From positions 224,001 to 288,000 of the forward strand of contig CAVSHB010000004.1 in NCBI GenBank assembly GCA_963727775.1: a stretch of 64,000 bases of DNA, written 5' to 3'. Source of the DNA: an uncultured Nitrospiraceae bacterium (lineage in GTDB: Bacteria > Nitrospirota > Thermodesulfovibrionia > Thermodesulfovibrionales > SM23-35). The notes under the pieces were generated by a model, which was not told the origin of the DNA, made no database searches, and worked only from the letters and a program-made list of their open reading frames with translations. Positions 1 to 64,000 of this stretch are shown one piece after another; the stretch's first letter is position 1, and every line of letters starts with the position of its first letter. The position numbers and the translations under genes were made by a program.

Positions 1-767
1 CGTACGGATGGGAGTAAGGGCCGGGACCAAGGAGAAAGAGGCGGTGCTGGTGGCCTGGGCGTTTCTGGAGGACGGCAGCCGGGAGCTCGTGGGCGTGTCC
101 CTTGGCAACAGTGAATCGTACAATGCGTGGAAAGGTTTTCTGGAGGATCTCACGAAACGGGGCATAAGTGAACCAATGCTCACGGTTATCGATGGCTGTC
201 CCGGCCTTATCAAGGCGGTGGATGAAGTCTTCCCTGAATCAGACAAACAGCGCTGCACGAAGCACAGGACTGAAAACGTGCTGGATAAAGTACTGGAACA
301 GGACAAGGCATCAGTAAAAGAGTCAGTAAGGAAGGTGTTTTACGCCTCGACCTATGAGCACGCAAAGGAGGCCGTGGAAATGTTCAAGAAGAAGTGGCGC
401 ATGAAATATCCTTCGGCAGTGGAATGCCTGACTGAAAATATAGAAGACTGTCTGACCTATTACAAATATCCTTACCAGCACTGGCTTAGAATTCGGACGA
501 CCAATATAGTGGAGAGGAGCTTCAAGGAGGTGAAGCGAAGGGTAAAGGTAGCAGGCCGGTTTCAGAAGGAGGAGCGTGCGCTCACCATGGTTTACTGGCA
601 GCTCCACGAACTTAGATGGAACGGTGTAAGCATGACCAAGGAGGCAAAGGCAATCCTTACGAGGATCCGGGCATCAAGGATGCAAAGGGTTGCGGCATAA
701 TCGTATCAATGAAAACCCTTGAGAATAAAGCCCTGAAGAGAATTTACAGAAAAGACTTGACACTGTC
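1..767 (+). mobile_element. IS256-family element, copy 1 (left part outside window)
   Basis: 1-767 is identical by inspection to 6621-7387. It ends in the same terminal sequence ...GACTTGACACTGTC, followed directly by GT41 coding sequence. Confidence 0.95.
8..700 (+). CDS. IS256 (Mutator-type DDE) transposase, C-terminal part
   Basis: Identical to the C-terminal 230 aa of ORF 6031-7320; contains DGCPGL, QRCTKH and RTTNIVER motifs typical of IS256. Confidence 0.93.
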   Translation: MGVRAGTKEKEAVLVAWAFLEDGSRELVGVSLGNSESYNAWKGFLEDLTKRGISEPMLTVIDGCPGLIKAVDEVFPESDKQRCTKHRTENVLDKVLEQDKASVKESVRKVFYASTYEHAKEAVEMFKKKWRMKYPSAVECLTENIEDCLTYYKYPYQHWLRIRTTNIVERSFKEVKRRVKVAGRFQKEERALTMVYWQLHELRWNGVSMTKEAKAILTRIRASRMQRVAA

Positions 768-1972
768 TCAATGATAGAGAATTACAAAAGGTCTATGGGG
801 AAATTGTATGTAGAATTATGTCAATGAGATACCCACAATGGATTAATCCACTACACATGCCCTCGCACTCTTCTGGAAAGTCATTACGGGTTGGGATAGT
901 GTCTGGCTTCTTTTATGATCATTCTAACTGGAAGATCCCAATTAAGGGTTGGGTAGAAAACATTGACGATCGAAAGATTAGTCTCTATGGATACTATACT
1001 GGGAAAGAAAAAGATAATGAGACCGAAGTTGCTAAGAAGTATTTCAAGCACTTTATGACGAGTGTGCATTCTTTTGAGGATTTTTGCCGCATAATTTTAG
1101 AGGATAATCTTCATGTATTGATATATCCGGAAATTGGGATGGATTCAACGACACTTAAACTTGCATCATTAAGACTTGCGCCTGTCCAGTGCGCTTCATG
1201 GGGTCATCCGCAAACTACAGGGCTTCCTACTATTGATTATTATATCAGTAGTGATTTAATGGAACCACCTAATTCTGAGAATCATTATACCGAACAATTA
1301 ATTCGTCTACCCAATCTATCTATCTGCTATACTCCACTGAAAATTCCTGATGTGAATGTCAGTCGTAACGGGTTTGGTATGCGGCCAAAATCAGTGATTT
1401 ATCTTTGCTGCCAATCATTGTTTAAATACTTACCACAATATGATGAAATATATCCTCGCATCGCACAGCAAGTCGGGGATTGCCAGTTTCTGTTTATTTC
1501 CAACCGAAACAATCTGGTTACAGAAACCTTTCGTTCGCGCATTAGCCGAGTGTTTAGCCGGTTTAATCTTGTAGCTGAAGACTACATAGTATTTTTGCCC
1601 CAACTGGATCCAAGACAGTATAACGCTATTAATTGTCTCTCGGATATCTACCTCGACAGCATTGCTTGGTCAGGGTGCAATACTACGTTTGAAGCAATTG
1701 CATGCAATCTGCCCGTTATAACTCTCTCTGGTGAATTAATGCGTGGCAGACATACAGCAGCTATCCTTAGCATGATGGGCATGATAGAAAATATTGCTTC
1801 ATCTGTTGCTGAATATATTACAGTAGCAGTCCGCCTTGGGAAAAATTTAGAATGGCGAAAGCAGGCATCAGACAAAATTGCAAAAAACAAACATTTGGTT
1901 TATCGAGACAAAGCTTGTATTGCCGCCCTTGAGAACTTTCTTGAGAAAGTGGTCAGTGATAGACTCAAATAG
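768..1972 (+). pseudogene. GT41 (O-GlcNAc transferase/SPINDLY-like) glycosyltransferase, 3' part after IS256 insertion
   Basis: Frame resumes right after the IS as ..NDRELQKVYGEIVCRIMSMRYP, collinear with the paralog at 2032-4158; carries WGHPQTTGLPTIDY, CCQSLFKY and SGCNTTFEA motifs. Confidence 0.85.
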
Positions 1973-2031
1973 AATCACAAATGAGCATATTTCTACTGAT
2001 AAACAACAAGAAAATGTTCAATAATATATAA

Positions 2032-4158
2032 ATGGATATTAATGCAAAACTTCAATTAGCTCTTGAACATTATCAATCTGGAACTTTACAGCAAGCAGAA
2101 CATATTTGCAGAAAGATTTTAAAAAAACACCCAAACAATGTTGATGCCCTTCACTTTCTGGGTGTAATATGTTACCAACGTGGATATTATGATCTTGCCA
2201 TAAAGAGTATCAAGAAGGCTTTAGAAATAGACCCGAACTTTGCGGATGCATATAACAATCTAGGAAACATTTTTCAGGAGAAAAAAGAACTTAATGAAGC
2301 CATATCTTGTTACCGAAAAGCTCTAAACATTAATCCAACGCTTGCTAAAACTCATTATAATTTGGGGATTGCTCTCCAAGATACAGAAAAAATAGATGAG
2401 GCTATAATTTGTTATCAAAATGCTTTGGAACTAAATTTAAATATTTTTGGATTATATAACAATCTCGGATTTGCTTTAGAGAAGAAGGGTAAATTAGACG
2501 AAGCTATCACTTGTTATCAGAAAGCTCTAAAGCTTAACCCAGATTTCTCCGATGCATATAATAATCTTGGAAATGCACTTAAAGAAAAAGGACAACTTGA
2601 CGAAGCTATTGATAACTATCAAAAAGCGATAGACCTTAAGCCAGATTTTACTAACGCATATGTTAATCTTGGAAATGCTCTAAAAGAACAGTGCAAAGAA
2701 GATGAAGCTATTGTGGTATATGATAGAGCCCTCCTGGTTGCCCCTAATAATTTTATGGCACGGCTTGCAAAGTGTTTCTCGCAGATTCCGATAATTTATC
2801 CAGTCCCGGGAAATATAAAAATCTGCCGTAATCGCTACTACGAAGAACTCACAAAATTAAGAGATGCAATTTCATTCGAAGAACCACAATATATCCAAGC
2901 AGCAGCTGAAGCAGTTGGAAGTCATCAACCTTTCTATTTAGCATACCAGGGGTTTAATGATCGCGAGTTACAACATATTTACGGTGCCTTGGTATGTCGA
3001 ATTATGTCTTTGCGTTATCCCGAGTTTGCTGACCGTCCTGGCATGCCTCGGCATTTGTCCGGTGAACCTTTGCGTGTTGGTTTTGTTTCTGGTTTTTTTA
3101 ATCTGCATTCCAATTGGAAAATCCCAATTAAAGGTTGGATCGAGAACATAAACAAACAACGGTTCAGGCTTTATGGCTACTACACGGGAAAAAAGAAAGA
3201 TATAGCGACTGAAGATGCTAGGAAATCTTTTGCCTGTTTTGTTGAGGACGTGCAGTCCTTCGAAGAATTGTGCAAGACCATCAGGGAAGATAATCTTCAT
3301 ATATTGATTTATCCTGAAGTCGGTATGGACCCAATGACTGTAAGGCTTGCCTCTCTTAGACTGGCTACGATTCAATGTACTTCATGGGGGCATCCTGATA
3401 CCTCAGGTCTTCCAAGTATCGACTACTTTCTTAGCAGCGATCTCATGGAACCCTCCGGTGCTGAAGAGCATTACACTGAAAAGCTTATTCGCTTACCCAA
3501 CTTGTCCATCTATTACACTCCGTTAGATTTCCCCCTTGCCACTGTTAATCGTGAAACCTTAGGTTTGCGCCAAAAGTCTATTCTTTATCTTTGCTGTCAG
3601 TCACTATTCAAGTATCTGCCCCAGTATGATGAGATATATCCGCGCATTGCAAAAGAAATCAAAGATTGTCAGTTCTTGTTTATTTCTAATAAAAGCAGCT
3701 GTGCTACTGAACAATTCAGATTGCGTATCAATAAATCGTTTGAAGACTTTGGTCTGAAAGCCGATGATCATGTTGTCTTTCTGCCGCGACTTGATGATAG
3801 TAGATATGGTGCAATTAACTATCTTTCTGATGTCTACCTTGACAGCATAGGTTGGTCAGGATGCAACTCCACTTTCGAGGCTATAGCTCATAATTTACCA
3901 ATATTGACTCTCCCTGGTGAATTAATGCGTGGACGGCACAGTGCAGCGATTCTGACTATGATGAATATACAGGAGACAATTGCTTCTTCAATCGATGAAT
4001 ATGTTGAGATCGCTGTACGTTTGGGAGCGGATTCAGTGTGGAGGAAACAGATATCAGATAAAATTGCACGGAGCAAAGGGTGCGTATATCAAGATAAAAC
4101 GTGCATTACGGCTCTTGAGGCCTTTCTTGAAAAGGTGGCGGAAGAAGGGATAGGATAG
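2032..4158 (+). CDS. TPR-repeat + GT41 glycosyltransferase (intact)
   Basis: About seven TPR units (AYNNLGN..EAI..YQKAL) followed by a catalytic region with HSNWK, YPEVGMD, WGHPDTSGLPSIDY, CCQSLFK and GCNSTFEA. Confidence 0.9.
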   Translation: MDINAKLQLALEHYQSGTLQQAEHICRKILKKHPNNVDALHFLGVICYQRGYYDLAIKSIKKALEIDPNFADAYNNLGNIFQEKKELNEAISCYRKALNINPTLAKTHYNLGIALQDTEKIDEAIICYQNALELNLNIFGLYNNLGFALEKKGKLDEAITCYQKALKLNPDFSDAYNNLGNALKEKGQLDEAIDNYQKAIDLKPDFTNAYVNLGNALKEQCKEDEAIVVYDRALLVAPNNFMARLAKCFSQIPIIYPVPGNIKICRNRYYEELTKLRDAISFEEPQYIQAAAEAVGSHQPFYLAYQGFNDRELQHIYGALVCRIMSLRYPEFADRPGMPRHLSGEPLRVGFVSGFFNLHSNWKIPIKGWIENINKQRFRLYGYYTGKKKDIATEDARKSFACFVEDVQSFEELCKTIREDNLHILIYPEVGMDPMTVRLASLRLATIQCTSWGHPDTSGLPSIDYFLSSDLMEPSGAEEHYTEKLIRLPNLSIYYTPLDFPLATVNRETLGLRQKSILYLCCQSLFKYLPQYDEIYPRIAKEIKDCQFLFISNKSSCATEQFRLRINKSFEDFGLKADDHVVFLPRLDDSRYGAINYLSDVYLDSIGWSGCNSTFEAIAHNLPILTLPGELMRGRHSAAILTMMNIQETIASSIDEYVEIAVRLGADSVWRKQISDKIARSKGCVYQDKTCITALEAFLEKVAEEGIG

Positions 4159-4239
4159 ATAATTAAGTTCATCCGTTCGGAAAGTTATCGCTTGTTTATT
4201 CCATGGCAATTTTACACGAGCTTGATGTAGCCTCATGTT

Positions 4240-5064
4240 CTACTTTTTTGAGTCAGTTATTATTAATTGACCATTTCGCGATTCCACAATATATACGCCT
4301 TCTTTAGAAAAGATTTCCGACATTTGCTTATAAGCCTGAATAATCTGCTCATACATCTCTAAGCGACTTATAAACACATCAGGATGGACAATTGAAAGTG
4401 GCGTGAAGCTATCTATATATCTTAAAAAGGCCGAGGTTTTAGTAGCAACTTCGCGACGAATAAACAATAAAATATTTTGACGGAGCCACCAATGAATATT
4501 CTTATCATCCCAAATTTGACTTCTAATAAAATCCAATGGGATAAAATCAAACTTAGCAAACAAATCAGCCCAATAGGACGGAAATTGTTCATTCATATGA
4601 TTATGTCCGCCTTGGTACGGAATAGCTGCCGAAAACAAAACAATATCCCCGTGGCATACTAAAGATGCAATAAATGTGCTGGCGACAGTTGGCGATAGGT
4701 GTTCAGCAACCTCAAGGGAAATTACAAGGTCAAATGAGCGGTGAAGATTAAAAGGATGTTCAAGGTCCTGAACGGTAAAATATTCTGGTTCAATACGAAG
4801 TTGCTTTGGGTTTATCCAAGGACCCTCAATACCATAAACATTTACAACGCCAAGTTCCCTTGCCACAGCCAACCAGGTACCAATACCACAGCCAACATCA
4901 AGAATGGAAATAGGCTTGTAAAGTTTGAATAGTAAATGAAATATTTTTTCAGCAGAAATGCGGTTCTGCTGCTCTTCAGATTCGAGTTGAACACTGTGTA
5001 AATCATGGTATATCGCTTCACGTTTATCTGGGTCGTCGGTCGGATTAATGGGGGATAATGTCAT
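4240..5064 (-). CDS. Class I SAM-dependent methyltransferase
   Basis: LDVGCGIG motif I and FDLVISLEVAEHL; typical of methyltransferases in glycosylation loci. Confidence 0.88.
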   Translation of the reverse strand: MTLSPINPTDDPDKREAIYHDLHSVQLESEEQQNRISAEKIFHLLFKLYKPISILDVGCGIGTWLAVARELGVVNVYGIEGPWINPKQLRIEPEYFTVQDLEHPFNLHRSFDLVISLEVAEHLSPTVASTFIASLVCHGDIVLFSAAIPYQGGHNHMNEQFPSYWADLFAKFDFIPLDFIRSQIWDDKNIHWWLRQNILLFIRREVATKTSAFLRYIDSFTPLSIVHPDVFISRLEMYEQIIQAYKQMSEIFSKEGVYIVESRNGQLIITDSKK

Positions 5065-6004
5065 ATTTAATTATAGACAATAACTACAAAAATATCCTGT
5101 GACTTCAAAATATTTTACCGGTTTAATGTGCGTATTACTCTGGGGTGTAATATTTATCAGCACAATAAGCCTTTATCTGTATAACACTGCTTCCTTGTAG
5201 TCATCAAGCGCTAATTTTTTAATAATATTGTATATTATACTTATAATTAATCGGATAAAAAGATTGACAATGAATCTCGAGGAGACAATAAAATTAGCTT
5301 TTGAACATTATCAAGCAGGAGATTTTTTACAAGCAGAATTAGCATGTAAAAAAATATTGGAAATTCAGTCAGATAATGGTCAAATCCTTCACCTTTTAGG
5401 TTTAATATATTATGAGCGTGGAAACTATGATTTGGCTATGGATTATTTAACAGATGCACTTGTTTCTATGCCGAAAAATGAAGATTTATATTATGATATT
5501 GGCAATGTTTTTCAAGAAAAAAACCAACTTGATGAAGCTTTAACCTATTATCAAAAAGTGCTACAGTTAAATCCTGTCTATATTAACGCATACAACAACA
5601 TTGGGATTATTTATCATGACAAAGGGCAACTTGACGAAGCTATAGCTACCTATCAAAAAGCTTTGCGGATAGATGGGAATAACGATATTGTTAATAACAA
5701 TATAGGACTTGTTTTTCAGGAAAAAGGACAACTTGATGAAGCTATAATGTACTATGAAAGAGCAATAAAAAAAAATCCTTATTATGCTGTTGCTTATTAT
5801 AATATAGGTATTATCTTTTTTAGGAAAAAACAATTCGATAAAGCTCTACATTCTTTTATAAAAGTTATACAAATTGATCCCACTTTTACTGATGTATATT
5901 TTAATCTTGGTGATGTATATTTTAATCTTAGCAAGCTTGATGATGCTGTAAAATGTTATAAAAAAACAATCTCCAATAATTCAGATTACATCCCGGCCTA
6001 TCTT

Positions 6005-7387
6005 GATAGCGTAAGATCAATTCTGCAAATATGAATCAGGGTATAATTCTCAATGGAAAAAGCAATCTCTCAAAGAGAGAAAGGAGAATTATACCCATGA
6101 GAAGAATTTTATCAAAGAAGGCGAAAAAAGTCATTGAGGATGGAGTGCAGGAGTTTATGGCGATGCCCCCGTTAGCGGAGTTGACGAGGATCGGAGCGAG
6201 GATGATGTTAGAGTCGGCGATGGAAGAAGAAGTGACGGCATATCTTCAGAGAGACTATTATGAGAGGAATGCCTGCGCTAAAGGAAGCCGGAGTGGATCG
6301 AAGCCCAGAACCGTGAAGATCGGTAGCGGTGATATAGGGCTAAAGATGCCGCAGGTAAGGAATGCCGGTGGCCCATTTCATTCCCGGATATTGCCGCCAC
6401 GGATGACCCAGATGGATGAAATACAGGAAATCATCCCTCTTTTGTATATGAACGGCCTGTCCAGCAGGAAGGTAAAGAAAGCTGTGGGTAAACTCATAGG
6501 CAAGAAAGGCCTGAGCCATCAGAATGTCATAAGGATCAGCGGCAGGATCGTCGATGAGTTCAATGCATGGAAGAAGCGGGACTTATCGATGCTGCAGGTG
6601 GTGTATCTTGTTCTGGACGGCGTACGGATGGGAGTAAGGGCCGGGACCAAGGAGAAAGAGGCGGTGCTGGTGGCCTGGGCGTTTCTGGAGGACGGCAGCC
6701 GGGAGCTCGTGGGCGTGTCCCTTGGCAACAGTGAATCGTACAATGCGTGGAAAGGTTTTCTGGAGGATCTCACGAAACGGGGCATAAGTGAACCAATGCT
6801 CACGGTTATCGATGGCTGTCCCGGCCTTATCAAGGCGGTGGATGAAGTCTTCCCTGAATCAGACAAACAGCGCTGCACGAAGCACAGGACTGAAAACGTG
6901 CTGGATAAAGTACTGGAACAGGACAAGGCATCAGTAAAAGAGTCAGTAAGGAAGGTGTTTTACGCCTCGACCTATGAGCACGCAAAGGAGGCCGTGGAAA
7001 TGTTCAAGAAGAAGTGGCGCATGAAATATCCTTCGGCAGTGGAATGCCTGACTGAAAATATAGAAGACTGTCTGACCTATTACAAATATCCTTACCAGCA
7101 CTGGCTTAGAATTCGGACGACCAATATAGTGGAGAGGAGCTTCAAGGAGGTGAAGCGAAGGGTAAAGGTAGCAGGCCGGTTTCAGAAGGAGGAGCGTGCG
7201 CTCACCATGGTTTACTGGCAGCTCCACGAACTTAGATGGAACGGTGTAAGCATGACCAAGGAGGCAAAGGCAATCCTTACGAGGATCCGGGCATCAAGGA
7301 TGCAAAGGGTTGCGGCATAATCGTATCAATGAAAACCCTTGAGAATAAAGCCCTGAAGAGAATTTACAGAAAAGACTTGACACTGTC
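6005..7387 (+). mobile_element. IS256-family element, copy 2 (complete, 1383 bp)
   Basis: 8-bp target duplication CCTATCTT at 5997-6004 and 7388-7395; imperfect 26-bp terminal IRs GATAGCGTAAGATCAATTCTGCAAAT / GACAGTGTCAAGTCTTTTCTGTAAAT (rc). Confidence 0.96.
6031..7320 (+). CDS. IS256-family transposase (true start probably ATG 6097 after AAGGAG)
   Basis: LYMNGLSSRKV, YLVLDG, DGCPGL, QRC and RTTN motifs. Confidence 0.95.
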   Translation: MNQGIILNGKSNLSKRERRIIPMRRILSKKAKKVIEDGVQEFMAMPPLAELTRIGARMMLESAMEEEVTAYLQRDYYERNACAKGSRSGSKPRTVKIGSGDIGLKMPQVRNAGGPFHSRILPPRMTQMDEIQEIIPLLYMNGLSSRKVKKAVGKLIGKKGLSHQNVIRISGRIVDEFNAWKKRDLSMLQVVYLVLDGVRMGVRAGTKEKEAVLVAWAFLEDGSRELVGVSLGNSESYNAWKGFLEDLTKRGISEPMLTVIDGCPGLIKAVDEVFPESDKQRCTKHRTENVLDKVLEQDKASVKESVRKVFYASTYEHAKEAVEMFKKKWRMKYPSAVECLTENIEDCLTYYKYPYQHWLRIRTTNIVERSFKEVKRRVKVAGRFQKEERALTMVYWQLHELRWNGVSMTKEAKAILTRIRASRMQRVAA

Positions 7388-8954
7388 CCTATCTTCGATT
7401 AGGGTTGATTTTAAGTTATCAAGGGAGAAACGATGAAGCAATAAATATTTACGACCAAGTTTTGAAAATAAGGCCCAATTTTTTTAAAGCATACTATTTG
7501 CGATGCATGTCTCAACTTCCAGCCATTTATCCTGATCAATCGAGCATTCAGATTTCACGTATCAGATATCTTGAAGAACTTAATACACTACATAAGATTC
7601 TTTCTTTAGAAACCGAGCAGGATATTGAAGAAGCATCTCAAGCTATTGGCACTCAGCAACCTTTCTTTTTAGCATACCAAGGGTTAAATGATCGTGATCT
7701 GCAGCAACTATATGGTGATTTAGTTTCTAGAATTATGAAAACAAGATTTCCTCAATGGGCTTATCGACCCAATATGCCTCCAGTTTCGTCTGAAGGGCTT
7801 TTAAGGGTTGGCATAGTATCAGCCTTTTTTTGGGATCATTCCAATTGGAAGATTCCAATCAAAGGATGGGTTAAGAATTTAAATAAAAAGCATTTTGAAT
7901 TATATGGATATTATACGGGCAAATGCAAAGATAAGGAAACAGAGGACGCGAGACATTGTTTTACTCACTTTTATGAGGATATAGACTCTTTTGAAAATCT
8001 TTGCCAGATTATTTACGAGAATAATCTTCATGTTCTTATTTATCCTGAAATAGGAATGGACCCAATAACAGTAAGGCTTGCATCTTTAAGACTATCACCT
8101 GTGCAATGTACATCATGGGGACATCCTAATACATCAGGTCTCCCGACTATTGATTATTTTCTTAGCAGTGATCTGATGGAGCCCCCTTATGCTGAGCATC
8201 ATTATACTGAACAACTGGTCCGTTTACCCAATCTTTCAATATGCTACACTCCAACAGATGTTATTCCAGATGAAACAAATCGAGAAAAACTTGGACTACG
8301 TCCAAATTCGATCCTTTATCTTTGCTGTCAAGCACTTTATAAATATTTACCTCAATATGATGATATATATCCGCGTATCGCCCAACAGATTGAAGATTGT
8401 CAATTCCTTTTTATTTCCTGCCATCTCAGCAATTGGGTGACCGAGAAATTTCGTTTGAGGCTCGAAAAAGTATTCAAAATGTATAATCTCAACGCCGATG
8501 ATTATATAGTATTTCTCCCACGTCTTGATCAGGAACAATATTATGCTGTCAATCGTCTTTCTGATATATACCTGGACAGTATTGGCTGGTCAGGATGTAA
8601 CACCACCTTGGAAGCTATTGCCCATAATTTACCAATCCTGACTCTGCCCGGTAAATTAATGCGCGGAAGGCATAGCTCAGCAATTCTTAAAATGATGGGG
8701 ATATCAGATACCGTTGCCTCTGAACTTGATGAATATGTTGAAAAGGCAGTCCGTTTGGGTCTGGATAAAGAATGGCGCAAACAGATATCTGAAAAAGTTG
8801 CTGCAAAGAAGCATCTTGTTTATCGAGATAAAACCTGTATTACTGCCCTTGAGGATTTTCTTGTTGCAGTAGTACAAGAAAAGCTCAATTAAGTTATCAA
8901 TGATCTTTAACAAAAAATATCTTCCATTTTGTTGCATATTTGATCTGTTAATAT

Positions 8955-9476
8955 TCAATTTTCAGCGGGAGTCACTTGTGCCTGGTCAATATGCTGTGTA
9001 TTTAATGTTTGCCAGCGTGCGTCATGGGCAAGACGAATTGCTGCGGCTCTTGTTGGGGTACAACCAATGGTACTGGCAAGCTCTCTGTCATAAATGTTTC
9101 GATGTTCCCAGTCATCCAGCATAATAGGAGTACCACTTGGATACGAAGTCAGCAGGTTGCCAAGCCGTAAAATCCGAAGAACAAGAGCATGCATTGTCGA
9201 TACGTGAACTTGAAGTGCAGTTGTGGCACATAGTTGGTTGCTGCAGAAAGTCTGTATTCTTGAACGGAGTTCAGCGCATGCGGCACGGGTAAAGGAAATT
9301 ACATAAACATTGTCAGAATTTGCACCGTTATTAAGTAAGTCAGCTACCCTTTTTTCGATTGTATAAGTTTTACCAGTGCCTGGCCCAGCGACCAGTCGTA
9401 TCTGACGTGCGCTGTCTCTTGCTGCCACCCATTGTTGTTGCTCTGCTGCCGCTCTTTGTGTTGCTGTTATAGGCAT
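8955..9476 (-). pseudogene. UvrD/Rep-like SF1 helicase, N-terminal fragment
   Basis: RLVAGPGTGKT Walker A, ISFTRAA motif Ia and STMHAL motif Ib; stops at 173 aa, before the Walker B region. Confidence 0.75.
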
Positions 9477-9793
9477 AACAAGTCTTCTCTCTTAAGTTTT
9501 ACCTTTGGATTTCTGAGTTGTCTTTTATTCCTTGGGACTGTTAATTATACAAAGCCTTTATGCATTTTAACAGATTTAGATATTGTTAGTTTAGGAGAGA
9601 GATCTCTTGTCCCCACAGGCACGCTTGGTAAAGAGGGTTTCTTTTGAAAAGCGATAGTGCTTGCGAGATGTCAGCAATGCGGAGCTTGCTATATTGTTGT
9701 AGAGTTAGGCCTTGTTAAAGAAGGCTATACTCTTTCTTGATTCAGACCAATGTGCGAGTTGGTTAAATCCAAACCAAAGAAAGGAGTATAGCC

Positions 9794-11056
9794 ATGAAGA
9801 AGAGTAAAACAAAAAAGTTTAAAGTAGTCAATGGTAGAACGATGATTGTGACAGCTGATATGGGAAAGGATAGACATTTTGGATACTGGCGCTGTCCGGA
9901 CGGAAGCGATGTGAAGCCCTTTGCCTTCTGGAACAACGGCAGGGGTTTCCAAGAGTTCTGGGATCGTGTATCTTATGCCAAAAAGCTCCATAACATCGAA
10001 GATATTGTTTTTGGATACGAGTCCACCGGGCCGTATGCCGAACCTCTTGTTCATTTCATGCGTGCGAGAGGCGTACACATGGTACAAGTAAGCCCTATGC
10101 ACACTAAGAGGCTTAAGGAGCTTCAGGGTAATTCGCCGAACAAGACCGACCAGAAAGACCCAAAGGTTATCGCTGATATTATGGCACTTGGCCACGCCCT
10201 GACTGTAGTGATCCCGGAAGGTCCAGCGGCCGAACTCAGGAGGCTCACTCAGGCCAGGGAAAGGAGCAACGAGCGTTATGTATCCCTGGTGAACCAGCTC
10301 CAGAGCTTGCTTGCGATTATCTTTCCTGAGTTTTTGCAGGTAATGAAGGATGTAAAGACGTTGACTGCCCGATATCTCCTTGCGCAGTGCCCAGCACCCA
10401 AGGATATTGTCGCGTACGGTCTTGATAATTTGAGTGCAACGATCAATAAGGTCAGCCGCGGAAAGCTGAAGGAAGATCGCGCCAAGGCCCTCTATGAGGC
10501 TGCAACAGCTTCTATAGGTGTAACCGAAGGCATGACGAGCATTATACGTGAGATAAGAGAACTTCTTATCGCCATGGACGCTGCTGAGTCCTTTACCGGG
10601 GATCTGGAAAAGGAAATGGGGTATTATCTGAAGCAGATTCCCTACAGTGGCTCGATCCTCTCGATAAAGGGGATTAAAGAGGTTACCACTGCCGGTCTTA
10701 TCGGTGAAGTGGGTGATTTTCGGAAGTTTCAAACCCTCTCCGAGATCCTAAAGCTCGCAGGGCTGGACCTTTATGAGATCAGTTCTGGCCAATACAAGGG
10801 GAAGCGACGCATATCTAAGCGAGGCCGTCACCTGCTGCGTAAACTTTTGTACTTTGCCTCGCTCAACACAGTCCGCAGAGGTGGAATAATGCACGATCAA
10901 TATCAAAAGTACCTTGAGCGGGGCATGCCTAAGACCAAGGCGCTGATCGCCGTAGCAAGAAAACTTCTTGGAATCATATTTGCTGTTGTGCGTGACCAAA
11001 GTGTATACAAAAAAGATTTCTCTATAGTCTCACTTCAATACCAGGAGGCTGCATAA
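9794..11056 (+). CDS. IS110-family DEDD recombinase/transposase
   Basis: ADMGK, YESTG and KTDQKD (RuvC-like DEDD), SIKGI..TTA, and SSG..KGKRRISKRG (catalytic Ser region of the C-terminal Tnp domain); RBS AAGGAG upstream. Confidence 0.95.
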   Translation: MKKSKTKKFKVVNGRTMIVTADMGKDRHFGYWRCPDGSDVKPFAFWNNGRGFQEFWDRVSYAKKLHNIEDIVFGYESTGPYAEPLVHFMRARGVHMVQVSPMHTKRLKELQGNSPNKTDQKDPKVIADIMALGHALTVVIPEGPAAELRRLTQARERSNERYVSLVNQLQSLLAIIFPEFLQVMKDVKTLTARYLLAQCPAPKDIVAYGLDNLSATINKVSRGKLKEDRAKALYEAATASIGVTEGMTSIIREIRELLIAMDAAESFTGDLEKEMGYYLKQIPYSGSILSIKGIKEVTTAGLIGEVGDFRKFQTLSEILKLAGLDLYEISSGQYKGKRRISKRGRHLLRKLLYFASLNTVRRGGIMHDQYQKYLERGMPKTKALIAVARKLLGIIFAVVRDQSVYKKDFSIVSLQYQEAA

Positions 11057-11070
11057 CTTATAGTATTGGC

Positions 11071-11512
11071 GTGTAAGCGGGGAGATTACCGACCTGATAC
11101 CTAAGGCGGCTGAGCCGACCTTCATGCGGAGCTTGTAACTCCCCGCTTGCACCTTAGTCTCGATTAAGCAAGGTCAGGGCTCTGTTGAGACCCTCGAATT
11201 ACCAGTGTCAGGCAAGGTGCTACACCAAAGACTAAAGTGACTTCCTCCTAATGGAGATGGAAGTGAGAAGGTTGATATAAGGTTAAGTGAAAGGAGCCAA
11301 GAGGAGGCATAAAAAAGAGAAACGCCGAATCCAGGGGATACCGTAATATGGGTCATGCTGAGATAATCGATCCTATAGCTTTCTACGAAGCCGCTTTTTC
11401 AGAATTGGCTCTCAAACATGCAGAATGGATTACGTAATGAGACAAGGGATCTGGGGGCAAAGAACGAAGCAGAAACCATTGAAGCCAGGAAACCTTAGTA
11501 GTGGCTTGTCTC
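11071..11512 (+). ncRNA. Candidate IS110 bridge/seek-type guide RNA (multi-domain)
   Basis: Stems 11071-11089/11135-11152 (enclosing a 13x12-nt internal loop), 11154-11160/11229-11235, 11240-11264 and 11439-11446/11505-11512. No credible ORF; lies downstream of an IS110 transposase. Confidence 0.65.
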
Positions 11513-11543
11513 TATCAGAGGGGAGTTACTCCGTAAAAAGTTC

Positions 11544-11549
11544 TTGACA
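11544..11549 (+). promoter_or_regulatory. Outward-facing -35 hexamer TTGACA at the IS110 right end
   Basis: Pairs at 17-bp spacing with TATACT (9726-9731) in the predicted circle junction. Confidence 0.65.
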
Positions 11550-11737
11550 ATAATAAACCAGTAGAAGGTGGACTGAGCATGGTTAGAATATCGCCTCCCG
11601 CAAGTTAGTTCTAACAAAAATCATTCCTCCTTAAACTTCAAAGTAATTTCATCTGTTCTTCATAATGCTGTAACTTTGGAACTATATACTTTTTTACAAC
11701 TAATAAAATCCTGAAACTTTTCAACGGAGTGAAATTA

Positions 11738-11867
11738 ACAGAATGACGGAAAGATTTCGGCTTCGAGTTCATTCGGGATGGGCAGTAATTTTGAGGTATG
11801 GTTCCCTCTTAACCAAAGTTGGGAAGCCATCCGGGAAAAGGAAGTCCACCCTTCTGTTCCGATATAA
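11738..11867 (+). pseudogene. Histidine-kinase HATPase_c C-terminal remnant
   Basis: Manual translation QNDGKISASSSFGMGSNFEVWFPLNQ..* resembles the terminal GxIxxxSxxGxGSxFxxxxP motif. There is no start codon and an in-frame stop directly upstream. Confidence 0.55.
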
Positions 11868-11948
11868 CTGGGCAGAATGGCCCAAAAAAGTTTAGCAGTA
11901 TTTGAACCTGCAAAAACTTTTCTCAATCAGAAAGGAGTTTTTTAAATC

Positions 11949-12173
11949 ATGGCAAAAGAAATATTAAACACGAACGGTATTGCCTGGACACTTGCGATGT
12001 TCAAACTTGCGTCAAAGGCGGTTTCTATGCAGTCGGGCAACATCCTGGAAGTGGTCGGGACCAATCAGGCTTTTGAGAGGGACATCCGGACATGGTGCGA
12101 CAGGTTAAACAAAAAGCTCCTGTTTATTAAGAGTGAAAATGAAGACGGCAAGAGATGTCAGATACTGTTCTGA
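11949..12173 (+). CDS. TusA/SirA-like small protein lacking the CPxP cysteine
   Basis: 74 aa; LNTNG..., MQSGNILEVVG and FERDIRTWC match the TusA fold pattern; RBS AAGGAG. Confidence 0.65.
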   Translation: MAKEILNTNGIAWTLAMFKLASKAVSMQSGNILEVVGTNQAFERDIRTWCDRLNKKLLFIKSENEDGKRCQILF

Positions 12174-12240
12174 TTTTTTCAGCTTACGCAAATATGATTT
12201 TTGACTAATCAAATAACATCAAATTATAAGGAGAAAATTT

Positions 12241-12642
12241 ATGGAAGAAACAAAGAAAAAAGTAGTGATCATCGACGATGACGAAAAACTTCTCACAACC
12301 GCGAAAGAGTTGCTCGAAGAAGAAGGATATGACGTTGTGACACATCAGCTTGCATTCGGTGCAACAAATTTCATCAAACAAAACAAACCTGATCTTGTAT
12401 TGCTTGATATTAATATGCCGGGGCTTTCCGGAGAGAGGTTTTCCAGGATACTCCTTTCCAACTATGAAACCAAAGACATGCCCATCGTGTTCTATTCATC
12501 GAATGATGAGGACAGTCTCAGAAGAACCGTATCGGAGTATGGCGCGAGAGGCTATATCTGCAAGGGGGACATATTCGAATTGAAGAAAAAGGTTGATTTA
12601 TATATAGGCCGGCCTTCGGATACCTGCAGAGACGGAAAATGA
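12241..12642 (+). CDS. Single-domain response regulator (REC)
   Basis: IIDDD, PDLVLLDINMPG, YSS and YICK motifs. Confidence 0.92.
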   Translation: MEETKKKVVIIDDDEKLLTTAKELLEEEGYDVVTHQLAFGATNFIKQNKPDLVLLDINMPGLSGERFSRILLSNYETKDMPIVFYSSNDEDSLRRTVSEYGARGYICKGDIFELKKKVDLYIGRPSDTCRDGK

Positions 12643-14474
12643 TAGCCAGTCAGCGGTGGGACATGGATAACGGTAGGCCCGTTTCTTTCTTGAAACATAA
12701 TACGTCCAGCGAGATTGAAAGGGATGAAATTCTTGAACTTCTCGATAATAATTCTTTGACCGTCCATTTTCAGCCCATTTTTTCATCAAAATCAGGATCG
12801 GTATACGGATATGAGGCATTAACAAGGATTCAAGGGGAACATACATTTAAAGATGTAAGCGACTTGTTCGCAAAAGCCAAGCTGGCAGGGACATTGTCAT
12901 CTCTCGATTCCCTTTGTCGTGAAAATACCATCAAAGAAGCTTCGATTCTCGGTATAAACAAAAAGAATGTCAATTTGTTCATTAATATATGTCCCGAGAC
13001 TCTCACCGACCCGGCCCACAGCATGAGCATTATGGAAGAGATCGCCGAAAAATGGCACATCCCGAAAGAGAAGATTGTTCTTGAAATAACAGAAGAAGGT
13101 GCTGTACACAACTATGATTTTTTCAAGGATACCGTATCTTATTGCAAAAGCAGAGGATACAGGATAGCAATCGATGATTTCGGGTCCGGTTGCGGGGGAT
13201 TAAAAATGCTTTCGATTATCGAACCCGACTTTATAAAAATAGACCGGCATTTTATATCCAATATCAATCTATCCACGATAAAGTACAATCTCGTCGATTC
13301 TGTCGTCATTGCCTGTAACAGGATCGGTATAAAGGTGATCGCTGAAGGGATAGAACGGCAGGAAGAATTAGATACAGTCCTGAACCTGGGGATAGATCTT
13401 CTCCAGGGATATTATCTCGCTGTTCCTGAACCGGTGCTGAACAGCGTGAATTCGACAATTCCCGGGATAGTTGTGCAGAGCAAGAATGCCGATAGAGAAT
13501 ATTATCTGATAAGCGATATCTCCGGCAGAGTAGAGCCTATTCAGCCTTCAGAACCTGTTATTGCTGCATTCAAGAGGTTTACTGCCGATCCTGAACTCAA
13601 ATTATTGCCTGTTGTCGAAGGAGAGCGGATTGTCGGAATCCTGCACAGGAACAGGTTCCTGGAAAACCAGGTGATCGGCAAATACGGCTTCGGCTTCGCG
13701 TTGAACACATACAAAACCGTTGCCCATCGTATGGAACACCAGTGCCTGCTTGTAGAGGCCAATACTCCCCTGGAAGAAGTTGCGCAAAGGATCCAGTCAC
13801 GAAAATCCGCTTTTATTTATGACGATATATGCGTTACAAAGAACGGAAAGTACCACGGAACAGTTGCGCTCAGGCTGCTCCTTGACGCCCTGACCGAAAG
13901 AAACCTTATCCTTGCCAAGGGGGCCAACCCCCTCACAGGGCTTCCGGGTAATGAATTCATACAGAGGGAAGTCAGCAAAAGACTGTCGCAAAATATGTAT
14001 TTCGACGTCTGTTATATCGATATAGATAATTTCAAACCCTACAATGACCATTACGGCTTTGAAAGGGGCGATTTTGTTATCACTACTTTGGCAGGGATCA
14101 TAACTGAAGCGATAGAATCGATCAGCGCAGATAAGTTTAATTTTGTGGGGCACATAGGCGGCGATGATTTCATTATCATAGCGCGTCCGCAGATTTCAAT
14201 TCCTTCATGTGAAAAGATAATATCAAAATTCAAAGACCGCCTTATAGAATTTCACAACGCGGAAGATTATCGAAACGGATTCTACAAGTCAAAGAACAGA
14301 GCCGGTAAACTGGAAAATTTTGACTTACTGTCACTTTCCATAGGAATTGTAAGCACGGAACTGTACAAAATAGAGTCATATGCTGAGCTTGCCTCTATTG
14401 CAACAGAAGTCAAGAAAGGAGCAAAGATGCAGAAAGGCTCATCCATCGTAAGAGACAGAAGAATCGGGAAATAA
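12639..14474 (+). CDS. EAL-CBS-GGDEF c-di-GMP metabolism protein
   Basis: YEALTR, LEITE, IDDFGSG and AEGIE (EAL); LLPVVEGERIVGIL (CBS); NPLTGLPGN, DIDNFK and GGDDF (GGDEF). Confidence 0.92.
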   Translation: MIASQRWDMDNGRPVSFLKHNTSSEIERDEILELLDNNSLTVHFQPIFSSKSGSVYGYEALTRIQGEHTFKDVSDLFAKAKLAGTLSSLDSLCRENTIKEASILGINKKNVNLFINICPETLTDPAHSMSIMEEIAEKWHIPKEKIVLEITEEGAVHNYDFFKDTVSYCKSRGYRIAIDDFGSGCGGLKMLSIIEPDFIKIDRHFISNINLSTIKYNLVDSVVIACNRIGIKVIAEGIERQEELDTVLNLGIDLLQGYYLAVPEPVLNSVNSTIPGIVVQSKNADREYYLISDISGRVEPIQPSEPVIAAFKRFTADPELKLLPVVEGERIVGILHRNRFLENQVIGKYGFGFALNTYKTVAHRMEHQCLLVEANTPLEEVAQRIQSRKSAFIYDDICVTKNGKYHGTVALRLLLDALTERNLILAKGANPLTGLPGNEFIQREVSKRLSQNMYFDVCYIDIDNFKPYNDHYGFERGDFVITTLAGIITEAIESISADKFNFVGHIGGDDFIIIARPQISIPSCEKIISKFKDRLIEFHNAEDYRNGFYKSKNRAGKLENFDLLSLSIGIVSTELYKIESYAELASIATEVKKGAKMQKGSSIVRDRRIGK

Positions 14475-14559
14475 TATCTACCATATTGTTAAATTTAACC
14501 TTTCTTTCATAAATTTGTAATATCCCATTGATAAAATCTTTTACCAAAGGAGGTGAATA

Positions 14560-14772
14560 ATGAATATCTACGCAGGCTATAAAGAGCAAGCAAGACTCGG
14601 CAGCAATGAGATGGGATGTCCGTACAACGGCATTAATGTGTGTATGGCCTCATTCTCATCAATGCAAATCGATAACCGGAAAAGGGAAAATTACTGCGGA
14701 ACGGACAACTTCGACAACTGCCCCATATTCTTGTCAAAAGTATTAAGAAAAGTGGCGACGCAGGTAACATAA
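14560..14772 (+). CDS. Small 4-Cys hypothetical protein
   Basis: Strong RBS AGGAGGTG; CPY-x5-C-x17-C-x7-C pattern. Confidence 0.75.
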   Translation: MNIYAGYKEQARLGSNEMGCPYNGINVCMASFSSMQIDNRKRENYCGTDNFDNCPIFLSKVLRKVATQVT

Positions 14773-14838
14773 AATTCATCTTTTTGTAATATTCCTGTAA
14801 TAGAAGCCGTGTTACTCTATAAAAAAAGGAGTTTAATT

Positions 14839-15078
14839 ATGCACCTGGAAAGAATTTTGACAACATGTCCTTACCTGGCTGGAAGTCCTGAAGGTTCAAT
14901 ATGCCAGGCTGCAGTCACATTCGTAAGAAATATCGAGGATATCGATCCCGATAACTGCATCAGCAGACATTTTGAAATGTGCGGTATTTATATTTCCAAA
15001 CTCCAAGAGATGAATATCATTCCCACTGTTCCCAATAACGTTGCTCGTATTGTCAAAAGTTTTATAGCCAAAAACTAA
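14839..15078 (+). CDS. Small 4-Cys hypothetical protein (paralog of the previous gene)
   Basis: RBS AAGGAG before ATG 14839; CPY-x9-C-x17-C-x7-C pattern. Confidence 0.7.
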   Translation: MHLERILTTCPYLAGSPEGSICQAAVTFVRNIEDIDPDNCISRHFEMCGIYISKLQEMNIIPTVPNNVARIVKSFIAKN

Positions 15079-15332
15079 TAAAAGAACTCTTATCCAACAA
15101 ACATATAGCTTAAAATAGCTTGCCTCTCACCCTAAAAAATATTTAGGGTTGTACAAATGCGGATCGGCTTTCAATTGTGACTCACATCGGTGCTAAGCGT
15201 GAACTCCCCCAACGTCTCTAACATGTTGATTTGCCGCATGGATTCACGGCAACGTGGGTCAAACTTCGAAGCCGATCAACAGTCTGTAAAGTAAACTATT
15301 AGGAATATCTAATATTTAGACACATGGGATTT

Positions 15333-17162
15333 TCACAATGTTTCCCATAAGTATTCAAAGGCCTTATCTTCTTTCTTTAACAACTGAGTGAGTGAATCAG
15401 CAGGTAATGGAGGACTCAATAGGTCTCCCTGCATCAGGGTGTTTCCCTGCTGGTACAAAAACAAGAGTTGTTTCACAGTCTCAACACCTTCAGCAATAAC
15501 CTGTAAATTCAGATTATGCGCCAGGGAGATTATCGCGTTTATAATGGCATTATCAGCAGGGTCGATAGAAATATCCCTTATGAAAGATTTGTCGATTTTC
15601 AGTATATCGATAGGAAAACGGTTTAGATAATTCAATGAAGAGTACCCTGTCCCAAAATCATCGATTGAGATTTGAACCCCCATGGATTTGAGTTCCTTCA
15701 AACGTGTTATTGCCTGATCAGTTGTATCCATTAAGATGCTTTCTGTGAGCTCTAACTCAAGGCAGTGCGGATCCAAATCGGTGCTATTGAGGGCGTGCTG
15801 TACGGTTTTCACAAAGCTTTTCTGTTTGAACTGAAGGCCAGAGATATTCACTGTCACACGTATTTTTTTATGCCCTGCTTCTTGCCAGGATTTGTTTTGT
15901 TGACAGGCAGTCTGCAAAACCCATTCTCCGATAGGAAGAATATAACCTGTCTCTTCAGCTAATGGAATGAAAGATGCCGCTGAAAGTAACCCCTTCTCAG
16001 GATGATTCCAGCGTAAGAGCGCTTCTACTCCGACAATTTCCCTTTTTTTGATATTAAGTTGGGGCTGATAATATAGCTGTAACTCTCTGTTATCAGATGC
16101 TTTGCGCAATTGATGCTCAATAGAGAACCTTTCGACAGTTATGGCGTTCATGGATTCTGTATAAAATTGGAAATTATTTCTTCCATTTCTTTTGGCATGA
16201 TACATCGCAGTATCAGCATTCTTTAGAAGGGAGGTCGCATTCTCACCGTTATGGGGAAACACAGCAATCCCAATACTGAAACTCACAAACATTTCATGGC
16301 CTTGCACTTTAAAGGATTCAGAAAATAATTCAAGGATACGTTGTGCCACTATGCTTGTATCTCGTATGTGTCTGATCTCCGTCAGCAGTATTGTAAACTC
16401 ATCTCCTCCTAAACGAGCTACAGTATTTCTTATATCACTCTCCTTTACACGTGCGACGGTATCACTCTTCCGCACATATTGCAACAATCGCTTTGCGATT
16501 TGCTGCAGTAGTTTATCTCCGATATCATGACCGAGCGTATCATTAATGCGTTTAAACTGGTCAAGGTCAAGAAACAGTACGGCCATTTGCCGGTTATATT
16601 TCTTTGCAGATTCAATTGCCTGTGTCACGCGGTCTTTCAATAAATAACGGTTGGGAAGCTTGGTCAATGTGTCATGGTATGCCAGATGGACAATTTTTTC
16701 TTCTGATTTTTTATGGTAAGTGATATCTTCACATGTTGTAACAATGCCTATAGGCTGTCCCTTGGTGTTCTTGACTACATCAGACATTAGTCTTACAGAA
16801 AAGAGACTGTTATCTTTCCGCTTGTTGATGCTTTCCCGTTTCCACCTATTTATCGCTGTGAAATTGTCTTTTGTAATCGGATGCCAGAGTTTGGAAGGAG
16901 CAAACATTTTTACGTTTTTGCCGATCAATTCTTTCACCTTATACCCATGCATGTCTGCGTCTGCCGGATTGGTATACAGAACATTTCCCTGCAGGTCAGT
17001 AACGGTAACACCGAGCTGCATGGTTTCTAATGCCTTCTTAAAGAAACGGAGAGATTCGTTCGTCTTTTTGAATTTATCTTTTATTGATCCGAGTCTTTGA
17101 AGATGATTCTGTAATTCTGATAACTCACTTAGTAGTTGGGATTTGTTTTTTTTATCTTTCAT
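15333..17162 (-). CDS. PAS-GGDEF-EAL diguanylate cyclase/phosphodiesterase
   Basis: PAS/PAC (CEDIT), HDTLTKLPNR, RLGGDEF, YYQPQ, VEALLRW, DDFGTGYSSL and AEGVE. Confidence 0.95.
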   Translation of the reverse strand: MKDKKNKSQLLSELSELQNHLQRLGSIKDKFKKTNESLRFFKKALETMQLGVTVTDLQGNVLYTNPADADMHGYKVKELIGKNVKMFAPSKLWHPITKDNFTAINRWKRESINKRKDNSLFSVRLMSDVVKNTKGQPIGIVTTCEDITYHKKSEEKIVHLAYHDTLTKLPNRYLLKDRVTQAIESAKKYNRQMAVLFLDLDQFKRINDTLGHDIGDKLLQQIAKRLLQYVRKSDTVARVKESDIRNTVARLGGDEFTILLTEIRHIRDTSIVAQRILELFSESFKVQGHEMFVSFSIGIAVFPHNGENATSLLKNADTAMYHAKRNGRNNFQFYTESMNAITVERFSIEHQLRKASDNRELQLYYQPQLNIKKREIVGVEALLRWNHPEKGLLSAASFIPLAEETGYILPIGEWVLQTACQQNKSWQEAGHKKIRVTVNISGLQFKQKSFVKTVQHALNSTDLDPHCLELELTESILMDTTDQAITRLKELKSMGVQISIDDFGTGYSSLNYLNRFPIDILKIDKSFIRDISIDPADNAIINAIISLAHNLNLQVIAEGVETVKQLLFLYQQGNTLMQGDLLSPPLPADSLTQLLKKEDKAFEYLWETL

Positions 17163-17415
17163 GCATTTTGTAATATTCTGTTTGTATTTTTTGAATAAAA
17201 TTGTTGGGAAGATAGGTAAAATTACCTATCTATCTCAGGAATTTGTTTTAGATATTATTGTACCAATTATATATATATTCAGAAAATATATATGCAGTTT
17301 ATCCAGGCCTTTTAATGTTTTACTTTCCCTTCATAATGAGCAGAGGATAGAACTCTTGTCAGTGTGGACTTCTTCTCTAAATTCCTCATTTTCTTTTTTA
17401 AACTTCTATTTAAGT

Positions 17416-18780
17416 GGCGCATCTGGGTTCTTCATGGGTCTATGCAATATATAGTGGTTTGAGTATCCTATGTTCATGGATGAAAAAGTGTTTTATACAA
17501 AGATATTGGGAATCAAGCTGCCTTGGTTTGTAAAACAGGTTATTATGGACGAAGCAACTCAGCGAATCGACATTTATATGGAGCATGAGAAAGATATACG
17601 CGTCAGGTGTCCGGAATGTGGTGCGTTTTACGGCATGTACGATCACGCACCTGAGCGCGTTTATCGTCATTTGAACACCTGCCAAATGGAAACCTACATT
17701 CATGTTCGGCCACCGCGAGTAAACTGCCCTACGCATGGAGTTAAGCAGATAGAATCGGCGGTTGGTGAGAACGGCTCGGATATGAGTCATGCCTTTGAGA
17801 GTCTGGTCATTCGTGTTGCTCAAGAGTGCAGCATCGAGGGTACGGCCCGGCTTTGTGGATTGAGTTGGGATAAAGGATGGAATGCTCTGGAGCGAGCGGT
17901 TAATCGTGGTCGCGGACGCAAGGTGCATCGCATCCCAAGCCGTATCGGAGTGGATGAGAAGTCCATTGCGAAGGGACACAAATACGAGTCTCTGGTTTAC
18001 GATCTTGATGCAGGGACTGTTGAGTTTGTATGGGATGATCGTGGCCAGGAAAGTCTTGAAAGCTATTACCGACAGTTTAGCAAGGAAGAACTGTCTGACG
18101 TTAAAGCTGTGGCAATGGACATGTGGGACCCGTATATTGCGGCTACAAAAGCTTATGTACCTGGTGCGGAAAGGAAAATCGTCTTTGATCGTTTTCATGT
18201 GATGAAGCATGTTCTGGCTGCGGTGGATGAGGTCAGAAAGAGCGAACATCGTGAACTTTCGGAGTGCGGAGAGCAAACTTTGAAGGGAACCAGATATCTG
18301 TGGTTGTGGAGCGAGGAGAATATTCCATCGTGGCGACGTGGAGAGTTTGAGGCATTGCGAGCCAAAGACTTGCAGATATGCCGGGCGTGGGCTATAAAAG
18401 AGAACCTTCGGCATCTGTGGGAGTATCGGTATGAGGCCCATATGAGAAACTATTTCAAGCGCTGGTATTTTTGGGCGACTCATTCTCGACTTGAGCCTAT
18501 TAAGAAAGCGGCTAAGACGGTTAAGTCCCATATAGACAATATCGTTACTTACGCACGGCATCGCATTACCAACGCCTTGGGCGAGGCAATCAACGGCAAG
18601 ATTGAGAAAGTTAAACGAATGGCTTGTGGTTTTCGCAATCGCTCCCATTATAGAACCGCCATTTATTTTCATTGCGGCGGACTGGACTTGTTTCCCAAAC
18701 CGCCTGCTCAACCAACACTATGCTTTCGAGCAACTTAAACACTATCTGTTGGGGGTATCCATTAAAATGTCTGTTCCGGC
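17416..18780 (+). mobile_element. ISL3-family element (1365 bp)
   Basis: 8-bp AT-rich duplication ATTTAAGT at 17408-17415 and 18781-18788; weak terminal IRs. Confidence 0.88.
17470..18738 (+). CDS. ISL3-family transposase
   Basis: CPECG..CPTHG zinc finger, IGVDE, MDMW..Y, DRFHV, TNALGEAINGKI and GFRN. Confidence 0.95.
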   Translation: MFMDEKVFYTKILGIKLPWFVKQVIMDEATQRIDIYMEHEKDIRVRCPECGAFYGMYDHAPERVYRHLNTCQMETYIHVRPPRVNCPTHGVKQIESAVGENGSDMSHAFESLVIRVAQECSIEGTARLCGLSWDKGWNALERAVNRGRGRKVHRIPSRIGVDEKSIAKGHKYESLVYDLDAGTVEFVWDDRGQESLESYYRQFSKEELSDVKAVAMDMWDPYIAATKAYVPGAERKIVFDRFHVMKHVLAAVDEVRKSEHRELSECGEQTLKGTRYLWLWSEENIPSWRRGEFEALRAKDLQICRAWAIKENLRHLWEYRYEAHMRNYFKRWYFWATHSRLEPIKKAAKTVKSHIDNIVTYARHRITNALGEAINGKIEKVKRMACGFRNRSHYRTAIYFHCGGLDLFPKPPAQPTLCFRAT

Positions 18781-19813
18781 ATTTAAGTTTCTTTCAACAA
18801 ACCATACCATACAACTCTTCAAGATCTTTCACCTTCTTCTTGAGTTCTTCTTCACTTTTGTGTAACGCTTCCACTGCTTGTTTGCGTGCCGTCATGTCTA
18901 AAAGGGTGGCGGTCCTTTTTTACCTCCAGGAACCATATCAACTGTTAAAAGGATATCTTTAACATTTCCATCTCTATCTTTGAAACGAAACTCATAACTC
19001 TTGGGGGCTATATCAGGTTCAAGATTTCTCAAACGATGATACTCCTTCATTCGATCAAGATCATTTTCAAAAACGAAATCTATCCATTTCTTTTTACCTA
19101 CAACTTCTTCCTTAGAGTAACCAGAGAGTTTTTCAGCTTTCTATTTATCATGGAAATAGTCATGTTTTCTTCGAAAACTATTGTAGCTGTGCCGGCATTT
19201 TCGAAAACATTATGATAGTTTTCTACCGATTTTGTTAACTCCTCAATTTTTTCAGTTGCTCTTTTGTCTTATCTTGATCTATCATCTTTTTTACCTTCTA
19301 CAAATACTAAATATGAGTAGAAGTATATCATGTTTTTATAAATCTAACTTTTGAAGAGGAAGTTATTGTGATATAAAAATTGTAACCAAATTGTAACCAA
19401 GAATATCCTAAAAGGTCTTAAATGGCAGAAAATATCTTAAATAATAGAATCATGTTGTCCCTAAATCGGGAAGGTACACCCCAAATAAGGAGGAAAAGCG
19501 GGTGGAATTATTGAAAACTACCCCCCTCCTCCCTCGTGTCGACAGGATCCTCTGTGGCGATAGAATTCAAAATAACACTCCGGGAAAGACGAATTCGCCT
19601 CCTTTCAGGCTTGGTCGGAAGCGGTCAATATAGTTGACAAGTTTCCCTATTTGCCACGGTTTTTGAATCAGCCATCCATATCTTCAGGCCAGTGTTTTGT
19701 CCTCTTTGGAGTGTTTCATTTTTTGATGAACGCTTAATCCTTCCCGCCCCGGTACATTACTTGCTTAGAATGTATTCAATGCAACAATATTCCTTATGGA
19801 AGGAGGTGATTTC

Positions 19814-20170
19814 ATGAAGAAGGCATTAGCTATTATCGTATCACTTCTCTTTGTTCTCAGTGTCGTGGGACTCTCTTCTGCAGAAGAGAAGAAACATGCA
19901 AAGAAGGCGCTGCATGTTACCGGTGAGGTGACAGCAGTTGATGCAACTGCAAAGACCCTTACCATAAAAGGTAAGGAGGGCGAAGTTTTGCTCACTACTA
20001 CTGACAAGACCAAGTTTGCCAAAGGGAAGACCCTCGCTGACGTAAAAGTTGGCGACAAGTTGACCGCCAAGTACTCAGAGAAAGACGGCAAGATGGTGGT
20101 ATGGAAAGTCATGACGAAGGAAGAGATGAAGGAGCTGAAGAAGGAGTCTAAGGAGAAAGAAAAGAAGTAA
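19814..20170 (+). CDS. Small exported beta-rich (OB-fold-like) protein
   Basis: RBS AGGAGG, signal peptide MKKALAII..SSA, and GEVTAVD..TLTI..TK..DVKVGDKLTAKY pattern. Confidence 0.75.
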   Translation: MKKALAIIVSLLFVLSVVGLSSAEEKKHAKKALHVTGEVTAVDATAKTLTIKGKEGEVLLTTTDKTKFAKGKTLADVKVGDKLTAKYSEKDGKMVVWKVMTKEEMKELKKESKEKEKK

Positions 20171-20191
20171 TTTATATTCTCATTTTTTATG

Positions 20192-20230
20192 AGGGGGCGT
20201 CGTTTCGTTATTGCGGCGCCCTTTTGTTTT
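20192..20230 (+). terminator. Probable intrinsic terminator
   Basis: GGGGCGTCG..CGGCGCCCT hairpin followed by TTTGTTTT, downstream of 20170. Confidence 0.6.
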
Positions 20231-20326
20231 CTCATATGCCAAGGTCAAGCAAAGGAAGGGAGTAAAACCCTTGCCTTCTATTGTTGATGCCGAATCCCGC
20301 CGCCGATTCCGGGTACAGGCATTGTC

Positions 20327-21199
20327 TTACCTTATGAAGGATCTGTAAATAGAATAAACAAAGTTCCCTTCTATTGTATATGCATCCATACCCCATGCTT
20401 CTGGCAATGGCCAGTAGGGGGAAGCTTCATTCAATGCCTGCAAAGCAGCTTTATCAAGAATGGGATAGCCCGATCCCCTCACGATTTCAGCGGATCCCAG
20501 TTGTCCGGTTCTATTTATGGTAAATTTGATAACCAAGTCTCCATAGATGCCCTTTTGTGCAGCTTCATCAGGATAGTGCCAGACGCTCTCTATGCGCTCT
20601 TTTAACCTTTGGTTGTAATTCCAGAATTTATATTCTTTTGTATCTAATGTAATAGGCTTATCTCTGTTTATTCTTTTTTCTTCTTTCTCGATATTTCTTT
20701 TCGCAATGTCTCCTATAACGTTTTTATCGAATAGATTCGGTTCCAGATTTTTCGGCTTACCTATGTTTCCGCCTGAAGGTCTCGTATTACTTTCTCCGGA
20801 AATACCCTCCGGAGCTACTTTACCAACGGGCGGCAAGAAGCCGAGGCTACTGCTCTTGATTTCACCGGATGAACTTTTTGAAACAGCTTGAGAATTCTCT
20901 TTCTCTGGCGTTGGTTTCCCTCCGCGTATTGCAGGCGCAGGAGCTACAACTCTTGGCCTCGAAGGCGGCGATTGCCTTACTTTAGGCACTGGCAATATAC
21001 GAGACTTCTTCGGAAGAAGTTCTTCCGGCGAAACGATGTCCGCATAAAATTCTTTCCCTGCGTTCTTGTTTTTTGCAGGAGGAATAATGAATATAATCGC
21101 AGCAATGACAATAGCGTGAACTGCAACGGAATATATAAAAAATCTTTTCAGTGTCAATGCAAATATTCCCCGAAAAGTCTTATGTAATTTCTGAGGCAT
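20327..21199 (-). CDS. TonB/TolA-family energy transducer
   Basis: N-terminal TM helix with SxxxH (YSVAVHA), Pro-rich linker and TonB_C domain (WHYP..A..GIYG..KFTI..G..GSGYPILDKAAL). Confidence 0.85.
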   Translation of the reverse strand: MPQKLHKTFRGIFALTLKRFFIYSVAVHAIVIAAIIFIIPPAKNKNAGKEFYADIVSPEELLPKKSRILPVPKVRQSPPSRPRVVAPAPAIRGGKPTPEKENSQAVSKSSSGEIKSSSLGFLPPVGKVAPEGISGESNTRPSGGNIGKPKNLEPNLFDKNVIGDIAKRNIEKEEKRINRDKPITLDTKEYKFWNYNQRLKERIESVWHYPDEAAQKGIYGDLVIKFTINRTGQLGSAEIVRGSGYPILDKAALQALNEASPYWPLPEAWGMDAYTIEGNFVYSIYRSFIR

Positions 21200-21278
21200 T
21201 CTCTGTTGCTGTCATGCCTAAGCCACAGTCGTAAAGATGCAGCCTGAACCTCGGGCCGCCTGCGCAAGGATATGCCTC

Positions 21279-21680
21279 TCATTTCAGGCTTATTTTCGGC
21301 TCGGTAATCATGCCAAGCTTTTCTATGCCTGCCTCCTTTATCTCACCCATGACCTCGACAACAAACCCGTAAGGCACATCTTTATCCGCTTTCAGAAACA
21401 CATTGGGGTTCAATTTGCTTATCGCTTCGAGTTTATGCCGCATTTCCGCCACCGTAACAGGATTATCGTTCAGATAAACCATCCCGTCCTTTTTTACTAT
21501 GAGGGTTATTCTTTCTTCAGGGGGCAGGTCTTTTCCCTTGGCTTTCGGAAGGTTTATATCAATCCCCTGCTGAAGTAAAGGCGCTGTTACCATAAAGATC
21601 ACAAGGAGCACAAGCATTACATCGACAAAAGGGGTCACATTTATTTCAGAGAGGACAGTTCTCTCTTTATTCAACTTCAT
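21279..21680 (-). CDS. tolR: TolR/ExbD biopolymer transport protein
   Basis: EINVTPFVDVMLVLLVIFMVTAP and KADKDVPYG. Confidence 0.88.
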   Translation of the reverse strand: MKLNKERTVLSEINVTPFVDVMLVLLVIFMVTAPLLQQGIDINLPKAKGKDLPPEERITLIVKKDGMVYLNDNPVTVAEMRHKLEAISKLNPNVFLKADKDVPYGFVVEVMGEIKEAGIEKLGMITEPKISLK

Positions 21681-22306
21681 GCATTATCCCTTGTAAAAAA
21701 ATCGAGGAGTTCTTCTGAAAAGTCCTCCATCTCAATAATCATCCGCCGGGCCATGCTGAGATAGTAATTGTACGCGATTACGGCAGGTATAGCTGCGACA
21801 AGTCCCGCGGCAGTGGCTATAAGGGATTCGGCGATTCCGGGGGCGACAACCGCGAGTGAGGCAGCGCCGGCTGTACCGATATTCCTGAAGGAATTCATGA
21901 TCCCCCAGACTGTCCCGAATAATCCGATAAACGGGGTTGTCGAGCCCGTTGTCGCAAGAAAATTAAGGTACTTCTCAAGTTTCGCGGATTCGAGGGCGCC
22001 ATATCTTCTGAGAAGTCTCTTAGACTCGCTCTTATCCTTATGTATTTCATCGGTATATACTGATCTGAACAGATTTGCAATAGGGCTCATCATCAAATTC
22101 CTTGTTGCCTGGAACAAGCCTTTAGAGTCCCTGTTCGATCTGTAGGCCCTTAAGAATTCCTGAGACTCTTTATTCGCCTTTGAAAAATATCTCTGTTTGA
22201 AGAATATGATCGCCCACGATACCACCGAAAAAAACAGAAGGATGATTAAAACAATCTTTACTATAATACCTGCCTGCAGGATTAACTGAATCGCCGAATC
22301 TTTCAT
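21677..22306 (-). CDS. tolQ: TolQ/ExbB proton-channel protein
   Basis: LATTGSTTPFIGLFGTVWGIM and VAPGIAESLIATAAGL. Confidence 0.9.
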   Translation of the reverse strand: MKDSAIQLILQAGIIVKIVLIILLFFSVVSWAIIFFKQRYFSKANKESQEFLRAYRSNRDSKGLFQATRNLMMSPIANLFRSVYTDEIHKDKSESKRLLRRYGALESAKLEKYLNFLATTGSTTPFIGLFGTVWGIMNSFRNIGTAGAASLAVVAPGIAESLIATAAGLVAAIPAVIAYNYYLSMARRMIIEMEDFSEELLDFFTRDNA

Positions 22307-22983
22307 AATAACCTCATATATATAATGATTTTAAAAAAACTTTAATAGGGTTTAGATTCAAAAGTTAAATCGAAACTATAAGCAGCAAAGCTAAAGAATA
22401 TCGGCACCTTAAAGTCCGTAACAACAGTATTACTAACATCCGCATTGACTATCCCTTCTGCGGTTTCATCTGTTTGCTTTGCTTCAGCCTCGCATTCTCA
22501 AGGCCAACCTGCGAAACTTTGCAATTATAAAGGGCCTGTATGCAGGACAACTTTCCGTTCGAAAACAATACCTCTGCATCGCCGACTTCAATGGATTTCT
22601 AATGTCTGACAGACCTTCCGGTTGTATCTCACAATCTCCTTCCGTTATTTTTAATAGTATTCTCTATCAAGTATGACGCTGGAAAAATAAAAAGGTTACA
22701 ACTTATTCCGATAAATATAATGAGGAGTGTATTCCCACCCATATGAGCCCGTCGGACTTATGGCTTTTTTGGCCAAAATCCTTGGGTAGTCCGTGTTACC
22801 CTCAGAAATAAAAATAAGCGACTTGTGTTAACGTCTTGTCATTCTTAAGATCACGGTTAGGCTTTATCCTGTGATATACTTTGTAAAATTGTGAAGTTCA
22901 ACCGCAAATCATCAAACAATAAGGAAATTTTGTTATTTCTGTTACAGATATTCGATTGAATATAATATATAGAAAATCTGCCC

Positions 22984-23829
22984 ATGAAAACTACTGAATA
23001 CATTAGCAATCAGTCTAAGCCAATTTGCATAGCATTATGCCTTGTAATTCTTTTTCTTATAGGAATTATTGATTATATGACCTGGGAGGAATTAAGTTTA
23101 TCTGTATTCTATTTACTCCCTGTGTCACTTGCAACTTGGCGCGCAGGCAGATGGATTGGAATCTTGTTTTGTTTTGTTGCTGCAATAGTATGGTTTTTCT
23201 CAGATTTTATGACAGGTCATGTATATCCACATTTTATCATCCCGTATTGGAATGCTTTTGAACGATTGGCCTTTTTCCTTATAGTTTCGTATACTTTATC
23301 AAGGCTGAAAAATTCACTTATGCAGGAAAAACTGTTAGCCAGGATAGATCCATTAACTGGACTCTTGAATCCAAGATCTTTTAATGATTCGGCACAGACA
23401 GAGATAGATAAAGCCAGCAGATTTAAGCGCCCTTTTACTGTTGCATTCATTGATCTGGACAATTTTAAAATGGTTAATGATCAGTTGGGTCATAGTGTAG
23501 GGGATGTTCTTTTGCAGTTAGTTGCAGAGACAATTAAAAAAAATACTCGGGTAGTTGATATAGTTGCTCGACTCGGAGGCGATGAGTTCATTATTCTTTT
23601 GCCGGAAACAGGAATTGAATCCGCACAAGTAGTTTTTAGAAAGCTTCAAGAGCGAATCATGGAAGCTATGCAGAAAAACAGATGGCCCATAACATTAAGT
23701 ATTGGTGCAGTTACATATATCAATCCACCCGATACGGTTGATAATATGCTAAAGAAGGCAGACAATCTTATGTACTCTGCAAAAAATAGCGGGAAAAATA
23801 AGATCATACAGGAATTAATTGACAAATAA
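22984..23829 (+). CDS. Membrane-bound diguanylate cyclase (4-TM sensor + GGDEF)
   Basis: Hydrophobic N-terminus, DPLTGLLN, DLDNFK and RLGGDEF. Confidence 0.92.
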   Translation: MKTTEYISNQSKPICIALCLVILFLIGIIDYMTWEELSLSVFYLLPVSLATWRAGRWIGILFCFVAAIVWFFSDFMTGHVYPHFIIPYWNAFERLAFFLIVSYTLSRLKNSLMQEKLLARIDPLTGLLNPRSFNDSAQTEIDKASRFKRPFTVAFIDLDNFKMVNDQLGHSVGDVLLQLVAETIKKNTRVVDIVARLGGDEFIILLPETGIESAQVVFRKLQERIMEAMQKNRWPITLSIGAVTYINPPDTVDNMLKKADNLMYSAKNSGKNKIIQELIDK

Positions 23830-23948
23830 GAACTGTTTTAGAATAGTATCCCATAAAGAGCTTTCGCCATTTTTTTATTAATTACAAAGGCAGGGAAAGG
23901 TGCTCGACGTTAATATTTTTTGTCGGTTTCTGCAGTTTTCTTAGTTCT

Positions 23949-24710
23949 TCATAAGACAGTGGTTTTGGTTTGTTGTTCATCGTTACCTCCATGCGGATTA
24001 CGTATTTTCTTTTTTTTCAGTTTTGCTTTTTTCTTTCTGTATCCTATGATATGGATCTTTCTTAGCAACTTTTCAAGCCTGTTTTTAAATACAAGGACAA
24101 GAAAAATAATGGTGAGAGCAATTCCCGCAAGGATAAATAATTCTTGATACTGCTTACGTCTTATATAATCCCCTCCCAAAGTTTCCAGAACCGTGCCCAG
24201 TAACCTGCCAATACTGGTAATTGCGAGAAATTCAATCGTGGAGAGATAACCGAGGGTGTAACATAAGTAATCTTTAGGAAACCCTGGAATAAGAAAAAGT
24301 AGAAATATTGTAAACCTTCCTTTATTGTGGGAAATATTCTTGAAACGGAGCATTAAGTTTTTATTGAATAACTTGTTAATAAACACCCTTTCAAATCTAC
24401 GAGAAAGCAAAAAGACGATGTACCCGCCTATTGTCGTTCCTATTGTTGACAAAATAACTCCGTTAACTGTGCCATAGATATAGCCTCCAAGCATGTTTAA
24501 AAACATACCTGGGATTGCGGGGATAATAACCTGCACAGCCTCTAAGAAAACAAATCCTGCTTCATCCCACACTCCCATAGAATCAAGGAATCGAAAGATG
24601 CGTTCTTTACTTGTAAAAAACTGCCATGCCCCCAGCCGATGGAACAAGAGAAAGACCCCACTCATGATTATGAGGAGCAATAATGGCTCTATCCATGCAA
24701 ACCGTTTCAT
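23949..24710 (-). CDS. TVP38/TMEM64 (DedA superfamily) membrane protein
   Basis: QVIIPAIPG..GGYIYG, FLLSRRF and FLIPGFPKDYLCY motifs. Confidence 0.85.
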   Translation of the reverse strand: MKRFAWIEPLLLLIIMSGVFLLFHRLGAWQFFTSKERIFRFLDSMGVWDEAGFVFLEAVQVIIPAIPGMFLNMLGGYIYGTVNGVILSTIGTTIGGYIVFLLSRRFERVFINKLFNKNLMLRFKNISHNKGRFTIFLLFLIPGFPKDYLCYTLGYLSTIEFLAITSIGRLLGTVLETLGGDYIRRKQYQELFILAGIALTIIFLVLVFKNRLEKLLRKIHIIGYRKKKAKLKKKKIRNPHGGNDEQQTKTTVL

Positions 24711-24807
24711 GGAAACCTCCCGGTGATCGTCATGAAGATAGTTTATATCGTAAGGAACACCTTGTCTATGGCTGGCTTGAGGCTTGTTATGAATATTTTA
24801 TCCGGTC

Positions 24808-25103
24808 GATACCGCTGGATTTGGGTACTATTAGACTATGCGAAAGTATACTGAAAATTTTATTGGTTCCGTTAGGTACGATCTTCATACAGCGGAACAT
24901 GTGCTTGAGATTGGGAGATACATATATGTTTGGTTGTAACCTTCTGCTCCTTTTCATCGTCTTAAATTTACAAAAGCAAAGAAGGAGGTTAAATCATGAA
25001 GAAAGGTATCATAGCTCTTACGGTCTTCGCAGTTTTATTGGCTGTAATAGTTGCTGTTGGAGTCTCCAACTCAGAGGCTGCTTATTTTGGTCACAGATCC
25101 GGC
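24808..25103 (+). repeat. 296-bp duplication, copy 1 (matches 38559-38854)
   Basis: Direct alignment by eye shows about 11 substitutions and no indels. Confidence 0.95.
24935..24962 (+). promoter_or_regulatory. Putative ECF sigma promoter TGTAAC-N17-CGTCT
   Basis: Same motif and spacing at 38686 and 53384; RBS and ATG follow 34 nt downstream. Confidence 0.6.
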
Positions 25104-25106
25104 TAA
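24996..25106 (+). pseudogene. Truncated signal-peptide-only copy of the 38747-39232 gene
   Basis: MKKGIIALTVFAVLLAVIVAVGVSNSEAAYFGHRSG* ends exactly at the duplication boundary. Confidence 0.75.
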
Positions 25107-25235
25107 TGGTAGACTGCAAATTTATACAATTTGCTCAAAATTAACCTTAATTATCTTTTCATGTTTTACTCATTCTTTTTTCACAAGTTGTCTATACTAT
25201 GTGTGTCAACGACAGAAGATACGGGAGGATTATTA

Positions 25236-25532
25236 ATGACTGAAACGGCGAATAATAAGAAAAATATTTCAAGGCATATTTTGCCGACATCTGCAAATTT
25301 ATTAGGATTATGTTTTGTAATTCTCACTTTTATAAAAGTTCTAAAGTTGGGAAATGAGACCGTTATCGATGAGCTGGTAGCAGTGGCAATAGTTTTATTT
25401 TTTACTTCCAGCTTTTTCTCTTATGTATCCATGCGATCCAACAGATGGGTGGAATCGTGTGAAAAAATGGCAGACAGCATTTTTTTGATTGGATTGTTCA
25501 TTCTGTCTCTATGTTCAGCTGGTTGCATTTGA
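25236..25532 (+). CDS. Small 3-TM membrane protein
   Basis: RBS GGAGG before ATG 25236; HILPTSANLLGLCF and three hydrophobic segments. Confidence 0.7.
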   Translation: MTETANNKKNISRHILPTSANLLGLCFVILTFIKVLKLGNETVIDELVAVAIVLFFTSSFFSYVSMRSNRWVESCEKMADSIFLIGLFILSLCSAGCI

Positions 25533-25848
25533 GGCAATAAGATAAGCAAGTGAACCATCTTAAGGTGATTCACTCGAAGAAGCAGAACGGGCTTTAGCGA
25601 GATTTATTAGAGGTTTTTGCAAAATGTCACGTCTAAAACGTTGAAAGGATTGAACTTGAGGTGGAAAACAATTTATTTGCCGGTTTCAACGAATACCTTA
25701 ATAGACAGTCAAAAGCATTATTATTTGCATATGGCTTCATATCTGTACTCATTGTGGGAGCTGTCGATTATGTCACGGGTAGTGAGCTAAGCGTTGTAGT
25801 ATTCTGATGTAGGATGGAAAAAGTGGACACCAAAGTCAGATAAAATAA

Positions 25849-26184
25849 ATGAAAGACGGAGGTGTCAGAATGAAAGGGATTCCGCAGGGACGTTACACGA
25901 AGGAGTTTCGTGGGGAGGCAGTGAAGATGGTGTTAGCCGGGGGTATATCGTTGCTGGAGGCAGCTCACCGGCTGTCATTGCCGCCCTCGACGTTAGGGAA
26001 CTGGGTCAAGGCGCATAAAGCTGGCAAGCTGGAAGATATAGGCAAGACACAGAAGCCACTGACGGAGCTAGAGATGGAACTGGCAAGGGTAAAGAAAGAG
26101 CTGGTAGAGACGAGAATGGAGCGTGATCTGCTAAAAAAAGCTGCCGCGTACTTTGCGAAGGAGTCGCTGCCCGGTACGCGCTAA
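25849..26184 (+). CDS. IS3 OrfA (HTH)
   Basis: YTKEFR.EAV and LKKAAAYFAK; A7G slippery site at 26133-26140 for -1 frameshift into OrfB. Confidence 0.92.
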   Translation: MKDGGVRMKGIPQGRYTKEFRGEAVKMVLAGGISLLEAAHRLSLPPSTLGNWVKAHKAGKLEDIGKTQKPLTELEMELARVKKELVETRMERDLLKKAAAYFAKESLPGTR

Positions 26185-27044
26185 TGAAAGAAATGCGACT
26201 TCAATATTCAGTGCCGCTGATGTGCCGGATATATAACGTATCGGCAAGCGGATACTATGCACACGTGACAAGGCCGCTTTCTAAGCGGGGGCAGGAAGAC
26301 GCCCGCTTGGAGGTTGAGATTAAGGCTGCACATAAGAGGACACGGCGGGTATGCGGCGCTGAGAGATTACAGAAGGATTTGGCAGACAACGGTATTGCAG
26401 TGGGTGTTTGCCGGATCAAGCGACTCAGGAAGAAGCTCGGTATACGCTGTAAGCAGACGAAGAAATTCAAAACTACAACTGACTCAAAACATACGCTTCC
26501 GGTGGCTGAGAACCTACTGGACCAGCAGTTTGAAGTATCCAGGCCGAACATGGCATGGTTGAGCGATATAACATATGTTTGGACCGATGAAGGATGGCTG
26601 TACCTTGCCGCGCACAAGGATCTTTTTAACGGTGAGATAGTCGGATACGCAATGGGAGAACGGATAACGAAGAGCCTTGTAAGTCAGTCTTTATTCCGTG
26701 CCGTTGCAGCGAAGCGTCCAGGGAAGGGGCTGATTCATCACTCGGATCGCGGGAGCCAATATTGTGCTCATGATTATCGGAAGCTTCTTAATCAGTTCGG
26801 CATGACGGCATCAATGAGTAGAAAAGGGAATTGCTACGACAATGCCCCGATGGAGAGTTTCTGGGGCACGCTGAAGCAGGAGCTTGTCCATCACAGACGC
26901 TACAGGAACAGACAAGAGGCAGTGCAGGATATCACGGAATATATCGAGATCTTCTACAACAGGCAGCGCCGACAGGCAAGACTTGGATATCTATCCCCAG
27001 TTGCTTATGAGTATCAATTCTATGCACGAGAGCTGGCAGCATGA
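26184..27044 (+). CDS. IS3 OrfB (rve integrase-type DDE)
   Basis: WLSDITY, HHSDRGSQY and DNAPMESF. Confidence 0.95.
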   Translation: MKEMRLQYSVPLMCRIYNVSASGYYAHVTRPLSKRGQEDARLEVEIKAAHKRTRRVCGAERLQKDLADNGIAVGVCRIKRLRKKLGIRCKQTKKFKTTTDSKHTLPVAENLLDQQFEVSRPNMAWLSDITYVWTDEGWLYLAAHKDLFNGEIVGYAMGERITKSLVSQSLFRAVAAKRPGKGLIHHSDRGSQYCAHDYRKLLNQFGMTASMSRKGNCYDNAPMESFWGTLKQELVHHRRYRNRQEAVQDITEYIEIFYNRQRRQARLGYLSPVAYEYQFYARELAA

Positions 27045-28221
27045 AAGGTTTGGTGTCCACTATTGACATCCGAGGTCATTCTACCTGCTTCCAATATCTC
27101 TTATTGCTTGGTCTGCAAACAGGAAAACGAGTATATTGATGTGCGTTATAAGCGCGGCAATCGAGTTTGTGGCCAATTCTGCTGCAGGACGAACTTATTC
27201 TCATTATCTTATTGCCTTCTGGAACAGTATGATGTTACTTAGCTTCTTTCTCACATATGTTCTTGTTTTGTTAACAATGAGGACGGAATATAAAGCGAAA
27301 GTAAACCTCATAGATAAACTCGATAATGCGCTTTCAGAACTCGACCTCGCCAAAAAAGACTTGGAGCAAAAGGCACAGGAGTTGGCAAGGTCCAATGATG
27401 ATTTAAAGGAATTTGCTTATGCCATTTCACACGATCTGAAAGAGCCTTTGCGTGTCATTGATGGGTTTGTAAAATTGTTGGCGAAGCGCTATAAAGGCAA
27501 CCTGTCTTCCGATGCTGACAATTTCATAGAATATACCGTTGACGGTGTTAAAAGGATGCAGTTGATGATCAAAGACCTGTTGGAATATTCGCTGGTTGGA
27601 ACAAAAATCGAGGATTTGGAACCAACTGACAGCACACTTGTTATCGAACAGGACCTTCTAAATCTCCAGACAGCTATCGAGGAAAGTGGCGCAGAAGTCA
27701 CCTATGACCCTCTCCCCAAGGTAATGGCTGACGCCTCACAATTGACGAGATTATTCCAGAACCTGATCGGGAATGCCATCAAGTTTCGCGGTAAGGAGGC
27801 ACTAAAAATTCATATTTCATCCGAACAAAGAGATAATGAATGGATCTTTTCTGTTCGGGACAATGGTATCGGAATAGATCGCGATCATTTTGGTAGAATA
27901 TTTGTCATTTTCCAGCGTCTTCATACAAGAGAGGAATATGACGGTACTGGCATAGGCCTCGCGATCTGCAAAAAAATTGTGGAACGGCACGGCGGTCGTA
28001 TTTGGGTTGAGTCTGAAACTGGAAAGGGAGCAACATTTTACTTCACAATCCCAACAGATAGTACTACCTAAATCATTCTTCTTCGGGAAAGTTGACTCCG
28101 CAGGAATTATTTGTATACTTATGATATAAAAGCATCGCTTCCGTAAACCGACACTCTACGTGAAGGAAGGCTTTAGAGATTTCGGCGAGAATTCAAGACC
28201 TATAGTATTCTTAGTGAGAGG

Positions 28222-29436
28222 ATGACCAAAATGGCTACTGAAGAACTTAAAGAAAACGAAGTAGAGCGAAAGCCCCGTCTCGCGGCCTCGCGTAAGCTCT
28301 GGTGGATCTGGCTGACGGTTGTTTGTCTTGTCGCCGTCGGGTTCTATTTTTATTTCGCTAAAGCGCCGGCTCGCTCCGCCAAGCAAGGTCCAAACGTTCG
28401 CACCGTCCCTGTAGTAACGGTTCCAGCGAAAAAGGGCGATATCAGAATCTATCTAAGCGGGCTCGGCTCGGTAACGCCGCTTAATACCGTCACAGTCAAG
28501 AGCAGAGTTGACGGACAACTGATGAAGGTCCTTTTCCGTGAGGGTCAGATCGTCAACTCCGGAGATCTGCTGGCCGAAATAGACCCTCGGCCCTTTGAGG
28601 TGCAGTTGGCCCAGGCTGAGGGACAAATGGCCCGCGACCAGGCGCTGCTGAAAAACGCGGTGCTCGATCTGAAACGCTATCAGGTGTTATCTGAGCAGGA
28701 TTCGATCTCTAAGCAGCAGTTGGATACGCAAGAGGCGCTGGTGCGTCAGTATGAAGGAGCCGTTAAAGTGGACCAGGGACAAATCGATAATGCCAAGCTG
28801 CAGATCGTTTACTGTGGTATCACCGCACCGATTAGTGGACGAGTGGGGCTGCGCTTGGTGGACCCCGGCAATATCATTCACGCAACCGATACAAACGGGT
28901 TGATTGTGATCACGCAACTCCAACCTATCACGATAATTTTTTCGATTCCCGAGGACAACCTGACAGAGGTGTTACGCAAGCTTAAGGCAAGCCAGCGCAT
29001 ACCGGTGGAGGCTTTTAATCGTGAGCAAAATCAAAAAATCGCTTCCGGATACTTGCTTACAATCGACAATCAGATCGATCCGACAACCGGTACGGTCCGT
29101 CTCAAGGCAATGTTTCCAAATAAGGAGAATGAACTTTTCCCTAACCAATTCGTCAACGCCCTTCTTCTTCTGGACACGAAACATGGAACCACTATTGTGC
29201 CGCAAGCCGCAATACAGCGGAGCCCAAAGGGGGCATTCGTGTATGTAGTGAAGTCCGATCAGACAGCGGAGGTGCGGCCGGTCGGTGTGGGACCATCTGA
29301 GGGAGACGATATCTCCATAGACAAAGGGCTGTCGCCCGGTGAAATGGTCGTTGTGGAAGGCGCGGACAGACTGCGAGAGGGCAGCAAGGTCGAACTTCAA
29401 AGTCAGGCGCAAAACAAACCCCGCAAAGCCAAGTAG
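28222..29436 (+). CDS. mdtA: MdtA/MuxA-type RND periplasmic adaptor
   Basis: [34 protein letters not shown] and [11 protein letters not shown]. Confidence 0.88.
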
Positions 29437-29450
29437 ATGAATACAGACAG

Positions 29451-32400
29451 ATGAATCCTTCGCGTACCTTCATAGTGCGGCCGGTGGCAACCACGCTGCT
29501 GATGGCCGCCATTCTTCTGGCCGGCGCCGTGGCATACCGACTGTTGCCTGTCTCGGCCTTACCGCAGGTGGATTACCCGACGATCCAGGTCGTGACTTTT
29601 TATCCGGGCGCAAGCCCGGACGTCGCCGCCTCGTCCATCACTGCGCCGCTGGAGCGCCAGTTCGGGCAGATGCCGGGACTAAGACAGATGACATCCACAA
29701 GTTCCGGCGGAAGTTCGGTAATCACTCTGCAATTCAGTCTCGACCTAAGCCTCGATGTCGCAGAACAGGAAGTGCAGGCAGCCATCAATGCCGCAACCAC
29801 ATTTCTTCCTCGGGACCTGCCGAACCCTCCCGTCTACAGCAAGGTTAACCCCGCAGATGCGCCGATTCTGACCCTGGCGCTGACTTCAGACACTTTGCCC
29901 TTGCCTCAGATAGAAGACCTATCGGACACAAGGCTCGCGCAGAAGATATCCCAGCTTTCCGGCGTGGGGCTTGTCAGTATCAGCGGCGGGCAGAGACCGG
30001 CGGTCAGGGTACAAGCAAACCCCACGGTCCTTGCTGCCTATGGACTTACACTTGAAGACATGCGCACGGCCCTCTCGGCGGCAAACGTTAATCAGGCCAA
30101 GGGCGGTTTCGACGGTTCCCGACAGTCCTCCATCATCGGGGCAAACGATCAGCTCCTTTCGAGCAAAGAATACAGGCCTCTGGTTGTCGCATATCGCAAT
30201 AACGCACCGGTATTGTTGTCTGATGTGGCTACTGTCATTGATGATGCGGAAAACGTGAAGCAGGCGGCCTGGATGAACGATGCCCCTGCGGTCATAGTGA
30301 ACATACAGCGGCAGCCCGGCACCAATGTCATAGAAGTCGTAGACCGCGTTAAGAGGCTGCTGCCTCAGTTGCAGAGCTCGTTGCCTTCCGCAGTACAGGT
30401 ATCCATTCTTACGGACCGGACCACAACCATTCGGGCGTCGGTCAAAGACGTAGAGTTTGAGTTGATGGTGGCGGTGGCGCTGGTCGTGATGGTAATCTTT
30501 TTGTTTCTTCGAACATTGGCGGCAACATCTATCCCCAGTATCGCAGTCCCCTTGTCCCTCATCGGCACTTTCGGAATAATGTATCTTGTGGGGTTCAGCC
30601 TGAATAACCTCTCGCTGATGGCGCTTACGATCGCGACGGGCTTTGTGGTCGATGACGCGATTGTTATGATCGAAAATATCGCACGATACATAGAACAGGG
30701 AGACCCCCCTCTTCAGGCCGCGCTCAAAGGTTCGGAGCAGATAGCCTTTACCATCATGTCCCTGACCGTCTCTCTCGTGGCGGTGCTCATTCCGCTGCTC
30801 TTTATGGCAGACGTGGTGGGACGGCTGTTCCGCGAATTTGCAATAACCCTCGGGGTCACGATTGTCATCTCGGCGGTAGTGTCGCTTACTCTTACTCCGA
30901 TGATGTGCGCAAGGCTTCTGAAACACAAGCCTGAAGAGCAGCAGAAAAAGCTCTTTCGAATATCGCAGCGGCTTTTTGACCGGGCCATTGAGTTATATGG
31001 AAAGACGCTGAAATGGGTGCTTCAGCATCAGACTTCCACGTTGCTGGTCGCTGTGGGAACTCTGATCCTCACGGTATTTCTCTACATGGTAGTGCCCAAA
31101 GGTTTCTTCCCTGTTCAGGATACAGGGCTTATCATGGGGATTTCCGAAGCGCCGCAATGGACGTCGTTTACCGCAATGGCGGAGCAACAGCAGGCGCTCA
31201 GCAGAGTGATCCTGAAAGACCCTGCGGTCAAGAGTCTATCCACATTTATCGGAGTGGACGGCACGAACACAACCCTCAACAGCGGACGGGTACTCATTAA
31301 CCTGAAGCCGATCGAAGAACGAAAAATGAGCGCGAGCGATATCATACGCCGGATCCAGCCGGCAGTTGCGAAACTCAGAGGGATCACGCTTTACATGCAG
31401 CCGGTGCAGGACCTTACGGTCGAGAGTCGGGTGAGCAAGACCCAATACCAGTACAGCCTCGAAGACCCGGACCTCAGCGAGCTGAATGGCTGGACCCCCA
31501 GGGTTGTCGACGCCCTGCGCAGGCTTCCGGAGCTTCGTGATGTGAGCAGCGACCAGCAGGACCAGGGCCTGCGTGCTTCAGTGGTTATCGACCGGACCAC
31601 GGCATCACGATTAGGGATCACTCCCCAACTCATTGACGACACCCTTTACGACGCCTTCGGGCAGCGTCAGGTTTCTACTATGTTCACGCAGTTGAACCAG
31701 TACCGCCTCATTTTGGAGGTAAAACCTGAATTCAAGCAGAACCCCGGCAAACTGAAAGATATCTACATCCGCAGCTCAGGCGGGGGACAGGTGCCGTTGG
31801 GCGCTGTCACACGCACAGCAGAGACCACTGGACCGCTTATCATAAGCCATCAGGGGCAGTTTCCGGCAACGAATATATCGTTCAATCTGGCGCCGGGGGA
31901 GTCGCTCGGCAAGGCGATAAAGGAGATCGATTCGACCACGCAGAAGATGGGGATGCCCGCAAGTATCCGCAGCAGTTTTCAGGGCACAGCCAAGGCGTTT
32001 CAGTCCTCGCTGGGCAACGAGTATCTGCTGATACTGGCTGCGCTGATCACCGTTTATATTGTGCTCGGGGTGCTGTACGAAAGTTACATTCATCCTATTA
32101 CTATCCTGTCAACGTTGCCGTCGGCCGGCGTCGGTGCGCTTCTCGCGCTGTTGATATGTCGCACGGAATTCAGCGTTATTGCATTGATCGGCATCATTCT
32201 TCTGATCGGCATTGTGAAAAAGAACGGCATTATGATAGTCGACTTTGCCCTCGATGCAGAACGCAGGGAAAGGAAAAGCCCGGTTGATGCAATCTATCAG
32301 GCGTGTCTTTTGAGGTTCCGGCCGATCATGATGACCACGATGTCCGCTCTCCTGGCGGCGCTTCCTTTGGCCTTGGGCACAGGGATGGGTTCAGAGTTGC

Positions 32401-32576
32401 GTAGGCCGCTTGGTATCTCTATCATCGGCGGGTTGATCTTCAGCCAGATGCTTACACTCTATACAACGCCCGTCATTTATCTTTGGTTCGACCGGTTGGC
32501 GAGACGACTCGGCAAGGTACGCTCCGAAAATTCCGATGACGTTTCAGGTGATCGCGATGGGCAGGCAGGCTCTTAA
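29451..32576 (+). CDS. mdtB: MdtB/MuxB-type RND transporter
   Basis: [25 protein letters not shown] and GIVKKNGIM; 1041 aa. Confidence 0.9.
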
Positions 32577-35500
32577 TGAATATCTCGGCGCCCTTCATTA
32601 AGAGGCCTGTCGCCACAACCCTCCTGACTGTCGGAATGGTCCTCGCCGGGATCGTTGCCGTCCGCTTACTGCCCGTAGCTCCGCTGCCTCAGGTCGACTT
32701 TCCGACAATCTCTGTATCCGCGACGCTGCCGGGAGCGAGCCCCGAGACCATGGCGACATCCGTTGCGGCTCCGCTTGAACGCCAGTTTGCCCACATTGCA
32801 GGTGTGACCGAAATGACGTCAACGAGCAGCCTTGGAGCAACTTCCATCACCCTGCAGTTCGAATTGAGCCGCAATATCGACGGCGCTGCCCGAGATGTCC
32901 AGGCGGCAATCAATGCAGCGCGAGATTATTTGCCGGCTGCCCTTCCGAGCAATCCGACATACCGAAAAGTCAATCCTGCTGATGCCCCGATTCTCATTTT
33001 AGCTCTCACCTCAGACACGGTGAGCAAAGCGCGGATGTACGATGCCGCCTCGACAATCCTTCAGCAGAAGCTTTCGCAGATCGACGGCGTCGGCCAGGTG
33101 ATAGTGGGCGGCAGCTCGCTGCCTGCAGTCCGCGTGGAGCTGAATCCTACGGCGCTGAACAAATACGGCCTCGGTCTTGATGATGTGAGTACCGCCTTAA
33201 GCAGCACTAATGCAAACCGACCCAAGGGACAATTAGCGGACGGGACCAGGACATGGGAGATTACGACTAACGATCAAATGTACAAGGCCGAAGAGTATAA
33301 GCCCGTTATTGTCGCCTACCGGTCCGGGGCGGCGGTCCGACTTTCGGACGTTGCTGACGTACAGGATTCGGTGGAGGACATTCGCAATGCAGGACTCGTT
33401 AACGGCCGACCATCCGTGCTCTTGATTCTCTTCCGGCAGCCCGGAGCAAATATCATAGAGACTGTCGACCGTATCACGGGCCTGCTCCCTCAGTTGGAGG
33501 CGTCTATCCCGGGCGCTGTCAGACTTTCGGTCGTTCTGGACCGGACCACAACTATCCGGGCCTCACTGAAACACGTGGAGTATACGCTTGTTGTCGCGGG
33601 CATACTCGTGATTTTGGTGGTCTTCGTTTTTCTCCGAAATATACGGGCTACGCTCATCCCTGCTGTTGCAGTTCCCGTATCGCTTATCAGCACCTTCGGG
33701 GTGATGTACCTCTTCAGGTACAGCCTCGATAACCTGTCCCTCATGGCGCTGACTATCGCGACAGGCTTTGTCGTCGATGACGCCATCGTTGTCCTTGAAA
33801 ACATCACCCGTCATCTTGAACAGGGCGTTCCTGCCCGGCAGGCTGCCTTCCTGGGCGCGCGGGAGATCGGCTTTACCGTGCTCTCGATCAGCATTTCGCT
33901 CGTGGCGGTTTTCATACCCATATTGATGATGGGCGGGATGCTGGGCCGCCTGTTCAGGGAGTTCGCTGTGACCCTTTCAGCGGCAATCCTGATCTCACTT
34001 GTGGTATCGCTTACCACAACGCCCATGATGTGCGCGGCGCTCCTGAAGCCTGAGACAGCCCGTTCCCACGGTCGGCTGTATAGGGCGGCGGAAAGGGTAT
34101 TCGACTGGATGCACTGCAGTTACGAGAAAAGTCTGTCATGGGCCCTGCGTCACCCCCGATTCATGCTCACCCTGACATTGATAACCATAGTGATCAACAT
34201 TTTCCTGTTTATCGTCGTGCCGAAGGGATTTTTCCCTCAGCAGGACACCGGACGTCTGACAGGGTCTATCCAGGCTGCTCAAGATATATCTTTTCAGGCC
34301 ATGAAGGAGAAACTGGCGGCGATTGTGGACATTATTAAAGACGATCCTGCCGTGGACAACGTGATAGGGTTCACCGGCGGAGGCGGAGGCGGTGTAACAA
34401 GGAACAGCGCCCGCATGTTCATCGCGCTCAAGCCGCTGGAAGAACGGAAGCTCAGCGCAGACCAGGTGATTGCCCGACTGCGCAAGAAACTCGTCAGCGT
34501 ACCGGGTGCGCCGGCCTTTCTTCAGGCTGTGCAGGATGTGCGCGTAGGAGGGAGAATAAGCGCGGCGCAATATCAGTATACGCTTCAGGGAGACAACCTG
34601 AGAGAGCTGATGACGTGGGCGCCGCAGGTCGAACAGAAATTGCGCGCCTTGCCCGGCGTAGTCGATGTGAACAGCGATCAGCAGGACAAGGGGATGCAGT
34701 CAACAGTAGTGGTCGATCGGGGCACCGCATCACGGCTGGGCATAACCTCACAGATGATCGATAATACCCTGTACAGCGCCTTCGGCCAGAGCCAGGTCTC
34801 GATCATGTATACATTGTTGAACCAGTACCATGTGGTTATGGAGGTGGAGCCCCGGTTCTGGCAGCGTCCCGAAACTCTCAGGGATATTTACGCACATTCT
34901 TCGAGCGGAGCGCTGGTCCCGCTGAGCACATTCACCCGTTACGAGCCGACCACTACCGCGCTTGCGATAGGCCATCAGGGACAGTTTCCATCGGTGACCT
35001 TGTCGTTCAATCTGGCGCCGGGAGCGGCGCTAGGGGACGCGGTGAAGAAGATCGAGACGACCACCCGGCAGATGGGTCTGCCTGCAAGTATCGGGGGCAG
35101 TTTCCAGGGCACAGCCCAGGTCTTCCAGGCTTCCCTTGCGAGCGAACCGCTGTTGATTCTGGCGGCCCTGATCTCGGTCTATATCGTGCTCGGCGTGTTA
35201 TATGAAAGCTACATCCATCCTATTACTATCTTGTCCACGCTGCCCTCGGCCGGTGTTGGCGCGATTCTCGCGCTGTTGATCTCCCGCACAGAGCTGAGCG
35301 TTATTGCGATGATCGGGATTATTCTCCTTATCGGTATCGTCAAAAAGAACGGCATTATGATGGTCGACTTCGCCCTGGATGCGGAACGCAGAGAGGGAAA
35401 GAATTCCGTTGACGCGATCTATCAGGCCTGCCTCTTGAGATTTCGTCCGATCATGATGACGACAATGTCGGCCCTGCTGGGGGCCGTGCCTCTGGCTGTG

Positions 35501-35701
35501 GGGTTTGGCGTCGGGGGAGAGCTTCGGCGTCCGCTCGGTATCGCTATTGTCGGTGGGCTGATCTTCAGCCAGATGCTCACTCTCTACACGACCCCGGTGG
35601 TATACCTCTACCTTGACAGGTTCAGGCTTTGGCTGGAAAGCAAGAGAAGAAACATACGATGGGCCGTACGTGACATTGCTTCCGGACCGAGGGGAATGTG
35701 A
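32576..35701 (+). CDS. mdtC: MdtC/MuxC-type RND transporter
   Basis: Second RND subunit, translationally coupled; LPVAPLPQVDFPTI and [14 protein letters not shown]. Confidence 0.88.
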   Translation: MNISAPFIKRPVATTLLTVGMVLAGIVAVRLLPVAPLPQVDFPTISVSATLPGASPETMATSVAAPLERQFAHIAGVTEMTSTSSLGATSITLQFELSRNIDGAARDVQAAINAARDYLPAALPSNPTYRKVNPADAPILILALTSDTVSKARMYDAASTILQQKLSQIDGVGQVIVGGSSLPAVRVELNPTALNKYGLGLDDVSTALSSTNANRPKGQLADGTRTWEITTNDQMYKAEEYKPVIVAYRSGAAVRLSDVADVQDSVEDIRNAGLVNGRPSVLLILFRQPGANIIETVDRITGLLPQLEASIPGAVRLSVVLDRTTTIRASLKHVEYTLVVAGILVILVVFVFLRNIRATLIPAVAVPVSLISTFGVMYLFRYSLDNLSLMALTIATGFVVDDAIVVLENITRHLEQGVPARQAAFLGAREIGFTVLSISISLVAVFIPILMMGGMLGRLFREFAVTLSAAILISLVVSLTTTPMMCAALLKPETARSHGRLYRAAERVFDWMHCSYEKSLSWALRHPRFMLTLTLITIVINIFLFIVVPKGFFPQQDTGRLTGSIQAAQDISFQAMKEKLAAIVDIIKDDPAVDNVIGFTGGGGGGVTRNSARMFIALKPLEERKLSADQVIARLRKKLVSVPGAPAFLQAVQDVRVGGRISAAQYQYTLQGDNLRELMTWAPQVEQKLRALPGVVDVNSDQQDKGMQSTVVVDRGTASRLGITSQMIDNTLYSAFGQSQVSIMYTLLNQYHVVMEVEPRFWQRPETLRDIYAHSSSGALVPLSTFTRYEPTTTALAIGHQGQFPSVTLSFNLAPGAALGDAVKKIETTTRQMGLPASIGGSFQGTAQVFQASLASEPLLILAALISVYIVLGVLYESYIHPITILSTLPSAGVGAILALLISRTELSVIAMIGIILLIGIVKKNGIMMVDFALDAERREGKNSVDAIYQACLLRFRPIMMTTMSALLGAVPLAVGFGVGGELRRPLGIAIVGGLIFSQMLTLYTTPVVYLYLDRFRLWLESKRRNIRWAVRDIASGPRGM

Positions 35702-35747
35702 CGTTGAACAATACACAACTACCGATAAAAAACGGAAAGGATAATAT

Positions 35748-37268
35748 ATGTTTTTTTTCCTGAGGAAAGTTTGTAGAGTATGCCGGAAGTCGCGCAGTCT
35801 TGCTCTCCCGTTGGTTACAGGCGCGCTTATGCTCTTGACCGCGTGTACGGTCGTCCCGAATTATGTGAGGCCGGAGACCGAAACTCCCGACACCTACAAG
35901 GAAACGGAAGGCTGGAAAAAGGCTCAGCCGGGCGATAACATTATCAAGGGAAAGTGGTGGGAGATCTTTAATGATTCTGAGCTGAACGCACTTGAGGACA
36001 AGGTCAACATCTCTAACCAGAATGTGGCAGCGGCTGAAGCGCAGTTTCGCCAGGCCCTCGCTGCGGTCCGGGCTGCACGATCCGGTTATTTTCCGACAGT
36101 AACTGCGGATGCCTCCTTTACCCGGTCGCGTCAGCCCATAGGAGCAGGCGGCACATCAATATCCGGGGGCACGACGTCTGACTTCCTGTTGACCGGCGGC
36201 GCTGCTTGGGAACCTGACCTCTGGGGAAAGATACGCCGTACGGTTGAGGCAGGCGAAATGGGAGCGCAGGCAAGCGCGGCCAATCTCGAAGCGGTCCGCC
36301 TCAGTATGCAGGCGACTCTGGCGCAGGATTATTTTCAGCTCCGTACCTTGGATGCGCAGAAACGGCTTCTCGCTGAGACGGTCGCCGCCTACCAAAAAAC
36401 TCTGGAATTGACGAAGAACCTTTACGCTGGCGGCGTCGCTTCAAGGGCAGATGTGCTCCAGGCAGAAACGCAACTCAAGACTAGCCAGGCACAGGCGATC
36501 GATGTAGGGGTACAGCGTTCACAAACGGAACATGCAATCGCCCTTCTTATTGGGAAACCTGCGTCGACTTTTTCGAGTACAGTTGCTCCGCTTAATTCAG
36601 CGCCGCCGCCGATACCGGTCGGGGTTCCCTCTGAGCTGTTGGAGAGAAGACCGGATATTGCGGCAGTCGAGCGTCTCGTAGCGTCTGCCAATGCCCAGAT
36701 CGGGGTAGCGGAGGCCGCATATTATCCAACGCTGACGCTGACGGCATCCGGCGGCTTTGAAGGATCTCGCCTGTCAAATTGGCTGTCATGGCCGAACCGC
36801 TTGTGGTCGATCGGGTCCGCAATCGCGGAGACCTTGTTTGACGCCGGGTTGAGAAGGGCAATGACAGATGAGGCACGTGCAGCCTATGATGCCACTGTGG
36901 CGTCCTATCGTCAAACTGTACTTACCGCGTTCCAGGAGGTGGAAGATAATCTTGCCGCTCTTCGTATACTTGAGGAAGAAGCCCGGGTCCAGGAGGAAGC
37001 GGTGAATGCCTCTCAGAAATCGTTAGAGGTCACGCTGAACCAATATAAGGCTGGGACTGTCAGCTATCTGAACGTGATAGTCGCGCAGACCACGAAACTG
37101 AACAATGAGAGGACGGCGGTCGACATTTCGGGCCGCCGAATGGCCGCCAGTACCCTTCTCATAAAAGCTCTCGGCGGCGGCTGGAACGAATCCGCCATAC
37201 TTTCGACCATTGACACCGGCAGCAAAGAAACTGTGCATCAGCCTGCCGGTAATATCAATGTTCCGTGA
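35748..37268 (+). CDS. NodT/OprM-type outer-membrane efflux lipoprotein
   Basis: Lipobox LTAC, WWEIFND, PSELLERRPDI and ALGGGW. Confidence 0.92.
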   Translation: MFFFLRKVCRVCRKSRSLALPLVTGALMLLTACTVVPNYVRPETETPDTYKETEGWKKAQPGDNIIKGKWWEIFNDSELNALEDKVNISNQNVAAAEAQFRQALAAVRAARSGYFPTVTADASFTRSRQPIGAGGTSISGGTTSDFLLTGGAAWEPDLWGKIRRTVEAGEMGAQASAANLEAVRLSMQATLAQDYFQLRTLDAQKRLLAETVAAYQKTLELTKNLYAGGVASRADVLQAETQLKTSQAQAIDVGVQRSQTEHAIALLIGKPASTFSSTVAPLNSAPPPIPVGVPSELLERRPDIAAVERLVASANAQIGVAEAAYYPTLTLTASGGFEGSRLSNWLSWPNRLWSIGSAIAETLFDAGLRRAMTDEARAAYDATVASYRQTVLTAFQEVEDNLAALRILEEEARVQEEAVNASQKSLEVTLNQYKAGTVSYLNVIVAQTTKLNNERTAVDISGRRMAASTLLIKALGGGWNESAILSTIDTGSKETVHQPAGNINVP

Positions 37269-37517
37269 TGGATGCTAAGGCAGTAATGAATTTTGTATTC
37301 TTCTTCCAAATACCAACGAGTACTGAGGGAGGAGGCATTGTGCTAATTCGTTGCGGTTCCGGGTAAATCAAATGTGATGTGCCCTGATGAAAGCGATAGT
37401 GCTGTTTGTTTCTTTTCGAATAGATGCTTAAATGAGGCGATTGGAACCCTATGCCTTATAATGTTCACCGATCTAAAAAGATCATTATAAAAGGAGAAAG
37501 AAAGGAGTATGGAAAAC

Positions 37518-38486
37518 ATGAAAAGGTCACTGTACAGAAAGATCATACCTGTTGTCATTGGTTTCCTTTTGATGCCGGCGCTGATTTATGCACAATCTGA
37601 GCAGACAGCAGCAAACACCCCTCCGGTAGAACAGCCCCTTGTCCGTGAAGGTGACTTTGCGGTAGAACTTGTCTTCTCATTTGCTTTAGGCACTACTGCC
37701 GATGACGTTGAAGCAGAGAATCTCTTAAGTGCAAATGGAATTACGCCACGAAACGGATGGATTGCCGATTACCCGGTTACACCCGATATCGTTGGTGAGA
37801 TTTGGGATTCAATAAGTACCGCTGTGGATTCGAAAAAGCTGTCAATGAATCGGGATGAGGCTGCAAAGAGATACCAGCAAGCGAAAGCAGATGTCGGGCT
37901 GGACATGAGACCTTATGCATCCGGTGAAACACATGAACTGAACCCGAGTTCGAACTATCCTGACAATACGGTGATAAACAACTATTACTACAACCAGGGG
38001 CCTCCGGTAGTCACATACTTCGCTCCTCCGCCGGATTACTATTACCTGTATTCGTGGGTCCCCTATCCATTCTGGTGGTATGATTTCTGGTTCCCCGGAT
38101 ATTTCATTCTGAATGACTTCCACAGAGTTGTACACTTTCGCAATAGAACCGAGTTCATCTCCAATCATTTCAACGATGCCGGACATCACAGGGTTTTTAG
38201 AATAGATCCTTTAGACCGGTTCCATGGAAGGACTCTTGCAGGCATAGGCGCTCCAAGGAAAGGAAATTTCATTTCTTCCGGAGTCAAAAACGGATCCAGA
38301 TCTATTTTTAATCGTAACAGGATTAGCCCGCCTTCAAGTGGGAGGTCTCTCGGAACTCCTTCAGTAGGCAGATCGTTCAATGCGCCATCGGGCGGCGGTT
38401 CACCCAGACCTTCATCAGGTGGCAGGTCATCCGGTAAACCTTCTGGTGGCAAGCCAGGTTCTGTCGACCGCGACCAGAGGAGATAA
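37518..38486 (+). CDS. Secreted hypothetical protein, paralog of 47490-48560 (start 37509 or 37518)
   Basis: Signal peptide; shared PLVREGD..NGWIADYPVTPDI and GPPVVTY.APPPDY blocks; Gly/Ser tail. Confidence 0.8.
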   Translation: MKRSLYRKIIPVVIGFLLMPALIYAQSEQTAANTPPVEQPLVREGDFAVELVFSFALGTTADDVEAENLLSANGITPRNGWIADYPVTPDIVGEIWDSISTAVDSKKLSMNRDEAAKRYQQAKADVGLDMRPYASGETHELNPSSNYPDNTVINNYYYNQGPPVVTYFAPPPDYYYLYSWVPYPFWWYDFWFPGYFILNDFHRVVHFRNRTEFISNHFNDAGHHRVFRIDPLDRFHGRTLAGIGAPRKGNFISSGVKNGSRSIFNRNRISPPSSGRSLGTPSVGRSFNAPSGGGSPRPSSGGRSSGKPSGGKPGSVDRDQRR

Positions 38487-38509
38487 ATCCCTTATCCACT
38501 AAGCTGACG

Positions 38510-38549
38510 GTGTCTGATATGCTTTATGCACAAAAAGCATATCAGACAC
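38510..38549. terminator. Perfect 16-bp inverted repeat (terminator-like)
   Basis: GTGTCTGATATGCTTT / AAAGCATATCAGACAC, 24 nt after stop 38486. Confidence 0.6.
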
Positions 38550-38558
38550 TCCCCAGTT

Positions 38559-38854
38559 GATACCGCTGGATTTGGGTACTATTAGACTATGCGAAAGTAT
38601 ACTGAAAATTTTATTGGTTCCGTTAGGTACGATCTTCATACGGCGGAACATGTGCTTGAGATTGGGAGATACATATATGTTTGGTTGTAACCTCCTGCTC
38701 CTTTTCGTCGTCTTAAATTTATAAAAGCAAAGAAGGAGGTTAAATCAGGAAGAAAGGTATCATAGCCCTTACGGTCCTGGCAGTTTTATTGGCTGTAATG
38801 GTTGCCGTTGGAGTCTCCAACTCAGAGGCTGCTCATTTTGGTCACAGATCCGGC
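38559..38854 (+). repeat. 296-bp duplication, copy 2
   Basis: Matches 24808-25103. Confidence 0.95.
38686..38713 (+). promoter_or_regulatory. Putative ECF sigma promoter TGTAAC-N17-CGTCT
   Basis: Upstream of the Spy/CpxP-like gene and the ECF sigma fragment. Confidence 0.6.
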
Positions 38855-39232
38855 GCTGATCTAAAACTAATGTCCTCGCTTGCTCTCGATGATACGGAGC
38901 AGACAGCTCTGAAGACTGCTGTGTCTACTTATGGACCCGCTGTCAAAACAGCAATGCAGAATTTCCATGCAGCTAAGAAGCAGCTGAATATGGATCTTAA
39001 GGCAACAACACCGGACGGCTCTAAACTCTCTGCTGATGCTGCTACAGTTGCCGGCGCAAAGGCCCAGCTAAAAGCTGCACGTACACAATTGAATAGTGCG
39101 TTATCTGCAGCACTTACACCGGCTCATTTGCAGCAGCTTCAGGCTCAGCTGACAGCGGAGTTTCAGAAAAGGTTAGATGCTAAGACCAGTCGTCTCCTGT
39201 TTGAATACACACGGCATCTTGAGAAACAGTAA
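38747..39232 (+). pseudogene. Spy/CpxP-like periplasmic helical protein with start codon ATG>AGG
   Basis: RBS AGGAGG then AGG where copy 1 has ATG; in-frame signal peptide; LALDDTEQ and LTPAHLQQL resemble LTxxQ motifs. Confidence 0.65.
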
Positions 39233-39266
39233 ATACGGTTAGAATGGCTACGAAATGAATGCTCCC

Positions 39267-39362
39267 ATGGAGGTGATAACAGATGAACGTCTCATCGAAG
39301 CGACCATATCCGGCGACGATGAGGCGTTCAGCGAACTGGTACGGCGGCACAAACTAAAATAA
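39267..39362 (+). pseudogene. ECF sigma factor N-terminal fragment
   Basis: MEVITDERLIEATISGDDEAFSELVRRHKLK* matches the typical RpoE start D..L......GD..AF..LV.R. Confidence 0.7.
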
Positions 39363-39382
39363 ATAGTCTGCCTTATTTTCCG

Positions 39383-39415
39383 GGCAGCCAGTCTCCCCCC
39401 TATCGACTGGCTGCC
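39383..39415. terminator. 11-bp inverted repeat hairpin
   Basis: GGCAGCCAGTC / GACTGGCTGCC; no U-tract. Confidence 0.4.
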
Positions 39416-39508
39416 ACCTCCAAAAGGTCGTGTTTGTAAGTCTTGTGAAGACGAAGCGGGATAACAAGTGATGCAGATTGAACCTATCGGTTCAAGGAGA
39501 GGTCTATC

Positions 39509-39874
39509 ATGGCAGTTATACTTGTTGTGGATGACGACCCCTTACAGAGAAATATATTAAAAGTGATCCTGTCTGATGAAGGATACGAGACGCATGCTAT
39601 GTCATCAGGTGAAGAAACATTGAGAGTTGCAAAGACATTAAAGCCTGACATCGTCTTGACAGATCTTTGGATGGATAATATGGATGGGATAGAACTTATG
39701 AAGAAGCTTAGATCCAAAATGCATGTTCCGGCAGTAATTATCGTGTCTGCTGTCGGTGACATAATTGCAGTAAAGGAAGCAGTGGAAAGGGGAGAATGCA
39801 TGTACCTCGAAAAACCTCTTTATAAGGATAAGGTTCTGTTGAATATAAAGCAGGCCTTGGGTTCAGACGGATAA
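39509..39874 (+). CDS. Single-domain response regulator (REC)
   Basis: LVVDDD, DIVLTDLWM and YLEKP. Confidence 0.9.
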   Translation: MAVILVVDDDPLQRNILKVILSDEGYETHAMSSGEETLRVAKTLKPDIVLTDLWMDNMDGIELMKKLRSKMHVPAVIIVSAVGDIIAVKEAVERGECMYLEKPLYKDKVLLNIKQALGSDG

Positions 39875-39973
39875 AGGATACGCTTTAATCCATAATGCTA
39901 TCGGGAAATAGAAGTAAACACAGCTCTATAAAAATTTTTAAAAACAGAATTGTCAGCAATCTGGGAGGCGAGT

Positions 39974-41119
39974 ATGAATAAAATTTCGTCATTGTCGTTT
40001 CGCACCCATATGAAACAACAATCGGATCGGAAATCGATAAAACCCTCTGCCAATCCCATCGAACTCTTATTCCTTGTTATTACATTGATATTCTTGACAG
40101 AAGCAATTATTGTGCTTTTTCTTGAAATATTTCCAATTTTGCCGCACCTCACAAAAGTTCAGGGGGCATTGCTTGATGCGTTATTCTTGTCTGCCGTAAC
40201 ATTCTCATTTTTTTATTTTTTTATAGTAAAGCCGATGAGTTTACACGTTACCGAACTCAAAAGGGCTGAAGAGTATCTTCAAACGTCCAACGCCGAGATA
40301 CAGGATCTATACAATAACGCCCCCTGCGGGTATCACTCATTGGATAAGGATGGCGTATTTGTGCGCATAAATGACACTGAACTCAGATGGCTCGGATACT
40401 CGCGAAATGAAATCATCGGGAAGAAGCTTACTGATATTGTAACCCCTAAGAGTTCGGAAAGTTTTAAAGAGAATCATCAAAAATTCAAGAAGCAGGGATT
40501 GATGAAGGATCTCGAGTTCGAGATGATATGCAAAGACGGCAGACTTCTGCCCGTACTTCTGAGTGCAACCGCAGTGAAAGACGTTGACGGTAGTTTCCTG
40601 ATGAGCCGTGCCACCGTATATGATATTACCGACCGGAAACGGTCCGACAAAAAATTAATGAAATTGACGGATGAATTGAGAAGGTCAAATACTGATCTGC
40701 AACAATTTGCCCTTGCTGCGTCTCACGACTTACAGTCGCCTTTGCGCGTAACTGCCGGATTTGCCAATCTGCTGGCAAAACGTTATAAAGAAAAACTCGA
40801 TGAAGAAGCCAATGAGTTTATTGGAATAGATCCAATGAATAGGGAAAAAATATTTGTTATTTTTCAGCGCCTCCACGCTGCGGAAGAATATGAGGGGACA
40901 GGTATAGGATTAGCGCTTTGCAAGAGGATCGTAGAATGTCACGGCGGAAGGATATGGGTCGAGTCCGAGCCTGGAAAAGGGTCTGTATTCTATTTCACCA
41001 TCCCATACAGAAAATACCATATAAATTATTCTCCTTCGGGAAGATGGTTTTCTAAAGATACAATCGGACAAGAAAAAAAGAAAGAAGTTTCAGTAGGCCG
41101 GGGGAACTATTGGCCATAA
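39974..41119 (+). pseudogene. PAS sensor histidine kinase with internal in-frame deletion
   Basis: TM, PAS ([12 protein letters not shown]) and SHDLQSPL, then jumps from EANEFI to GIDP; the N box and DNG are missing. Confidence 0.8.
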
Positions 41120-41173
41120 GAAGTTTGTGGTTATTGATGGTTATGCTAATATTTTCTTAAAAGGAGGGTCAAG

Positions 41174-41401
41174 TTGAAATTATATGACGAAATAGCAAGG
41201 ATAGCATATGACCTTTATGAGAAAACCGGGAGAATGGATGGCCGCGAACTCGACAATTGGCTCGAAGCGGAGAGAGTCGTGATGTCATTGCATGCAGAAC
41301 AAGAAAAACTTGAACACGGATTGCCTATTGCCGTCAAAAAAAAGAAATCGGTGAAGAAAGCAATAAAAACAGAAAAAAGGACAAGAAATACAAGGAATTA
41401 A
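41174..41401 (+). CDS. DUF2934-like small protein
   Basis: IARIAYDLYEKTGR..GRELDNWLEAE; RBS AGGAGG before TTG. Confidence 0.82.
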   Translation: MKLYDEIARIAYDLYEKTGRMDGRELDNWLEAERVVMSLHAEQEKLEHGLPIAVKKKKSVKKAIKTEKRTRNTRN

Positions 41402-41541
41402 GTACAGTCTTCTTTTAAACGAGTTGTGATTATTCTGTTTTTTGGTATTATTATGAAGGTTAGGCGTGATATTCCTCAAGGAAAATTATGAGGGCAACCG
41501 CCTGACACGAGGAAATACGAGGATTAAAAAAGAGGCCGGCT

Positions 41542-42678
41542 GTGAGTGGAATCCTGAAAATAGCATATAAACTATTAGTAAACGACAAAGGCAAATTCGC
41601 TGCTTTGCTTGTCGGGATAACCTTTGCGGTCTTTTTGATGGTCATGATGACATCGATGTTTGCCGGTATCCTGCAGAGAGCATCTTCCACCGTCGGAAAT
41701 GTAGGGGCCAAAGTGTGGGTAATGGATCCTGCGGTAAATACGCCGGCGAGCAGCATCCCGATGCCGGATTACATTTTGGACGCTGTGCGAAGCATAAACG
41801 GTGTCAAATACGCAGTGCCTTTGTATTCCGGTGCGGCCCTTGCAAAACTCAGTAGCGGTGTCTATCAGGCGGTAACTGTGATAGGGCTTGACGATGCCAG
41901 CCTGTTCGGAAGGCCTAATCTCCTTCAGGGACACATTGAGGACATCTATGCCGAAAACTCATTTATTGTGGTCAAGGATTCGGAATACCCCAAACTTGGA
42001 AACCCCAAGCTCGGTACAGAATTTGAAATAAACGACAATAGGGGGGTTATTGTCGGTATCGCCCAGGTTACTGTCGGCTCGCTGTTCGGAACTCCTACCT
42101 TATATACCACATACAATAGAGCCATTCAGTATATTCCTTCGACGAGGTTTACCATCTCGTATGTCCTTATAGAACCCAAGAACATCGAAGCCCTGCCCTA
42201 CATTAAACAGCAGATAAAATCGCTCGGGTATGAAGCCCTTACAAAGGATGAATTCATCCGGAAAATTTCTAGTTATTATAAATACCAAACAGGTCTCGGC
42301 ACTAATGTGTTATTGATGACGGTAATAAGTTTTATCGTAGGGTTATCAATTTCGGGGCAGACCTTTTATACTTTCATATTGGAGAACCTTGATAAATTCG
42401 GGGCGTTAAAAGCGATAGGAGCAAAGGGGAAGGAACTCATCTATATGATATTATTCCAGGCGACTTTTACGGCCCTCACCGGCTATGGCATGGGTATCGG
42501 CTTAGCCTCCCTCATAATAATCCTGGCGAAACTCAGGTTGCCAAGCTATGCCGCTATTATAACCTATACAAATCTCGGCTTTGCTTTTGTCATGGTACTG
42601 ATAATAGCCGGTATTTCAAGTTATATCGGGATCAGAAAGGTGATCAGGATAGAGCCTTTCGATATTTTCAGAGGCTGA
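41542..42678 (+). CDS. ABC exporter permease (MacB/FtsX/DevC-like)
   Basis: N-terminal TM, periplasmic loop, FGALKAIGA and C-terminal TMs. Confidence 0.88.
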   Translation: MSGILKIAYKLLVNDKGKFAALLVGITFAVFLMVMMTSMFAGILQRASSTVGNVGAKVWVMDPAVNTPASSIPMPDYILDAVRSINGVKYAVPLYSGAALAKLSSGVYQAVTVIGLDDASLFGRPNLLQGHIEDIYAENSFIVVKDSEYPKLGNPKLGTEFEINDNRGVIVGIAQVTVGSLFGTPTLYTTYNRAIQYIPSTRFTISYVLIEPKNIEALPYIKQQIKSLGYEALTKDEFIRKISSYYKYQTGLGTNVLLMTVISFIVGLSISGQTFYTFILENLDKFGALKAIGAKGKELIYMILFQATFTALTGYGMGIGLASLIIILAKLRLPSYAAIITYTNLGFAFVMVLIIAGISSYIGIRKVIRIEPFDIFRG

Positions 42679-42679
42679 G

Positions 42680-43384
42680 ATGGCAGATCTGGCGGTGCAG
42701 GCAAACGAACTAAGCAAATGGTTTGGAGAAGGAGAAGCCAGGACGTTGGCGGTGAGAGAAGTGAGCTTCGATGCATACTTCGGAGAAATGCTCTTCATCG
42801 AAGGCCCTTCCGGGAGCGGCAAGACGACATTGCTGAGCATGATCTCGGGGATTCTCAGACCGAATTCCGGCAGAGTGGTGGTTGACAACAAAGATATATG
42901 GAGTTTGACGAGCGATGAGATCGCCGATTTCAGATTGCATACGGTAGGGTTCGTGTTTCAGGACTATCACCTCTTCCCTCGGTTGACAACAGTCGAAAAT
43001 GTGGCGATCCCCCTGATCCTGAAAAAACTCGACTGGAATGAATCCATGAACGAGTCCATGAAATATCTGGAAATAGTCGGTCTCAAAGACAGGGCACACC
43101 TCACTCCCGTCAAACTGAGCGGAGGGGAGCAGCAGCGGGTGGCAATAGCAAGGGCTATCGCCGGCAGTCCCGATATCATGATATTCGACGAGCCCACCGC
43201 CTCATTGGACGGCGATACAGGAAGAAGAATCGTCGATTTTGTAAAAAAGAATATACTCAATGAGAAACGTTGTATTGTCATCGTTACCCATGACAGCAGG
43301 ATATTTGAATACGCAGACAGAATAATGAGGATGGAGGATGGAAAGATCATGGGTATTACAAAAGGAGGTTCAAATGAGGAATAA
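42680..43384 (+). CDS. ABC ATP-binding protein
   Basis: GPSGSGKTT, LSGGEQQR, FDEPT and VTHD. Confidence 0.95.
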   Translation: MADLAVQANELSKWFGEGEARTLAVREVSFDAYFGEMLFIEGPSGSGKTTLLSMISGILRPNSGRVVVDNKDIWSLTSDEIADFRLHTVGFVFQDYHLFPRLTTVENVAIPLILKKLDWNESMNESMKYLEIVGLKDRAHLTPVKLSGGEQQRVAIARAIAGSPDIMIFDEPTASLDGDTGRRIVDFVKKNILNEKRCIVIVTHDSRIFEYADRIMRMEDGKIMGITKGGSNEE

Positions 43385-44459
43385 GATATTGTTCTCCCTT
43401 TCGATTATAGGCATATTCGTTGGCTTGGTGAGCGCCTATATATACGGCATTGAAAAAAAGCCGCAGCCTCCAGTATTTAATCCGGCTTCGAACCCTTACT
43501 CAAAAGGCGTCTATGCAAACGGCATCATTGAAAGCTACCAGACAAATGGAGAGAATATCAATATATACCCTGAAGTATCGGGTACTATTACAAAAATCCT
43601 GGTCGCTGAAGGACAAATCGTGCATAAGGGGACTACTATGCTTATGATGGACGATTCCGTTCAAAGGGCCACCGTACAGCAGCAGAAGTCTCAAGCCGAA
43701 GCTGCTCTGGCTCTCCTTGAAGAACTCCGGGCCCAGCCGAGGAAAGAAAATCTGGATATCGCAAAAGCCCAGGTAGAGTACGCGGGCACAAGCCTCAAAA
43801 GCGCGCAGGACCAGATGGACAAGCTAAGAAAGTCTTACGAACTGGATCCGAAATCGGTAAGTAAAAACGATTTGGATAACGCAGAAAATGCGGTCAAAGT
43901 GGCAAGAGCAAACCTCGCGGTCGTCCAGAAGCAGTACGAACTCACTAAAGCCGGGGCCTGGGTTTACGATATAAGGAACCAGGAAAACCAATATGAAGCC
44001 CTGTCAAAGGCTTACCAGTCTTCGGACGCCTTGCTTGCAAAGTACGTTATAAAAGCGCCGGTGAACGGAGTGATTCTATCCGTAAATGCTGCGGTGGGCA
44101 GCTATATGTCGTCTCAAGGGACGTATGACACTTATACAGAAGGGTTAGACCCTGTCATAGTCATGGGTAGTTCGGAAAACTACCTTGGAGTAAGATGCTA
44201 TATTGATGAGATACTTGTGCACAGATTGCCTCAGGCATCACAGACAAAAGCAAAGATGTCTATCAGAGGCACGAATATCAGCATCCCTCTGGAATATGTG
44301 CGGGTGCAGCCGTATGTGACACCAAAAATCGAGTTGTCAAACCAAAGGACAGAGAGGGTGGATGTGAGGGTATTGCCGGTGCTTTTCAGATTCGAGAAGC
44401 CAAAGAAACTTAATATTTATCCCGGACAATTGGTAGATGTATATATTGAAGAGAAATAA
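43374..44459 (+). CDS. HlyD-family membrane fusion protein
   Basis: RBS AGGAGG before ATG 43374; EVSGTITKILVAEGQ, coiled coil, IKAPVNG and ERVDVRVL. Confidence 0.88.
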   Translation: MRNKILFSLSIIGIFVGLVSAYIYGIEKKPQPPVFNPASNPYSKGVYANGIIESYQTNGENINIYPEVSGTITKILVAEGQIVHKGTTMLMMDDSVQRATVQQQKSQAEAALALLEELRAQPRKENLDIAKAQVEYAGTSLKSAQDQMDKLRKSYELDPKSVSKNDLDNAENAVKVARANLAVVQKQYELTKAGAWVYDIRNQENQYEALSKAYQSSDALLAKYVIKAPVNGVILSVNAAVGSYMSSQGTYDTYTEGLDPVIVMGSSENYLGVRCYIDEILVHRLPQASQTKAKMSIRGTNISIPLEYVRVQPYVTPKIELSNQRTERVDVRVLPVLFRFEKPKKLNIYPGQLVDVYIEEK

Positions 44460-44460
44460 T

Positions 44461-45939
44461 ATGGCATGTACAGATAAGATGAAAGTATATGCGCTGATCG
44501 CACTTTTATCCCTTTCCTCTGTAACCGGCTGTGCAGTGGGTCCTGATTTTGTCCGACGCGATGCGCCGAAGGTTGATCGCTACACCCGTGAAGGAGATCC
44601 TGCGAAAACAATCGTTGCGGACGGCAAGGCCCAGCAGTTTGAACCTGGCGCAAAGATCGCAACAGACTGGTGGCGCCTTTTTAATTCCACCAAACTGGAG
44701 ACTGTAATAAAAGAAGCGATCGCCAATAATCAGACCCTGCAGTCGGCGCAGGCGAGTTTGCGCCAGAGTCAGGAGAACCTGCGGGCAGGCTACGGAGTTT
44801 TCTATCCCCAGGCAGACGCGGGTGTTGGCGCATCGCGTCAAAAATTCTCCCAAGCACGCTTTGGTGGGAACTCTGCAAGTAATATATTTAATCTTTATAC
44901 GCTGACAGGCACTGTCAGCTATGTCCTGGACATCTTCGGAGGCGAACGCCGCGCAGTAGAAAGTCTGCAGGCCCAGGTGGACGTTCAGCGCTATACGGTA
45001 CTAGCCACTTACCTTACCTTATCGGGTAATATCGTAAACACTGTTATTGCCCGTGCAGCTTACAGTGAACAGATTAAGGCTACTGAACAAATGATCACTT
45101 TACAAAAGGAACAGGTCGGACTTACCGAAACACAAGCAGAGGCGGGAACCGTCCCTTACTCGAATGTGCTCAGCCTTCGGAGTCAGCTTGCAGCTACAGA
45201 AGCATTGCTCCCTCCGCTCCGGCAAAAGCTTAGTCAGACCGAGCACCTGCTTGCGACATTGTCGGGTAGAACACCTGCTGAATGGACGCCGCCCCAACTC
45301 GACCTGGGAGACCTCACCCTTCCCGGTAACTTGCCCATAAGTCTTCCTTCTGATCTGGTACGGCAGCGTCCGGATATCCTTGCTTCCGAGGCCCAAATGC
45401 ACAGCGCCAGCGCCGAAGTCGGGGTGGCCACGGCTGCTTTATACCCAAGTTTTACCTTGAGCGGCGACTACGGTCAAAACAGCACTTCTCTCGATAATCT
45501 ATTCAAAAACAACAGCAGTTTCTGGAGTCTTGGCGCGAACATCGCCGCTCCCCTGTTCCATGGGGGTACACTGCGGGCCAAACAGCAGGCTGCTGTTGAG
45601 GCATACAATCAGTCCCTGGCGGACTATCGTCAGACCGTGCTCAACTCTTTTGCCCAGGTTGCCGATGTCCTGCGGGCCTTGGAAAATGACGCTGGAAGCA
45701 TATATGCGCAGTCGCAGGCAGTCAGTGCGGCCCAAGAAGCTCTGCGGTTGATACAGGCAAATTACCAGGCAGGCGTTGTCAACTATCTTCAAGTTCTTAT
45801 CGCGGATAGTCAGTACTATCAGGCAAAGATCGGTTATTTACAGTTACTGGCCCAGCGTCTTCAGGACACTGTTGCCCTCTTCGTCGCTTTGGGCGGCGGC
45901 TGGCGGGATGCAAAAGAGAAAACCCTGGTAGACTCGTAA
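44461..45939 (+). CDS. NodT/TolC-type outer-membrane efflux lipoprotein (start 44461 or 44479)
   Basis: Lipobox VTGC-AVGPDF, PSDLVRQRPDI and ALGGGW. Confidence 0.92.
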   Translation: MACTDKMKVYALIALLSLSSVTGCAVGPDFVRRDAPKVDRYTREGDPAKTIVADGKAQQFEPGAKIATDWWRLFNSTKLETVIKEAIANNQTLQSAQASLRQSQENLRAGYGVFYPQADAGVGASRQKFSQARFGGNSASNIFNLYTLTGTVSYVLDIFGGERRAVESLQAQVDVQRYTVLATYLTLSGNIVNTVIARAAYSEQIKATEQMITLQKEQVGLTETQAEAGTVPYSNVLSLRSQLAATEALLPPLRQKLSQTEHLLATLSGRTPAEWTPPQLDLGDLTLPGNLPISLPSDLVRQRPDILASEAQMHSASAEVGVATAALYPSFTLSGDYGQNSTSLDNLFKNNSSFWSLGANIAAPLFHGGTLRAKQQAAVEAYNQSLADYRQTVLNSFAQVADVLRALENDAGSIYAQSQAVSAAQEALRLIQANYQAGVVNYLQVLIADSQYYQAKIGYLQLLAQRLQDTVALFVALGGGWRDAKEKTLVDS

Positions 45940-46018
45940 GACCTCAGAACAGTTGTAAGAACGGCATAATTGGATCTCCTTTCAATATGATTGAAAAGGC
46001 CCTATAGAAATTAAGAAA

Positions 46019-47287
46019 ATGAATAGATTAACGCATACACTGCGTTCATTGCAGCATAGAAACTACCGCCTTTTTTTCGTCGGCCAGGGCATCTCTCTAA
46101 TTGGCACATGGATGCAACAGATAGCATTAAGCTGGCTTGTATATAGAATCAGCAATTCCGTTTTTCTCCTCGGCATAGTCGGGTTTGCGAGCAGGATTCC
46201 CACTTTTCTCCTTGCGCCCTTTGCAGGAGTCTTAGCCGACAGGTGGAATCGTCACCATCTAGTGATAATAGTTCAATCACTGGCCATGGTGCAGGCATTT
46301 GTCCTGGCATTCCTTGTATTAACGGGCAAGGTTACGGTATGGCACATAATACTGCTTGGCCTATTCTTGGGCTGTGTTAATTCTTTTGACATTCCCATAC
46401 GTCAGTCCTTTGTGGTGGATATGCTTGAAAAAGATGAGGACCTCGGTAATGCCATTGCCCTGAATTCTTCACTGGTCAATGGCGCAAGGCTGCTTGGTCC
46501 TTCTGTGGCGGGTGTGCTTATAGCAGCTGTGGGTGAGGGCATGTGTTTTCTCATCAACGGCTTAAGCTACATCGCGGTCATCGTCGCCCTGTTCGCTATG
46601 AGGATCACCAGAAGACAAACGAGTAGAGACGGGTCCAATTTTCTGCACACCCTCAAGGAAGGTTTTTCTTACACCTTTGGCTCTGCCCCTATTCGGGACA
46701 TCCTATTACTTCTTGCCCTCGTCAGCCTGATGGGGATGCCATATGTTACTCTCATGCCGGTTTTTGCCAGGGATGTCCTGCATGGCAGCTCTCATACGTT
46801 CGGATTTTTAATGGGCGCCACCGGAATAGGGGCTTTAATAGGGGCAATATATCTTGCTTCCAGAAAGACAGTTGCAGGACTGGGAGGGGTCATTGCCATA
46901 GCAGCCTGTGTCTTTGGGATCGGACTCGTCGCCTTCTCGCTTTCCAAAATCCTGTGGATTTCTCTCCTGTTAATGGTTTTTACCGGATTCGGGATGATGG
47001 TCCAGATGGCGGCAAGCAATACGGTTTTACAGACTATCGCGGATGACGCCAAGCGCGGTAGGGTGATGAGTTTTTACACCGTAGCCTTTATGGGCATGAC
47101 GCCCTTCGGAAGTCTGATAGCGGGATGGCTGGCAAGTCGGTTAGGTGTAAGGGATACCGTTTTCATAAGCGGAGTCTCTTGCCTTATAGGTGCTGCTATT
47201 TTCTTAAGCAGACTTCCTGCATTGCAGGAAATGGTCCGTCCAATATACGAGGGGAAGGGAGTTATATTAAAGGGAAAACCATTGTGA
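46019..47287 (+). CDS. MFS transporter (MFS_3-like)
   Basis: HRNYRLFFVGQGISLIGTWMQ, GVLADRWNR and RGRVMS; about 12 TM segments. Confidence 0.92.
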   Translation: MNRLTHTLRSLQHRNYRLFFVGQGISLIGTWMQQIALSWLVYRISNSVFLLGIVGFASRIPTFLLAPFAGVLADRWNRHHLVIIVQSLAMVQAFVLAFLVLTGKVTVWHIILLGLFLGCVNSFDIPIRQSFVVDMLEKDEDLGNAIALNSSLVNGARLLGPSVAGVLIAAVGEGMCFLINGLSYIAVIVALFAMRITRRQTSRDGSNFLHTLKEGFSYTFGSAPIRDILLLLALVSLMGMPYVTLMPVFARDVLHGSSHTFGFLMGATGIGALIGAIYLASRKTVAGLGGVIAIAACVFGIGLVAFSLSKILWISLLLMVFTGFGMMVQMAASNTVLQTIADDAKRGRVMSFYTVAFMGMTPFGSLIAGWLASRLGVRDTVFISGVSCLIGAAIFLSRLPALQEMVRPIYEGKGVILKGKPL

Positions 47288-47489
47288 AAAGTTTCGTATA
47301 TCACATGGATCTTTGACGAGATCAATAGATTAATCACAAGGACTAAGCGTGAGACTTTCCTTTGCGATATTTCTTCCAGCGCTTTGACAGCTTTGCCATC
47401 GCGTCTTAGGCAACATGGTTTCTCCAAGCCAAGTATCGGTTGTATAATTTCGGTGATATAATTAAAGCAAGAGAAGAGGTAACCGGACA

Positions 47490-48560
47490 ATGGTACGATT
47501 GACAGCATTCATTTTCATCATAAGCGGCTTTCTCCTGATGCATGGGGTGGTACTCGCGCAGTCAGCGCAGATAACACCGGGGAGTCCGACGTTGGCAGAG
47601 CCTCTTGTTCGAGAAGGAGATTTGGCTGTCAGACTCTTAGAGGCGCTTAACCTTGGTTCAGCGGAGAGCGAAACCGAGGCCGAGAGTGTGCTGGCCTCTG
47701 TCGATATCACACCCCGCAACGGCTGGATCGCCGATTACCCCGTTACCCCTGATATAATCGGCGAACTACAGGTTGCCATTAGCGAAGCAGCAGAATCGGG
47801 CAAATTAGCCGTAGGTAAGGAAGCTGCGCTGCAAACATTGCAGGATGTCTTATCTGATTATAACTTGTCCGCGAAGACTGATACCTCAGGACAGGGTACA
47901 GGTGAAACATCTGCCCCTGATTATCCTGACTCTACGGGGGTAAGTGATTATTATAGCGATGAAGGACCTCCTGTGGTTACCTATTATGCTCCGCCTCCTG
48001 ATTATGCATACCTTTATTCTTGGGTATCTTATCCTTTTTGGTGGCGGGGCTCACGGTTCCCCGGGTTCTTCGTCAAAAAAAGGTTTAATGTCTGGGTGCA
48101 TGGTCCCGAAGGTGGGCATGGAGAATATATCAGCAATTACTTGCACGATTCGAAGACAGACAAGACCTTCCGCATCGATCCCATGAAGAGGTCCCACGGT
48201 GGAGCTCTTGAAGAAATAGGAGGCGCGAGACAGTTCAGCCCTTCGGCACCGAGCGGGGCAGCAGCAGTGCCTGGTCCGAGTCAGGAGCGTGCAATTACAA
48301 GGGCACCGGGAGAATTTCGAGGTTATGGCGCCTCAGGACCTTCCACCGGAACTCGCTCAAGCACTTTTGAGCGTTCAAACAACAGCAGCTTTGAACGAAA
48401 TGCGAGCGACCGTGGGTTCCAAAGCCGCTCCAGCGCCGGTCAGATACCCGGCAAGGGGGCCAGCGGAGGAGGCTCACGCAACGGCAGTGCCCGAGGTGGT
48501 GGCAGTGTAGGAGGATTCCATGGTAGCGGCGGAGGATCTACCGGTGGAGTGCGTCACTAG
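47490..48560 (+). CDS. Secreted hypothetical protein, paralog of 37518-38486
   Basis: Signal peptide, the same conserved blocks and a Gly/Ser/Arg-rich tail. Confidence 0.8.
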   Translation: MVRLTAFIFIISGFLLMHGVVLAQSAQITPGSPTLAEPLVREGDLAVRLLEALNLGSAESETEAESVLASVDITPRNGWIADYPVTPDIIGELQVAISEAAESGKLAVGKEAALQTLQDVLSDYNLSAKTDTSGQGTGETSAPDYPDSTGVSDYYSDEGPPVVTYYAPPPDYAYLYSWVSYPFWWRGSRFPGFFVKKRFNVWVHGPEGGHGEYISNYLHDSKTDKTFRIDPMKRSHGGALEEIGGARQFSPSAPSGAAAVPGPSQERAITRAPGEFRGYGASGPSTGTRSSTFERSNNSSFERNASDRGFQSRSSAGQIPGKGASGGGSRNGSARGGGSVGGFHGSGGGSTGGVRH

Positions 48561-48634
48561 AAGGACAATATATCTCTCAGTGTATGTCTTTGCACCAGAT
48601 TGGCATGCACAAGACAGCATGAGCTTCCCGATGC

Positions 48635-49627
48635 ATGGAGGAAAGAGCGATGCTTAGAAATACGATGAAGTCAGGAAACCTTCACCGATATGGTTTAATG
48701 GTGTTTATATTGACTATCTTCGCAGTGACGGTTTTCAGTTTTCTTGCCTCAGCGCAAGATACAAAACAAAAGAAGTTCAAGTCCCCGGAAGACGCATTCA
48801 ATGCACTTGTGGAGGCCGCGAAGACCAATGACACCAAGGGATTACTGGCCATCTTTGGACCGGATGGCAAAGAAATCATATCCTCCGGCGACTCAGTTGC
48901 CGATACAGGATCCCGGAAACGTTTCGTGAAGGCCGCTGGTGAGGCCATTAAGTTTAGAAAGTTGGACGACAAGACAACGTTGGCAGTTATCGGAAAAGAC
49001 GAGTGGTGCTTTCCCATCCCTCTGGTGAAAACAGGGCCTGAATGGGTTTTTTCCACTGAAGAGGGAAAGGAAGAGATCATCAATCGGAGGATAGGTAGGA
49101 ACGAATTGAATTCTATTCAGGTTTCTCTGACTTATGTGGCCGCACAACGTGAGTATGCCGGCAAGGACCGTAATGGTAACGGGATACAATACGCCCAGCA
49201 TTTTCTTAGCCGGAAGGGCAAGAAGGATGGTCTGTACTGGGAGGCCACACCCGAAGAAGAGACCAGTCCCTTGGGGCCGCTGCTTGCCCGTGCCTCTGAA
49301 GAAGGATACGCTTTCAGGAAAGACGAGAAGCCTGTTCCATACCACGGGTATTATTTCAAAATCCTGAAAAGTCAGGGCAGCAATGCCCCAGGTGGCGAAC
49401 TCGATTATATAGTCGCCCGCAAGATGGTGGGCGGTTTCGGCCTGTTGGCATACCCTGCGGAATACGGAGTGTCCGGGATCATGACCTTCGTGGTGAACCA
49501 ACAGGGGATTGTGTATGAGAAGGATCTCGGGTCCAGGACGAAAGAGATTGCAAAGGCGATGATAAAGTATGACCCTGACAAGACGTGGAAAAAGGTTGAA
49601 CATACGTCAGTTGGTCCGGCAAGATAA
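48635..49627 (+). CDS. DUF2950-family protein
   Basis: FPIPLVK, EIINRRIGRNEL, KDGLYW, SPLGPL, PYHGYYFKIL, PAEYGVSGIMTF and YEKDLG. Confidence 0.9.
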   Translation: MEERAMLRNTMKSGNLHRYGLMVFILTIFAVTVFSFLASAQDTKQKKFKSPEDAFNALVEAAKTNDTKGLLAIFGPDGKEIISSGDSVADTGSRKRFVKAAGEAIKFRKLDDKTTLAVIGKDEWCFPIPLVKTGPEWVFSTEEGKEEIINRRIGRNELNSIQVSLTYVAAQREYAGKDRNGNGIQYAQHFLSRKGKKDGLYWEATPEEETSPLGPLLARASEEGYAFRKDEKPVPYHGYYFKILKSQGSNAPGGELDYIVARKMVGGFGLLAYPAEYGVSGIMTFVVNQQGIVYEKDLGSRTKEIAKAMIKYDPDKTWKKVEHTSVGPAR

Positions 49628-50008
49628 GAATAAAGATTTTTTCGCCTCAAGAGTTCTTCACGGAAATTAACTGTCCCCGCTAACCGATAGGTCCCGGAAG
49701 TTGAAACATGAGGGAGCTACCGAAAAACTGTTCTTGTAATCATTCATATTCTCTTCATATTCAATATCTCAAATTTAGTTGATTTACCCGTGCTGCCTGT
49801 CGTCCCCTCCCAAGACGTATTTTCTTTTTAAAAACTACGAGGAACTCCATATGCTGCAATGATTTGAAGGCGATTTCTAATTTCAAGAAAATGGCTACAA
49901 TTTTACCTTGAGCAGATCAAGAATCTTTTGCTGACTGTTATCCGGGGTGCAAACAATTCGGCACGAAGAGCCCTGCACTTGAAGTCTCTGCCTTCTCAGG
50001 CTCTTTAA

Positions 50009-51642
50009 CCTAAAAAAAGCGGTACGGGATACACATAAGGGGCGAAGCATGCAATAATAAACGGAAAAAGAGTGGCAGGAGGGTTCACCTAATGGGTGAG
50101 GCAAAACGGCGTGCGATAGCAAGGAGCAACTCAGTAGGAATTGATACATATGCGGGGAAGATACACGTAGAATGGGACCCTGATGCAGCTGTTACCCCAT
50201 TGGGGCAGTTGCCATTTTTCATAGAATTTCTGAAAGTCAGCGGGTTGTTTGATTCCTTTGTAAAAGAGTGTCCCCTCTCCTATAGCAGCCCGAATGCGCC
50301 GAAGAAGAGAAACGTGTTAGGCACTCTCATGCTTTCGATACTTGCGGGACATAAGCGATATGCACATATCGCAGCGATACGAAGTGATGGAGTGAATCCC
50401 GAGTTATTGGGGATGGATAAGATAATCAGTGAAGATGCGGCGCGTCGGGCCTTATTGCAGATAGAAGAAGGGACTGGGATACAATGGCTTGAATCAGAGC
50501 TTGCACGCTGCACGATGCCTGTATTATCGGCAGTATCAGGCCCCTCCTGGATACTTGATACGGACACGACGGTAAAGTGTCTGTATGGCAAACAAGAGGG
50601 GGCAGTTGTGGGATATAATCCTAAGAAACCTGGGCGGCCCTCACACAGTTACCACAGTTATTTTATGGCAAACACACGATTAGCGTTAAAGGTAGAAGTG
50701 AAGGCGGGCAATGAGACCGCATCGAGTCACAGCACGGCTGGATTATGGGAATTGGTAGAGAGTATTCCCCGGGATAATCGGCCGGCCTTCATCCGTGGAG
50801 ATATAGCGTTTGGAGTAGAGGGAGTGTTATCAGAGGCAGAAAAACGTAGTATACATTATGTCACAAAGCTGAGGATTACGAAGAATGTAAAAAGATTGAT
50901 CGAGAGAATGTTTGAGATGGAAGAATGGGTAAAAGCCGGTGCCGGATACTATGGAATGGAGTCAGAGCTGAAGTTATTTGGGTGGAGCCGTAGTCGCCGG
51001 GTGATCGTGCTGCGCCGACCTATACCTGGGGATATTCTTTTGCAGAAAAAAGGGAAAGATCAAATGGAGATGAGTTTCATCGAGACACAAGGGGGAGTGG
51101 CTAAGTATGAGTACACGGTGCTGGTGACTTCTCTTTCTGATGAGGTATCAAGTATTGCACAGCATTACCGGGATCGTGCAGACAGTGAAAATATCTTTGA
51201 CGAGTTAAAGAATCAGTGGGGCTGGGGCGGATATACGACAAAGGATTTGAAGCGATGCCGCATGATTAGTCGCATGGTAGCTCTTGTATATAACTGGTGG
51301 TCGCTGTTTGTGCGCCTGGCCAATCCAAATAAACATCATGAGGCAATAACGAGCAGACCGTTGCTGTTACACGCAGTTGCGAAACAGACAAAACATGGGG
51401 GACAGACTTTTCTGACTATTACCAGTCCTCATGCAAAGGCTGAAAAGGTGCGGGGAGCATTGTTACGACTATCACTGTTCCTCGGGGATATTAGGACCAC
51501 TGCGGAGCAGTTGAATATCGCTGAGCGGATGAGGATTGTAGCAATGCATGCTTTTAGAAAAATCATCGGCCCTTTGAACATAAATTCAGGGAAATTGCTC
51601 CCTCAAACTGGTGTGGCATGATCTCTAACTGCTTTTTTTAGG
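50009..51642 (+). mobile_element. IS1380-family element nested in IS1634 (1634 bp)
   Basis: IRs CCTAAAAAAAGC at both ends; 5-bp duplication TTTAA at 50004-50008 and 51643-51647. Confidence 0.92.
50092..51621 (+). CDS. IS1380-family DDE transposase
   Basis: LDTDTT..YGKQEGA..GYNP, RGDIAF and YRDRADSENIFDELK. Confidence 0.88.
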   Translation: MGEAKRRAIARSNSVGIDTYAGKIHVEWDPDAAVTPLGQLPFFIEFLKVSGLFDSFVKECPLSYSSPNAPKKRNVLGTLMLSILAGHKRYAHIAAIRSDGVNPELLGMDKIISEDAARRALLQIEEGTGIQWLESELARCTMPVLSAVSGPSWILDTDTTVKCLYGKQEGAVVGYNPKKPGRPSHSYHSYFMANTRLALKVEVKAGNETASSHSTAGLWELVESIPRDNRPAFIRGDIAFGVEGVLSEAEKRSIHYVTKLRITKNVKRLIERMFEMEEWVKAGAGYYGMESELKLFGWSRSRRVIVLRRPIPGDILLQKKGKDQMEMSFIETQGGVAKYEYTVLVTSLSDEVSSIAQHYRDRADSENIFDELKNQWGWGGYTTKDLKRCRMISRMVALVYNWWSLFVRLANPNKHHEAITSRPLLLHAVAKQTKHGGQTFLTITSPHAKAEKVRGALLRLSLFLGDIRTTAEQLNIAERMRIVAMHAFRKIIGPLNINSGKLLPQTGVA

Positions 51643-53383
51643 TTTAATCTCTCAATCACATACTCAAATGTCCATCTGCGGTGTTTATTTTTTCCGTCAG
51701 ACTGAAACAGAGGCTTTAGTCTCTGATTCATATGCCACTGCAAGTAGTAGGCAAGCATGCAAAGAAACACATGACAGCGGATTCGGTCGTCGGTCTTGTG
51801 ATAAACGGGCCGCACCTCAAGCTGTACGCTCTTTAAGTTCCGAAACGCCTGTTCTACAAGAGCAAGCTTTTTATATGATGCCACTATTGCCTGCTTTGCC
51901 ATCAGCCCGGCAGGAACATCGGAGGCAATGATGTAACAGCCGTCAATCAATTCCTCAGTCTCGATCTTCTCTGTTTTTAATTTCCATGTGAGACGTCCAT
52001 CCTGTACTGACCACTCTACAAATTTACCTGTCTTCCACTTTCCCAGAACCTTCCCCACCCTTGCCGCTATCTTCTCGTTTGACGACTTCCGTTTTGATTG
52101 GGCTATGCTATCCAATGCCTTTCTGGTGACCTCAATCAAGCCTTTGCGTGTCACAGCTTCCCTTGTAGCGGTCTTTGGATTGCGGCATAAGCAGTATCGC
52201 CGTCCTATCGCCTCAGGATCCACTACTTCAATAATCTCCTTTTCATCAAACATATCGATCTGAATCACCTTGCGTTCCAGTAGCTCTTTTATCTGGTGGT
52301 GTGTTAATGCCGATATTATATTGAGCCCTTTTACATCCTTAACCTTTTCGTAATTGGCATGAGTAACCATTCCACGATCACCTACAAAGATTATCTCCTG
52401 GATCCCATATTTTTTCTGCACCTCAGCTATTTTATCGGGTACCGTTTGAGCATCCTGAGTATTCCCAGGGAAAACTTCCACACCCACAGGGCACCCCTCG
52501 GGACTGCAAAGCAGCCCTATCACCATCTGTTCATGCCCCCGCTTGCCGTCCCGGTTATATCCGAATTTAACGATCTCACTGTCTTCATACTCGCCCTCAA
52601 AATAACTGCTGGTTATATCGTAAAGCACAAGCGCGCCGTTTCGGAGATGCTTTTTCGCCAATGTACTTTGGATGGCATCCTGCCTCTGTAAAAGACGATC
52701 CATAGGCTCATAACAATGCTTATCTACGTCAACCGGCCCTTCTATCCCGCAGAGTTCCCATAATGCCGTGTCCTCCCATCTGTGCGATAAAGCCAGCTTG
52801 CTGCCGCTATATACTAAACGGCCGATTATCATGGCAAGACAGTCTTTAACCCACTGCTCGGAATATCTCGAATAAATCATCTTGTCCAACTCTAATTCCT
52901 TCGCCAACTGCAATACCGCATAGGAAGCGCCGTACTCTTTCGATTCCGCGATTTTGTGAGCGTCGGCTGAACCCTTTACCAGCACATCGCCCCTGAAGGC
53001 GGCCTGTATGAGCTTTAGTTGTTCAAGACTCATATCCTTAATGGTCCCATGTGTCGTGTGCCTGATTTCGCCCTTCTCACGGAAGGTAGTGCGAATAACG
53101 CCGTAGTGCTTATTGCCGGAAGTCTGTATTTCGAGATGGGGGCGTGGCTTCTTTTTAAATGGCATGGCTACTATTATAGGATATGATTACCACTATGTCA
53201 ACTATAAAATGCTATATTATATGGCTACATTTGAAAGCCAAATACACGGTAATCTATTGTAATATAAGCATTTATGGGTGTTTTCATAAAAGAAAATACG
53301 CCAAGAAACGTCAGGCAGCCCCCTTCTTCTCAATACGATCTCTTCCAAGCTGCGATGTCCGGAACTTTATAGCTTGAAGGAAT

Positions 53384-53411
53384 TGTAACCGAATACCTTT
53401 CTTAATCGTCT
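53384..53411 (+). promoter_or_regulatory. Putative ECF sigma promoter TGTAAC-N17-CGTCT
   Basis: Independent (non-duplicated) occurrence 118 nt upstream of the efflux operon start at 53529. Confidence 0.6.
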
Positions 53412-53528
53412 ATTCTTACAGTGGGAAATGGTTCATTGGAAACACATTTGGGCACTCTTGCGTCCAATCAGCTACCGTCGGAGTCGCCACGGCAGAAGGC
53501 ATCAAACCTATAAACTGGAGGGGTAAAT

Positions 53529-54935
53529 ATGCGTCGAATGGTTGGAATCACTTTGCTCATAGTAGTCGGGCTGGCCATGATCGCCGGCGGTAGCGTCTGG
53601 TGGTTCCAGTCCAAAGGGAACAAGGGGCCGACGTTCCGCACGGCGCCGGTGAAACGAGGCGATCTGGTGGCAACTATCAGCGCAACGGGCACGGTCGAGC
53701 CAACGGCCGTAGTGGTCGTGGGCGCGCAGGTTAACGGGTTAATTAAAAGCTTTGGCAAGGATAAATACGGCAAACCCGTTGACTACGCCTCGCTCGTTGA
53801 GGAGGGCACCGTACTGGCAAATATCGATGATTCACTATATGTCGCAACTCGGGACGCTGCCAAAGCCCAATTAGAGCAGGCTACAGCCAATAAGACCAGC
53901 GCCGATGCCAACGTGCTCCAGATGAAAGCGAATCTGCTGCTTGCCCAACAGAATTGGGACCGGGCGAAAAAACTTGGCCCTTCGGACGCATTGGCGCAAA
54001 GCGCTTACGATCAGTATTATGCCAATTACGAGGTCGCAAAGGCGAACCTGGCAACGGCCGAGGCTGCCGTGGAACAGGCGAAAGCATCAATGGCGCAAGC
54101 CAGGGCTGCTTTGAACACTGCACAGATAAATCTTGGGTACTGTACCATCAAGGCGCCGGTCAAAGGTGTTATTATCGACCGACAAGTGAACATTGGCCAG
54201 ACCGTCGTAGCCAGCCTGAGTGCGCCGAGTTTGTTCCTCCTGGCAAAGGACCTCAAACGCATTACAGTTTGGATTTCAGTCAACGAAGCCGACGTCGGCA
54301 GCATATATCCTGGCCAGCCGGTTACGTTTACCGTCGATGCCTTTCCCAACCGTGAATTCAAAGGGGAGGTCGGAAAGATTCGCCTCAACGCAACGATGAC
54401 ACAGAACGTAGTCACATACACCGCCGAGGTGAATACCAACAACGACGACGGTAAACTCCTGCCTTATCTGACAGCCAACGCCAAGTTCATCACTGGCCGC
54501 AGGGAGAACGTGCTGCTTGTCCCGAATGCGGCGCTACGATGGGTACCACAACCGGACCAGATCGCGCCGGATGCTCGCAAAAAACACAACGCGGCGGAGG
54601 GCTCTAAACGAAAGAAACACGGCGACTCAGAATCTGCCGGCTCAAGGCAGACTCAGGGGAATATCTGGGTCGAACAAGGCAACTTTGTCCGCCCTATCCA
54701 CGTAAACGTCGGATTGACAGACGGCGCATTTACCGAGGTCACCGGCAAAGACGTGACTGACGGCATGGTCGTGGTCATTGGAGAAACGACAAAAGGCGAT
54801 AAAGCTGGTACGGCTACAGCACGCAGCCCACTTATGCCGCAACCATTCGGACGTGGACAGCAACAAAGTCAAACTAAGTCTGACGGTCCTGACAGTCCCG
54901 GCGCAGCGCGTGAGCGCAACGGAGCGCCGAAATAG
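53529..54935 (+). CDS. MacA-like periplasmic adaptor
   Basis: ISATGTVEP, VGAQVNG, GQTVVASLSAPSLF, VNEADVG and NVVTY. Confidence 0.9.
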   Translation: MRRMVGITLLIVVGLAMIAGGSVWWFQSKGNKGPTFRTAPVKRGDLVATISATGTVEPTAVVVVGAQVNGLIKSFGKDKYGKPVDYASLVEEGTVLANIDDSLYVATRDAAKAQLEQATANKTSADANVLQMKANLLLAQQNWDRAKKLGPSDALAQSAYDQYYANYEVAKANLATAEAAVEQAKASMAQARAALNTAQINLGYCTIKAPVKGVIIDRQVNIGQTVVASLSAPSLFLLAKDLKRITVWISVNEADVGSIYPGQPVTFTVDAFPNREFKGEVGKIRLNATMTQNVVTYTAEVNTNNDDGKLLPYLTANAKFITGRRENVLLVPNAALRWVPQPDQIAPDARKKHNAAEGSKRKKHGDSESAGSRQTQGNIWVEQGNFVRPIHVNVGLTDGAFTEVTGKDVTDGMVVVIGETTKGDKAGTATARSPLMPQPFGRGQQQSQTKSDGPDSPGAARERNGAPK

Positions 54936-54938
54936 ACT

Positions 54939-55649
54939 ATGGAGCTGATCGAGCTGAAAGACGTTCACAAGACCTACTACCTCGGCGAGGTCGCAGTTCC
55001 GGTGCTCCGAGGGATAACACTAAACGTCGCCCGCGGTGAGCTCGTAGCGCTGATGGGAGCAAGCGGTTCCGGCAAAAGTACGCTGATGAACCTCCTGGGT
55101 TGCCTGGACCATGCGAGTTCCGGCGAGTACTGGCTGGACGGCCAGGAGATTTCCAAGCTCACCGCCAAGGAGTATGCTCGGCTGCGAAATCGAACAATTG
55201 GCTTCGTCTTCCAGAGCTTCAACCTGCTGCCGCGTACGACAGCGCTGGAGAACGTTATGATGCCGCTGACCTACTCCAGGGAAAACCTCAGCGAGCAGCA
55301 AAAGAAACGGCGCGCCGCCGACCTTCTGCGCAAAGTGGGTCTGGCGGACCGCATTGACCACCAACAGTCTCAACTTTCCGGCGGCGAGCAGCAACGTGTG
55401 GCGATCGCACGGTCGCTCGTCAACCATCCACGGATACTCCTGGCCGACGAGCCGACGGGCAATCTCGACTCACGTACCAGCGCAGAACTGCTCCAAATGT
55501 TCCGGCAGTTGAACCAAGCAGACGGCATCACCATCATCCTCGTCACCCACGATCCCGTCGTAGCTCAATACGCCCAACGGATCATTCGCATCAAGGACGG
55601 CCTCCTTGAAGGCAGCAGTGAGCCGGTCGAAGCGGGAAGTGCCGCTTGA
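54939..55649 (+). CDS. MacB-like ABC ATP-binding protein
   Basis: GASGSGKST, LSGGEQQR and ADEPTGNLD. Confidence 0.95.
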   Translation: MELIELKDVHKTYYLGEVAVPVLRGITLNVARGELVALMGASGSGKSTLMNLLGCLDHASSGEYWLDGQEISKLTAKEYARLRNRTIGFVFQSFNLLPRTTALENVMMPLTYSRENLSEQQKKRRAADLLRKVGLADRIDHQQSQLSGGEQQRVAIARSLVNHPRILLADEPTGNLDSRTSAELLQMFRQLNQADGITIILVTHDPVVAQYAQRIIRIKDGLLEGSSEPVEAGSAA

Positions 55650-57007
55650 AGCTATTTATCACCATGAAAACTGCTTTGCATGCGCTCCGACGTAATGTCC
55701 TTCGCACGCTGCTCACTACCCTGGGCATCGTTATCGGGGTCGGAGCCGTAATCACGATGATGGAGATCGGCAACGGTGCGACCATTGCCATCCGGAAAAC
55801 CATGGCCAGCATAGGCGCCAATACACTGGTAGTCATTCCGGGAGCCGCGAGTACCGGCGGCATCAACTACGGAGCCGGCAGCCTCATGACGCTTACCCCG
55901 CAAGATGCAGATGCGATCGTCAAAGAGTGCCCTGCCCTTGCCAGCGTAGCGCCGATCGTGCGCGCCCGGACTCAGATAGTGTACGGAAACCGCAACTGGT
56001 CGCCGATGTATATCTATGGCACAACGCCTTCGTTTCTGGAAGTACGCGAGTGGACCGACTTGGAACAGGGAGAATCCTTTGACGAGCACGACGTGCGTAA
56101 CTCCAACCGGGTGTGTCTCGTCGGTCAGACAATCGTAAGAGAACTGTTCGGCGGACGTTCGCCCCTCGGCAAAGAGGTTCGCATCCGGAACGTCGCTTTC
56201 AAAATTGTCGGGGTATTGAAGATGAAAGGCGCAAACATGATGGGCATGGACCAGGACGATATCCTGCTGGCCCCGTGGACGACGATCAAATACCGCGTGG
56301 TGGCTACCTCTCTCGGCAGCTCCTCTCAGAGCGAGAGCGCTGCGACTATTTCGTCGTCAAATAATCCGTACGAAAATGTTTCAGTATCTCTGTACGCAGT
56401 TCCGTCGGCTACTGAACAGGCCAGCACGCCGCAACCGATCCGGTTTGCCAACGTAGACCAGATACTGACCGCTGCGCGGTCAAGCGACAGCATTCCTTCC
56501 GCCATTCAGCAGATCACCATGTTGCTGCGCGAACGTCACCACCTCAAAGCCTCCGGCCCGAATGACTTCAATGTCCGGGACATGACTGAAATCACAAAGG
56601 CGATGAGTTCGACTACTGATATGATAACGAAGCTGCTATTGTGCGTGGCGATGATTTCCCTGGTAGTCGGCGGTGTCGGCATCATGAACATCATGCTCGT
56701 CTCAGTGACCGAGAGGACCCGTGAGATCGGCCTGCGCATGGCCGTGGGCGCTGAACCGGGCGACATCCTTCGACAGTTTTTGACCGAAGCAGTAGTAATC
56801 TGCCTGCTCGGAGGGACTATGGGTATCATCCTGGGTCGCACCAGCTCGTATATCATCTCTTCGGTCTTGCACTGGCCGACGGCTGCTTCGGTCGGCGCAA
56901 TCTTTGCCGCAGTGATCGTGGCAGTGAGCGTGGGCGTTATATTCGGTTTCTATCCAGCGTGGAAGGCCTCCCGGCTCAATCCCATCGAGGCGCTTCGGTA
57001 TGAGTGA
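55646..57007 (+). CDS. MacB-like ABC permease
   Basis: LTTLGIVIGV, GGVGIMNIMLVSVTERTREIG and PIEALRYE. Confidence 0.95.
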   Translation: MKLFITMKTALHALRRNVLRTLLTTLGIVIGVGAVITMMEIGNGATIAIRKTMASIGANTLVVIPGAASTGGINYGAGSLMTLTPQDADAIVKECPALASVAPIVRARTQIVYGNRNWSPMYIYGTTPSFLEVREWTDLEQGESFDEHDVRNSNRVCLVGQTIVRELFGGRSPLGKEVRIRNVAFKIVGVLKMKGANMMGMDQDDILLAPWTTIKYRVVATSLGSSSQSESAATISSSNNPYENVSVSLYAVPSATEQASTPQPIRFANVDQILTAARSSDSIPSAIQQITMLLRERHHLKASGPNDFNVRDMTEITKAMSSTTDMITKLLLCVAMISLVVGGVGIMNIMLVSVTERTREIGLRMAVGAEPGDILRQFLTEAVVICLLGGTMGIILGRTSSYIISSVLHWPTAASVGAIFAAVIVAVSVGVIFGFYPAWKASRLNPIEALRYE

Positions 57008-58514
57008 GGCGGCAATGACGAACGCGAACGAAAAAAAGCCCTCCTTTTTGGTCTTTATCGCAGTGGTCGGGTTAGGCGTGTTGATGGTAAGTGGGTGCAT
57101 GGTAGGCCCGAATTTTATTCTACCGCAGTCTACAGTCCCCACTGAGTGGGTCGGAGTAACCAAGGCGGCAACTATCCAATCATCCGTGGCCACCGGGCAG
57201 CCAGCCGACCTCACGCAGTGGTGGCGGCCGTTCAATGACCCGACCTTGACCGCACTGGTCGAGGAAGCGATTAAAACTAACCTGGATCTACGAATCGCTG
57301 AGGCGCGTTTGCGACAGGCCCGCGCCGTGCGGGGTGTTGTCGCCGGAGGCTTATGGCCTTCGGTTACTGCCTCAGGCAGCTATCAGCGAATAAAGAAGGG
57401 TAGCGGCACACCGGACGATCAACAAGATCTTTATCAAGCAGGTTTGGACGCCGCATGGGAATTCGACTTTTTCGGCAGCCAGCGTCGCAGTGTCGAATCG
57501 GCCGACGCCACCGTCCAGGCCGCGGTCGAAGGTGTCCGCGATGCTCAGGTCAGCCTTATTGCCGAAGTGGCGCTCAATTACATCCAGCTTCGCGGTTACC
57601 AGCAGGAAATCGTGATTGCGCAGAACAACCTGAAAGCCCAAAAGCACACAGCCGAGATTACGCATAAACGATTGAACGTGGGCTTTGCCAGTGCGCTCGA
57701 CGCCGCCAATGCTGACTCTGATGTCGCAATGACCGAGTCTCAAATCCCGGTTTTTGAGAGCGCCGCGCAGCAGGCCATCTACTCGTTAAGTGTGCTACTG
57801 GCCCGACCGCCGGCGGATTTGTTGGAACAGTTGGCTCCGACGGGCACCTTGCCTACTGTGCCAGCTAAAGTCCCCGCCGGTTTACCATCGGACTTACTGC
57901 GCCATCGGCCCGATATCCGCGTAGCTGAGGCGCAACTGCATGCCGCCACCGCCCAAATCGGCGTCGCTGTCGCGGACTTTTTTCCGAGGTTTTCACTGAC
58001 CGGCGCGTTGAACTGGAACAGTAACCTTCTGCATACGTGGTGGAACGAATCCAGCCTATCGTCTGTCGTGGGACCATCGGTGACTTGGCCGATTTTCCAA
58101 GGTGGAGCAATTGCGTCGAATGTACGTTTACAGGAGGCGCTGCGCGACCAGGCGTTCATAACGTACCAGAAAACGGTCCTGGCGGCGTTTCAGGATGTGG
58201 AGAATGCGTTGATTGCATTTGCCAAGGAACAACAGCACCGTAAGGCGCTTAATGACGCCGTGGTCGCCAACCGTAAAGCCGTGGACTTGTCAGTGCAGCT
58301 TTACACCGAGGGCCAGACCGATTTTCTCAACGTGCTCAATGCCCAGCGTTCGCTTTACGCCTCCGAAGACGCATTGGTCCAGAGCGAACGCAGCATTGCC
58401 ACCGATCTTATCGCCCTATACAAAGCCTTGGGCAGCGGTTGGGAATCTGTACCGTCTACACCCTTAACTTCGACAAATACTGCTGCCGAGACAAAACGCC
58501 ATAGCAAGGAATGA
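57000..58514 (+). CDS. NodT/TolC-type outer-membrane efflux lipoprotein
   Basis: Lipobox VSGC-MVGPNF, PSDLLRHRPDI and LYKALGSGW. Confidence 0.92.
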   Translation: MSEAAMTNANEKKPSFLVFIAVVGLGVLMVSGCMVGPNFILPQSTVPTEWVGVTKAATIQSSVATGQPADLTQWWRPFNDPTLTALVEEAIKTNLDLRIAEARLRQARAVRGVVAGGLWPSVTASGSYQRIKKGSGTPDDQQDLYQAGLDAAWEFDFFGSQRRSVESADATVQAAVEGVRDAQVSLIAEVALNYIQLRGYQQEIVIAQNNLKAQKHTAEITHKRLNVGFASALDAANADSDVAMTESQIPVFESAAQQAIYSLSVLLARPPADLLEQLAPTGTLPTVPAKVPAGLPSDLLRHRPDIRVAEAQLHAATAQIGVAVADFFPRFSLTGALNWNSNLLHTWWNESSLSSVVGPSVTWPIFQGGAIASNVRLQEALRDQAFITYQKTVLAAFQDVENALIAFAKEQQHRKALNDAVVANRKAVDLSVQLYTEGQTDFLNVLNAQRSLYASEDALVQSERSIATDLIALYKALGSGWESVPSTPLTSTNTAAETKRHSKE

Positions 58515-58683
58515 AGAGCACGTGGCAGAATCGTCTGTTGCTGACAACGCAAAGGAGATATCGCTTAAGCTGTGGAGCGACATGTCTTCTTCAAGAAGAA
58601 CGGGGCAGAAAGAAATATAAAGATGGGGAGAGAATTAAAGAAGAATCACCTTTAAGAAAAACACTTTTTAGGAGAGCGAAGTA

Positions 58684-59884
58684 ATGAAAAAGGTATCGGT
58701 CTTATTGCTCTGTTATGCGTTAATCTTTGTACCGTTTGCAACATCTGCCGCAATAGGCAGTAGAGGGCAGGATAATATCTCTCCATCTGTCAGTCCGGGG
58801 AACGGCGCCTTTTCGGCTATACACCCTGTCAACTTAACTAACATCAGACCTTTGAATTCCGTGCCCCATAAATCTTTAGGAAACGAAGTCATGCAATTCA
58901 AGGCGGGCAGCCATATCATGGGCTTTAAGCCTAACAGGGTGTATCTTGTCAACACGGCAGGTTTTTTGAGCGTGGAGTTCATGGGGACCAATGGAGTAAT
59001 GCCGAAGGCATCGGCAGGCAAGGCGCAGGGACTGGAGCAACTCGGCAAGGTAGAGTATCAAGACCTATGGGAAGGGATTACCCTGAGCTATGAAGGGGTT
59101 GGAGGAGGGGGCATAGCGGAGAGCACATATAGAATAAAGCCGGGCGCAGACGCAGGGAATATAAGACTCAAATACAGTGCGGAGACAGAGCTTCAGAAGG
59201 ATGGCTCGTTGAGGATAAAGCTTCCGACGGATCGGGGCTGGATGATGGAGAGCAAACCGTTGGCATGGCAGGAGATAGGTGTCCAAAGGATACCGGTAGA
59301 AGCCGCCTTCAGGATTGAGAACGGGCAGATTGGTTTTAGAGTGGCCGAATACGACAGAAATCGGGACCTTATCATAGACCCGACATATCAGTGGCATACC
59401 TTCTTCGGGTCGGTAGCGGGTAATGATTATGGCAATGGCATAGCGGTAGACGGCAGCGGCAACGTGTATGTGACGGGATACAGTAATGCCACATGGAATG
59501 GCCCCGGAGCGACTGCTCCTCTAAACGCTCATAGCGGCGGCGAAGACACTACATATTTGTGCTGAAACTCAACACAAGCGGGACATATCAGTGGCATACC
59601 TTCTACGGCTCGGGCGGTGATTCCGGCAATGGCATAGCGGTAGACGGTAGCGGGAACGTGTGTGTGACGGGCCAAAGTGCTGCCACATGGAACGGACCTA
59701 GCGGACAGATCCCTCTAAACGCTTACAGCGGACAGATATTTGTGCTGAAACTCGACACGAGCGGGGCATATCAGTGGCATACCTTCTACGGCTCGGGCGG
59801 TGATTCCGGCAATGGCATAGCGGTAGACGGTAGCGGGAACGTGTGTGTGACGGGCCAAAGTGCTGCCACATGGAACGGACCTAG
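58684..59884 (+). pseudogene. SBBP (beta-propeller) repeat surface protein, frameshifted and truncated by IS1182
   Basis: Signal peptide, YDRNRDLIIDP and three GNGIAVDGSGNV.VTG repeats; frame change near 59550; ends at the IS. Confidence 0.85.
59553..59884 (+). repeat. Near-identical tandem coding repeat, 183-bp period
   Basis: 59553-59701 versus 59736-59884 differ at 3 of 149 positions; a more diverged unit begins near 59383. Confidence 0.9.
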
Positions 59885-61587
59885 GAGTCTGTCGGACTTG
59901 AATTGCTGTTTTTGACAGCGGTTGGAATCCGAGAGAGTCGATTGTAGTTATTTTTCATGATTTGATCGTCTGTCATCGGTTCTTTCCTGCCGGTGTTTTG
60001 TTGGATACATTATGCCATCGCCATTTTCAGGCGCCTACCTGGCTGTTCCTCAATGCATGCAGCCTTTTGATGTTCCATGCAATGCAGATCATATCCCACT
60101 CGCCATTGACTGCAGTAAAACCACGCAACAGGAATCGGTCAAATCCCATAGCTGCCTTGATTACCCCAAACGCCGGCTCCACAGTACTCTTGCGTATCGC
60201 ATAAATTGCCTTACCGGCAACTGTCTTCAACCGATGTTTCATTCTTGTCACTGCATCAGCATCAACCGGCAATGGAGGCGGTTCGACGAATCGCTCCCAT
60301 AAAGGCTGATTATGACTCTGCCGATCTACTGCTATATATGGCTCTATTCCTTTGCTCTCACATTCTTGCACATTTGCTTCGCTGTAATACCCGCTGTCGG
60401 CTATTATAGTTTTTACTTTGCCAAGTTGTTCGGGCAGATATGTAAGCGCTTCAAGCGCTGGTTTCATCTGCTGTTTGTCATTGGATTGTTGTGTTACATG
60501 CGTTGCGACAATAAGCATTGTTTCTGTATCCACGGCTGCTTGAGCATTATAAGCCTGCTTGAATCCTCCACCCGATGCCGGCATTATGCGAGATTCTTCA
60601 TCGGTCAGATTGACCTGATCTTTGTCAGTTGGCCCGGCTGCAGGCGGCTTGGGTCCTTTGCCTCGGGGTTTCTTGCCGCTCTGCTTTTGTTTGGCTACAC
60701 GCTCTGCCTGTTTCTTTTCACTGTCGGCTTGTTCCATTGCATGCCGCTCTGCCGCACGGCGCTCTATCTCAGCTTTTGCTTCAGCTATCATTTTCAGCCG
60801 CTTCTCTCGCCGCTCCAGCTCTTCCGGGATGTTCATGCCGTCAGGAATGTCAGCTTTGTCAGCAGCCTCAGCTTTCTTCATCAGTTCCGCCACTTCCACT
60901 TTCAACTTATTCTCTATTTTGCATGCATGCCCGTAGCTCAACGCCTTGTGCTTTGAGGCATTGGCTTTCATTTTGGTCCCATCCAAGCTGACCGTGCCTA
61001 ACTTCAATACCCCGGTTTCTGCTGCTATCATTAGTATCTGCACAAACAGTTCTTTCAGCTTAGGCAAAAACCGACGTCGAAAGGTTGCTATTGTGTCATG
61101 GTCAGGGTGACTGTTGGCTGCCACATACCGGAATGCTACAGAGTCGTACGTGCTACGCTCTAATTGCCTGCTCGAAAAGACTCCCGTCGCATATCCGTAA
61201 AATAATAATGCCACCAGCATCTCAGGGCTGTATGCCTCACTGCCTCGTCCTGCATAATCATTTTTCAACCGGTCAAGATTAAGCTGATCCACTATCTCTA
61301 CGACAAATCTCGCCAAGTGACCCTCGGGCAACCATTCCTGCACCGACGGCGGAAATAAATATATCGTCTCTCTGTCACATTGTTTGAACATTATGCTGAT
61401 CTCCTGTTGTTCATTCTTATGCCGCTTGTCTATTATGCCATAAGGAACGCCCATGCAGGTCTGTCGGACTTAGATAATTACAGGCCGAAAAGATTTCTGC
61501 TGCCCAGTTTGCAATAAAGGTTCTTAAGAGACTGCCGTGTCCTTCAAGAAGTAAACTTTTCAGAAATGTTGAAAGTCCGACAGACTC
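59885..61587 (-). mobile_element. IS1182-family element (1703 bp)
   Basis: Perfect 15-bp IR GAGTCTGTCGGACTT; CTAG on both sides (59881-59884, 61588-61591). Confidence 0.93.
60027..61454 (-). CDS. IS1182-family transposase (start possibly 61391)
   Basis: LPEGHLARF, YGYATGVFSSR, PDHDTIATFR, DGTKMKANAS, ADSGY and VEPAFG. Confidence 0.93.
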   Translation of the reverse strand: MGVPYGIIDKRHKNEQQEISIMFKQCDRETIYLFPPSVQEWLPEGHLARFVVEIVDQLNLDRLKNDYAGRGSEAYSPEMLVALLFYGYATGVFSSRQLERSTYDSVAFRYVAANSHPDHDTIATFRRRFLPKLKELFVQILMIAAETGVLKLGTVSLDGTKMKANASKHKALSYGHACKIENKLKVEVAELMKKAEAADKADIPDGMNIPEELERREKRLKMIAEAKAEIERRAAERHAMEQADSEKKQAERVAKQKQSGKKPRGKGPKPPAAGPTDKDQVNLTDEESRIMPASGGGFKQAYNAQAAVDTETMLIVATHVTQQSNDKQQMKPALEALTYLPEQLGKVKTIIADSGYYSEANVQECESKGIEPYIAVDRQSHNQPLWERFVEPPPLPVDADAVTRMKHRLKTVAGKAIYAIRKSTVEPAFGVIKAAMGFDRFLLRGFTAVNGEWDMICIAWNIKRLHALRNSQVGA

Positions 61588-63662
61588 CTAGTTCGGACGG
61601 GAGTGTTGTCATCCATGAATCCAATAAACTGACCATCAACAAAACCATGTGGGTCTTTAATCTTTTGGTGGCGAACATCTTTTTTGGGGAATCCGCTGAT
61701 GATGTCTCGATTTCCTTCTTCCTTAGTTTTGTTACGATAGAGGTTAAACCTTGCTTGCTGCACAGATTCGTTAGTGCCGATATAAATCATGTCCGGAAGC
61801 AATTCTCTGATGTCAGGTTTTTGCGTAAATTGAACTATTTTGGCTTTGCGAATCAGGGATTGCAATGTATTAGAAATCATTTCGAGAGGAAGGTTCCAAT
61901 TGATCTGGAGACTGTCCTTGGTAAGAAATGTTAAGTCCCGCACAACCACCTTGTTCTTGTTGCCCTTTTCATTGTGTTGGTAACTCCAGATAGTGAACGC
62001 AATCGGAAAACGGCCTTTGATCTTGAAGAACTCGTTCCCCAAGATGATAAAGCCCATCTCGTATTTGAAATAGGTGTCAAAAAGTCTTCTGAACTCGCCA
62101 TACGTTGGCCGTGGAATTAGCCACGATGTCGGTGTGAAGATCAAAATCAAGGGCGTCTCTACTTTCTTTGTGTCTAACGGCGCGGGAAGATGGATGTTCT
62201 CAAAATTCAACTCCATTAATGACATATCACCCATTTGGACACGAGAGATATTTATGATTTGCCCAAGGAAAGCCAATTATCGTTCTTTACCGGCATCGTT
62301 GCCTGTCAAGTCAAGAATCGAAGGATGAATCTGATAAGCTGCCTCTACTGCATCGCGAACTTCTTCCTTTTCGTCAGTGTTTTTGTAGGGCGGATTGAGC
62401 AGAAACGCAATCGGCTTGTCGAACTTGAAATTTTGTTCCTTCAGTTCCGTCATCAGGCAGTTCACATAATTCTCAGCCGATTTGTCCAAGAAATTCAGGC
62501 CTTCGTTTGTGCTCGTCTTCGGAATGATGGTAAAGCCACCGTCGATCTGATCAGGATCAAGCTTCATTCGCCGCTCAATGGTTTTGAGCAGGTCAGGCTG
62601 CAACTCGGAAATAATCTTGTGTTTAAGGTGTCCTCTCCAACTTGTTACTAAATTGCCAGAGCCGCCAGCCGGATCAAGAACAATATACTTGTCGCTCAGC
62701 TTATTCTCAAAGAACTCATGGACGAACCAAAGGGCAAATTTGCTGAGATTGTTGTCCGTGAAAAAAATGCCATGTTGCTTGGCATATTCTGGCTTGAGGC
62801 GGGTGATAACTTCGTCGAATCGGCTGAAGTAGTAATCAACCGTCAGACCAGATCCCTCGTTAGTGAAGACAAATCGATTTTCTACGAACTTTTTGAACTC
62901 TTCATGGAAGCGGGGCTTGATTTTCAGTTCCTCGCTGTATCGTGTTCCTTTCTTTCCGAACACGCGAACTTTGTCGGAGTGTTCATCGAATGCAACTTTT
63001 GACGTAACATCCCAAAAACCGACAATGGCGTAGAAGCAGTGAACAGCATCCAACGGATCCACGAAGAATTTTTCCAGCTGTGCAATATGGTCTATGAAGT
63101 TGTGCGTGTTGATCTGAATGCGTTCCGCTTCCAAGTTCTTCAGCGCTTGAACGAACTCCGGGAGTGCCGTATCGAAATCCCTCTTAAATAATCCCTCAAG
63201 GTCTTGAGGAAGTAACCTGAAATATGTTGTATTGAGGATTTCTGTGGCTTGTGCCTTTGTAGTCCGTCTTGCATTTTGGACTCCGATGTCATTCGGAGCC
63301 GCCGATGCATCCGCTTCTGCCGATAGGCGCTTCGCATAATCTGGGATACTGTTCACCTTCCAGATCGCAACGAACTTCTGAGCGACAACGCAGACCGCAG
63401 AGAAGCTCAGCCCTTTTTTCGCATAATGGAGTGCTTGATAGAATCCTTTCCGCCAATCGTCGAGCCCGGATTTCAGTTCGACGAGCAATTTTCCTTCAAC
63501 ATAGATGTCGGCACCTTCAGCATTCGATTCTTTTTTGAACTTAATGCCGAACAATTTTTTGAACAGAGGGAATGTCAAATAGTCTTTGGCTTTCTCACCG
63601 CCAGGATTGAGCAGGTAATCCCTGAATTGGTCAAGCTCATTTTGGTATGATTCTTTCCTCAT
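61588..63662 (-). pseudogene. Type IIG-like fused nuclease / N6-adenine methyltransferase with internal stop, truncated by IS1182
   Basis: ADIYVEGKLLVELK (PD-(D/E)xK-like), GIFFT, DPAGGSGNL (motif I) and LNPPY (motif IV); TAA at 62277-62279 is followed in frame by ORF 61560-62276. Confidence 0.75.
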
Positions 63663-64000
63663 CTTCTTTTAACCCAACAATGATTATACATGCCCCATAA
63701 TTTAAGGCTTTACGAGGAAACTATACCACAGTCGCAGCGTTTAGAAAAAGGGAAACTGTGTGAGATCAATAAGCTGACTCTAGTCTTACCCCCATTTCTT
63801 GGCAATAGGGACTAATTACAAGGTCGGTTGTTGGAAAGTTGTCTGCGGTGATTGCCAGACGAAAACCATAGTGCTCATCTCTTTGTGACTACTGTTGTCT
63901 TCAGGAAAGCATCGATAGGCATAACAGATCCTCTCGTGTGACAGTTATTTTCGGAAGCCAACGGTCTCGCTGAAAAGGCTGGTGTCTCAGTTATCAGATG

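What the first reader, a model, noticed from the sequence alone, without database searches (positions are those of the whole stretch)
9666..11135. Both strands of the IS110 RNA domain-1 loop match an intact site just outside the predicted left end
Seen: the loop 3' strand ATGCGGAGCTTG (11124-11135) is identical to 9677-9688. The loop 5' strand CTGATACCT (11094-11102) is the reverse complement of the adjacent AGATGTCAG (9666-9674) at 7/9, or 8/9 counting one G-U. The two halves are separated by CA. This one-guide-per-strand arrangement is what a guide loop produces, yet the site is uninterrupted and ends about 34 bp before the inferred crossover. Inference: either a guide-specified docking site offset from the insertion point (which would be new for IS110), or the true left end lies further left, or this is an RNA-RNA/autoregulatory contact. 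The 9-nt half is weak on its own.
Basis: partly seen in the sequence, partly recalled or inferred. Interest (0 to 1): 0.78.

Follow-up and report, generated by a model that had tools for sequence, protein, structure and literature searches.

The report
Ordinary bridge-RNA target loop, misplaced end
The match is the normal fingerprint of an RNA-guided jumping gene: its guide RNA spells out the site it inserted into, and that site is split across the two ends of the element rather than lying intact beside it, so this is a new example of a known mechanism.

Summary
The 12-nt identity (11124-11135 = 9677-9688) is real and not chance, but the site is not intact or offset: it is the element's left junction. 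Four copies in the genome share window 9678-11570. In homologs an AG precedes the constant left-end motif in 70 of 70 and 65 of 65 junctions found, placing the cores at 9683-9684 and 11560-11561. The loop 3' strand covaries with the 6 nt left of the left AG (4.25/6 vs 2.01 shuffled; replicate 4.59 vs 2.29). The loop 5' strand covaries with the flank right of the RIGHT AG (5.52/7 vs 3.32; replicate 5.96 vs 3.75). It does not track the adjacent 9-mer: 9666-9674 reaches 7/9 in 1 of 133 loci, the window itself, so it is chance. Domain 1 is the target-binding loop and domain 2 the donor-binding loop of a 3'-encoded bridge/seek RNA, guides in IS1111 order; joined ends give a -35/17/-10 promoter. Known mechanism (Durrant 2024; Siddiquee 2024), new member. 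The scan has noted such elements on other DNA. Unexplained: three of four copies share the same two guide mismatches. Nothing was tested by experiment.

The parts
9666..9674 (+). Chance match, not part of the system
   Evidence: Not shared by the other 3 copies; 7/9 in 1 of 69 and 0 of 64 loci
9677..9682 (+). Left target half (host DNA), read by the left target guide
   Evidence: 6/6, 6/6, 5/6, 5/6 identity to the loop in the four copies; covariation in homologs
9683..9684 (+). Left copy of the AG core (crossover)
   Evidence: AG precedes the element-side motif in 70 of 70 and 65 of 65 left junctions found
9685..9793 (+). Left non-coding end (109 bp); starts with the right donor half, holds the -10-like box at 9690-9695
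   Evidence: Constant across homologs while the flank varies; spacer calculation
9794..11056 (+). IS110-family DEDD recombinase, 420 aa
   Evidence: PF01548 and PF02371 above cut-off; NF033542 189 bits vs cut-off 140; weak match to IS621 structure 8wt6, E 1e-7
11076..11147 (+). Bridge/seek RNA domain 1 = target-binding loop (outer stem, internal loop, hairpin 11103-11122)
   Evidence: Fold z -3.67 for 11057-11280; consensus fold of 116 distinct sequences, 24 of 38 pairs over both domains with 3 or more compensatory rows
11092..11100 (+). Right target guide: complementary to the top strand at the right junction (11561-11569)
   Evidence: 9/9 in copy C1:345349, 7/9 in the other three; homolog covariation 5.52/7 vs 3.32 and 5.96/7 vs 3.75
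11124..11131 (+). Left target guide including the AG core (11130-11131); same sense as the top strand, so it pairs with the bottom strand
   Evidence: Covariation 4.25/6 vs 2.01 and 4.59/6 vs 2.29
11132..11135 (+). Bases after the core that equal the first element bases 9685-9688; handshake-like role inferred for 11132-11134; 11135 is a stem base pairing with 11089
   Evidence: C in 43 of 47, T in 30 of 47, T in 43 of 47, G in only 7 of 47 elements; 11089-11135 pair
11149..11220 (+). RNA domain 2 = donor-binding loop; 11167-11172 is complementary to 9685-9690 and 11201-11205 equals 11557-11561
   Evidence: Match in 42 of 46 (6 nt or more) and 46 of 47 (5 nt or more) distinct homolog rows with the end found; compensatory change in L064 and L067; uncompensated changes in L013, L018, L043
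11544..11549 (+). -35 box; lies 17 bp from the left-end -10-like box once the ends are joined at the AG core
   Evidence: TTGAC conserved in homolog right ends
11560..11561 (+). Right copy of the AG core
   Evidence: Conservation drops from about 90% to 30-70% immediately after it (the AG itself was part of the search anchor)
11562..11569 (+). Right target half (host DNA); 6 of 8 match to the right target guide, mismatches at 11564-11565

Best explanation
The element runs from the AG at 9683-9684 to the AG at 11560-11561 (1877 bp with one core copy). It is an IS110-family bridge-recombinase element whose RNA is encoded downstream of the recombinase. [quoted passage not shown] Insertion at the AG split that target, so one half sits at each end. 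The 12-nt identity is 6 nt of left target + AG core + the first 4 nt of the element, which the loop also matches (handshake-like positions plus one stem base). Domain 2 reads the joined ends (donor). Shown by sequence comparison: the ends, the core, both guide-flank pairings, the fold. Inferred from published IS110 systems, not shown here: RNA expression, protein binding, circle formation, junction promoter activity, handshake function.
For: Four genome copies delimit the shared unit. AG core in 70/70 and 65/65 left junctions found with an anchor that does not contain it. Guide-flank covariation in two collections, 0 of 5000 shuffles reaching the observed value in all four tests; per-position identity on the diagonal 0.63-0.91 for positions -5 to -1. 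An uninterrupted paralog at G000 C1:489955-490005 aligns without a gap across the rejoined flanks of one copy, 86% over 51 nt, E 1.7e-10. Joined ends give TTGACA-17-TATATT. L093, from a metagenome, carries the same right guide and a right flank matching it at 7 of 8. Guide order matches that reported for IS1111 seekRNAs (PMC11187229).
Against: Three of four own copies mismatch the right guide at the same two positions. Position -6 of the left guide does not covary (0.20). Only 1 of 4 rejoined empty sites found an uninterrupted paralog. Homologs are related, so the shuffle counts overstate significance. No read showed a circle junction or empty allele and no RNA data were available.
Confidence: 0.95

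Rival explanations
1. One reading: an intact guide-specified docking site (9666-9688) offset about 34 bp from the insertion point.
For: 7/9 (8/9 with U-G) match beside the 12-mer in this one copy.
Against: Absent from the other three copies (1, 3, 3 of 9); no excess in homologs (2.52 vs 2.29, 338 of 5000 shuffles, window included; replicate 1.77 vs 2.16, 4995 of 5000); the 12-mer straddles the crossover; the same guide strand has a covarying partner at the right junction.
Confidence: 0.01
2. The mobile unit is larger (9678-11570, bounded by TG), the loop is a donor-type loop reading the joined ends, or the copies carry the previous target halves with them.
For: Three copies are identical over 9678-9684 and 11562-11570, including two mismatches to the guide; all four have TG at both edges. 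No uninterrupted site within 1 mismatch of the window copy's site exists in the genome.
Against: In homologs these positions vary between copies and between elements and follow the guide. A donor-loop reading would put the core at the 5' end of both guides, unlike IS621 (PMC11208160). Rejoining at TG found no uninterrupted paralog, 0 of 4, whereas rejoining at AG found one. The 17-bp promoter spacing and domain 2 both fit the AG junction.
Confidence: 0.04
3. RNA-RNA or autoregulatory contact between the loop and a left-end transcript.
For: An antisense transcript across 9660-9695 could pair with the loop (duplex -28.3 kcal/mol), which follows trivially from the identity.
Against: Same-strand identity cannot pair; the site lies upstream of the predicted -10 box, so outside the junction-promoter transcript; the matched bases are host flank that changes with each insertion, and DNA targeting explains both junctions at once.
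Confidence: 0.01

Closest known systems
IS1111-family seekRNAs (ISEc11, ISKpn4, ISPa11; Siddiquee et al. 2024, PMC11187229; read: parts 1-3 of 9 and passages)
   Same: RNA downstream of the recombinase, short left end, top-strand guide 5' of the bottom-strand guide, promoter formed by joined ends, natural reprogramming among relatives.
   Different: Recombinase is 420 aa (paper: 330-350 aa for IS1111, 395-455 aa for the IS110 subgroup); no near-perfect 11-13 bp sub-terminal repeat across the clade; a duplicated AG core; a simple second internal loop matching the donor. The paper notes that some IS110-group elements have a downstream non-coding region.
IS621 bridge RNA and recombinase (Durrant et al. 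2024, PMC11208160, passages; Hiraizumi et al. 2024, PMC11208158, passages; PMC13626964, part 1 of 8)
   Same: Two internal loops, target loop first and donor loop second; dinucleotide core included in the guides and present at both junctions; guide bases beyond the core that match the other partner after exchange (handshake).
   Different: IS621 encodes the RNA in the left end, has a CT core and a 326-328 aa protein, and has the left guide 5' of the right guide; its handshake guides were defined next to the top-strand guides, whereas the extra match here lies next to the bottom-strand guide.
CazIS110-1 (bioRxiv 10.1101/2025.10.25.684509; part 1 of 5 and passages)
   Same: About 170-nt two-loop RNA described as pairing with the left and right junctions of the inserted element.
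   Different: Position of its RNA, its core and its relatedness to this element could not be read from the text seen (figures not held).

Membership tests
IS110 family (broad, including IS1111 group) | DEDD RuvC-like domain plus C-terminal Tnp domain with SG motif | tested here: met
   PF01548 and PF02371 above cut-off; NF033542 above cut-off; candidate motifs located at residues 20, 75, 117 and 329; not tested biochemically
IS110 family (broad, including IS1111 group) | Structured non-coding RNA region in one end | tested here: met
   z -3.67; compensatory pairs in 116 distinct sequences. No Rfam family matches
Bridge/seek RNA systems | Target loop with one guide per strand that covaries with the two target halves | tested here: met
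   two collections
Bridge/seek RNA systems | Donor loop matching the joined ends | tested here: met
   Conserved matches in 42 of 46 and 46 of 47 rows; covariation evidence is thin (2 compensated, 3 uncompensated cases)
Bridge/seek RNA systems | Promoter created across the joined ends | tested here: met
   TTGACA, 17 bp, TATATT in sequence; activity not tested
Bridge/seek RNA systems | RNA expressed, bound by the recombinase, circle formed | not testable with these tools
   No RNA holder listed; contigs of 4 DNA runs gave no informative joint
IS1111 group (strict) | Non-coding region downstream of the gene; top-strand guide before bottom-strand guide | tested here: met
   Left end 109 bp, right end about 505 bp; guide order
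IS1111 group (strict) | Near-perfect 11-13 bp sub-terminal inverted repeats | tested here: not met
   Best register gives mean 7.3 of 13 and a median perfect run of 4 over 98 end pairs; the window element reaches 10 of 13
IS1111 group (strict) | Recombinase of 330-350 aa | tested here: not met
   420 aa; range from PMC11187229
IS110 group (strict) | Phylogenetic placement among IS110-group recombinases | not tested
   No tree with named reference elements was built; placement is inferred from length and the weak terminal repeat only

The most novel reading that the evidence does not exclude
Three of the four copies sit in unrelated surroundings yet share identical target halves with the same two mismatches to the guide. 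The most novel reading not excluded is that this element copies or carries the target halves of its previous site into new sites (flank co-transfer or conversion), which the papers read here do not describe. A short host motif family as target is the simpler explanation.
Probability: 0.05. Interest if true: 0.6.

Novelty: new member of a known kind. Interest (0 to 1): 0.2.

Why it matters
The claimed novelty (offset docking site) is gone. What remains is a cleanly resolved member of a known RNA-guided recombination mechanism, in a lineage of about 420-aa recombinases with an AG core, a downstream two-loop RNA and IS1111-type guide order. The two collections gave 47 and 57 distinct guide pairs (5 shared), a ready natural data set on mismatch tolerance and a possible additional bridge-recombinase scaffold. 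I did not find this lineage named in paper searches, but ISfinder, figures and supplements were not seen, so it may already be catalogued.

Tried and rejected
Offset docking site: rejected. Donor-loop reading with a TG core at 9678-9679 and 11569-11570, my first idea: rejected on homolog variability, guide polarity. Crossover with unlike cores at 9685-9686 and 11562-11563: same length arithmetic, dropped because the shared AG explains both junctions. Regex searches for empty sites in the own genome were made before the register was known and gave only leads. Empty allele in relatives: DNA search of 60 relatives found element homologs in 5 and no flank matches; none is of the same genus. Sequencing runs: no RNA holder listed; contigs of 4 of the 14 runs listed covered neither junction informatively. 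Exact loop sequence in metagenome contigs: 0 hits. Rfam: nothing significant. Target hairpin as in ISPpu10 (bioRxiv 10.64898/2026.03.19.712850, passages): only 1 of 4 rejoined sites folds better than shuffles (z -2.5), so not general. Plasmid search gave only relatives of about 31-34% identity in the 20 of 1607 records listed, with no element names. Rows dropped: set 1, 78 of 89 loci had the RNA, 70 a left and 71 a right junction; set 2, 76 of 80 had the RNA, 3 more lacked the hairpin anchor, 65 had a left and 63 a right junction; elements without a parsed guide or junction were left out of each test (39-40 of 47 and 48-50 of 57 used). Also read without bearing on the verdict: bioRxiv 10.64898/2026.08.14.744561 (passages) and 10.64898/2026.08.31.748434 (part 1 of 6).

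Full report
Observation. The 12-mer at 11124-11135 is identical to 9677-9688 and this is beyond chance (three matches at up to one mismatch, shuffled mean 0.35, 0 of 100 shuffles reach three). The 9-mer at 9666-9674 does pair with 11094-11102 at 7 positions plus one U-G. The ORF 9794-11056 is a 420-aa IS110-family recombinase, and 11057-11280 folds better than all 200 shuffles.

Where the ends are. The genome holds four near-identical copies. They share window 9678-11570 with 1 to 4 differences from the window copy; three of the differences in copy C1:345349 fall at 9680, 11564 and 11565. So no crossover lies 34 bp right of 9688, and 9666-9674 is not shared. To separate element from target I collected homologs: 75 loci from genome contigs plus 14 from the own genome and relatives, and later 80 from metagenome contigs. 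Junctions were located with element-side motifs only. An AG stands directly before the constant left-end motif in 70 of 70 and 65 of 65 junctions found; sequence left of it is variable, and at the right end conservation falls off directly after the AG that ends the constant motif. In the window these are 9683-9684 and 11560-11561.

What the loop reads. Over distinct guide pairs, the 6 nt before the AG in the loop 3' strand match the 6 nt left of the left AG at 4.25 of 6 (shuffled pairing 2.01; 40 elements, 68 sites) and, in the second collection, 4.59 (2.29; 50 elements, 63 sites). The loop 5' strand is complementary to the 7 nt right of the right AG at 5.52 of 7 (3.32; 40 elements, 60 sites) and 5.96 (3.75; 48 elements, 59 sites). 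None of 5000 shuffles reached the observed value in any of these four tests; the elements are related, so these counts overstate significance, but only 5 guide pairs are shared between the sets. Only the window copy reaches 7 of 9 (1 of 69, 0 of 64), and such a match is expected within 10-40 bp 4-16% of the time. In the own genome the loop 5' strand 11092-11100 pairs 9 of 9 with the right junction of copy C1:345349 and 7 of 9 in the other three. L093 carries the same right guide and a right flank matching 7 of 8.

Why 12 nt and not 8. The identity runs 4 nt into the element. After the AG the loop has C in 43, T in 30, T in 43 and G in 7 of 47 elements, and the last G is a stem base. The first three resemble handshake positions, which in IS621 pair with the other partner after strand exchange (PMC11208158, passages); the role here is inferred, and it lies beside the bottom-strand guide.

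Independent checks. Rejoining the flanks of copy C1:345349 at the AG aligns without a gap to an uninterrupted paralog at G000 C1:489955-490005 (86% over 51 nt); the other three rejoined sites found no paralog. Joining the ends at the AG puts TTGACA (11544-11549) 17 bp from TATATT (9690-9695). Domain 2 holds a stretch complementary to the first 6 element bases and a stretch equal to the last 5, conserved in 42 of 46 and 46 of 47 homolog rows; two loci show a compensated change, three an uncompensated one. The consensus fold of 116 distinct sequences supports both domains, with the guide columns the most variable.

Mechanism. Shown: ends, core, guide-flank pairing, fold. Inferred from IS621, ISEc11 and CazIS110-1: the element circularises at the AG, the junction promoter drives recombinase and downstream RNA, the target loop opens the target with one guide per strand, the donor loop holds the circle junction, and recombination at the AG leaves half the target at each end. 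No expression or circle was observed: no RNA holder was listed and laid contigs were uninformative.

Relation to known systems. It works like a bridge/seek RNA system and meets every sequence feature of one that could be tested. RNA position and guide order are those of IS1111 elements (PMC11187229), but it fails two strict IS1111 features: the protein is 420 aa and the sub-terminal repeat is short and imperfect in the clade (7.3 of 13 over 98 end pairs; 10 of 13 in the window element). It is best described as an IS110-family element of the long-recombinase type with a downstream RNA; Siddiquee et al. mention such exceptions. No tree was built. Earlier notes of this scan describe similar elements in other genomes; none matches this sequence or place.

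Left open. Three copies share the same two mismatches to the right guide (11564-11565) and identical halves in unrelated surroundings; the sites match the guide-predicted 16-mer at 14, 14, 15 and 13 positions, and the genome holds 25 uninterrupted sites within 3 mismatches against 2-23 for 8 shuffled guides. Related motifs occur uninterrupted elsewhere and homologs often sit in repeat-like flanks, so a host motif family is the likely reason; flank co-transfer is not excluded.

Verdict. Real match, wrong geometry. New member of a known kind; interest 0.2.

Noticed in passing
window 11235-11540: The right end is about 505 bp after the stop codon, the longest among parsed homologs (189-394, 198-354). 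The extra 300 bp matches only the own copies and, weakly, L081; one metagenome contig follows it at about 92%. Non-coding cargo or a second RNA is possible.
   Followed up: partly
window 11562-11570 and the equivalent positions at G000 C1:783803 and C2:300487: Three independent insertion sites share the same right target half with the same two mismatches to the guide.
   Followed up: partly
G000 C3 near 558808 (-), C2 near 240547 (-), C1 near 489987 (+), C2 near 681726 (+): Uninterrupted target-like motifs whose downstream bases resemble the flanks of occupied sites, suggesting a small host motif family of unknown role.
   Followed up: partly
L005-L007, L012, L019-L028, L029, L042, L044, L078: Different elements of the clade sit in different short repeat-like or palindromic flanks that match their guides.
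   Followed up: no
L002, L004, L013, L049, L053 and others: The right guide and right flank are sometimes offset by one base relative to most elements, suggesting register flexibility next to the core.
   Followed up: no
L009, L010, L014, L041, L079, L080, L096, L099: In these elements the AG of the left guide lies one base further along the loop.
   Followed up: no
window 5228-8892: An IS256/Mutator-family transposase (6031-7320) lies between a TPR-repeat ORF and a glycosyl transferase 41 ORF, probably one interrupted gene.
   Followed up: no
window 8955-9476 (-): A 173-aa ORF holding only the N-terminal part of a UvrD-type helicase, apparently truncated.
   Followed up: no
G000, whole genome: tblastn finds 17 further hits to more distant IS110-family recombinases (22-48% identity), including a split 47-48% relative at C2:272969-275759; another multi-copy element begins about 30 bp right of the C2 copy.
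   Followed up: no

Follow-up and report, generated by a model that had tools for sequence, protein, structure and literature searches.

An IS110-family insertion sequence with a predicted two-loop bridge RNA and a probable IS3-family relic in its 3' end

Organization of the IS110 locus

The window, that is, the whole 64,000-nucleotide stretch of DNA from an uncultured Nitrospiraceae bacterium analyzed here, contains an IS110 unit of 1877 bp that occurs in four near-identical copies in the genome, the others each showing one internal difference from the window copy. The unit is bounded by a repeated AG core (9683-84 and 11560-61) around which the flanks diverge in all four copies, and flank divergence likewise places an AG core at the boundaries of its multi-copy relatives. 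With the cores included, its non-coding ends measure 111 nt upstream and 505 nt downstream of the gene, and the whole of the 505-nt 3' end, which runs from the transposase stop codon to the core, is common to the four copies (Table 1). A sequence-only reading of the window had described 11057..11564 as the 3' end of an IS110; this stretch does lie in the element in all four copies, except for 11562-64, which are flank. Its description of a transposase followed by a long ORF-poor stretch is borne out, as the gene ends at 11056 and the only ORF of at least 60 aa in the region is a 60-aa frame on the minus strand.

Table 1. Features of the IS110 element and its target in the window
Feature	Position	Strand	Content or basis
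Left core copy, 2 bp AG	9683..9684	+	CT on opposite strand, the IS621 core; flank divergence in four copies and multi-copy relatives
Left non-coding end	9685..9793	+	TG-extended -10 box TATATT at 9690-9695; donor loop reads first 6 nt
IS110-family DEDD recombinase, 420 aa	9794..11056	+	Motifs D22, E76, D119/D122, SG loop near 330; PF01548, PF02371
Predicted bridge RNA, target-binding domain	11075..11148	+	Outer stem; inner hairpin 11103-11122; fold and guide matching
Target-loop 5' strand	11090-11102	+	Guide 11092-11100; complementary to core with right flank
Target-loop 3' strand	11123-11134	+	Guide 11124-11131, left flank plus core
Predicted bridge RNA, donor-binding domain	11149..11220	+	Outer stem; inner hairpin 11176-11194; fold and end matching
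Donor-loop word AGCAAG	11167-11172	+	Complement of left end
Donor-loop word ACCAG	11201-11205	+	Equal to right end with core; followed by handshake base 11206
Left part of putative IS3 relic	11233..11450	+	Decayed left inverted repeat, IS3 5' leader, orfA start codon 11437-11439
Right part of putative IS3 relic	11451..11533	+	Last ~85 bp of IS3 with decayed right inverted repeat
Conserved right end	11534..11559	+	-35 box TTGACA at 11544-11549
Right core copy, AG	11560..11561	+	Flank divergence among four copies
Right target half, host DNA outside element	11562..11570	+	With 9676-9682, makes up a member of a family of dispersed genomic sites

The recombinase combines a DEDD RuvC-like domain (PF01548, E 3.7e-23) with a Transposase_20 domain that includes the catalytic Ser (PF02371, E 3.8e-20), and its only match in the PDB is IS621 (E 1.1e-7), with which E76, D119/D122 and the SG loop align. 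Together with the short core at both ends, in the absence of long terminal inverted repeats, this is the organization of the IS110 family. When the ends of the element are joined on paper a predicted promoter of the form TTGACA-17-TATATT arises, and the 17-nt spacing between the two boxes is found in all 31 distinct elements with both ends parsed, the window element included. This prediction fits the junction promoters reported for IS621 (PMC11208158) and ISEc11 (PMC11187229). A terminator scan recovered none in the 3' region, and an Rfam scan of 9400-12000 gave three chance-level matches, all below the gathering score and none inside 11057-11564.

Immediately to the left of the insertion site lies a 173-aa ORF on the minus strand (8955-9476) comprising just the N-terminal part of a UvrD helicase domain. 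In the same neighborhood an IS256-family transposase (PF00872; 6031-7320) is situated between two ORFs within 5228-8892, which by eye resemble the halves of one TPR-repeat glycosyltransferase-like gene. This IS256-family element is presumably present in about 10 or more genome copies, if it is identical with the repeat beside the C2 copy of the IS110.

Fold and covariation of the bridge RNA

To examine the 3' end we used 75 related loci recovered by protein searches of genome contigs. An alignment of 39 non-redundant relatives, which omits loci without the C-terminus, with less than 190 nt after the stop, without the donor-loop motif or nearly identical to others, and in which two rows were re-anchored by hand, supports a two-domain fold with 95.7% of cells paired and two-sided changes in 33 of the 42 pairs. 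None of 500 shuffles reaches the score of this fold, which also exceeds every slid control, and RNAalifold independently yielded a nearly identical structure. The RNA so delimited is confined to about 11071-11222, with two loops and modules of about 74 nt (target) and 72 nt (donor). The 14-nt inverted repeat 11071-84/11139-52, which the earlier reading had taken as the stem of a first domain, holds up well (z -6.65, 0/150 shuffles), covaries and is 91% paired, with its outermost 4 pairs competing with the domain-2 stem. The words TTAGTCT/AGACTAA, which it had proposed to close a second domain, are present but do not form a conserved stem: they are paired in 47.5% of cases (6 of 7 pairs testable), as against 94.2% for the covarying stem GCACCTTAGTCT/AGGCAAGGTGC (11149-11163 with 11208-11220), in which 11 of 13 pairs have changed on both sides. 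A covariance model of the clade scores 171 bits at 11065-11234, by construction since the window sequence is in the model; with filters off, it finds no positive-scoring match to a second bridge domain in 11226-11570 (best -2.5 bits).

Matching of the loops to flanks and ends was evident on several counts: 1) The 5' strand of the target loop matches the right flank at 5.38 of 7 positions against 3.42 when permuted (32 distinct elements; 0/20000), taking the best of three registers for observed and permuted pairs alike. 2) Its 3' strand matches the left flank at 4.31 of 6 positions against 2.07 (29 distinct elements; 0/20000). 3) In 29 of 32 distinct elements the base that comes after the donor guide is identical to the first base of the flank (0/20000 permutations), which is the handshake pattern described in PMC11208158. 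4) One word of the donor loop is complementary to the left end and another repeats the right end together with the core; these words are nearly invariant among the relatives, and hence display a match rather than covariation. The relatives share ancestry, so that the permutation counts for guide/flank matching overstate significance; the effect is nevertheless large. The targets of the four copies themselves match 15, 15, 14 and 16 of the 17 guide bases, the values of 15 and 16 being computed and that of the C2 copy being read off the flank comparison.

These observations support the 3' end encoding a bridge/seek-type RNA with one loop for the target and one for the donor, as the earlier reading had proposed in assigning a guide RNA to this end: the two-loop fold covaries and the target loop tracks the flanks among 29-32 distinct elements. 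The RNA is predicted to be of the standard two-loop type, ~150-170 nt long and located directly after the transposase stop codon.

Comparison with characterized IS110 and IS1111 elements

The closest parallels with IS621 (PMC11208160; PMC11208158) are the DEDD plus Transposase_20 protein, an RNA with a target loop followed by a donor loop, a handshake base adjoining the donor guide and a sigma-70 promoter at the circle junction, the last being predicted in the window element. Read on the other strand, the layout of the window element would correspond to that of IS621 with its CT core. The two differ in that the window RNA lies downstream of the gene and that of IS621 upstream, and in the size of the protein (420 aa versus 326-328); moreover, the window core reads AG in the gene direction, no separate 5' stem-loop is conserved and an IS3 relic is carried. 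By module size, the window RNA is close to the CazIS110-1 bridge RNA, which is given as ~170 nt with a ~77-nt target and an 87-nt donor module (10.1101/2025.10.25.684509); the accessible part of that preprint describes no passenger, unlike the window element with its IS3 relic.

With the IS1111-group seekRNA elements ISEc11, ISKpn4 and ISPa11, as presented in PMC11187229, the window element shares a long non-coding region downstream of the gene, the order of a top-strand complement before a bottom-strand match in element orientation, and the targeting of a repeated genomic site. It lacks their 11-13 bp subterminal inverted repeat, its best perfect run being 6 bp and its best agreement 11/30 positions, and by length its 420-aa protein fits the 395-455 aa IS110 subgroup rather than that of 330-350 aa. 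The absence of long subterminal repeats and the 420-aa protein therefore argue against membership of the IS1111 group. The same source mentions IS110-type exceptions with a downstream non-coding region, and among these the window element would find its place. It agrees with the IS110 family in every feature that sequence can address, and is expected to work like IS621. Bridge RNAs are diverse (PMC11208160); 32,190 of them have been modelled according to a 2026 preprint (10.64898/2026.10.21.760802), and target mismatches are stated to be tolerated in another (10.64898/2026.08.31.748434).

The 3' end in relatives

In blastn comparisons with the 75 relatives, similarity to the window 3' end spans only about its first 180 nt and last 25-45 nt. 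Among 35 distinct elements (63 loci, with our own copies and the paralog excluded) the 3' end is 196-391 nt long with a median of 244, versus 505 nt in the window; by one and the same measure, the gap between the RNA and the conserved right-end motif ranges from 4 to 201 nt in relatives and amounts to 315 nt in the window. Different lineage-specific spacers occupy the equivalent position (spacers of L018, L034, L048 and L069; L021-L025; L037, L043-L045 and L054), some with strong hairpins and some with TTATCCACA words that we take to be DnaA-box-like. The position between bridge RNA and right end thus seems to be a tolerated landing zone. A 47%-identical paralog in the same genome (L005; C2:272832-276060) has its own bridge RNA and guides, and about 1.6 kb of other DNA interrupts its transposase.

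The target site family

In the window the IS110 target is made up of 9676-9684 and 11562-11570 once these are joined. It forms the conserved right portion of a composite site of ~55-80 bp that is dispersed in the genome. This site consists of TTTC, ~8 nt on GGAAATC, then about 20 nt and a 16-mer ending in AGGTG, often with TCGCAA after it. A degenerate 16-nt target pattern has 23 occurrences, mostly between genes, in 19 of 301 genomes versus 7 control hits. An iterated profile gave 27 matches above the reversed-sequence control in the genome itself, 2 of them inside ORFs, a soft count given that the iteration takes in its own matches. The profile matches are mostly intergenic, often 50-350 bp after a gene on the same strand, and some form pairs 238-256 bp apart; further members include C1:489988, C3:558807, C3:553441, C3:563951, C2:232221, C2:240547 and others of the genome, along with L178-L196. 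Possibly the dispersed target is the recombination site of an undescribed cassette system. We considered integron attC sites and found no support for them, as the genome has no integrase above the TIGR02249 cut-off and the hairpin energies are weak; Rfam searches over 8 target loci returned nothing except one tRNA.

Three of the four insertion sites share the same two mismatches to the 5' guide, a feature that a bridge RNA plus passenger does not account for. TAGA follows the core at three of the four filled sites (the C1:783803 and C2:300487 copies included), versus none of 19 empty non-coding sites of relatives and none of the 27 profile hits in the genome, and an empty homolog of one filled site in another genome (G398; L192) reads TAGC. 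The flank bases may have been copied from one IS copy to another. A carry-over of DNA from the right flank as the source of the shared TAGA flank found no support, the shared flanks of relatives resembling repeated targets. Likewise rejected as a guide was the invariant scaffold word beside the 3' guide: it complements the TAGA flank over 6 nt, yet is invariant across elements with other targets. As the element targets a dispersed site family, a shared flank base beyond the guide is explained.

Origin of the spacer

Between the bridge RNA and the conserved right end lies a spacer of 301 bp (11233-11533), of which ~215 bp on the left and ~85 bp on the right can be aligned with opposite ends of intact IS3 elements. 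The reference element, L083 of genome G294, is a complete 1421-bp IS3-family element with orfA (PF01527), orfB (PF00665), terminal inverted repeats and a 4-bp duplication. The spacer matches its left 260 bp in 166 of 251 columns (z 23.4, 0/300 shuffles) and its right 110 bp in 57 of 85 columns (z 10.7), as against a z of 0.6 for the middle of the IS3; the same control for the G398 sister copy described below gave 3.5 (1/300). Set against 7 left and 5 right ends of IS3, the spacer is colinear throughout its length, including the orfA start at 11437. Equivalent left ends stand before orfA in further IS3 copies, whether intact or cut by a contig end (L125, L147-L152, L165, L166). Of the 301 genomes of the order, 20 have a match to the IS3 left end; in the host's family the figure is 10 of 54. 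In a search with 11236-11530 of 401 genomes of the phylum, 12 (the own genome included, and G294 with L083 among the others) had matches at E <= 0.01, and the full-length spacer was found in only one other, G398. On this alignment, 11233-11533 is an IS3-family element from which about 1100 bp of orfA/orfB appear to have been deleted. Its resemblance to the G294 element covers the initial ~235 and final ~85 bp of the latter, with the two inverted repeats and the start of orfA; the spacer differs from that element and from MITE-like derivatives in that the terminal bases are mutated, the duplication is not visible and it is found only nested in IS110.

The G398 copy (L082; G398:C116) is a sister that shares donor domain, spacer and right end with the window copy; it is without the transposase and most of the target domain. 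Identity between the two amounts to 86/89 in the donor domain, 27/34, 79/89 and 66/79 in the left relic, and 59/88 (domain 4) and 13/22 in the right relic. The relic is hence present in two lineages of different families, with the left part 79-89% identical by segment. Its termini read TA...CG, TG having changed to TA and CA to CG identically in both copies, which suggests that insertion and decay predate their split. IS3 movement requires TG...CA ends, and an IS3-derived MITE-like element is defined by intact TG...CA termini together with a target-site duplication. With both relic ends aligned to IS3 ends no such duplication is visible around the relic; in the own genome the only 4 matches are the IS110-nested copies, with neither free copies nor a parent IS3 found.

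As to structure in the spacer, the sequence-only reading had drawn three further elements. The hairpin at 11240-11264 is present, but its fold is marginal (7/150 shuffles) and it corresponds to the decayed left IS3 inverted repeat. The third domain (~11354-11420) fails, 116 of 150 shuffles being as stable (z +0.72), and coincides with the IS3 5' leader. The words of the fourth, GAGACAAG/CTTGTCTC (11439-11512), exist, but pair at chance level (z -0.88, 32/150 shuffles), joining the orfA start with the right IS3 repeat (3' arm 11505-11512). In the sole sister, 7 of 9 predicted pairs of the hairpin and 20 of 23 of domain 3 survive, and 5 of 8 pairs of the domain-4 stem are kept, none of them changed on both sides. 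The spacer as a whole folds no better than shuffles (z -0.66 in the window and -0.23 in G398), and the entire 508-nt region is at z -1.46 (8/100 shuffles). Alignment with the IS3 left ends revealed no covariation, with a consensus energy of -5.5 kcal/mol and an unfavourable covariation term. Target or donor half-site matches in the spacer do not go beyond chance, 236 to 962 of 1000 shuffles having matches as long. The conservation and covariation among homologs by which the reading was to be judged are thus present for domains 1-2 and absent for domains 3-4.

A weaker piece of the IS3 leader occurs in two more distant IS110 relatives (L014, z 4.0; L019, z 5.1), which could mean repeated retention. 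More generally, a ~45-bp leader piece (GGGATAC...ATGGG...GAGATAATCGAT) recurs outside intact IS3 (L014, L019, L084, L086, L099, L157, L158), the settings being two other IS110 spacers, intergenic positions and the 3' end of an IS3-like element of another kind; in the window it opens, by eye, a 29-codon frame (11351-11437) that is not kept upstream. A conserved RNA motif inside the IS3 leader was considered and rejected, the alignment revealing no covariation. The first metagenome pattern had 0 matches, and a looser one 25, comprising one IS3 (L125), L130, and 23 without similarity to IS3 or the element; L130 repeats the match statistics of L082 and so is not counted as independent. In viral sequences the pattern had 2 matches, both unrelated.

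Proposed model and alternatives

At the level of sequence comparison the element ends, the AG core, the two-loop fold, the loop-to-flank matching and the IS3 origin of the spacer are established, and we consider it very probable that the locus is an IS110 insertion sequence with a standard two-loop bridge RNA and a 301-bp, internally deleted and end-mutated IS3-family passenger. An IS3-family element would have inserted between bridge RNA and right end in an ancestor. By analogy with work on IS621, ISEc11 and CazIS110-1, joining of the ends in a circle would create the TTGACA-17-TATATT promoter, from which a transcript would cross the transposase gene and then be trimmed to the bridge RNA; the target loop would pair with both target strands around the core and the donor loop with the joined ends, the handshake base aiding strand exchange, and the DEDD/Ser recombinase would insert the element. 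The passenger, at a position where unrelated DNA of 4 to 201 nt is tolerated in relatives, most likely does nothing. Weighing against this reading are the persistence of the relic in two lineages, the fairly good preservation of its left part in the G398 sister, the leader pieces in L014 and L019, the failure to find a flanking duplication, a parent IS3 or a free copy, and the two mismatches shared by three insertion sites.

That the whole ~500 nt instead forms a single long guide RNA of several domains, with additional programmable loops, is very unlikely, even though all of it lies inside the element, the stems named earlier can be drawn and one preprint (10.64898/2026.08.14.744561) reports an IS110 locus for which a number of donor-binding loops are predicted. 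Domains 3-4 are missing by blastn from all 75 protein-defined relatives, derive from IS3 ends and fold at chance level; the covariance model reaches no positive score there (best -2.5 bits), half-site matches stay within the shuffle range, and the alignment with IS3 left ends offers just -5.5 kcal/mol with an unfavourable covariation term. The larger RNA with extra guide domains envisaged by the sequence-only reading finds no support, its additional 301 bp being an apparent IS3 deletion derivative with neither a significant fold nor a bridge-model match. The spacer could also be an independently mobile MITE entering IS110 ends, in the manner of the ssr9 module beside ISPpu9, and PMC12288879 describes such modular IS110 passengers; the spacer ends are IS3 inverted repeats, and a further, separate short derivative made of IS3 left and right parts occurs in another genome (L155). 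Yet both terminal dinucleotides are altered identically in the window copy and the G398 sister, and the genome offers only the 4 IS110 copies and no parent IS3; this is the least probable of the readings, and the spacer as a currently mobile unit finds no support. Cargo-expanded IS110 elements (10.64898/2026.08.14.744561) and ISPpu9/ssr9 (PMC12288879) share with the window the presence of extra DNA between IS110 ends, and differ in that the window cargo is a small non-coding IS relic with no sign of its own mobility. A search by title and abstract start found no paper on an IS3 or MITE relic within an IS110 end; the clade may be listed in supplements.

A role for the relic after its capture would have 11378-11386 and 11418-11425 act as a second, imperfect target loop favouring TAGA sites, or the relic serve in RNA processing or stability. 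Taken in guide order, the two words lie 40 nt apart and together agree with a TAGA-type target in 13 of 17 bases; they are unchanged in the G398 sister, and TAGA is found at 3/4 filled sites versus 0/19 and 0/27 of the empty ones and profile hits. Such co-option is nonetheless very unlikely: 132 of 2000 shuffles reach 13/17, on which count we regard domain 3 as a second target loop as unsupported, the canonical loop matches better (15/17), the invariant scaffold is absent from the relic region, most letters of the words are inherited from the IS3 leader, and the G398 sister copy sits at a TATC-type flank. The specific version in which the captured relic is an accessory part of the bridge RNA, with 11378-11425 as second target loop and one element reading two target variants, is less likely again; if true, it would explain three of four insertions at TAGA sites that mismatch the canonical guide at two bases.

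Implications

The passenger interpretation is of modest importance. It contributes a well-delimited IS110 clade whose bridge RNA lies 3' of the gene, with 35 distinct natural guide pairs and their matched flanks, and this clade could supply recombinase orthologs. Were the second loop real, it would be a case of a guide RNA gaining a target loop through capture of foreign DNA. The dispersed ~55-80-bp site addressed by the guide may pose the more open problem. For the family at large, the locus advises caution, in that a lengthy non-coding end of an IS110 can stem from a nested transposon relic rather than from a longer guide.
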